A stretch of 39,746 nt of DNA from Ministeria vibrans ATCC 50519. Its lineage: Eukaryota; Protista; Filasterea. The stretch lies in NCBI GenBank assembly GCA_943704425.1, contig CALSCP010001907.1, forward strand, positions 1 to 39,746. The letters run 5' to 3'. The translations under genes and the position numbers were made by a program. How positions within the stretch are numbered: the first letter of the stretch is position 1; every line of letters begins with the position of its first letter. This document shows, piece by piece, positions 1-39,746 of this stretch. The notes under the pieces were generated by a model. That model worked only from the letters and a program-made list of their open reading frames with translations, made no database searches and was not told where the DNA came from.

Positions 1-3000
1 TCGATGGCCTGACACTCGGGGCCAGTGAATCCTGCGTCGCAAATGCACGCATAGCCGTCAATCATGTCAACACATGTTCCTGCATTCTGACACGGCGCGG
101 AGAGACACTCATCAATCTCTGACTCACACAGAGTGCCGGTGAATGCGGCAGAGCAAGTGCACACAAATGTCGGTGACAAAATGTCGGTGTAGTTGCCTGT
201 GCAAGTACCACCGTTAAGGCAGGGGAACGAGGCGCACGGACCCACAATAGTCTCGCATGTTGCACCAACGTAATCGCTGGTACACTGACAGATGAAATCA
301 GTGGCGGTCAGAGCAAGACAAGAGCCACCATTTTGGCAAGGGTTGGAATCACACGCACTAGGGGCCACATCAGTCTCAGTGGGCGCAACAGCAGCACTGG
401 TAAACACCACATCTGCCGACGTAGGAGCAGCAGCAGCACTGGTAAACACCACATCTGCCGAAGTAGGAGCAGCAGCAGCACTGGTAAACACCACATCTGC
501 CGAAGTAGGAGCAGCAGCAGCACTGGTAAACACCACATCTGCCGAAGTAGGAGCAGCAGCAGCACTGGTAAACACCACATCTGCCGAAGTAGGAGCAGCA
601 GCAGCACTGGTAAATGCAATATCTGCTGAAGTCGGTACAGCAGCAGCACTGGTAAACACCACATCTGCCGAAGTGGGCACAACAGCAGCACTGGTAAATG
701 CGATATCTGCTGAAGTGGCAGCAGCAGCACTGGTGAAAACAACGTCGGCCGAGGTGGGTGCAGCCGCACTAGTAAAGACAACATCGGCTGATGTCTGCGC
801 CGGCGCAGCACTGGTGAACACCACGTCGGCCGAGGTGGGCGCAGCAGCCGCACTAGTGAAAACAACATCGGCCGATGTCGGCACCGGGGCATCAGTGGTG
901 AGAAGCACGTCGGCCGAAGAGACCGCCGCAGTTGAAGTGGGCTCGGGCACAGCCTCGCTGACCGATGTAGTAGCCTGCGCAAAATCGCTGGTCACCGCCG
1001 CTTGTGTTGTAAATGCGACCACGTTAGACACCATTCGACCGGCACGGACGAGAAAACGCAAATCCTGCGTCTGTGTCGTGTCGTCGTCGACAAGGACGTG
1101 CGCAAACTCGTCGCTAGCGTGATACGAGGGGGTGCTCTCGTTGGGCACTTGGTCGCGCCACGACACCGACTCGGCAATCATCTCAATTTGCTCGCCGGCA
1201 ATGGCCGAGCGCAAAAGAATCTCATGCAAATGCGAAGCACTTGTGGCGCTTGTCGCAGCATGGTGCTCGTGAAAGCCCTTGAGCGTGTTGTAGAGCTGAG
1301 ACTCCATGAGAACAGCACCATCTGCAAACACATTGGCAAGCATGCTAGAGCGTGCGTCGGTAGCAATGGGTACTCCGCGCGTGATCATCATGGACGAGTC
1401 CACAGTGTCATAGGCAGCGACCACACAGGACGCCTGAGTGACACGAGCTGCGCGCATCATAGAGCGCACGCAATCGGGTTTCAGCAGCTCAACACCGCTC
1501 AGGAAGAGCAATTTGGTGGCCGGGAAGGCAGCAACGGCCGCACGCGCACCAAGGTTGTTTGCAGCGGCAGCGCTCAAATGTTGAGGCGAGCGGATGAGCG
1601 CACGTGTCTCTGAACGGCTCCACTCAAGTCCGATCGCGTTGACAATGCGACGCGTTACCTTGTCCGTGCTGGCGTTGTCAACAACCACCAGATTAACGCG
1701 TCCAGCAAACGTCTGTTGCTTGAGCGCACCAATGGCCGTCTCGAGGCGCAGCGGGTCATCACGATGCACAATGACAACCGTCACGGTTGCGGACACTTCA
1801 GCGTCGTTGTTGTCCGAGGCAGCAGCGGCCGTCAGCCGGCCGGCAGCCGTCAGTGCCAAGCGAGCATGAAAAGCAGGCCAAGCGACGGCGGCAGAGGAGG
1901 AGGTGGTGGCCGTGTCAAGGGCAGTCTCAGCCTCGAAAACGCGCGCCTGGCTGATTTCGGTGGTGAGAGCGGCCGAGACGCCCCAGGCGGACGCAAAATG
2001 GTCATAGTCGTCGCGATCAGAGATGACGACGGCGTCGGCCAGGTTGTGCACGCGACGAAACGTTTGCTCCTTAATGAGCAACTGAGTAATTTCCGAGCGT
2101 GTGAGCATCTCGAGTTCAACCTGAGGCGCGGGGCGCAGACGCACCGCATAACCAAACACACTGACAGCAATGTGAGGCAGTGGTGGCGCCTGATGCGCGG
2201 GGGCAGCAAGGAGGCCCTGGGCGCGAGCCTGCAGCGTGTAGTAGCCAAGACCCGATGTGAGCTCAAAGTGCACAATGTTGCACTGTCGGTGTACGTGCAT
2301 GGCACGCACCCAGAGGTAGGCGTCGTAGGAGCTTTGCAAACTTGTCGAAGGGAGGTCGAGGCGAACGGGACTGCTGGGGAGCCGCACCAACCGCGTGCCA
2401 GTGACACTGTAGGCATCGACTGCCTTTTGCCAACGGCGATCGTTGACGGCCGCCCCTGCGTACGCCACCGTAACGACCTTGCCTGCGTTCCAAGCGCTCA
2501 AGGCAAGCGTGTGGTACATATTGGCTCCCGCATGATTGGGGTCGAGATCACCAAAGTGCTCCACCACAAGACATACGCCGGCAGGCTGTTCGCTGTCGAC
2601 CATGTAGAGCTGTTTGTGAGCGGCTGTCGCGGCATCAGTGTTGTTCTCACGCTCGTGAGTGTCCCAAAAGTCGCCGTCGCGCACGGTACAATCGGGTGCC
2701 GATTGCCAGCCAAGGTCACAAAGGCAGATGGAGCTTCCAGGCATGGTGGGTACACCGTGCTCATTACAAAGCTGACGGGCGTCGAGACTGTTTGAAAACT
2801 GAAGTGTCGGCGCCGTGCCATCGTCCATCTCGGGAGCACCATGGCGGTGGTGAGTTTCCTGAGAAGCATAACGAAGAAACATTAATTTTAAAAAAATTAT
2901 TATTAAAAATATAAGAAAATAATATTATTATTATAGTCCTCGGTTTGATGTGTTTCAAGACATACCCGCACAGCAAGCCAAGCACACGAGGCCACTGTTC

Positions 3001-3438
3001 CGACAATGAGCAGAGCGATAAACGCAATATGACCGAGAGAGTAGATCGATGGAGTGCTCTCGCCATCCTACACAAGACATGTCGAGAAGAAGAAGACGAA
3101 TCAGGAGGAGCTCTCATGCGACAGCAGAGCAATGGAAAACACGCAAAAAAACATCAACACGCCGTCGTTGTTGGAGGGATGGGATTGTTGACAATTCAGC
3201 GGCTGCTGCAACGCAGCGCACTGAGGAACAAGCCGTCCATTGATTCCAATTCAAAAGATTTGGGTTTGACACAGCTTTTTTTTTTTTTTTTTTTTTGGTT
3301 AAATTCGTTCCATCAGCGCCACTCAAACAAACACGCCGACAGTAGCGAGGCAAGGAGGGTGACAGGAATGATTAAAGGCCGAGGGGATACTGGTAGCAAG
3401 CGAGCGAGCAAACGAGGGAGAGAGAGAGAGAAGGAGAT

Positions 3439-3472
<34 letters not shown>

Positions 3473-3964
3473 TCGCAACGGTCGAGAGTGCTTGAATGTT
3501 GAAAAAAAACAAAAACAAAAAAGAGGGGGCAGCAGATGGAGAATCGTGTATAGGGAGGGTTGTAAGAGAGTGGTATGGGGGCTGGGGCGAGAGCATTTGC
3601 AGCTGCGGCAACGTTGAAAGGGAAACGCGTGAATCATTGAAAATGTTGCGAGCGCTCTGCAGAATATTTGAAAAAAAAAAAACGGATAGAGAAAAAAAAA
3701 AGGGGCGGTTGCAAAGAGGCAGGGAGTTTGGTTAGGGGATGTGAAAGGGGGTGGGGAATGGGGATGTGCGGCGGCAAGGGCACGGAGAGTGGCGGGGGCG
3801 GCGAGAGCACTGCATGCTGTGCTTAAGCTGTTGGGGAAAAAAGACACCCTCCTGCAGGACACGGCGGCGCGCAGGGGCCCGTGCACGCTCCACCTGGTGC
3901 GATTACTGGCCCCGCATGAGGTTTCGTGACGGCGTACCTTTTTTAGATATTTTTCCTGAGCCAT
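1..3964 (-). CDS. Type II membrane protein: TM anchor, EGF, degenerate GT4-N-like and GT2-like domains, Thr/Ser/Ala-rich repeat, then Notch-like EGF repeats (3' end beyond window)
   Basis: Hand-spliced exons 3964-3938 (MAQEKYLKK|gtacgc), 3067-2966 (DGESTPSIYSLGHIAFIALLIVGTVASCAWLAVR|gtatgt) and 2858-1, all phase 0. The last exon is open to the window edge, which is probably why it is absent from the ORF track. It contains EGF CNEHG..CLCDLGWQSAPDC, GT4-like VCLVVEHFG..SYDAYLW..IVHFELTSGLGYY, GT2-like VTVVIVHRD..LKQQTF..VVVDNAST, and EGFs CDSNPCQNGGSC, CASFPCLNGGTC and EIDECLSAPCQNAGTCVDMIDGYACICDAGFTGPEC. Confidence 0.85.
380..900 (-). repeat. Coding tandem repeat, about 12 copies of a 39-42 bp unit encoding PTSADVVFTSAAAA (mucin-like stalk)
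   Basis: The unit gcagcagcactggtaaacaccacatctgccgaagtagga recurs on the + strand. The central copies are nearly identical and the copies toward 900 are more diverged. Confidence 0.95.
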
Positions 3965-4096
3965 CGTGAAGCGAAGCTCAGCCTGGATGTCTCGCCAACG
4001 GTTCACTGAGCGCAGTGCCAATGGAAAGAACAAAGTCCTGAACTGAAAAGGCGGCGTGGTTTGTGGTGGGCGAGAGATATTGAAGGGAGAGAGAGA

Positions 4097-4161
<65 letters not shown>

Positions 4162-4917
4162 TGAGCGTTTGTACATTTCGAACCGTCACGCGAATTGTTT
4201 CGTCTTACCTTGAGTCTTGAACGACAGACAAAAGAACCACACGAGGGAGGGAGGACCTAGCACAGGGCGGAGTTTTAAAAATAAAAAAAAAGTGTTCTGA
4301 CTTGTGTGATCTTGCAGTTTGCCGTTTGAACTTTATTTGTGTCGGAACGGAGTCCGTTCGGTATATCGGAGTTGCGATTCGCTTTATTTTTAATCTGTGT
4401 GTATTTTATTGTGATGCGGTGAAGACCGAATCGTGTCATTGATGTGGATATTGTAGCAATGGAACTCTCGCGTCGCGTGTACGCGAGGGAGGGTAAATTG
4501 TCAAACGATGACGATTATACTTTGTTGACGACTCATAAATATTTATTAATACATGACCAAAGTAAATAATATGAGTGCTCCATCTTTTTGAGGCTAACCT
4601 ATGGGGAAGTAGTATTACTCTCCATTGTATTATTTTTCATCTCCTTCAGTAAACTTTTCACTTCATTTATTTTTAATACTAATAATAGTAATAAAATATT
4701 ATAACCTTTCTGATAGCATCACCCACTGTAGTGCGGCAGTGATGTACTGATGTTACTTGTTTCTTCAACCATGGTGGCGTCATGCGGTAATTAATTTCCA
4801 AAATGATTTGTATATTTTCGTATTTGTTCGTCATGTTGGTGAGGATTCATGAGACACTGGCGCACAAATTTACAAGGAGGCACATACGTGTACGATGATA
4901 GAAGTTACAAGTGGGTA

Positions 4918-5410
4918 TTAATGGTGGTGACCATGACGGTGAGATGAGTGAGAGTGTGAGCGCATGAAGCTCTCTTGCTTGGCGCGAAGGGCGGTCTCAT
5001 CAAGCTGTACAGTGAGTAATATACTTATTAGCAAAGTAAGGAAGAATAGGTTGCCCTTACCTCTTTCTTGTGATCTTCTTTTTGCTTCTTGAGACGACAC
5101 TTGAGCTCGCGCACCTCGGCATTTCGCAGAGCGAGCGTCTCTTGAACTGTAGCAAGGGAGGCATTGACACGTTGAAGCTCCATCTCAAGGTCTTCGGAAC
5201 GAGACGTTTGCGTGTGAGCAGCTCGCTTCAGTGCTTCATAACTAAAACAGTGAGTGAGTGAGAGTGAGTAAGAGAGAGTGAGTAAGAGAGTGAGTAAGAG
5301 AGAAAGAGAGTGAGTAAGAGAGAGTGAGTGAGTGAGTAAGAGAGAGTGAGTAAGAGAGTGAGTAAGAGAGAGAGAGTGAGTAAGAGAGAGTGAGTAAGAG
5401 AGAAACAAAG

Positions 5411-5449
<39 letters not shown>

Positions 5450-5991
5450 GCAAAGGAGATGATCGAAATGTGTTTAGCATGTGTGCGTAGCGTGAAAGCG
5501 TGGGGTGGGTAGGATTAATGTGGATATGTAGAATATGTTATATGTACTCTGTTTGAAACTGCTGTCTGTCTTGACGAGATCGCTCACTCAGACGATCGAT
5601 TTCATGCAGCGCCAATCGTAGTTTCTCCGTAACGTTTAGTAAGCGCTTTGAGGTAGCGGAATGATCTTTCTTTTCGCGCTACAGCACAGGAGGGAGAGAG
5701 AGAGAGGGAGGGAGAGAGAGTGTGAGTAGTGTTAGCAATTGTTATTACATGTTTGTGCACAAAAACACTCTGAACGAACGAACACCGAACCTCCAGTTCT
5801 GCAACGATGACGGACGACGGAGCACTTTTTTGAGCCTACACAAAAAGCGGTGGTTCAAATAAGAAAGCACGAGTGTTGTAGAGAAAGACGGAAGAAGTGA
5901 TTACATTGCGATCAAACTCAACGCGAAGGAGCGAATTGAGTTTGGCCAGAACAGCGCACTCTTCGCTTGAGGCAAGAGCTCCTTCGCACAT
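4918..5991 (-). CDS. SPATA24: SPATA24-like coiled-coil protein (about 5 exons; start codon uncertain)
   Basis: Spliced product ..VAELE|REKKDHSATSKRLLNVTEKLRLALHEIDRLSERSRQDRQQFQTD|YEALKRAAHTQTSRSEDLEMELQRVNASLATVQETLALRNAEVRELKCRLKKQKEDHKKE|LDETALRAKQESFMRSHSHSSHRHGHHH*. It aligns without gaps to my recollection of SPATA24 (EK..H..T...L....EKL..AL.E; QQESYM). Confidence 0.65.
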
Positions 5992-6138
5992 TATCTCTGC
6001 TGATGGTTGGTAATGGTAGCTGGTGCTTGGAGAAGCAAGGTGGCTATCCTTCAACAAAGTTGTGCCTACAAAAGAAAGTTGTGTTGATTTATTCAAAATT
6101 CAAATTCATCTCAAATTTTCCAATTCATTTTTTGTGAA

Positions 6139-8767
6139 ATGGTCCTCGCCGAGCGCTCCTCAACGTGGGTCGTTGGGTTTGTAGTGCCGGCGGCCATCTG
6201 GCTGATCATCATTGCGTATTGGATCGGGACAAGTCAGCCTAAGCTCGATGGACCTGCCAACAGCGCTACTCCGTCAGAAGCGGCCATTCTCGACGCTCCA
6301 CGCAAGGCTGCCGATGCCACAGCGTCACCTAAACCGCGTAGTGTCGAGCACACCGCTGCTGCGTCGAGTACGTTGTGTGTCTTGTTAAGTTTTCGCATTC
6401 ATCGTCCTCACCACTCCCGTGCGATGGGCCCGCTGGCCTTGTGCCTTGTCGCATTCGATCGTTTTCTTGCCGATCTCTGGGTTCACTCGGTGCGCATGCA
6501 CTTTTCAGCTCATATGGACTGTGTCGGAAGGACAATCTGTTTTTTTTTTTTTTTTCTTCTCTCTCTCCTTTTCCTTTTCTCTTCAGCAACGGCATAAAAT
6601 CGCATTCTCGCATGTGTGTAGGGAATCGTGGGGACAGCGTCACGTCGGTGAACATGGAGGAGGCTGCTGTGGCTCTGGCGGCCAAGAACCGCTGTACAGT
6701 GGACGAATTTCCAGAGGTGTATGCGACTCTGCGCGCCAACTCAAACATGGCCTTCTCTGAACAGTACCGATTCCCTATTAATATCAGCTTTTATTATATT
6801 ATTATTATAATTATAATATTTTATAATAATATTATTATCATCTCTCTTATTTGACATGCTGTGTATCTTATATTTTCTTTGTTGTAATCAAAGGTACCGA
6901 CAGTTGTCGAGTGCGGCGGAAGACTTTGATGCGATTGAGAGCAGTCGATCGTCGAACCGCGCGAAGAACCGCTACAACAACATTTTGCCCTACGACCACT
7001 CGCGTGTCGTGTTGGAAGTGGACGAAGACGTAAGAGATCAGAAAGGAGCGATATAGATGTCTCTTAGTAATGACACGGTTATTTTTATTATTATCACAAT
7101 CATTTTGAAGGAAATTGATGAGGACGTCACCGACTACATCAATGCGAATTTCATTGCTGGATTGCGGCAAGAACGAATGTATATTGCAACACAAGGGCCG
7201 ACGCCGCGGACGTTTCCGGACTTTTGGCGGATGATCTGGCAGTACGAGTGTCCTGTCGTGATTATGGTGACAAATCTTGTGGAGCGGGGCACGACCAAGT
7301 GTCATCAGTATTGGCCCAAAGGTGTGGGTGACTCGGCGGACCACGGGCCGCTGCGTGTAATGCTGTCGGGCGAGGAGGAGGCCAAGATGGGACTGGTGCA
7401 TCGCACGCTGTTGTTGACCAACATGGAGACGTCGCAGACTCGCGTTGTCCACCAACTACAGCTTGTTGGCTGGCCCGACCATGGCGTGCCTCGCTCGCCC
7501 GAGCTCCTTCTCAACATGATCCAACATGCGCACCAGCTGCGTGGCACATCGAAATCGCCCGTGGTCGTTCACTGTAGCGCGGGTGTGGGTCGCTCGGGGA
7601 CGTACATTGCGACGGACATTAACCTGCAGCGAATGCAAGAGACGCAGACGGTGGCTGTGTTCGACACGGTTGTTGAAATGCGCAAGGCTCGCATGTACAT
7701 GGTGCAGACCGAGGACCAGTACGTGCACATTCATGCGGTGCTGCTTGAGGCGCTTCGACAGGGCGCCACCAGTCTCTGCGACGTGTCCAAGTTTTCGGCG
7801 CACGTTGCCAAGCAGAGCAAGCTCGATCGACGCGGCTTTCGCAAAGAGTTTATGCTCCTCGCGCGCGACACGGGTGCCGTCGATTTTTACTCGTCGCAGC
7901 TGTCGATCAACTCGCGCAAAAATCGCTATGCGAATCAGTTGGCGCTCGAGCGATCGCGTGTTGTCTTGCGCGAGCTCAACAAGAAAAAGGTGCAGAAGTT
8001 GAGCGAGATGAGCGACGAAGCACGGGGCGAGCAGGCGAACAGAAGAAGGTTGATGGGCCAGGACTACATCAATGCCAACTACGTCGACGGCTGTGAACGA
8101 CGCCACCACTACATTGCGACGCAATGTCCGCTGCCCAACCGCACTGTCGAGGCCTTCTGGACCATGGTATGGCAGGAGAACTCGCAGGTGATTGTGGCGC
8201 TCATGGGTGACGAACTCAATGGGTACCTACCGCTCGTGGTGGGCGGTGAGCCACTGCATGTGGGCATGTTCACCATTACGCCTGTCGACGAGACACCTAT
8301 TTCCGACGCAGATTGTGTGCGTCGCACTATCACTGTTACACTGACTCAGCCGAGCGAGGACGACGAAGGGTCCGAGCCGACGACTGCGACAGCGACGACT
8401 GCAGAGAGCGAACAGCGCACCCTTGTCCACTACGAGTACCGTGGCTGGCCCGTCCAGGTGAGCATTCCGTCCGACGTCGTCTCTTTTGTGGCCCTTGCTC
8501 GACTTGTACAACCCCACGATGGTCCCAACGTGAGCGTAGGTCCTCTCATCGTCCATTGCAGGTAACGGTTCATTATTTTGAGTGCAGATTAATGTACATA
8601 ATTTTTGCATCGCGTGTATCTTTGTTTGCCAGTGGCGGTTCTGGTCGGACTGGAGTCTTTCTGGGACTTCTGTTTGAGTCGCATCGCGAGAGACTGCACA
8701 AAACATTCGATGTGTTCCGAACAACCCGGTAAGTGAAAAAACGCATGAGAAGCAACAATGAACGACC

Positions 8768-8817
<50 letters not shown>

Positions 8818-9399
8818 AAATGTTTGGTTTTTCATTGCTAGTGCGGTGCGTGCTCAGCGAGCCAATGCCATCATGGATGTGGAGCAGTACACGTACCTGC
8901 ACAAGGCATTGTTGTACTACGTTACAGGAGCAGTGCCTACCTCACCCAACCCCAACAACAACAACGCAAAGAACTTTGGAGCCTCCTACAGAGGCGCTGC
9001 CGGCTCGGTCTTTCTCACGTACAACAAACATTGACACAAGATTCATTTTCATTTCAACGGCCGGTTTTTTTTTTCAATAGAGCTTCAACATCATCGAGTG
9101 TGGCAGGGGTCTCGGGAAGTCAACCGGCACTGTCACGCGATCCAAGTACGGCCACAAGCACAAGCGAGCCCCACCTGCTCTCTCCCACCTACACTTCCAC
9201 CGCTCCTACTACTCCTACTGGTGCGACTTACTCCGTCGTTCGTGGCCCCAGTCTTGCCGACACCTCTGTCTTTGAGGATGATCCTCCTGGTCCCGTCTCT
9301 CTTCAACTCCCTCCCGACTCTTTGGTCGTAAGTTTTCTTGCAAGCAATTAAACGTTCTGATTGTATCTAATAATATTATTTTTTTGTTTTTTTTAGTGA
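6139..9399 (+). CDS. Membrane-anchored protein tyrosine phosphatase with tandem D1/D2 domains (receptor-type PTP)
   Basis: N-terminal TM WVVGFVVPAAIWLIIIAYWIG. D1 has KNRYNNILPYDHSRV, DYINANFI, YIATQGP, WPDHGVP, VHCSAGVGRSG and MVQTEDQY. D2 has KNRYAN, DYINANYV, WPV, VHC|SGGSGRTG and DVEQY. About 8 exons; a predicted final exon supplies the TGA at 9397-9399. Confidence 0.93.
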
Positions 9400-9667
9400 T
9401 CTCTTAAAAAGTGAAACACTCTACGCCTTTTTTATTTCAAGTTTGTTCTTGAAGGGGGGTCTTCTTTTTTTTTAGTCCTTTCTTTGCCGTTGTTTCGTTC
9501 CCTTACTGCTACCTTTCTCTCTCAGTTGCATTATTATCTCGCATCAAAATGTGTCGTTCTCTTTTCACGCGCCGTCTTGCGCGCCTCAAGTTTATGTTGG
9601 CGCCCTTTGTCATACTTTGCAGGCCTGTCTGTGACGAACAGATACGTTCGAGTAAACGAGCCACCAC

Positions 9668-9688
9668 CATTATTATTATTATTATATT

Positions 9689-9776
<88 letters not shown>
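9668..9776. repeat. (ATT)n microsatellite
   Basis: About 35 ATT/TTA units in the convergent intergenic region. Confidence 0.95.
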
Positions 9777-9914
9777 GTATTTTGGAAATGTATCCGACTT
9801 CTTCTTCAAATGAATTATCCATCGTAATTCTTTTGTTACACCGAATACAACAACTCTTTGAATGTTTCGCACATGCTAGACAGAGCGCATGTATTTCGTG
9901 AGTGCTCTTCGAAC

Positions 9915-12900
9915 TTAGATCGCCCCATCGTCGTCCTCTTTCGCAGGCACCACGAGAGCACACTCGACAATGCGGCTAGTCGACGTGCCCACAAAGACAC
10001 GCGTATATGTGCCGGGCATAACATGAACGCTCGCCACACTACACCTGAAGTCGATGCGCTTCGAGTCATAAAAGTTGCTGGTGCTGAGCACGCTGCAGCC
10101 ACCGTCGTGCCCAAACACAAACGCCCCATCACCCACTGCTGATGACCGCACGTAAGTGTATGAGAGGACCGCCACCTCCCGCATTGTCCATGAGTTCATG
10201 TCGATCAGTAAAACACACGAATGATAGTCCAAAGGGCAATAATCGTCCTGCCTGCGTTCCACAGCGAGCACGTTCCCCGAGCCACAATCATGAAGCAGCA
10301 GGTCCACTTGACAGAAGTGCGCAAGTGCGTCGCAACAATCACCCGTCTGTACATCCCACACGCTGTACTGCGCGCGCATGCGAATGCGAGACTTGGACGA
10401 TTTGTTCACATCCGACACAACCAAAAGACGGCCAGCCTCAAGGTCAAGAAGGTCGCGCACACGTCCGTCGTGCTCTACAGTTCGCACATGCTCAAATGCA
10501 TCCTCGCGACACGCGATGATATGCACGAGTCGTTCACACGCCACGGCAATTTGCAGTCCGTCCAACAGCTTGGCCCGCGAGACTACCTGATTGAGAGCGT
10601 ACTCTGCAAGGCGATTGATTGCCATGCCGTACAGCTTAAGAGTGCCATCACTTGCAACCGTGACAAAGTGCTGCAAGGGCGCTGGCAACACAACAAGTTC
10701 GAGTAGCTCGCCGTGGAAAGACGTCTCTCTCTTCACCAGTTGCAGCGTGTCCGCGTCGAGCAAACACAGCGCAAAGTGAGCGTCTTGCGCTACTAGGAAT
10801 GTATTTTCGTCGTCGACCGCAATGAACCCCAGCACATTCATGTACAAAGTATCCTCGTCGGTACTCACACGGAGCAGCGTGTCCGTGTCGCAGACACAAT
10901 GGGCATTGTCGCGTACACAAAAGGTTTCCCAGGTATCAGACCACATTGCTATCATCACCGTCTTTTCATCTGGTGACATAAGCACATGCCCCACAGGACC
11001 ACTCAACACACGCACAAATGAGAGAATTACCCCCTGATGAACACTCACAAAAGCTACCGCGCCATTGACCAGGCCGCAGAGCGCATGCGCCGAGGTCAAA
11101 GCCACGCTAGATACGGTCCAAGGAAAGGTGACGGAAAAGATTCGCTCGCAACGTACCAGGTTGTATCCATGAAGATGACACCCCTCGGATGCTACAAGAA
11201 ACTCGGCGGCAGCCGCAAAGTATGTACATTTCGCTTCCAGTCCAAGCAGTTCCTCGTCGGCTGTCGCACCAACAAGGCGCAACGAACCGCTCTCTGCATT
11301 GTACACCAAAAAGGTTTCATCACCATGGAAACCAATCACACGCTCACAAACACCAGACGTGGGTACAACTCGCACCTCAGTCGCGGTGTCTCGACCAAGC
11401 CTATAGAGCAACACATTTTTCGTACACGACAGCGCTGCCAACTCGCCATTGGCGCTGATATGCAAAAACTCCAGATTGAAGAACATCTCAGGGACATGGG
11501 CAAGGCACACCGGAACGCTCACGTCAAAATAGACATCACGCGCAAGGTCCACGACAAGGAGACGTTCGCCAATACAAAAGAAGGCGCGTGAACCGTGCAT
11601 CGCAAAGCCACTGCACACTTCCATACCGAATGAATCTTCCGACTGGAAAACATTGGAAATCTTCCGTTCCACCGTGTACGTGCTCGTGTCAACCACAAAA
11701 GGATCATCTCGAGGGGGAAGGCACATCACGCGCTCGTTGTCTATAAATGCCGCGTGTTGAGGTGCATGGATATGCCTCGCAAACTCAACAGAGGTGATCA
11801 TGCGGTCGCGCGCGGCCGAATGCTGCAGCCAGGCACGTTGGGGCAGCAAACCCAAACCTGACTGGCGCAGCACCTCCTGTGCACCCTCAAGAAGGCGAAT
11901 GACATGGCCATGAGGCAGCGGAGATATTCGAGAGAGCAGCTGAAATGCAAGTACGGATGCCCCTTGGATCTTGCTATCTCTGGTAGCAGACACCCTTGAA
12001 AAACCCCCATTGTTGCCCATTGCGAAATCACGCACGGCCGCACGTAACTTCGCGACGCCTGGGTCGCCAAGTCGCTCGACAAGCGCTTCGCTCAGAGTCG
12101 TAAAAAGCATGTCACGGTAGCCCACAAGTGCACACGCGTGCAGTAGCCAGTTGAAATCAAAAATCAAGTCTTTGGCAAGCAGCAGTAAGCTTTTTGCGCC
12201 GATCATGTGCCGCGACACGACGTGTCGATAAAAGTAGAGTGCCAAGGAATCGAACAGTAAGGGTGTCAAGAAATTGCCGCCGGAATCGCACACCAACTTG
12301 GGCGCTTGCGGCCAAGAGATGCCGCACCACTTACGGAGCGCGTTAAACGTATCTTCGTGGTGCTGTTCAATTGCGTCGCAACCGTTAAAGTGCGCAAAAT
12401 CGGCCTGCAGCTCGTGCAGCGTGTAATATTTGTCGCTGTTAGACGTGAGCATTGACAGATCGACAAGAAGACCCGCAATGTGCGACGTGTCAAATACACA
12501 CAGCGTAATCTCGTGCTTTGTCGTGTGCGCCTCCCAGAGCACATGGAGCAGCTCGCATGGGATACGCTCGCCTTTTGGAAACACACACAGCTGGGCGTAG
12601 CAGTTGCGCACACACTCGTACAACTCGCGCTCGTCTGCGAGCGCCTCAAATGACACATCCAGCGCCGCACTGATCTGCACTAGAGAGTTGTCATGACGAT
12701 AGTGCTGTTCTTTGTACTTAAAGGCGTGGACCCATCGGGAACCAGCCTCGCGTAAACTGGCGACACGCGTGCCCCAATCCCGGCGCTTCGATACTGAGGC
12801 ACCCAGCATGGCAAGGGCCAGTGGCAAGTAGCCGCAGAGCTGCGCGAGTTCGATGGCGGCCTCCTCATCAGCCGATGCCATGGCCCCCTCCTCGTGCTTC

Positions 12901-14288
12901 GCACACTTGCGTAGCAGAGCCACAGCGTCGGGCAGCGCCAGCGACTCGACGCGCTCGACGACGGCGTCATCAGGCACCATTTGAGACTGTCGCGTGGTCA
13001 TGACAAACTGCACGCGAGAATGATTGTCAAAGCAGCGCATAAGGGGTGTCAGATGTTCCGCGTGCCACACGTTCTCCGCGACGACAAGTAGTCGCGCGCC
13101 GTTCTGAGTGACGGTTGTCGCCGCCTGGAGGTTGATCCAGTCGACGAGCCAGTCGACATTGTCTACAGGCGCATCACTGCCCCATTGTTTTTTACTTTCC
13201 CGGTCAAGTAGCAGCGCCAGGCGATATAAGATGCGCGCCATGTTGACGGATGCCTGATCGACGCCAAGCTGCACCCAGATTACACGGACAAAGGCACTGC
13301 GCACGCGCGCATCCTGCGCCACGGCCGTCGCGAGTACCGTCTTGCCTACTCCCCCCATCCCCACAAGCGCAGTTACACGCGGAGCGTTCTCGGCCGCAAC
13401 AGTGTCGATCAGCTTGGAAACTTGGTCGGTTATCATGTGGTGTGGCGGAAGCGAGGGCACCTCAAAATCGGTGATGATGACGGTAGCAGGCGCGCGTTCT
13501 TTGCGTTCTTCCAACTTTTCCACGCGCGCTGTGAGGGCTTCGACCTCGGCCTGCATCTCAGCCATCTGCTTCATTACGGCCTTCGCCTCGTCCTCGGCTG
13601 CCGTGACGACCGCCTGTGTGAGCCTATCTGTCGGTAGCGTCTCCAGGAACGAGCCAATCTTTGTGGCGACGGTGGCGCCCGCTGGAATTTCCTCGAGAAG
13701 CGCCTCCAGCGCGCGTATTCCCTCGGCAAACTTTGGTGGTGCAAGTTTCTGGTCGCTCGCGTGCGCCCATGTGTTGCGTGCTTTGCGGACGCGCTCAATG
13801 AGATTCGGTGGCAGTCGCGACCCCTTGTAGTATTGAAGGAAGGCACACAGACACGTCGCGTCGCTTTGAAAGGCGCTGTGGCACGATGGGGCGACCGGCA
13901 CCTTGACAAACACCTTGGCAAGCTCCCAGGGCGCGTGCGAGGGGTCGCACCACGCATTGAGATTGCTATTGCCAAAGTTGAGTTGCGCGACGTCCGTACG
14001 TCTGTGCAGCGAAATGCACATTTTCTCCCATCTAGCAAGGTGCTTACAGCGCGGATCCACCTCGCTCGGCCGCTTGCCAGCCTTGAGGTTGAGCTGCTTC
14101 AGGTGATAGCAGGGCTCATCGTCGCATGTCCTCGGCACAGGGGGCAGAGTGGCGAAGTGCTCTTGAAACATCTTTGTTGCCGTGTCATCGGCACAGCGAC
14201 GGATCACATCGAGAGAAACCTGGAGAGCATGAGCGAACGAGAGCCAGCGGGCAAAGTCTTGATCCTCGAGGCGGTCTGATAACTCCAT
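9915..14288 (-). CDS. APAF1-like STAND NTPase: N-terminal DUF4559/CXorf38-like HEPN domain, coiled coil, NB-ARC, helical domain and degenerate WD40-like beta-propellers; single exon, 1457 aa
   Basis: Uninterrupted ORF with ATG at 14288. Walker A GMGGVGKT (13361-13338), Walker B LLVVAENVW, FVMTTR, CGYLPLAL, YTLHELQADF (APAF1 has YLHDLQVDF) and IFDFNWL. The N-terminus RLEDQDFARW..HAL..NFGNSN...W....PWELAKVF..DATCL..VRKARNTWAH resembles CXorf38 and carries the HEPN R-x4-H motif. Confidence 0.9.
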   Translation of the reverse strand: MELSDRLEDQDFARWLSFAHALQVSLDVIRRCADDTATKMFQEHFATLPPVPRTCDDEPCYHLKQLNLKAGKRPSEVDPRCKHLARWEKMCISLHRRTDVAQLNFGNSNLNAWCDPSHAPWELAKVFVKVPVAPSCHSAFQSDATCLCAFLQYYKGSRLPPNLIERVRKARNTWAHASDQKLAPPKFAEGIRALEALLEEIPAGATVATKIGSFLETLPTDRLTQAVVTAAEDEAKAVMKQMAEMQAEVEALTARVEKLEERKERAPATVIITDFEVPSLPPHHMITDQVSKLIDTVAAENAPRVTALVGMGGVGKTVLATAVAQDARVRSAFVRVIWVQLGVDQASVNMARILYRLALLLDRESKKQWGSDAPVDNVDWLVDWINLQAATTVTQNGARLLVVAENVWHAEHLTPLMRCFDNHSRVQFVMTTRQSQMVPDDAVVERVESLALPDAVALLRKCAKHEEGAMASADEEAAIELAQLCGYLPLALAMLGASVSKRRDWGTRVASLREAGSRWVHAFKYKEQHYRHDNSLVQISAALDVSFEALADERELYECVRNCYAQLCVFPKGERIPCELLHVLWEAHTTKHEITLCVFDTSHIAGLLVDLSMLTSNSDKYYTLHELQADFAHFNGCDAIEQHHEDTFNALRKWCGISWPQAPKLVCDSGGNFLTPLLFDSLALYFYRHVVSRHMIGAKSLLLLAKDLIFDFNWLLHACALVGYRDMLFTTLSEALVERLGDPGVAKLRAAVRDFAMGNNGGFSRVSATRDSKIQGASVLAFQLLSRISPLPHGHVIRLLEGAQEVLRQSGLGLLPQRAWLQHSAARDRMITSVEFARHIHAPQHAAFIDNERVMCLPPRDDPFVVDTSTYTVERKISNVFQSEDSFGMEVCSGFAMHGSRAFFCIGERLLVVDLARDVYFDVSVPVCLAHVPEMFFNLEFLHISANGELAALSCTKNVLLYRLGRDTATEVRVVPTSGVCERVIGFHGDETFLVYNAESGSLRLVGATADEELLGLEAKCTYFAAAAEFLVASEGCHLHGYNLVRCERIFSVTFPWTVSSVALTSAHALCGLVNGAVAFVSVHQGVILSFVRVLSGPVGHVLMSPDEKTVMIAMWSDTWETFCVRDNAHCVCDTDTLLRVSTDEDTLYMNVLGFIAVDDENTFLVAQDAHFALCLLDADTLQLVKRETSFHGELLELVVLPAPLQHFVTVASDGTLKLYGMAINRLAEYALNQVVSRAKLLDGLQIAVACERLVHIIACREDAFEHVRTVEHDGRVRDLLDLEAGRLLVVSDVNKSSKSRIRMRAQYSVWDVQTGDCCDALAHFCQVDLLLHDCGSGNVLAVERRQDDYCPLDYHSCVLLIDMNSWTMREVAVLSYTYVRSSAVGDGAFVFGHDGGCSVLSTSNFYDSKRIDFRCSVASVHVMPGTYTRVFVGTSTSRIVECALVVPAKEDDDGAI

Positions 14289-14360
14289 TGATTTTTTTTT
14301 TACGATGAAAAAGATAAGAATGATCAAGTAAGATCAATTTTTTGTCGCCTTTTCGTAACC

Positions 14361-16778
14361 ATGTCAAAACTTACCACATCAAACGGATCACCTGTGATGG
14401 ACAACCGCAACTCGCTCACGGTTGGACCCAACGGCCCTGTGTACGCATTGCGCCCTCAACACCCGCACATTTCTTATTGTTTTCCGTCTTGTTTTTCCAG
14501 AGTGCTTCAGGATTTCCATCTCATCGACAAACTTGCCCACTTTGACCGCGAGCGTATCCCCGAGCGTGTGGTCCATGCCAAGGGCGCGGGAGCTCACGGC
14601 TACTTCGAGGTGACTCACGACGTGACTCACTGTAAGTGCGAATGAATGAAAACTGAGTGCGCTCTAACAACTCTCTCTCTCTTTCTCTCTCTCTCTTTCT
14701 CTCTCTCTCTCTGCATCTTCCTTAGTGTGCAAGGCCGACTTTCTGTCGCGTATTGGCAAACGAACACCCGTGCTGACGCGATTCAGCACTGTTGGCGGCG
14801 AGAAGGTGCGAGAAGGACGGACTTTGTGTTTCTCTGATCCTGTGCGTTGTTTTGTTTTGTAGGGCTCTGCCGACACCGCTCGCGATCCTCGCGGGTTTGC
14901 CGTCAAGTTCTACACTGCTGAGGGCAACTGGGATATGGTGGGCAACAACACGCCGGTGTTTTTCATTCGCGATCCGTCGCAGTTTCCGGATTTCATTCAC
15001 ACGCAGAAGCGCAATCCGCAAACCAACTGCCCCGACCCCAACATGTTTTGGGACTTTCTCTCGCTCACACCCGAGTCTGTCCACCAAGTGACCGTGCTGT
15101 TTTCGCCGCGCGGCACTCCCGATGGCTACCGCCACATGAATGGGTACGGCTACAAACGTCAATCTCTCGCCCTTCCCCTAATGCACCCTCTCGCAGCTAC
15201 GGATCGCACACCTTCAAGGTGGTCAACAAGGGAGGCGACGCTCACTGGGTCAAGTTTCACTTCAAGGTACCTCTTTGTATCTTCTATTTTGACATGTACT
15301 AATAATGTGGTTGTCTCTTTGACAGACGGACCAAGGAGTGAAGAACCTGACTCCGGCTGAGGCGGGTCGTCTTGCGGGAGAGAATCCCGACTACGCGACA
15401 AGCGACCTGTTCAAGGCAATTGATGGAGGCGACTTTCCTTCATGGTCACTCAAGATTCAGGTGATGACGGAGCAGGAGGCGCTGCACTACCGCATCAACC
15501 CCTTTGACGTGACCAAGGTGTGGCCGCACAAGGACTTTCCCCTGCACCCCGTCGGCCGCATGGTCCTCAACCGCAACCCCGACAACTACTTTGCCGAGGT
15601 CGAGCAGGCCGCCTTCTCTCCGTCCCACATGGTCCCCGGTAGCCCATCGAGAGCGATTGAGTTGCCCGATTCCTGACTCTCTTTTTGTCTCTCGATGTAT
15701 TTGTGTTTTGTCTCGTTGTTGTTAGGCATTGAGCCGTCGCCCGACAAGATGCTGCAAGGGCGCCTCTTTTCATACCCCGACACCCACCGCCATCGTCTGG
15801 GCGCTAACTACACGCAGGTAAGGAGATGTAGCAAGAGCGTGTGCACTGCATTTGAGCGAGTAAGTGACACCACACCGTCTACCCCTTCCTTTTTTTCTCT
15901 GTGTTTTAGATTCCCGTTAACTGCCCTTACGCTGCGCGCGCTCGCTCTCACCAGCGCGATGGGCTCATGGCTGTCGATGGCAACGGCGGATCTGCCCCAA
16001 ACTACTACCCCAACACCAGCACGGGCTCTATCACAGTCTCTCCGGGTGCCACCGACACTTCCCCCTTCCACGCCGAGGTACAATGTACATACACACACAC
16101 TCTCTCTCTCTATCACTTTGTTTCTTTCTCCCTTCTCTCTCTCTATCACTTTTTTCTTTCTCCCTTCTTTCTCTCTATCACTTTGTTTCTTTCTCCCTTC
16201 TTTCTCTCTATCACTTTGTTTCTTTCTCCCTTCTTTCTCTCTATCACTTTGTTTCTTTCTCCCTTCTCTCTCTCTATCACTTTGTTTCTCCTCTCTCTCT
16301 CTCTATCTCTCTCTCTATCACTTTATTTCTTTCTCCCTCCTTTCTCTCTCTCTCTCTCTATCACTTTATTTCTTTCTCCCTCCTTTCTCTCTCTCTCTCT
16401 CTATCACTTTATTTCTTTCTCTCTCTCTCTCTAGACACGTGACATCGCACTCACACTCACTTTCTTTAGGGCACCGTGGCGCACCATGTTCCGAGTGGGC
16501 CCCTTGTCGATGACTATGCTCAGGCAGGTGCGCTCTTCCGTCTCATGGCGGGTCCTGCCCAGGATGAGCTGGTCATGAACATTGCTGGTCATCTCGGAAA
16601 GGCACGCACGGACATCCAGAAACGCCAAATCGAGGTAAAACACATTCGTGTCACTCACTAGTCACTGACGCTCAATCTCATTGTCGTTCGCTGACTGGCC
16701 CTTCCTTAGATCTTCCGTAAGGCTGATCCTGACTACGGTCGTCGCATTGAGGCGCTTCTCTTTGGCGCAAAGCTCTAA
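14361..16778 (+). CDS. CAT: Monofunctional heme catalase, peroxisomal (PTS1 -AKL)
   Basis: [37 protein letters not shown]|[22 protein letters not shown]. The last exon reads [22 protein letters not shown]. About 10 exons. Confidence 0.97.
16100..16432 (+). repeat. Intronic minisatellite array of (CT)n-ATCACTTTGTTTC units in a catalase intron
   Basis: About 9 tandem units. The same unit recurs at about 5401, 16995, 20520-20890, 27180-27340, 33380-33430, 35475-35670, 35890-35930 and 38540-38665. Confidence 0.9.
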
Positions 16779-16946
16779 AACTAAAACGAACTGCTTGCCA
16801 AATACAATACATTTTTCTTCTTTCGTTATCGGTAATAATTCTCTTTTCAAATCTCTGTATTTTCCGTATCATTGCACTCGATAGCACACAGACACACGCA
16901 CACACGCAAAAACGAAAAAATGAAAAACGTGAATACCATCGAGTCA

Positions 16947-17096
16947 TTACATCTAAGAAGAAATAAGGGGAAGATGCAAAGTAGTAGAGAGAGAAGCAAA
17001 GTGATAAAAGAGAGAGAAAGAGAGAGAAGGAGAGAGTCAGTAAGTTCAACGGAGCATTGTACACTCTCTGTGCAGGTTGGTTTGCGTACCATTCCA

Positions 17097-17152
<56 letters not shown>

Positions 17153-19542
17153 TGCCGGACCGCCGGCCGGCTCCTCCTTGGGGATCTCCGTCACGACTGC
17201 TTCTGCTGTGATCAGCAGCGACGCAACACCCGCTGCGTCAGTCAGTGCAGTGCGCACCACTAACACATTTAGAGAGAGATGTATATATTTTTCAGAGCCA
17301 TACGCAATAATTTATAGAAATTTTTATGCTGTTACCCTTGGTGGGGTCAATGATGCCCTCGGTGACCATGTTGACGTACTTGGACGTGGCTGCGTTGAAG
17401 CCCTCATCCTTGTTGCTCAGGCCCAGCACCTTGTCGACGACCACAGCGCCTTCCTCGCCGGCGTTAGTCGCAATGCGAGTGCCTACACACACATTCCATT
17501 CTCTATCACAAACACACATTTCTCTTTTGCCCATGCTTGACTCTTACAGGGAGCGCGCAGAGCCGACTTGATGACATTGATGCCCATTTGCTGGTCAAAG
17601 TTGATCGCCTTGAGACTCTCAAGTGCCGACAGACATCGCAGCAGAGCAGTGCCACCGCCGCAAACAATGCCCTCCTGGACAGCGGCACGCGTCGCGTTGA
17701 GCGCGTCCGTCACACGGTCCTTCTTCTCGCCCACCTCCACCTCAGACACCCCGCCAATCTTGAGCACCGCCACACCGCCCGACAGCTTGGCCAGACGCTC
17801 CTGGAGCTTCTCACGCTCATACTCGCTTGTCGTTTCCTCAATCTGCGAGCGGATCAGCTCCACACGCGACTCAATCGCGGAGAAATCGCCTGCACCCTCA
17901 AGCATAATCGTATCGTCCTTGGTGATCACCAGTTCCTTGATCCTATCCAGCGCGTGTAAGAAGGTGACACCACTAATTTCTCCCTCACACACACACACAC
18001 ACACATACACACACACACACACACACACGTACACGTACACACACGTACACGTACACATACACACACACTACATTTAACTTACGTTCCCAGTTGGTTCTCC
18101 TTGACATCCTCAACCTTGACACCAAGGGCATCGTCGCCCATGACCTCGCCGCCCGTCATGGCAGCCATGTCCTCGAGAGTGAGCTTGCGGTTGTCGCCAA
18201 AGCCGGGTGCCTTGACGGCGACGACCTGCAGCTGACCGCGCAGCTTGTTGAGCACAAGCGTGCTAAGCGCCTCGCTGTCGACGTCTTCGGCGACAATGAG
18301 CAGAGGACGACGCTGGGTGTGCGCAATCTCCACAGCGGGAAGGACCTGCTGCACCGTCGAGATCTTCTTCTGGCAGAAGAGCACAAGGGCATTCTGGAAT
18401 TCGACGCGCTGCGTCTTGGGGTTGGTGATAAAGAAGGGCGAGATGTAGCCGCGGTCGAACTTCATGCCTTCCGTGACCTCCAGCTCGTCGTACATGGTCT
18501 TGCCGTCCTTGACCGTGATGACGCCGTCCTTGCCAACCTTTTGCATCGCCGCCGAGATCAGGTTGCCAATCTCCTTGTCGCCATTGGCCGAGATGGTCGC
18601 CACCTGCATGATCTCTTCGCTCGTCGTGACTGGGCGCGACATCTCCTTGAGCGACTCGACACACTTGTCAACAGCCAGCTGGATGCCGCGGCGCAGGTCG
18701 AGCGGGTTGAGACCGGCCGTGACGTGCTTGAAGCCCTCCTTGGCAATGGCACGCGCCAGGACGGTGGCCGTCGTCGTGCCGTCACCAGCCAGATCGTTCG
18801 TCTTGCTGGCCACATCCTGCACCAGTCGTGCTCCAATGTTCTCGTACTTGTCTGCAAGCTCAATGGCTGACAAACGAGAGAAAAGGCGAAAAGAAAGAAA
18901 GGTGATCAAAAGAATAAAATAATATGAGACGCTATAGAAAATGAGTCTTACACTTGGCAACAGTCACACCGTCCTTGGTGATCTTGGGGCTACCCCAGCT
19001 TTGCTCGATCACAACGTTGCGGCCCTGTCGTAATGAGACAAGAGGAAAGAAAGAGAGAGAGAAAAAAAAAAGCCATGAGTCGTTTTTGCCATCACTTGAC
19101 GATCAGGAAGAGAGGAAAGAGCAAGAAAGAGAGAAGGGGGAGGAGGGGGAGGGATGCAATGGGGCCAGGGGCTGTTGATCAGTGTCCCGCTGGGGCGTGT
19201 GTGTGGCTGGAGAGCACAGAACGACGAAAGGAGTGCAGAGAAAACGCCGGAAACAGGTTTGAGGGAGAGAGAGACAGAGCGAGAGAGAGAGAGAGAAAGG
19301 AGAAAGAACGACAAGGGAAAAACGAGTGGGGGCGGGGCGGGCCATACCTTGGGGCCAAGAGTGACGGCGACAGCATCAGCAAGGCGGTCGACGCCGGCAA
19401 GCATCGCCTTGCGCGCGTCGAAGCCAAAGCGAATGTCTTTCGCGTACGATCGGCGAGGCTGGACGGCCACAGCGGCCACGGCGCCAGATCGAACAACAGA
19501 CGGAACTGCACGAGCAGGAGTGGAAAGAATAACACGCTGCAT
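16947..19542 (-). CDS. HSPD1: Mitochondrial chaperonin HSP60 (GroEL family)
   Basis: Presequence [63 protein letters not shown] and a (GGM)n tail. A predicted terminal micro-exon ATG TAA lies at 16952-16947. Confidence 0.97.
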
Positions 19543-19858
19543 TGACGAGGGAAGGAAAGAATTGTGTAGATTTTTTTTTCGTAAATATTTCGAGTGATTG
19601 TGTCAGAGCACTCCACGTGCAAATATGGTAGTGGCGATCTACGCAACGAGATGCAGTCCAAGACATCGAGAGGGATGCAATAGGATGATCAGCGTGGGCG
19701 AGCAGTGGAAACGAGAAGGACAGTGGGTGGCTGGGCGTTGATCAGTTCCAAGTTCTGGCACTTTCCAAACTTTCCATTTGTGCACAGCAAATTCAGAAAT
19801 CATTCAGACTATTCGATTCGCTTTTGTCTCTACCTCTCTTTCTATAGACTATTTAGTG
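19543..19858. promoter_or_regulatory. Bidirectional promoter region shared by HSP60 and HSP10
   Basis: 316 bp separate the divergent start codons. The region contains two TGATCA motifs and several TTC triplets that form only imperfect heat-shock elements. Confidence 0.7.
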
Positions 19859-20616
19859 ATGGTACGCTGTTGCAAGTGAAGGAGACGCGTGTGTGTGTGC
19901 GAGAGAGAGACAGAGAGAGTTTGTTGCGACCGTTTGCGCCAATGCAACAACACCACAGCATCCAAGGGGTGCACATCAGCAGTCTACTTGAGGAGATACG
20001 TGGATGCTCCGAACAAGCGGGCGTGAGGCGCGCCAGGGGATGGGAGAAGAGTGTCGAGTCGTTTGCTCTATTGTACCTCACTTCTCGGACGACTCAGGCC
20101 GCGCCGGCGTGTGTCAAGCGCTGCCTTAGGACTCGGTTGACGCTCTTTTGCAATGCAGAGTGTGCAAGAAGAAGAGCGACGCAAGATGACAGATTTGGCG
20201 AATCTCACGTTTTTTTTTTCTTCTTTTTTCCTCTTCACACATCGTTTAGTCTGGCATTCTGACTCGATTCCGTCCCATCTGCGACCGCGTGCTTGTGCAG
20301 CGCCTTGTCAACGAGGCCAAGACCAAGACGGGCATCCTTCTTCCCGAGTCGTCGGTGAGCAAGGCCCTGGAAGGCACCATTGTCGCAGTGGGTCCCGGTG
20401 CGCGCGACCAAGCCGGTGCCATCATTGCCCCTGTCGTCAAGGTATTCTTACTTTGCTCGTCTGTCAATTTCCTCCCTCTCTCTACGACTTTCCTCTCTGT
20501 CACCTTGCTTCTCTCTCTCTCTCTATCACTTTGTTTCTTTCTATCACTTTGTTTCTATTACTTCATCTCTCTCTCGCTATCACTTTGTTTCTTTCTATCA
20601 CTTTGTTTCTATTACT

Positions 20617-20655
<39 letters not shown>

Positions 20656-20688
20656 GTGTATAANNNNNNNNNNNNNNNNNNNNNNNNN

Positions 20689-20775
<87 letters not shown>

Positions 20776-21154
20776 AACTCTCTCTTGAACTCTCTCTCTC
20801 TATCACTTTGTTTCTCTCTCTCTCTATCACTTTGTTTCTCTCTCTCTATCACTTTGTTTCTTTATCTCTCTCTCGATCACTTTGTTTCTTTATCTCTCTC
20901 TGTCATCTTTCTATATATTCTGTTCCTCTCTCTATCACCTTGCTCCTCCCTCTGTCACTCTCCACTCCCTGTCACTTTCCTCTCTCTGTATGGGGTTTTT
21001 ACAGACAAAACGGAGCGACTGACACTGATGGTTTGCGTAGGTTGGCGATCATGTGATCTTGCCCGAGTACGGTGGAAACAAGATTACACTTGAGGACCAA
21101 GAGTACACCCTCTTCCATGAGCGTGAGCTTCTCGGAACGATTGAGAAGAGCTAA
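19859..21154 (+). CDS. HSPE1: Mitochondrial co-chaperonin HSP10 (GroES family), 102 aa
   Basis: Exons 19859-19861 (ATG|gtacgc), 20250-20441 (SGILTRFRPICDRVLVQR..TKTGILLPE..GTIVAVGPG..VVK) and 21041-21154 (VGDHVILPEYGG..ELLGTIEKS*). Confidence 0.93.
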
Positions 21155-21294
21155 GTTCTCTCTCCCTTCTTCTCCTTCTCACTTACTCCCCTCACCTTTA
21201 TTCCCTTCCTCTCACTCACTCCGTCTCTTTGCATGTCAAGAATGAATTTACTGTATCAAATTTTTTTTTACAATCCGTTATTAATTATTGTTAT

Positions 21295-22541
<1,247 letters not shown>

Positions 22542-22794
22542 CCCCAAAATGAATAAGATAAAAATGATTATAATCAATAATAATAATAATATTATTATTA
22601 TTATTTTTATTAGATCAAAACATAATAAGATTATAATAAATAAAATTATTTAAGTTTTGGGTTCATTTTCGAGTAAAGTTTATTGTTACAGAGACGCTAA
22701 ACTCTTATAAGTCTTATTACATATGACAGCTTAATGCTTATTGTCTTTAATAATAATATTATTATAATGACGAAAATAAAGAAAAAATAACTTA

Positions 22795-23976
22795 TTAACA
22801 GAACTTGGTTCTTCGACGGAGCACGTGCAAGAGAAGAACCAAGGCACAGCCAGAAGAGACAAGAAAGAGTAGATTGAGAGAGGGTTGTGACAGCGATAGG
22901 GATTCGTGATCAAGTGGGGCACTGGCGGTGGTGGTGTCTTCCTCTGAGCGAGACACGGGTGGTGAAGAGACTGGTGGAGGGGGTGGAGGGGGTGGAGGGT
23001 GGGCGGCGATGCCCACGTCGGCCACCACAGTTGTCTCGCCCTCTTTACCACTGTACGTCATTTTACTGAGGAGCTCCTTCACTTGCGCCATCTTCAAGTG
23101 GCCATACATTTTGTGGACGCCCAACGGAAAGGGATGTGGAAATACCTCGACGGAGAAGGAAAGGGCGACGTCACGCGTTGCCAGCTTGGTAGTGGGATCG
23201 TCGAGAACACACGTGGCAAGGTAGCCGTCCTCGGGTCCCGGATTGGCTCGGCGTGGCAATGCACGTTGCACAGCGCGTGCAATGACACCGCCGGGCGCAA
23301 CACACCTTTTCATCGTGCTGATGGATCGAATGGAGAAGCCACCGTTGCCGACGATGCCGCCGTCCGAGGAACGTGTCGTCTTGGGGTTCCCACCCATGTC
23401 CCATGGGGCGCCCAAATAGTCATATTGCATGTACTCATCGATGCCGGGGCGGAGCAACAGGCAGTCGGTGTGCAGAAAGAGAATGTGATCGCGCACCACC
23501 GGGACCATGGCGTCCCAGACGAGAGGCGACATGAAGAAATAGTTCATCCAGATGGCGGGTGCAGTGGGGTTTGACGGGTCAAAGTGAGTGCCTTCGAATG
23601 GCACCTCTTCTTGTGTGGTAAACACAATGTTTGGAACGTCTGCAAAAATGTCTCTCATTTGCTCCAAATTGCTTTGTGTGCAAAATATCTGGACGGACCA
23701 GGTGAACTGGGTCTTGAGCTGGATGAAGTACATGACATTGTAGACGACATACTTGGCGAGCGCAACGGCGTCGGGCAGCGTGCGAGGCTCAATCAGCACA
23801 ATCGCATAGTCGCACTGGTCGCCACGCGCACACACCACAGGCGTGTGCTTGTACAGCTCGGCCTCGGTGGACTTGAGGTGCGCATGGTACATCTTGCTGA
23901 CTGCCTCGTTGATGTACAGCCCCCGCACAGCCAGCAGCTGCAGCAGCACGAGCACACCGGCAACGCACAGGCGCAT
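22795..23976 (-). CDS. DUF5672-family putative glycosyltransferase with signal peptide, Pro-rich linker and C-terminal TM; single exon
   Basis: AIVLIEPR, ILFLHTDCLLL, YDYLGAPW, VGNGGFSIRS, EDGYL, FSVE and PLGVHK are the characteristic DUF5672 motifs. Both the N-terminus and the C-terminus (LLFLVSSGCALVLLLHVLRRR) are hydrophobic. Confidence 0.8.
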   Translation of the reverse strand: MRLCVAGVLVLLQLLAVRGLYINEAVSKMYHAHLKSTEAELYKHTPVVCARGDQCDYAIVLIEPRTLPDAVALAKYVVYNVMYFIQLKTQFTWSVQIFCTQSNLEQMRDIFADVPNIVFTTQEEVPFEGTHFDPSNPTAPAIWMNYFFMSPLVWDAMVPVVRDHILFLHTDCLLLRPGIDEYMQYDYLGAPWDMGGNPKTTRSSDGGIVGNGGFSIRSISTMKRCVAPGGVIARAVQRALPRRANPGPEDGYLATCVLDDPTTKLATRDVALSFSVEVFPHPFPLGVHKMYGHLKMAQVKELLSKMTYSGKEGETTVVADVGIAAHPPPPPPPPPVSSPPVSRSEEDTTTASAPLDHESLSLSQPSLNLLFLVSSGCALVLLLHVLRRRTKFC

Positions 23977-24332
23977 TGTTTGTCAATTCCCACTTGCGAC
24001 TTGCGGTCGGCGTTGTTTCCGCGCTGGGTATCGATCGGGGTTGCTGCAACAGCCAGCAAGCGCGCGGCGGGGCTTGTGGGGAGATACTGAAAAAGAAGTG
24101 ATCGCAGACTCACTGACTCAGCAGAGAGAGTGAGAGAGTGAGACTCTGTCTCAGACTGAGAGAGAGATCAGAGAACTATTTCAAAATTAGTAATCGAATA
24201 ATGTCATTTGTCAACTTTATATACATGGGTTGAAAAATATCACATGTAGAATCGTAAACCTGTGTGATGCCAAAGACGGCGATGAGTCATGACTCATGCG
24301 TGTGATAACCTTCGTCGAAAACAAACTGCTTC

Positions 24333-25174
<842 letters not shown>

Positions 25175-25444
25175 TTAAAATTTGAGTTTTGACAATTTCG
25201 AATATTTTTTGTCCCAATAATTCTCACTCCATTCACTCTGGTATCGGTATGTTCCATATCGGTTCATGTACAATGTCAATGCGATCTAAAAGACGTTGAA
25301 TCAAATCTTCGAGACTGCGACGTGGTACTGTCGCGTGGAAGTTTCTTGATCTAACTCAACCCAACAACTGACAGTTCATACAATCAATTGAGTTTCAATT
25401 CACTTCTCAGTTTTATTCAGTCCCTTTGTCTCTTGTCTTTTAGT

Positions 25445-26262
<818 letters not shown>

Positions 26263-26550
26263 GCCACACAATGGAGAGACCAGCCGGATTATCTTGCCAT
26301 CTCTTGTACGAATACACAGCTGTAATGGATTTAAGGGGTATTTTTTGTGGACACACTTGGAAAAAAAAATCTTCATTTCCATTCTCTCTCAAACACACAA
26401 ACACAGAGACACTCTCTTTCAAAAAAAACAACAAAAAAGGGGGAATAAGCAAAAATGATTGTGTATGAACACACAAAAGAGGCGCAAAAAACAAGTGTAC
26501 ATACACAAAGAGAGGAGGGGCGGGAGAGACACAGCGTAAGAGAGCACTTA

Positions 26551-29419
26551 TTACTTGCTCTTGCTCTCGACAGACGCGACAAGCTTCTTGAGAGCAGGGG
26601 TGTCGTAGCTCTTGGGGCGCTCAATGGGCAGACCAAGTGCGCGGTCCATCACCTGAAACACACCACAGTCGGTTGGTCAGTCAGCGAGTGAGTCAATGAT
26701 ATGTGTGTGGATTTCTTGAGTGTGTGCGTACGAGGGATGCGAGAACACCGAGAGAACGGCCGACGCCAAAGAGAACTGTGTAGTACTACGAATAAAAGAG
26801 AAAATGGAAAGGATTACGACAAGAAAGAGATTTATTTATTGCCTCTTGTGATGATACCTCCATCTCGGACAGACCGTAGTAGCGCAGGAGCACACCACTG
26901 TGCGCATCCACGTTCGGGTAAGGGTTTGCAACCTACACCAATTGCGACACTGTCAATAGCTGTGAACAACACAATGACAACATTGTACCTTTCCAAGCTT
27001 GTTGAGGATGTCGGGAACAACTTCGTAGACGGCACCAACGAGCTTGAAGAGATCGTCGTTGGGGAGGTGCTTGAGGGCAAACTCACGCTGGCACGTGTAG
27101 CGAGGATCTGTCTTGCGCAGGACAGCATGACCTACAACCAAAAAGAGGCAATTAGTCTTGTGTGTGTGTGGGTATCTCTCTCTCTATCACTTTGTTTCTC
27201 TCTCTCTCTATCACTTTGATTCTCTCTCTCTATCACTTTGTTTCTCTATCTCTCTATCACTTTGATCCTCTCTCTCTATCACTTTGTTTCTCTACCTCTC
27301 TATCACCTTGTTTATCCCTCTCTATCACTTTGTTTCTTTCTCTCTCTCTCTCTCCATCCTTCTCTCTCTCTCTGTATGTATGTGTACCGTAGCCGGGGAC
27401 AACCTGGCCGGCTGCGAGCGTCTTGTTGACCATCTCGGCGACCTTGGCAGGGGTGACTTCGGCATCGCCCATCGACTCCTTGAGCTTCATGAGCCACAGA
27501 AGCACCTCCTGGTTGGCAAGACCGTGAAGGGGACCAGCAAGACCTACCAAAAACAATGTGTGCAGCGTGAGTGCCTTGGGAGTTGGAATAATCAGGTTAT
27601 ACCGGCCATTCCGGCAGAAAAGGACAGGTAGGGATCAGAGAGAGTAGAGCCGACAAGGTGGGTGGCGTGAGCACTAACATTGCCGCCCTCGTGGTCCGAG
27701 TGAATCGTCAGGTACAGGCGCATCAGCTCAGTAAACTCGTGCGAGTCCATGCCCAACAGCGAGGTAAAGTTAGCCGACCAGTCCTAATGACACAACAGCA
27801 CCACGGTGGGTTAATAAAGAAGGATAGGTAAGAGAGGAATATTAAGAGATGGGTAGAGAGAGAGGGAGAATGAGGGAAAGAAACAAAATGATAGAGACAA
27901 AGAAAAAGAATGGAGAGAGCACTGGAGACAATAAGATACCTTCTTGGGATCAACAACGCCAATGGCGCCGTCCTTGTACACGTTGCGGTAGATCATGGCA
28001 GCAATGACCGGCAGCTTGGCGATGAGGTCCAGCGAATCCTCAAACGTCGACAGCCAGTACTCGCTCTTGGGCACTCCCGCCGCATACGCTCGCGCAAACT
28101 TACTCTCGCTCTGAAGAGCAGCCTTGAAAAGTAAAAATTCAAAATTAAAAAACCCCCGTTCAGTATTGCTATGATTATAATTTTTATAATTGTACCGACG
28201 CAGCCACAAGTTGACTCATGGGATGGAGCGTGTCCGGGAAGTTGTCGAGCATCTGCACGACGTGGCTGGGAATGTCCGCTCGGCTCGCAAGCTCGGCACT
28301 CAGACCAGCAACCTTCGGAAATGAGTGAGAGAATGATAAGAACAATAATAATAATAATAATGATGGCAGTTATGAGCAAACGAATTGACGTTCGTTTCTC
28401 TTCTTGGTTCCTGTACCTCAGCCTGAGTAGGGATCTCGCCCGTAAGCAAAAGCCAGAAAAGACCCTCGGGGAGAGGCTCGCTGCCACCCTCGGCTTTGGG
28501 AAGCTTCTCCTGGCACTCAGCGATGCTGTACCCGCGGAAGCGGATGCCCTACACATTCATTGTACACACACACCGAGTATCAATATATGCATTTGAACTG
28601 CGCCCTCTTGCGCCAGCAATGCCACCGTACCTCTTCTGAGTCAAGAAGGGACGTCTCGGTGACAAGACCCTTGATGCCGCGCATGCCGCCGTACATGGCA
28701 CCGACCGTCACTTCACCGACCACTACGTTGCCCTTCTCCTTACGAAACTGCTTCACTTCCTCTTGCTTCGCAGGAATGATCTGCGTCAGGCGATCCTTCA
28801 ACGACTGTGACAGCAAAGAGAGAGAGAGTGTGTGTGTGTGTGAAGATCAGTCAATCGCACATTTTTTTCTCGAGCAAAAAAATACAATCTCATTCGTTGT
28901 GAACCCCACGCAAAAAAAAAAAAAAACACACACAGGCATCAGCGATTGTCGCCACATGACTTGACAAGTGCGGCTATCACCGCGGGCACCAATGCAAAGG
29001 GACACAGCGATCGAGCGGGCACACGAAGATCAGTTTCATGTGAAATGACACGAACACTTTGGATTGGCCAAAAAAACGAGCTCAATACTCATCGGAGACG
29101 CGTCACGCACACAAATCACCCCCCTATTCAAGCCTGTGCACGTGTTGTCGGGCAACAGAGCGAGCATTGAGGGCAATTTGGAGAGGATGACTCAATTTTT
29201 TTTTTCTTTTTTTTTTCCTCTTTTTTTCTCAATGTGTGGCATCTGAGAGTGATCGTACCGTTGCCGCCGGGGCTGCCGAGGAGTAGGACTGCTTGCTGAT
29301 CTACAAGGAGGGAAGGCGGCCGCAGGAAAGGGTTCAATCGCGGCGAAATCGGCTTGTCAGACTCGTACGAAGACACCGGCGCGACGGACTCCATGGGAGA
29401 GAGCTCGAACCACGCTCAT
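26551..29419 (-). CDS. CS: Mitochondrial citrate synthase (about 12 exons)
   Basis: Presequence [17 protein letters not shown]|[14 protein letters not shown]|, [49 protein letters not shown]|[18 protein letters not shown] and [11 protein letters not shown]. Confidence 0.96.
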
Positions 29420-30045
29420 TGACAGAGAATACGAATATCCAGTAGTACACGTGAAAAAATGGTGATGGATTATTTTTTTAAATGAGTCAATGAGTGATCA
29501 GTGATGAATTGAGTTTGAGAGAACTTTGCCTTGACTTGTGGCTGAATTCACTGTGACTTTGGATCAACCCACTTGGCGCCCACCTATTTACTGATCACTC
29601 TATACTCTATAGTCTACAGCCGCGATCGGTGGTCAATGGTGAAGCGCCCGATGATTCTTTATTATTTTCAGAGGGTACTTCCCAATATCCAAATGTGATC
29701 CAAATGACTGTGAAAGATTGACATAGTCAGTGATCAGTGATCAGTCAACAACCAAAACAATTGTCTTCCCTCTACAACGGCAAGTACACACCACCTTGAG
29801 CTTCCAACGCCAACCGGCCTTCGTGAGCAGCGCACCTGAAGCAGACCCACCGACCTGTAAGTTCTGCATCGCCCTTCAAACCTTCGCGCCGCATCTGCCG
29901 CCAAACACTCTGTATACAAGACACCTCTGAAAACGCGCCCCACTCACCCCGCCTGCCCTTTTTGTTTCCCCTGCAGAAGTTCAGGCGAAGGAGTGAACAC
30001 ATCAACGAAAAAAAACCAAGAAAGAAAAGCACCCTGGGCCCAGCG

Positions 30046-31726
30046 ATGCCGCCACCACCACCCCCCCCGGCACCCCCGGCGGCCCCTCCGCCGCCGGCCA
30101 TGGCGGCGCCCCCCGCAGCCAACCCCAAGGCGCGCAACGCCCTTCTCGGCGACATTCAGAAGGGCGCCAAGCTGAAGAAGACCGTCACCATCGACAAGAG
30201 CGCCCCCATGATTGCCAGTACGACCCCTCGCCCTTGCTCTCCTCCTCTCCTCGCCTTGCTTTCTTTCACTCTTGGCCCTTTTTTATGCTTTCTGTTTTTA
30301 AAAAAAAATCTCTTGGCTGTTCCTACGAGCCATCTAACGCCCGTCACGTCTGTAGAACCCAGCGGAGGCTCACCGGGAGGAGGCAGTCCGAGCCCTGGAG
30401 GCGGCGGAGGAGCAGGAGGCGGCGGTGGAGCAGGTCAGTCCTTCTTTTTTTTTTTACCATCAATGTTACTATTATGATTACTATTATTATTATTTTTTTT
30501 TTGCTATTGATGACGAGTGATTCTCTCTCACTCACTCTCGGTGCTCATTCGCTCACTCTTCGTTTCTTTTTTCTTTACTCCTTTTTGCTTGTTTGTGTGT
30601 GTTCATCTAGGTCCTCCTATGGGTGGCCTTGGCGGGCTATTCGCTGGTGGTATGCCAAAGTTGAAGCCTGCAGGCTCCAAAGGTCCTCCGTCGCGAACGG
30701 GCGCTGGTGGTCCACCAAGACTGCCGCCGGGCGCAGGCGCAGGCGCAAGCGGTCCGCCCACACCACCAGCCTCAAGCAAACCCCTGTCACCGCCGACCCT
30801 GAGGAAGGTGGGGCCTCCACCGCCCGCCAACAAACCTCTGTCACCCGCGCCCGATCGTCGTGCCGGTCCACCACCTCCATCCAGAGGTGGCATCCCCGCT
30901 CCAAACTCAAATCCAGCTCCACCGCCTCCTAGTAGATCACGTGCTGGACCCCCGCCACCGTCGCGTGCGGGTGGGCCTCCACCACCCCCCGCTCGGGGTG
31001 ATGGTATTCCCCCTCCAGCTCGCTCAGCACCTCCACCCGTAAACCGCACTGCGCCTCCACCCGTAGCCCGCACTGCGCCTCCACCCGTAACCCGCACTGC
31101 TCCTCCCCCGCCGTCAAGAGCAGGCGGTCCGCCACCCCCACCCGCTCGTGGCGGTGCAGTGCCCCCACCTCCAGCAAGAACAACGGCACCACCCCCTCCA
31201 CCGGGCAACCGTGGCTCAGCCCCCCCGCCGCCCTCTCGTGGTGCCGCTCCGGCTGCCCCTCAGCGCTCCAACACAGCGACCCGCCGTGCTCCACCGCCAC
31301 CAGGCCCATCGCGCGCCAACGCACCGCCTCCCCCATCGCGCTCAGCCGCCCCGCATGCACCCCCTGCGCCCGTCCGTGGTGCAGCCCCGCCTGCCCCCTC
31401 TCGCACCAGCGCGCCCCCACCTCCCTCTCGTACCAACGGAGGTACTATGCGCCGTACTGCCCCCGCTCCCGCACCCCCTTCACGAGGTACTCCACCGCAG
31501 CGTAGGGTCTTTTCACTCTTGACTTTGGTTGTACTAAAAAAATGCACCTTTCTGTTTCATTTTGTGTTTAGGAGGCCCTCCACCCACTGTCGGTGGCGAT
31601 TTCGCCTCGCGTTTCCCCTTCCCCAACGACCTTCCACCCGTGCCGCGCTGGTACGCTGGGCCCAAGACGTACCCCAGTCACAAGAAGTCGGTGGCAGGTA
31701 TTCCAAAGCAGTCGTCGCGTGTTTGA
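30046..31726 (+). CDS. WIPF: WASP-interacting protein (WIP/verprolin family)
   Basis: N-terminal polyproline and WH2 RNALLGDIQKGAKLKKTVTIDKSAP. Second motif LGGLFAGGMPKLKP. A long Pro-rich core is followed by a C-terminal WASP-binding-like segment DFASRFPFPNDLPPVP....KTYPS. Confidence 0.9.
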
Positions 31727-31923
31727 GCACTCGACCCTGATCAAGTGCGAGAATCGAGGGCGAGAATACGCCAAACAGAGAGGCAGAGAGACAGAGAGAC
31801 ATAGAGAGCATGAATCGTCGAAAGAGAACAATTTTGTACACCATATAAAAATTTACTGATCAGTAAATTCTATTAATTTAAAAGTTAAAAGCTCCAATTA
31901 ACAGTTTTTTTAATCTTCTCGTG

Positions 31924-33684
<1,761 letters not shown>

Positions 33685-34133
33685 TAAGAAAGGATTGTAC
33701 AGATACAATGAGTTGTACATGTGTATACAATGGCTCTTTTGGTCGATGATCGGGCAGATTATTTCGTCCTTAATGACTGACAGAGCATCTGAGTGCGATG
33801 TATATATAATTATATATATATTTGGGTGGAAGCTGATCAACGAACGATCGAGATTCTACATCTAATATTTATCGCATCGCATCAGCCGAAGTGTTCTGTC
33901 CCTTCTCGACGCGCATGTAGCTTAGAAGGTGGTTCTCTATTTTCCTTAGTGACACTGTTGCTTTTGAATTAAGAGTACAGACAACGAACTTGGACGTTTA
34001 CTTTTTCAACCACACAATACACCTAAGTCACATTTGACATTTATCATAATCACATTAATTCCCTTTGTCTGTGTGTGGCTCAACTTGTGTGTTTCTGTCA
34101 CTGCAAAGCTAGAGCACACACGGCACTCCAACA

Positions 34134-35490
34134 ATGAGCGACGTTGAGATTGTGCGCGTTGTACGGTGATCGTCGTTGGCACTTGATCGCCCCTTAACTC
34201 TCCCGTCGCTCTCGTCTCTAGCGCATTGCCGTCGATGTGGACACGGCGAATAGGTCCCTCTCTGGCTGCACTGTCGCACAGATCCGACGAACCCCCGAGG
34301 GTGCCGATGCCGACCAAACAGAGCTCTGGTAGGCGATGGTCGTGCAAATGGCAAACGTCGTTTTTTTTTTCTTCTTCTTTCTTCTCTCTCTCTCTCGTTT
34401 TGGGGTTTTGACGCACTCACGCTCCACTGTAGGCCCGAAATCTTCTTCGACATTGGCGACTATGGCGTCTACCACATATCGGTGAACGACATCGCGGTCA
34501 ACGACTTCCACTATGGCGACTACGAGTCGGAGATTCTCGACGAGACGACGCCCGACAAGGATCGCGCGTTTCTCTTCCAGAAGCACGTCGAGAGCGAACC
34601 ACTGCCGCGCATTCAACTCTCCGTCCCCAGCCAACTCCAGCGCGCCACCGAACTCACCGTGCGCCTTGATTTTGCGTACGAGCCGGAACAGGGATGTGCT
34701 CAGCTGACGGACCGTGAGGCCGGCTGCATTGGCACCGCCGTCCGCTTTGTCGCCGCGTCGCCCAGCGTCGTTGCCCACGCCTACACCGACAACAGAGATC
34801 TTCCCTGGTTTCCCTATCCGTACTTTTACTACGATCACATCGACGAACCGTTGGATCTTGACCTCGAGGTACGCAATAAGATAACTGCTTGTACGTTTTT
34901 CATCATTAATCTTTGTTCGCTTTTAGATCACATGTGGCGAAGACGAGGTTGCTGTTAGCACAGGCGATGTCCAAGAGACGCTACTAATGGGCGACTCGCA
35001 AACCAAGCTGTTTGTCTACTCGTTTGCGCGTCCCGTTCGGCCCAACACAGTCGGGTTTGCCGTCGGGCCCTTTGCTGTTCTTCCCTCCCCGCCTCATCTC
35101 ACCTCCTTTGTCACTCCTGCTCTTATTCCAGAAGTGATCCACTCCACAAGTTTTCTCCCCAAGGTAACACGCGATGTCGTACAGAACGTCACTCAAAACA
35201 CATATGTTGTTTCAGGCGATCAATTTTGTGCATGAGCTTCTGGAGTCGGCCAAGACAATCAGTCACTTCCGCCTGTGCTTTGTATTTGGGCACTCGTCAT
35301 CCGTCTCGCCCTTCACCGCTTATCCCGGTCTGGTTATTGTCGACGCGGCTGTGCTCCACTCGTCGCGTGTGTTAGACGTCCAATTTGCTACCAGACGCAC
35401 TCTCATTGCCGCTTTTGTCGCGCAGTGGTTTGGAGGGTACCCTCATAAAAGAGAGAGAGAGAGGGAGGGGGGTTGAAACAAAGTGATAAA

Positions 35491-35542
<52 letters not shown>

Positions 35543-38500
35543 AGTGATAGAGAGAGAGAGAGAGAAACAAAGTGATAGAGAGAGAGAGAGAAACAAAGTG
35601 ATAGAGAGAGAGAGAGAAACAAAGTGATAGAGAGAGAGAGAGAGAGAGATTGAAACAGACAGAGTGATAAGAGAGAGAGAGTGTGTGTGTATGTCATTCC
35701 ATCTTACTTGTGTCTGTAATGAATATAGACTGATACCAACGAAGAGCAAGCGGGACGAGTGGATTGCGGTGGGTCTGCAGCAGTTCATTGCGACTCTCTA
35801 TGCGCGTGATATGTACGGGGACAATGAGCTTAGGTAACGCACACTTACTCAGAGAGGGAGAGAGATAGACAGCAAGAGAGAGAGAGAGAGAGAGAAACAA
35901 AGTGATAGAGAGAGAGAGACAAAGTGATAGAGAGTGTATGTTTGTGTGTGTGCTGCTCAGGTTAGGCTGATTTTGATTGGATAGGTTTCATTATCACAAT
36001 ACGACTCGTGAGCTCACAGCAGAAGATGCAGACGCGCTCTGTCCACCTTTGGTATGCTGCTGATATCAATTAGAATTGTACAATGTATTGACTCTTTTTG
36101 TTTGTGTGTGATTCAGTGGGACCAGTGCGCACTCAACTACGCTCAGTTTGCGCGTCGGAAGAGCATGACTGTGATGCGAATGATTCTGCTTCGCATTGGC
36201 GACACTGCAATGCGAAAGGTCTTTGTCGAACTTCGCAAAACCTGCACTTACCTCACAACGGGCGTACGGAATCAGACAAGAATCACTAATAATTTTTGTT
36301 TTGTCACATTAATAATAACATTATTATCTATGCCACAATTGGCTTACCACTTTCTGCCACACATACGCACGTTCTTTCTCTCTCACTTGTTATCACTCAC
36401 CCATTTACTCACTTTCTGTCTCTTTTGTCTTCTTTCTCTTCTGTGTCTGTACAGAGCTTTATGAAGATCGTTGAGACACAAGGAGACGTGGAGCTGACTG
36501 CATTTGCACGGCAGTGGGTGTATGGCGGTGGTGGCTGCTTCTTCAAGTCCAAGGGTATCTTCTCAAAGCGCAACAATGCTGTCGAGTTGGACGTCAGACA
36601 GGTACATCAATTAGCATTGCTGATAGTGGTTGGGTTGGAGTTACTTTATGGCTGTTGAGATGTGACATTGTGAATTGTGTCCTCTGTTTGCAAGCGTGTG
36701 TTTTTTTCAAACACACATACACACACTCTCTCTTTCTTTTCTGCGCGTTGACTGTTGTGTTGTTCTCTGTTTAGGCGACCACTTCTGCTAGTATTATGGA
36801 GCGAGTGGATCGCGATACTAAGGAAATTGAGTGTCGCGAAGACGGAAAGTTTGAAGTACGAGTCGCTCAAAGCGCACCCAGAAACTATCAAGATCAACTA
36901 TTAACTTACTGTTACCTTCATTTTGTTTTTATGATAGGGAGATATTACAGTGCGAGTGATGGAAAACGATGGACAATCACATGACCATTCAATCCGCATT
37001 GGAAAACAACGCGTCAAAATTGACGTTGTCATGAAGTCACGGGTACGAAACGAAAAAGCAATCAGTGAGAGAACATAAGTGTAAACGTGTGTCTTATTGT
37101 TTTTTTATGATCTGTTAACTGTGTGTATGCTCGTGTTGTGTAGACTCGCTATCGGCGCAAGTTCAAGGAACTGCCACTCACCACTGGAGAAGTATTTCTT
37201 GTCGAAATGTTTCCCGACGAACTGTAAAGCCACCTCTCAAAAAAAAACTCTTCTCCCTTTCACACTTATCTGTGTTTTGGGTGTGTTTCTTGCACTGACA
37301 CAACTTGCCGTTCATATTAGTGAGGATTCTGCGATTCTGTTCTTTCAGCTTGATCCTGAGCGCGCGTGGATGCGCGAAGTTCACATGTCGCAAGACTCGC
37401 TTCAGTGGGGCTATCAGCTGATGCTCTCCCGCGACGTTTCCACCCAGATTGACGTAAACCCATATCCACTGACACATACTTACACACTAAAAAGACACGC
37501 ACACACACACACACACACATTATATATTCACTATCACACGAAGCGCGCACTCACTCTGTATCGTCTTCTTTGGTGCTCTGGGATTTGTGTTTTTCTTTAG
37601 GCAACCATTGCGCTGTCCACAATGGCGACGGGAATGGCCATGATTGAGCTGAAGAATTCTCTGAAAGACTTTCATCGCTTCTGGCGGGTGCGCTGCTACT
37701 CTGCTGCCGCCATTGTCAACGTATCCTTCTATCTATCGTTCTTCTTTGTTCTTCGCTCTCACTGTTTTTTTTTTTCTTTCTTTCGTTCCGACACTGCATC
37801 TCCCTTGAATCACTGTTCCGCTTCTCTAGATTTACACCAAGACGAAGGAAATCAAAGTGCTCGAGATGCTGTTGCCGATTGTGCAGGAACTGTTCGTTGC
37901 GTACAAGAGCGATCCGCCAGTGGCTGCACCCAATGCGTTTCAGCGGGACATTCAGCTGTACTGGATGCGCCAAGCCATGCCCTACGCTCTTGCCGCCGCA
38001 CGCGATGGTGCGCGCCTTTGTCCTCAGGTGAGGGAGAGAAAGAGAAGGGAGAAAGAAACAAAGTTATATATAGAGAGAGAGAGAGAGGAGGGAGAAAGAA
38101 ACAGAGATAGTGATAGGTGCGTTGGGAAGAATACGTGAGGAGAACTTTTTGCGTATTTAGAGTGATGTTTTATGTATGTGGTTTTTTTTCTGCTTACTGA
38201 CTCCAATTCCTTCAAGCCTGTGATTGAGTTTCTCTTCTTCCTTCTTGAGGGCAACGACAACAGTGAAAACGACGTAACACAACAACAAACCCCACAACGA
38301 TCCTACGCTGAACATTGTTTTGTCTTCCTATTTCTCTCTCTGCTTAATAGTACTCTGACAGCCATTTGGTGAGCTGGCTGATCCGTGCGTTTGCCAATGC
38401 GTGTGCTATCACGCCCGACACCACTCTTCCCCTCTACACTCACCCGCGCTTCGCTGATCCCGTCGACAATATCTACAATCCCTTTACTCCAGGTAACATA

Positions 38501-39596
38501 GGACTCTTCGTTTCTCTCTCTCTCTCTGACTGATTGTCTCTCTCTATCACTTTATTTCTCTCTCTCTATCACTTTGTTTCTTTCTCCCTCCTTTTTCTCT
38601 CTCTCTATCACTTTGTTTCTTTCTCCCTCCTTTTTCTCTCTCTCTATCACTCTGTTTCTTTCTCCCTCCTCTCATAGAACAACTCTTTTCGCTGAACGAT
38701 CACGTTGTGCGTCTGCTCAACAATGACCGGATTCTCCCGTCTCATAGGTAAAAGAAGAATACAAAAAAATTGAAATCGCTTACGTTTCTTACCCCGATTG
38801 AATTATAGATATGTGATCACAACTGCGTGTCTGGAACTCACACGGGCACTGCAGTTGTGCAATGCCATTCCCTCCGACCTCTCTTTTTTTGCAGAGTATC
38901 TTCGGTAACACTTTGCACATTTAATCGTCACATTTTTACCCTTTGACCTGCATACTCCTTGACTCACTTGTTCACTGGCATTGACCCGCACTCATTGGCT
39001 CACTCGCCAAATCACTTGCTCACTTATCGACTCTCACTTTGTAGTCTTCACGATTCAGTTGACGTGCGCAAGTGCGCAGCAAACATTCTGATGCGAGAGG
39101 CACTGCGGACTCTGAGTGCGTCTGCCGCAGACGATGCACTCCCTGAGACGATGGAACAGATTGATCAGCGCGAGTCTCTTCTCAACACTCTTGTTACTCT
39201 TATCGCTGATCCCTTTGAGCCTCTTGAAGTAATCTCGTATAGTTTTCTGAATTTTTATTGATTTATTTTTGCGTTTTTTTGTTTTCTTTCTTTTGTGTGT
39301 ATCTGTCATAGTTGCGCGAGTTTATTGCGGGACTGATCAACGCCAATGCGAATGCGCTCAAGCGCAATATGCGTCTCAAAGACACACTCTGGCGACTGGT
39401 CCTGTAAGCACACCCAGCACACACAGTCGCACACATGGCGCACACATGGCGCGCACACACGCACACTCACACTCACGCGCGCACTTATCCACTCACCTAT
39501 TGCGTCTCTCTCTTTCTCTCTGTGTCTCAATCTGTTTCTCTCTGTGTCTCAATCTGTTTCTCTCTGTGTCTCAATCTGTTTCTCTCTCTGTCTCAA

Positions 39597-39658
<62 letters not shown>

Positions 39659-39746
39659 TCTCACTCACTCTCTCTCTCTCTCTCTCTCTCACTCACGAAT
39701 GTGCATCTCTCCACCCAGTGGCCCTGCAACTGCGTTCTATCCCTCC
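34134..39746 (+). CDS. TAF2: TFIID subunit 2 (aminopeptidase-like fold); many exons, continues beyond window
   Basis: VGFAVGPF, AQWFGG, DEWIAVGL, QWVYGGG..FSKRNNAVEL, LDPERAW..QLMLSRDVSTQ, FWRVRC, NDNSEND|YSD and DRILPSHR|YVITTACL occur in the order expected for TAF2. Confidence 0.85.
35455..35680 (-). repeat. Same minisatellite in the opposite orientation, (GA)n-AACAAAGTGATA, in a TAF2 intron
   Basis: Tandem agagaaacaaagtgatagagag units. Confidence 0.9.

Follow-up and report, generated by a model that had tools for sequence, protein, structure and literature searches.

A putative mosaic surface protein of Ministeria vibrans with a degenerate GT4-GT2 glycosyltransferase head

A gene at the edge of a contig of the filasterean Ministeria vibrans probably encodes a mosaic surface protein with a non-catalytic glycosyltransferase (GT) head, which probably continues into a second contig, C1597. 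The stretch of DNA analyzed here, referred to as the window, is the entire contig C1907 (CALSCP010001907.1, 39,746 nt). The head consists of the N-terminal half of a GT4 domain and a GT2 domain from which both catalytic motifs are gone, and it is followed by short tandem repeats and EGF modules. All features described below lie on the minus strand, and positions are those of the window.

Gene model, repeats and probable 3' continuation

A minus-strand frame starting at 2858 was open over 952 codons without a stop and ran off the contig end, in agreement with the earlier note, which had reported a hidden frame from 2858 to the window edge. The frame was missing from the ORF list because the tool behind this list leaves out any ORF that extends past the end of the source. 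It forms exon 3 (1..2858), which is preceded by the acceptor TCAG/GAA. Exon 1 (3938..3964) comprises ATG and 8 codons (MAQEKYLKK) and ends with the donor AAG/GTACGC, whereas exon 2 (2966..3067; AG/GAT to CGG/GT) encodes an N-terminal hydrophobic segment, DGESTPSIYSLGHIAFIALLIVGTVASCAWLAVR, which may act as a signal anchor or as a signal peptide. Intron 1 (3068..3937; GT...AG) contains a (GA)n microsatellite and a poly-A run, and intron 2 (2859..2965; GTATGT...TCAG) is AT-rich. As exons 1 and 2 measure 27 and 102 nt, exons 1 to 3 are all in frame. The translation and the splice sites were read from the DNA, and by this reading both previously proposed junctions, 3938/3067 and 2966/2858, are canonical GT/AG junctions. 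Judged from its sequence, the gene is real, eukaryotic and intron-containing, and it is predicted to encode a large mosaic cell-surface glycoprotein. Searches and fold predictions were run on the separate exons, with no exons joined.

The order of domains in exon 3 could be recovered by profiles, folds and a repeat finder as it had been claimed before: an EGF-like module, the GT4 N-half, the GT2 domain, repeats and EGF modules. The repeats (378..875) are 12 copies of a 42-nt unit coding for 14 residues, PTSADVVFTSAAAA, rich in Ala, Ser, Thr and Val (TRF period 42, 12.0 copies, 83% matches). Their composition is 28.9% Ser+Thr, 6.6% Pro, 33.7% Ala and 22.9% Val/Phe/Ile. The twelve repeats of the proposed mucin stalk are thus present, but with this much Ala and little Pro they appear only loosely mucin-like, and the name mucin stalk is weakly supported. 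Behind them, three hEGF-type EGF modules were identified (1..356; Pfam EGF, E 7e-17), each with one O-glucose and one O-fucose consensus site.

The EGF array continues past the contig end into C2740/C1073, which form allelic bubbles with 3 SNPs, all of them synonymous in the sampled stretch. Pfam matches across the exons of the array were to EGF, hEGF and EGF_CA, and 11 of the 12 EGF modules counted carry both the O-fucose and the O-glucose consensus site. The end of C1907 enters a cycle of EGF pairs through exact 109-bp overlaps. With three probes that span the whole repeat unit, C1907 and C1597 were the only long contigs found to touch this repeat tangle. C1597 encodes first three and then five EGFs, with an orphan module of ∼150 aa between the two groups, followed by a transmembrane (TM) helix and a cytoplasmic tail, a short proline-rich segment with three PPxY motifs. 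Most likely, the gene extends into C1597 by way of nearly identical EGF pairs that are arranged in tandem and were collapsed in the assembly. The join rests on assembly-graph overlaps through the repeat.

Whether the two contigs might instead hold two genes that share the EGF-pair repeat has to be weighed here. The product of the gene in the window would then have a type II topology with its EGFs in distal position, as given in the earlier note, and the true end of the gene would be unassembled. The path does cross collapsed repeats, and the variants of the EGF unit are 93-100% identical, so that several copies exist. In a strict exact-overlap walk over the fetched contigs the path from C1907 to C1597 did not close; the join is therefore argued from a single entry and a single exit. 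However, apart from C1907 and C1597 the probes gave small tangle contigs only, neither the reading frame nor the EGF type changes from one contig to the next, and related proteins likewise end in a C-terminal TM helix. Two separate genes are consequently considered quite unlikely, and the type II topology is probably wrong, as the gene most likely ends on C1597 with a C-terminal TM helix and the PPxY tail.

For the orphan module no match was found in Pfam, by BLASTP against a chytrid relative or by word search; a ZU5 lead stayed below threshold. The module carries a GPS-like C-x-C-x-x-L-T string. A Pfam scan of exon 3 and of C1597 found neither REJ nor GPS domains.

No identical or near-identical protein was present among 1.84 billion representatives or in a word index, and a word-index search with the GT region over the length range of the whole product gave no match. 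Paralogs elsewhere in the same genome were not found. Public protein sets lack the gene because a collapsed repeat and a contig end fall within it, and it illustrates what assemblies with such features hide.

The glycosyltransferase head

The head is preceded by an EGF-like module with four Cys (2688..2768; aa 31-57), CNEHG...CLCDLGWQSAPDC. This first module has only 4 Cys, and a Pfam scan of the query did not detect it. In the Dinochytrium protein P0002 the region aligned to it is a Pfam EGF_Teneurin module, and the same motif is found 20-25 aa upstream of the GT4 N-half in six related proteins.

The N-terminal Rossmann half-domain of a GT4 (GT-B) enzyme (1959..2597; aa ∼88-300) matched nodes 8-136 of the family HMM with an E-value of 1.8e-26. 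A Pfam scan of the isolated half-domain gave no match, and therefore the GT4 assignment rests on the family HMM, on Pfam matches of relatives and on the fold. PF13439/PF13579 are present in the regions of related proteins that align to it, its AF2 model contains blocks with pLDDT >90, and in Foldseek GT-B enzymes came out on top (E ∼1e-4), mixed with generic Rossmann folds. The half-domain is followed by a helical linker (1797..1958; aa ∼301-354) that matched nodes 366-405, the post-GT4 segment of the family. Nodes 137-365, corresponding to the C-terminal, donor-binding Rossmann domain, remained unmatched, and ∼75 residues are found in their place. The spacing between the GT4 N-half and GT2 is 260 aa, compared to 360-480 aa in 96 of 105 relatives. 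The proposed deletion of the GT4 C-terminal domain is thus borne out.

The GT2 domain (1134..1796; aa ∼355-575) has a GT-A fold and is catalytically degenerate. It matched the family HMM with an E-value of 1.4e-39. For PF00535, the domain alone scored 24.0 bits and the whole exon-3 product 21.4 bits, at a cut-off of 23.3. Residues 330-545 were modeled by AF2 with pLDDT >90, and Foldseek matched the fold to K4CP, SpsA, TarP and RmlT, with E-values for SpsA, TarP and K4CP ranging from 2.9e-12 to ∼5e-9 and target-normalized TM-scores of up to 0.81 for single-domain targets. Similarity to both the GT-A and the GT-B fold was therefore recovered.

SpsA, TarP and K4CP use a metal bound by the DxD motif and an Asp/Glu base. 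At the DxD position (1491..1499), located in homolog and pairwise alignments, the query has S454-G455-V456 within LLFLSGVE (1511-1488), while in 150 of 154 homologs the two outer residues are both Asp. The Asp motif is kept in all 21 eukaryotic relatives checked, of which P0091 reads N-D-D. At the catalytic E-D position (1227..1232) the query has H543-L544 within SHLHE (∼1235-1221), whereas the catalytic Asp is found in 97% of the aligned homologs. Both replacements read as the earlier note had given them. None of the 154 homologs showed the query's combination of lost residues.

Across the 58 conserved columns of the family, the query keeps 25; the homologs keep 53 in the median and never fewer than 33. 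A concentration of the losses in polar or charged residues was considered and rejected (7 of 20 vs 18 of 38 columns kept, p = 0.41); since no residue class is enriched, the catalytic losses may be part of a general drift. With both GT2 catalytic motifs lost, a non-catalytic GT module, as first suggested, is the best reading, and we infer that neither the canonical GT2 nor the canonical GT4 mechanism of sugar transfer would still operate in the head.

Relationship to a family of eukaryotic EGF-GT4-GT2 proteins

The closest relatives form a eukaryotic family with the architecture EGF-GT4-GT2-TIG-REJ-GPS-TM. Its members come from chytrids, e.g., Dinochytrium kinnereticum (KAJ3213389.1), Chytriomyces confervae (TPX78479.1) and Cladochytrium replicatum (KAI8809738.1), and from Amphiamblys (OIR57414.1), Selenidium and Clastostelium, and all are annotated as "hypothetical". 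A literature search found no description of an EGF-GT4-GT2 family; the family is uncharacterized and undescribed, and it is best known from chytrid fungi. The statement that no protein with such an architecture had been described has to be revised accordingly, as chytrids and other eukaryotes have large surface proteins with EGF-GT4-GT2 heads, none of them characterized. The query shares with these relatives the N-terminal hydrophobic segment, the EGF-like module before the GT4 N-half and the downstream GT2 domain, with ∼27-31% identity in both GT blocks, and, via the probable join to C1597, a large ectodomain with a C-terminal TM helix. Its EGF and GT4 N-terminal region is collinear with that of P0002. 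Unlike the query, the relatives possess the GT4 C-domain, the Asp triplet, the E-D motif and TIG/REJ/GPS stalks, and the sampled eukaryotic members have a complete, apparently intact GT4-GT2 pair. The 14-mer repeats and the EGF array are found in the query and not in these relatives; the same holds for the orphan module and the PPxY tail if C1597 is included.

The core was previously assigned to the bacterial GT4-GT2 fusion type, and this holds: the family profile matches MshA, GlgA, PimA and SpsA-type GT2 structures, and many relatives are bacterial. A PDB sequence search with the single query sequence gave no match, whereas the family profile did. Bacterial fusions such as MBL7714770.1 of Bdellovibrionota, annotated as "involved in cell wall / O-antigen biosynthesis", have the same two-domain core, but they are soluble or cytoplasmic, have intact motifs and lack EGF modules, repeats and TM helices. 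A bacterial GT4N-GT2 subtype without the C-domain (P0001, P0014, P0094 and others) has a spacing of 200-280 aa, as in the query.

The two-domain alignment was built domain by domain with hmmalign, and AU tests were performed on a subset of 40 rows. In free trees the query was unplaced on a long branch, its end branch being 5-6 times the family median. Constraining it to the EGF-bearing clade improved the tree by 15.6 lnL over the free one (p-AU 0.78), and inclusion in this clade is favored but not proven. Grouping with the C-domain-less bacterial-type proteins was 38 lnL worse (p-AU 0.029), which argues that the query lost its GT4 C-domain independently of this short subtype. In a GT2-only FastTree the query had grouped, weakly supported, with enzymes of Bdellovibrionota; in view of the two-domain trees and the AU tests, this position was rejected as a long-branch effect. 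The query thus appears to be a very fast-evolving, degenerate offshoot of the EGF-GT4-GT2 family. The earlier proposal that the EGF and GT parts were fused in the query lineage does not fit, since the fusion is common to the relatives and the AU test favors the query inside their clade.

Possible roles of the degenerate head

The long branch could also reflect decay instead of a new function, in which case the GT head, if not the whole gene, would be an unexpressed or non-functional relic. The 25 columns kept, with no enrichment of any residue class, are in line with this, as is the lack of a transcript-derived protein in public collections. However, a relic is very unlikely in view of the stop-free 952-codon frame with intact canonical splice sites, the purely synonymous allelic differences in the sampled stretch, the confident AF2 folds of both GT modules and the intact downstream TM helix and tail. 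Highly improbable, and the weakest of the alternatives, is a GT2 domain that is still an enzyme, with a non-canonical metal-independent mechanism or using Glu457, which directly follows the lost triplet, and that glycosylates the protein's own repeats or EGFs, or else components of the wall and matrix. In its favor, the prediction of the fold is confident, some GT-A families function without a DxD motif, and D394 (the first nucleotide-contacting Asp, in VVVDNASTD), N435, N509, E531 and E546 are kept. Against it, replacements affect the Asp triplet, the catalytic Asp and three near-invariant residues (R434, R368 and R569), this combination occurs in 0 of 154 homologs, and the partner GT4 is without its donor-binding half.

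In the preferred reading of a mosaic surface protein, the GT head would be kept as a folded non-catalytic module that binds a ligand, either a glycan or a protein, or has a structural role. The repeats and the EGF rod might hold it away from the membrane, and the PPxY tail could serve turnover or signaling by linking the receptor to WW-domain proteins, either ligases of the Nedd4 type or adaptors of the YAP type. More tentatively, and on balance doubtful, the parent family could be enzyme-tipped surface proteins in the style of polycystins and adhesion GPCRs, with the GT4-GT2 head outside the cell on a REJ-GPS-TM stalk. In this relative of animals the head would have become a lectin-like, non-catalytic ligand sensor on a Notch-type EGF rod open to O-glycosylation, wired by PPxY motifs to WW-domain machinery of the Nedd4 or YAP/Hippo type, i.e., a pre-metazoan pseudoenzyme receptor ectodomain.

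If the preferred reading is true, it would offer a dated, testable transition from enzyme to pseudoenzyme, with intact relatives as controls. The transition would have taken place within a mosaic surface receptor, in a lineage that serves for reconstructing how animal adhesion and signaling originated. The comparison also reveals an undescribed eukaryotic family with a GT4-GT2 head on a REJ/GPS stalk, in chytrids and others, whose proteins carry extracellular GT domains.

In known GT pseudoenzymes, such as Cosmc/C1GALT1C1, streptococcal GtfB (the partner of GtfA) and chondroitin polymerizing factor, the fold is kept and re-used for binding, chaperoning or scaffolding. To our knowledge, none of these is homologous to the query or heads an EGF-array transmembrane receptor, and the analogy is one of function only. 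Pfam matches to the Notch LNR/NOD region or to RAM/ANK domains were absent from all exons of the query; with Notch receptors it shares an hEGF/cbEGF array bearing O-fucose and O-glucose consensus sites.

Gene structure and probable continuation past the contig end

The gene on the minus strand of the window contains an open frame of 952 codons from 2858 to 2 (exon 3; residue numbers below refer to its product). The window is an entire contig (C1907) of a 29.7-Mb genome of 2,860 contigs, and the frame is absent from the ORF list because the ORF tool leaves out ORFs running off the source. Reading of the DNA agreed with the earlier note on this frame reaching the window edge and on the junctions 3938/3067 and 2966/2858. 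Predicted exon 1 (ATG at 3964, end at 3938, 27 nt) has the donor AAG/GTACGC, exon 2 (3067-2966, 102 nt) is preceded by AG and followed by GTATGT, and exon 3 is preceded by the acceptor TCAG; all three are mutually in frame. A hydrophobic stretch of 26 residues is encoded by exon 2. Spliceosomal introns are thus part of the gene model, and no paralog was found in its own genome. Exons were searched and folded singly, never as a joined model; the PPxY count alone was read across one predicted tail junction. A short way upstream of the start codon lie (GA)n and (GT)n microsatellites (4087-4151), and intron 1 contains a further (GA)n (3414-3469) and a run of ~23 A (about 3275-3297).

The contig end overlaps two allelic 182-bp contigs (C2740 and C1073) by exactly 109 bp. 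These are three SNPs apart, all synonymous, and the EGF array continues in both. Past them lies a tangle of 118-276-bp contigs coding for a two-EGF unit of ~77 residues. This unit loops back on itself, a sign of a tandem array that has been collapsed. One unit variant (contig L004) overlaps the beginning of the 18-kb contig C1597 (L020), again by exactly 109 bp. Three probes spanning the whole unit matched, at ≥93% identity, only the tangle contigs, C1907 and C1597, and the remaining candidate contigs measured 118-127 bp; therefore, there is a single way into the array and a single way out. Within the fetched contigs, a walk limited to strict exact overlaps did not close. Extension of the frame past the window, as proposed earlier, follows the EGF array, and the single way in and out makes it likely that C1907 joins C1597 as one gene.

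On C1597 the frame runs on for 486 codons, encoding three EGFs, a non-EGF module of ~150 residues, five EGFs (Pfam EGF 1.8e-33; EGF_CA 2.3e-9) and, after these, a TM helix and tail. It is followed by a GTAAG donor and two short predicted exons (1527-1676 and 1770-1906) with a stop at the end; the cytoplasmic tail that they would supply is rich in proline and has three PPxY motifs (WW-domain-binding), one spanning the predicted junction. The ~150-residue module (about 289-720) ends in a GPS-like string C-x-C-x-x-L-T (CGCTSLT); no relatives of it were found by Pfam, BLASTP or word index, apart from a sub-threshold ZU5 lead.

The glycosyltransferase head

Pfam identified three EGF modules at residues of about 830-950 of the exon-3 product (E 7e-17), and Tandem Repeats Finder a 42-nt unit in 12.0 copies at 378-875, in line with the ~12 repeats and at least three EGFs noted earlier. 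The GT2 domain was a weak Pfam match, with 21.4 bits in the whole product and 24.0 bits alone (cut-off 23.3), and the N-terminal half scanned alone had no Pfam match. Searched exhaustively with phmmer against 1.84 billion representatives, the GT region (600 residues) had 445 matches at E ≤ 1e-3 (top 2e-22), with no self-hit or near-identical protein among them. Alignments clustered in two blocks (GT-region residues 30-160 and 260-515), whose equivalents in the matched proteins are Pfam Glyco_transf_4 (GT4 N-domain, GT4N) and Glycos_transf_2. The family profile matched both full-length GT4 structures, with MshA (3c48) spanning positions 25-404 and GlgA and PimA matching too, and SpsA-type GT2 structures; therefore, the parent was a genuine GT4-GT2 fusion.

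AlphaFold2 modelling of the head from a 91-sequence alignment (pLDDT 74.9, pTM 0.75) gave two blocks with pLDDT > 90, one Rossmann-like and one GT-A. Foldseek matched the GT-A block to K4CP, heparosan synthase, SpsA, TarP and RmlT. For the EGF and N-domain modelled separately (pLDDT 79), the best matches included LmbT, GlgM, a GT4 mannosyltransferase, sucrose-phosphate synthase and plant UGTs, the GT-B matches having E about 1e-4 and being interspersed with generic Rossmann folds. Profile, models and Foldseek thus agree with the GT4 N-terminal-like and GT2-like domains and the resemblance to bacterial-type fusions described in the earlier note. The protein is thus a mosaic whose GT4N-GT2 head is degenerate but still folded.

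A 667-node HMM built from 96 full-type relatives was matched by the query at nodes 8-136 (E 1.8e-26) and 366-639 (E 1.4e-39), with ~75 residues in place of the 229 intervening nodes. The query has a GT4N-to-GT2 spacing of 260 residues; the corresponding value is 360-480 for 96 of the 105 relatives, and nine 'short' relatives have 200-280. Therefore, the donor-binding C-domain of GT4 is gone, as previously proposed. The suspected loss of the GT2 DxD and E-D positions was likewise borne out in alignments: the Asp triplet reads S454-G455-V456, where 150 of 154 homologs have Asp at both outer positions, and the E-D position is H543-L544. Substitutions likewise affect R368, D395, R434 and R569. Only 25 of 58 columns conserved at ≥85% are retained (homologs: median 53, minimum 33), and losses showed no significant bias toward columns of polar or charged residues (p = 0.41; 58 conserved columns). 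This looks like general rapid divergence taking in catalytic residues, and not like targeted change. All 21 eukaryotic relatives examined retain the Asp motif (N-D-D in P0091); the only relatives without DxD are P0074, P0113 and P0141, which retain E-D. These three form a small, well-supported GT4-GT2 clade, a second, independent degenerate lineage.

Eukaryotic relatives and origin

Named matches comprised bacterial glycosyltransferases, e.g. of Bdellovibrionota, and large proteins annotated as hypothetical, which come from chytrids (Dinochytrium, Chytriomyces, Entophlyctis and Cladochytrium) and from Amphiamblys, Selenidium and Clastostelium. The chytrid type has an N-terminal hydrophobic segment, EGF_Teneurin, GT4, GT2, TIG, REJ, GPS and a C-terminal TM, and two members with this layout sit on eukaryotic metagenome contigs. 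These are proteins of 1,900-2,700 residues with GT4 and GT2 intact (P0002, P0004, P0007, P0024, P0085 and ENA contig L018), found in chytrids, Amphiamblys and some transcriptomes. The EGF-like module and GT4N of the query are collinear with Dinochytrium P0002 (31% identity, 188 residues), and C-x-C-(D)-L-G-(W/Y), 20-25 residues before GT4N, is common to the query and six relatives.

The finding is real and coherent, but partly at odds with the claim of a unique architecture, since the chytrid-type proteins share the head plan; they differ in their stalk and, judged from conserved residues, are apparently intact enzymes. Bacterial GT4-GT2 fusions have the same core without being receptors, and known GT pseudoenzymes offer a functional analogy only. 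A literature search found no paper describing the EGF-GT4-GT2-TIG-REJ-GPS-TM family, which is apparently undescribed. Why glycosyltransferase domains are placed on a polycystin/adhesion-GPCR-style ectodomain is unexplained.

Trees of both domains grouped the known eukaryotic proteins in a clade (SH-aLRT 96), with EGF-bearing proteins as an inner clade (SH-aLRT 100). The query had an end branch of 3.4-4.5 (median 0.64-0.72), and free searches left it unplaced. In AU tests on a subset of 40 rows, constraining it to the short bacterial-type proteins was 38 lnL worse (p-AU 0.029), whereas the constraint to the EGF-bearing clade scored 15.6 lnL above the free-search tree (p-AU 0.78). These sequence comparisons favor placing the query in the eukaryotic family, as a rapidly diverging member that would have lost the GT4 C-domain independently. 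Of the horizontal acquisition suggested earlier, the bacterial-type core stands and would fit an old transfer into eukaryotes; the trees, being unrooted, give neither donor nor date.

Proposed topology and neighboring loci

The C-terminal TM probably anchors the protein. If the N-terminal segment is cleaved, the head would form the membrane-distal tip; if retained, one foot of a two-TM loop. The 14-residue repeats and the EGF rod would act as spacers, and the PPxY tail might recruit WW-domain proteins. The head would be unable to use canonical GT2 or GT4 chemistry, suggesting a role in binding or structure. The EGFs may be O-glycosylated: 11 of 12 modules counted have both O-glucose and O-fucose consensus sites, which fits the O-FucT (PF10250) and GT90/POGLUT-like (PF05686) loci in the genome (C498:24920-26039, C372:30464-32575, C2228:23142-23783 and C2085:5621-7410).

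Elsewhere in the window, a 1,470-residue ORF (9915-14327, minus strand) encodes DUF4559 and an NB-ARC STAND NTPase domain (E 1.1e-23). Further loci encode a classical protein-tyrosine phosphatase (7057-8565, plus; E 7e-105), a DUF5672 protein (22795-23976, minus) and exon-sized fragments of catalase (15695-16513, plus) and CCT chaperonin (18079-18960, minus). The GC content of 32001-34000 is 0.34, compared to about 0.50 in the rest of the window.

Follow-up and report, generated by a model that had tools for sequence, protein, structure and literature searches.

The gene on the minus strand at 9915-14288 of the window, the whole 39,746-nt stretch of DNA analyzed here, on balance probably encodes a tripartite STAND receptor for RNase-based defense, in which a CXorf38-type HEPN domain is followed by a coiled coil, an Apaf-1-type switch, and divergent repeats. 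By its profile matches, the N-terminal domain belongs to the CXorf38/DUF4559 family, and the window gene and 11 sisters constitute a HEPN-STAND repertoire of 12 loci in a genome of 30 Mb.

The 1457-aa ORF of the sequence-only reading is a single minus-strand frame (codons 9918-14288) that runs without interruption. The ORF listing gives 9915..14327 (-), corresponding to 1470 aa if translation started at a TTG, and 13 codons ahead of the coding-sequence ATG the frame is closed by a stop.

9915-14288, minus strand: coding sequence of 1457 codons plus TAA (9915-9917), single exon, first ATG at 14288
9807-14298, minus strand: unspliced transcript in RNA-derived contigs, the 5' contig ending at 14298 or 14280

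Contigs of the runs X6, X8, and X12 tile 9807-14298 without a joint. As four GT..AG introns of the neighboring catalase gene are spliced in these runs, they represent RNA; accordingly, the gene is expressed as an unspliced transcript. Poly(A) is added at about 9807, ~108 nt past the stop codon; in an X6 contig, a loose poly(T) end of 26 letters precedes 9807 on the plus strand. Transcription is seen in RNA runs on ordinary cultures, taken from three studies. The divergent spacer to the catalase gene measures 72 bp, and the gene is intronless amid intron-rich neighbors.

The N-terminal effector candidate comprises the following elements.

13614-14288, minus strand: CXorf38/DUF4559-type HEPN domain, residues 1-225, all-helical (Pfam and AlphaFold2 model)
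14040-14126, minus strand: Cys/His-rich insert with C55, C60, H62, C81, and H83 (sequence, animal alignment, PMC3710099)
13860-13862, minus strand: D143, invariant acidic residue located 28 positions N-terminal to the motif Arg (alignment A1)
13761-13778, minus strand: R-x4-H motif RNTWAH, residues 171-176 (R171, N172, H176), predicted catalytic

Pfam DUF4559 (PF15112) matches residues 6-248 with E 1.7e-11 and 44.6 bits, and the domain alone reaches 46.1 bits, both above the cut-off of 27. Thus, the CXorf38-like context recognized by the sequence-only reading is borne out at family level. In alignment A1, which combines the window protein with five paralogues and eight animal-type homologues, PF15112 is matched by 13 of the 14 members (best E 3.3e-33) and PF18731 (HEPN_Swt1) by nine (best E 5e-6), the latter providing a link to Swt1-like HEPN domains. 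Further, the domain has 10 matches among 1.84 billion representatives, and both named ones are animal proteins. RNTWAH sits exactly where it had been placed, and its conservation extends to paralogues and animal homologues: D143, R171, N172, and H176 are invariant throughout A1, and RN..H plus the Asp are kept at all 12 HEPN loci of the genome. The counterpart in human CXorf38 is 162-RNEIMH, with a D134-R162 spacing identical to that of D143-R171 (28 residues). The Cys residues of the insert align with an animal C-x-C...C pattern, and the model has a lower pLDDT there (63-65) than the domain average. Most paralogues lack these Cys residues. The insert possibly corresponds to the Zn-ribbon that PMC3710099 describes within CXorf38.

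Hallmarks of the HEPN superfamily are an all-alpha core of four up-down helices, homodimers with the motifs at their interface, and metal-independent endoribonuclease activity. The AlphaFold2 monomer of the HEPN domain is all-helical (pLDDT 86.8, pTM 0.85) and places RNTWAH at the end of helix 161-175, ahead of helix 184-199. Foldseek with this model yielded no structural match, and no HEPN was retrieved when PDB sequences were searched with a profile of the domain. A VIA structure search listed seven known HEPN structures in its top 50 (AbiF, Csm6, AF_0298, HI0074, AbiA, Swt1, and Cas13bt3), with Z-scores of 4.8-5.7 that lie below noise for helical models. Oligomer modeling predicts a symmetric homodimer with an ipSAE of 0.63, compared to 0.01 for the best control, 100% contact agreement between runs, and pLDDT 81-83. 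Such an ipSAE is attained by 21 of 30 proteins whose structures were solved as pairs, as against 0 of 23 single-chain structures, a calibration that is weaker for eukaryotes, and the score may reflect the model's memory of HEPN dimers. The predicted interface includes residues 142-144 and 175-180, where D143 contacts H176 of the other chain.

Downstream of the HEPN domain, the linker and the switch are arranged as follows.

13488-13595, minus strand: linker of charged, heptad-like sequence, residues 232-267, probably a coiled coil (sequence)
12783-13430, minus strand: NB-ARC nucleotide-binding domain, residues 287-502 (Pfam PF00931)
13338-13361, minus strand: P-loop GMGGVGKT (motif table, Apaf-1 alignment)
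13065-13091, minus strand: Walker B LLVVAENVW (motif table)
12987-13001, minus strand: sensor I TTR (MTTRQ; motif table, Apaf-1 alignment)
12801-12833, minus strand: GLPL-like LPLAL (GYLPLALAMLG; motif table, Apaf-1 alignment)
12396-12608, minus strand: winged-helix domain, residues 561-631, with the LHE sensor motif at its end (Apaf-1 alignment, sub-threshold Pfam)
12396-12422, minus strand: sensor motif TLHELQADF, aligned to Apaf-1 YLHDLQVDF
11889-12395, minus strand: helical region, residues 632-800, at the position of Apaf-1 HD2 (assigned by position only)

The coiled-coil-like stretch expected after the HEPN domain is visible at residues 232-267, which match Pfam coiled-coil-type families weakly. 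The NB-ARC domain scores E 1.1e-23 and 84.2 bits (cut-off 23.5). A phmmer search of the PDB aligns residues 301-653 with Apaf-1 145-466, and the core also aligns with NRC3 in addition to Apaf-1 (1z6t). Together with the residue-level correspondence down to the LHE/LHD sensor motif, this upholds the proposed APAF1-like core. Pfam APAF-1-like_WHD at residues 561-631 stays below threshold (18.3 bits), as does Dark_WHD. The Walker B acidic pair is E-N rather than the hhhhDD/DE pattern, while the paralogues have D-N in three cases and D-D in two. With E-N in place of D-D, the domain possibly hydrolyzes ATP less well, and the switching mechanism may be a different one; judged from these motifs, nucleotide binding by the NB-ARC domain is plausible and hydrolysis doubtful. 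A Pfam search of the full protein gave no CARD or Death domain match at E<=1 and no LRR match.

The remainder of the protein is the presumed sensor.

9918-11888, minus strand: C-terminal 657 residues, candidate degenerate WD40-like propeller(s) (weak concordant matches)

Divergent propeller repeats had been proposed for ~630 aa here. Pfam on residues 801-1457 at E<=10 returns three families, all beta-propellers and all far below threshold: Beta-prop_EML_2 (E 0.0033), Beta-prop_WDR3_2nd (E 0.0094, 264 residues covered), and ANAPC4_WD40 (E 0.1). Moreover, language-model features of the region resemble WD40 clusters (0.92). These weak pointers agree with the proposal and make WD40 a candidate identity for the window copy, in which a WD40 repeat HMM built from paralogues detected no repeat and the AlphaFold model reaches a pLDDT of only 30.6. 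Paralogue L015 has strong WD40 matches at the equivalent position, and APAF1_C matches occur in paralogues L013, L014, and L021 and not in the window copy. Taken together, the C-terminal ~650 residues probably form a WD40-like repeat region.

From this architecture, we infer a ligand, oligomerization, RNase activity, and a defense role. In the resting state, the receptor would be a monomer held by its C-terminal region and an ADP-bound NB-ARC domain. By analogy with Apaf-1, plant NLRs, and bacterial Avs/bNACHT, ligand binding to the C-terminal region would permit nucleotide exchange and oligomerization. The HEPN domains would thereby dimerize, and the paired R-x4-H motifs plus D143 may constitute a composite RNase site, as suggested by the dimer model and by RNase L, Csm6, and HepT. 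RNA cleavage would then lead to cell arrest or death, or foreign RNA would be destroyed, in keeping with the RNA cleavage, dormancy or death, and antiviral role that the earlier reading had envisaged.

A defense role competes with an endogenous one, in which the same architecture would serve as a cell-death, encystment, or stress switch, or in RNA quality control, and respond to an internal cue. The nearest solved eukaryotic relative of the core, Apaf-1, senses an endogenous signal (cytochrome c), transcripts of the gene are present in ordinary cultures, and the gene shares its 72-bp spacer with catalase, a stress gene. The family as a whole points the other way. The HEPN domain is combined with NB-ARC at seven loci, with NACHT-like cores at three, and with AAA_16-TPR at one, and the genome holds at least 29 NB-ARC loci. 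The C-termini of the paralogues are too divergent for BLASTP, and one close copy is broken. A family of this size, with shuffled STAND cores, strongly divergent C-termini, and a broken copy, fits conflict systems better. In addition, dN/dS amounts to 0.25 for the NTPase and to roughly twice as much, 0.49, for part of the C-terminal region. We therefore regard an endogenous role as unlikely.

Alternatively, the HEPN domain could be a non-nuclease, acting as an RNA- or nucleotide-binding sensor or as an adaptor that signals via other partners. Non-catalytic binders exist among eukaryotic HEPN domains: the Swt1 HEPN was judged inactive (PMC3710099), and that of sacsin is reported to bind RNA or nucleotides. 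Further, RNA sensing by HEPN-NLRs was suggested in the TIAMMAt paper (PMC8662601). Yet none of R, N, H, and Asp varies among the 12 paralogues, whose overall identity is 20-30%, the CXorf38 clade was scored as active (PMC3710099), and STAND proteins carry their effector at the N-terminus, which leaves a non-nuclease domain rather improbable. Finally, a non-functional relic of a recent bacterial transfer or retrocopy, transcribed from a bidirectional catalase promoter, would fit the intronless gene structure among intron-rich neighbors and the bacterial top NB-ARC matches (91 bits compared to ~43 bits for Apaf-1), but is highly improbable given the intact 4.4-kb ORF with all motifs kept, animal rather than bacterial named relatives of the HEPN domain, a dN/dS of 0.33 against the closest paralogue, a polyadenylated mRNA with a defined 3' end, and many intact paralogues.

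T-box, Runt, and integrin-beta genes are present in the genome of the marine host; the host is therefore holozoan-like, which fits its earlier description as a probable unicellular relative of animals. In choanoflagellates and Capsaspora, surveys detected repeat-bearing STAND NTPases that lack Death or CARD effectors, and NLR-type signaling was considered a possible animal invention (PMC6040629, PMC3879445). The window locus and its 11 sisters would represent complete effector-switch-sensor proteins in a unicellular holozoan-like organism, with a predicted RNase as effector, and would move the CXorf38-type HEPN domain back before the origin of animals. As a bolder speculation, with a small chance of being right, Apaf-1-like switches of unicellular animal ancestors would have had the HEPN RNase as an original output; a caspase-independent "RNA-cutting apoptosome" would have preceded the CARD-caspase pathway, leaving stand-alone animal CXorf38 and invertebrate HEPN-NLRs as remnants.

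The HEPN-STAND design itself is not a new principle, as invertebrate animals (TIAMMAt, PMC8662601; coral genomes, PMC10236652) and bacteria (PMC3710099) have been described to possess it. For a unicellular relative of animals, we found no report of it. New are the Apaf-1-type NB-ARC as HEPN partner, the CXorf38-type HEPN in a holozoan-like host, and the 12-locus repertoire in a 30-Mb genome. The sequence-only reading had also expected the gene to suggest a function for the uncharacterized CXorf38 domain. Such a suggestion was anticipated by Anantharaman et al (2013; PMC3710099), who regarded CXorf38 as an active HEPN of Swt1-like type with fusions to NACHT, CARD, Death, and dsRBD, listed the family from animals only, and proposed RNA-level antiviral defense for it; a 2026 preprint on CXorf38 is computational work.

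Animal CXorf38 and HEPN-NLRs share with the window protein the PF15112 HEPN, the R-N-x-x-x-H motif plus Asp, and the N-terminal position of HEPN on a STAND NTPase; in the coral Montipora, protein P0003 has the same HEPN followed by a P-loop module. They differ in their partners, which are NACHT, CARD, Death, ankyrin, or dsRBD instead of an Apaf-1-type NB-ARC with WHD, and in their host, while activity is predicted in both. The small-genome organism could serve for assaying the RNase hypothesis of human CXorf38 and of coral and amphioxus HEPN-NLRs. Unlike animal NLRs (NACHT-LRR), the window protein has an NB-ARC core and no LRR, whereas three paralogues pair HEPN with NACHT-like cores.

In RNase L/Ire1 KEN, Csm6/Csx1, and HepT, sensor-driven dimerization or oligomerization switches on a HEPN RNase with a composite R-x4-6-H site. 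The window protein may follow the same working principle, as its dimer model suggests, although RNase L, Csm6/Csx1, and HepT use unrelated sensors (ankyrin/2-5A, CARF/cOA, and MNT antitoxin, respectively), and none of these proteins, Ire1 KEN included, has detectable sequence kinship to the window HEPN beyond the superfamily.

With Apaf-1/Dark/CED-4, the window protein has in common the NB-ARC, WHD, helical domain, and, probably, a long C-terminal repeat region. GMGGVGKT, TTR, LPLAL, and LHELQADF (LHDLQVDF in Apaf-1) recur, and paralogues match APAF1_C and WD40. In contrast, HEPN and the coiled coil take the place of CARD, Walker B carries E-N instead of D-D, and the two C-terminal WD40 propellers of Apaf-1 are paralleled by sub-threshold propeller matches.

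Among the best 120 NB-ARC matches, most are NB-ARC-WD40 proteins from bacteria or metagenomes; TIR (PF13676) or SIR2 (PF13289) is present in many of them, and PF15112 is absent from all 124 NB-ARC matches examined. Bacterial STAND defense proteins (Avs and bNACHT; TIR-, SIR2-, and HEPN-STAND) display the same tripartite effector-switch-sensor layout, whereas the window HEPN belongs to the eukaryotic CXorf38 clade. The locus thus adds a further case for a modular logic common to eukaryotic and bacterial STAND defense proteins.

The ORF listing of the window contains a single long ORF on the minus strand (9915..14327). Its first ATG at 14288 opens 1457 codons closed by a TAA at 9915–9917, and an in-frame stop is located 13 codons 5′ of this ATG. 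Both the ORF length and the position of the HEPN motif R-x4-H (RNTWAH) are exactly those of the sequence-only reading. The gene is divergently transcribed from its upstream neighbor, a catalase gene, at an ATG-to-ATG distance of 72 bp.

Features of the locus
9915–14288, minus strand: HEPN-STAND gene
13761–13778, minus strand: RNTWAH, residues 171–176
14361–15400, plus strand: catalase gene with four short GT..AG introns (53–60 nt), confirmed by RNA contigs
14440–14501, 14803–14861, 15142–15196, and 15264–15324, plus strand: the catalase GT..AG introns, skipped in contigs of the sequencing runs X6, X8, and X12

The catalase introns are retained in the DNA run X4, while X6, X8, and X12 (three studies) skip all four and are therefore RNA. 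Within the catalase gene, X6 and X8 RNA contigs leave a gap (14631–14726) around a (GA)n microsatellite at ~14666–14723. X6, X8, and X12 contigs tile the HEPN-STAND gene from 9807 to 14298 with zero joints, and their 5′ ends are found at 14298 or 14280. Moreover, one contig of X6 has a loose poly(T) end of 26 nt preceding 9807 (plus strand), which represents the poly(A) tail of the minus-strand mRNA ~108 nt after the stop. Thus, the gene is transcribed, polyadenylated, and intronless; its neighbors are short-intron genes. As the RNA data consist of contigs, expression level cannot be ranked by depth. Bacterial contamination is ruled out by spliced eukaryotic genes flanking the gene on both sides of the contig, and a silent ORF or pseudogene by the RNA contigs and the poly(A) tail. 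Architecture and expression of the gene are secure.

The N-terminal region (residues 6–248) matches PF15112 (DUF4559, CXorf38 family; E 1.7e-11, 44.6 bits, Pfam cut-off 27). When residues 1–225 were compared exhaustively with 1.84 billion cluster representatives by HMMER, only 10 matches reached E≤1e-3. Two of these are named, both animal: the fluke Dicrocoelium (6510 residues, 14 matched stretches) and the coral Montipora (HEPN domain followed by a P-loop module). The remaining matches are 234–380 residues long, bear the CXorf38 signature, and end in a hydrophobic tail. Among them, the best full-length HEPN homolog, P0002 (380 aa, hydrophobic tail), lies 600 bp 5′ of a STAND gene of NPHP3_N-WHD_TANC1-ankyrin type. 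On the Logan contig L022, P0002 occupies 587–1729 and the 1637-aa STAND protein extends from 2333 onward; this arrangement is a HEPN/STAND pair of two genes or else a single gene split in its model.

In an alignment of the window protein with 5 paralogs and 8 animal-type homologs, D143, R171, N172, and H176 are invariant, and R30, W113, W121, A124, and W174 are almost invariant. RN..H and the Asp are likewise kept in all 12 HEPN loci of the host genome, so the proposed motif is indeed conserved among relatives. Thirteen of the 14 aligned sequences match DUF4559 and nine also match Pfam HEPN_Swt1 (best E 5e-6), which is, at the sequence level, an independent tie of the DUF4559 family to the HEPN superfamily. 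The Asp-to-Arg spacing of 28 residues is identical to human CXorf38 (D134–R162), for which R162-NEIM-H167 and D134 have been predicted as catalytic residues (2026 preprint). Further, a Cys/His cluster (C55, C60, H62, C81, H83) may correspond to the Zn-ribbon insert noted for CXorf38, a member of the Swt1-like HEPN group scored as “active” (Anantharaman et al, 2013). A word-indexed search with residues 1–260 found no full-length relative with a CXorf38-type HEPN among proteins of 800–2550 aa, which says little given the limits of that search, and the alignment profile yielded only coiled-coil noise against PDB sequences.

The AlphaFold2 model of the HEPN domain is confident and all-helical (pLDDT 86.8, pTM 0.85). 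With this model, Foldseek returned nothing in the PDB at E≤0.001. In an exhaustive VIA structure search, the top Z of 6.5 lies within helical-model noise. Seven known HEPN structures are among the top 50, all with scores within this noise: AbiF 8vz6 (Z 5.7, 147 residues aligned), Csm6 4rgp, AF_0298 2hsb, HI0074 1jog, AbiA 8oz7, Swt1 4pqz, and Cas13bt3 7vti. Modeling of oligomers lends support to the proposed dimerization: the HEPN homodimer reached an ipSAE of 0.63 compared to 0.01 for the best control, and controls were passed. Among the calibration proteins of the tool, 21 of 30 solved as pairs attained the ipSAE mark, compared with none of 23 solved as single chains. The dimer runs agree in 100% of contacts (pLDDT 81–83) and predict a symmetric interface of residues 142–144, 175–176, and 178–180, in which D143 adjoins H176 across chains. 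This predicted geometry is that expected for a composite HEPN site; the prediction may derive from solved HEPN dimers memorized by the model.

The STAND core is defined by an NB-ARC match at residues 287–502 (E 1.1e-23, 84.2 bits versus a Pfam cut-off of 23.5), followed by sub-threshold Pfam matches to the APAF-1-like and Dark winged helices (residues 561–631). A phmmer search against all PDB sequences retrieved plant NRC helper NLRs and Apaf-1, with residues 301–653 aligned to Apaf-1 residues 145–466. The domains read from raw sequence, DUF4559 (CXorf38-like) and APAF1-like NB-ARC, are therefore correct, as both exceed their Pfam cut-offs and phmmer recovers the Apaf-1 alignment. The alignment includes the P-loop GMGGVGKT, sensor I MTTRQ, and a GLPL-like LPLALAMLG, and pairs YLHDLQVDF of Apaf-1 with TLHELQADF. 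In contrast, the D-D of the Apaf-1 Walker B is replaced by E-N (LLVVAENVW); three paralogs have D-N and two D-D. These Walker B variants suggest that the HEPN-STAND family may bind ATP yet hydrolyze it only weakly.

A word-indexed search with residues 280–700 (12189–13451, minus strand) against 5.8 billion proteins gave its best matches to NB-ARC-WD40 proteins from Chloroflexota, cyanobacteria, planctomycetes, and metagenomes (up to 91 bits, 25–31% identity). TIR or SIR2 domains form the N-terminus of many of them, PF15112 occurs in none of the 124 matches listed, and the only eukaryote among these is a plant. Human Apaf-1 scores ~43 bits over the NB-ARC/WHD region, about half of the best bacterial TIR-/SIR2-NB-ARC-WD40 protein (91 bits). 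The higher bacterial scores may reflect either horizontal transfer or database sampling.

For the C-terminal 657 residues, in which ~630 aa of propeller repeats had been proposed, weak but concordant signals point to a β-propeller. All three Pfam families at E≤10 are β-propellers (EML_2, E 0.0033; WDR3_2nd, E 0.0094 over 264 residues; ANAPC4_WD40, E 0.1), language-model features suggest WD40 clusters (0.92), and the paralogous locus L015 shows strong WD40 matches at the equivalent position. Other approaches did not recover the repeats: AlphaFold2, run on the last 661 residues with an alignment of three rows, gave an unusable model (pLDDT 30.6), BLASTP and hhalign against paralog WD40 regions gave nothing significant, and an iterative custom WD40-repeat HMM found no match in the window copy. 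The sole hhalign match is one blade-like motif (GPVGHVLMSPDEKTV versus GPVSLLAMSPDGLTIV, probability 1.6%). The region is probably a degenerate WD40-like sensor.

Protein and HMM searches of the 29.7 Mb host assembly (2860 contigs) identified the 12 CXorf38-type HEPN loci, next to at least 29 NB-ARC loci.

CXorf38-type HEPN loci of the host genome, by contig
HEPN with NB-ARC core: C1907 (window gene), C879a, C312, C1982, C2424, C2574, C1329
HEPN with NACHT/NPHP3_N-type core: C716 (L019, 1450 codons), C879b (L020, C879:12000–19500, 1516 codons), C1887 (L016, 835 codons)
HEPN with AAA_16-TPR protein in a different frame: C1569
HEPN without partner: C2170 (L017, 4864–5631, minus strand, 256-codon ORF)

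The HEPN domain occurs on both NB-ARC and NACHT/NPHP3_N-type cores and is thus one effector common to two STAND clades of the same genome; on C879, two HEPN-STAND genes lie ~13 kb apart. Over its aligned part, including RNTWAH, the HEPN-only ORF hardly differs from the N-terminus of the HEPN-NB-ARC protein of C2424; it is either a stand-alone HEPN or a duplicate that has been truncated. The closest paralog of the window gene (L011/C879a, C879:126–3912, minus strand) has 72% protein identity and is split over at least three frames, with breaks near window-protein residues 96–97 and 954–960 and a terminal stop close to the contig start. Recent pseudogenization or an assembly error would account for this split state. 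Between the two genes, dS is ~0.5 and dN/dS 0.33 overall, with 0.25 in the NTPase, 0.375 in HEPN, and 0.49 in residues 801–1130. The HEPN-STAND loci L012–L015, L019, and L020 are single open frames of 1300–1516 codons, and neighboring genes have many short introns; retroposition, transfer, or selection on the gene class are possible explanations. The shuffling of one effector among several STAND clades, the rapid divergence of C-termini, and the decay of one copy are traits of a conflict-type repertoire but do not prove immunity.

Host DNA is also found in algal-culture and seawater metagenomes, and the host is probably marine. The genome encodes T-box (two loci, C1301 and C1244), Runt (C2457 and C1193), and integrin-β domains (three loci, C749, C376, and C2390), a combination that fits unicellular Holozoa. 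Gene content therefore supports the earlier placement of the host as a probable unicellular relative of animals.

An oligomerization-activated RNase is the best-supported reading of the protein, one that homology and one dimer model make somewhat probable, and a putative immune role is plausible. The function suggested for the CXorf38 domain is not a first proposal, since the idea of a HEPN RNase as STAND output has already been published for the CXorf38 type. Fusions of CXorf38 to NACHT, ankyrin, CARD, Death, and dsRBD are known from amphioxus, hemichordates, and cnidarians, with an RNase-L-like defense proposed, and HEPN-STAND fusions have been noted in bacteria (PMC3710099). HEPN-NLRs were described in nine invertebrate taxa (PMC8662601) and in corals (PMC10236652). 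Earlier surveys of unicellular holozoans recorded NACHT-repeat proteins and the absence of Death and CARD effectors (PMC6040629, PMC3879445), and the literature searched contains no report of HEPN-STAND proteins in these organisms. Consequently, the window gene is a new form of a known design: what is new is an Apaf-1-type NB-ARC carrying a CXorf38-type HEPN, in a pre-metazoan lineage and as a member of a sizeable repertoire.
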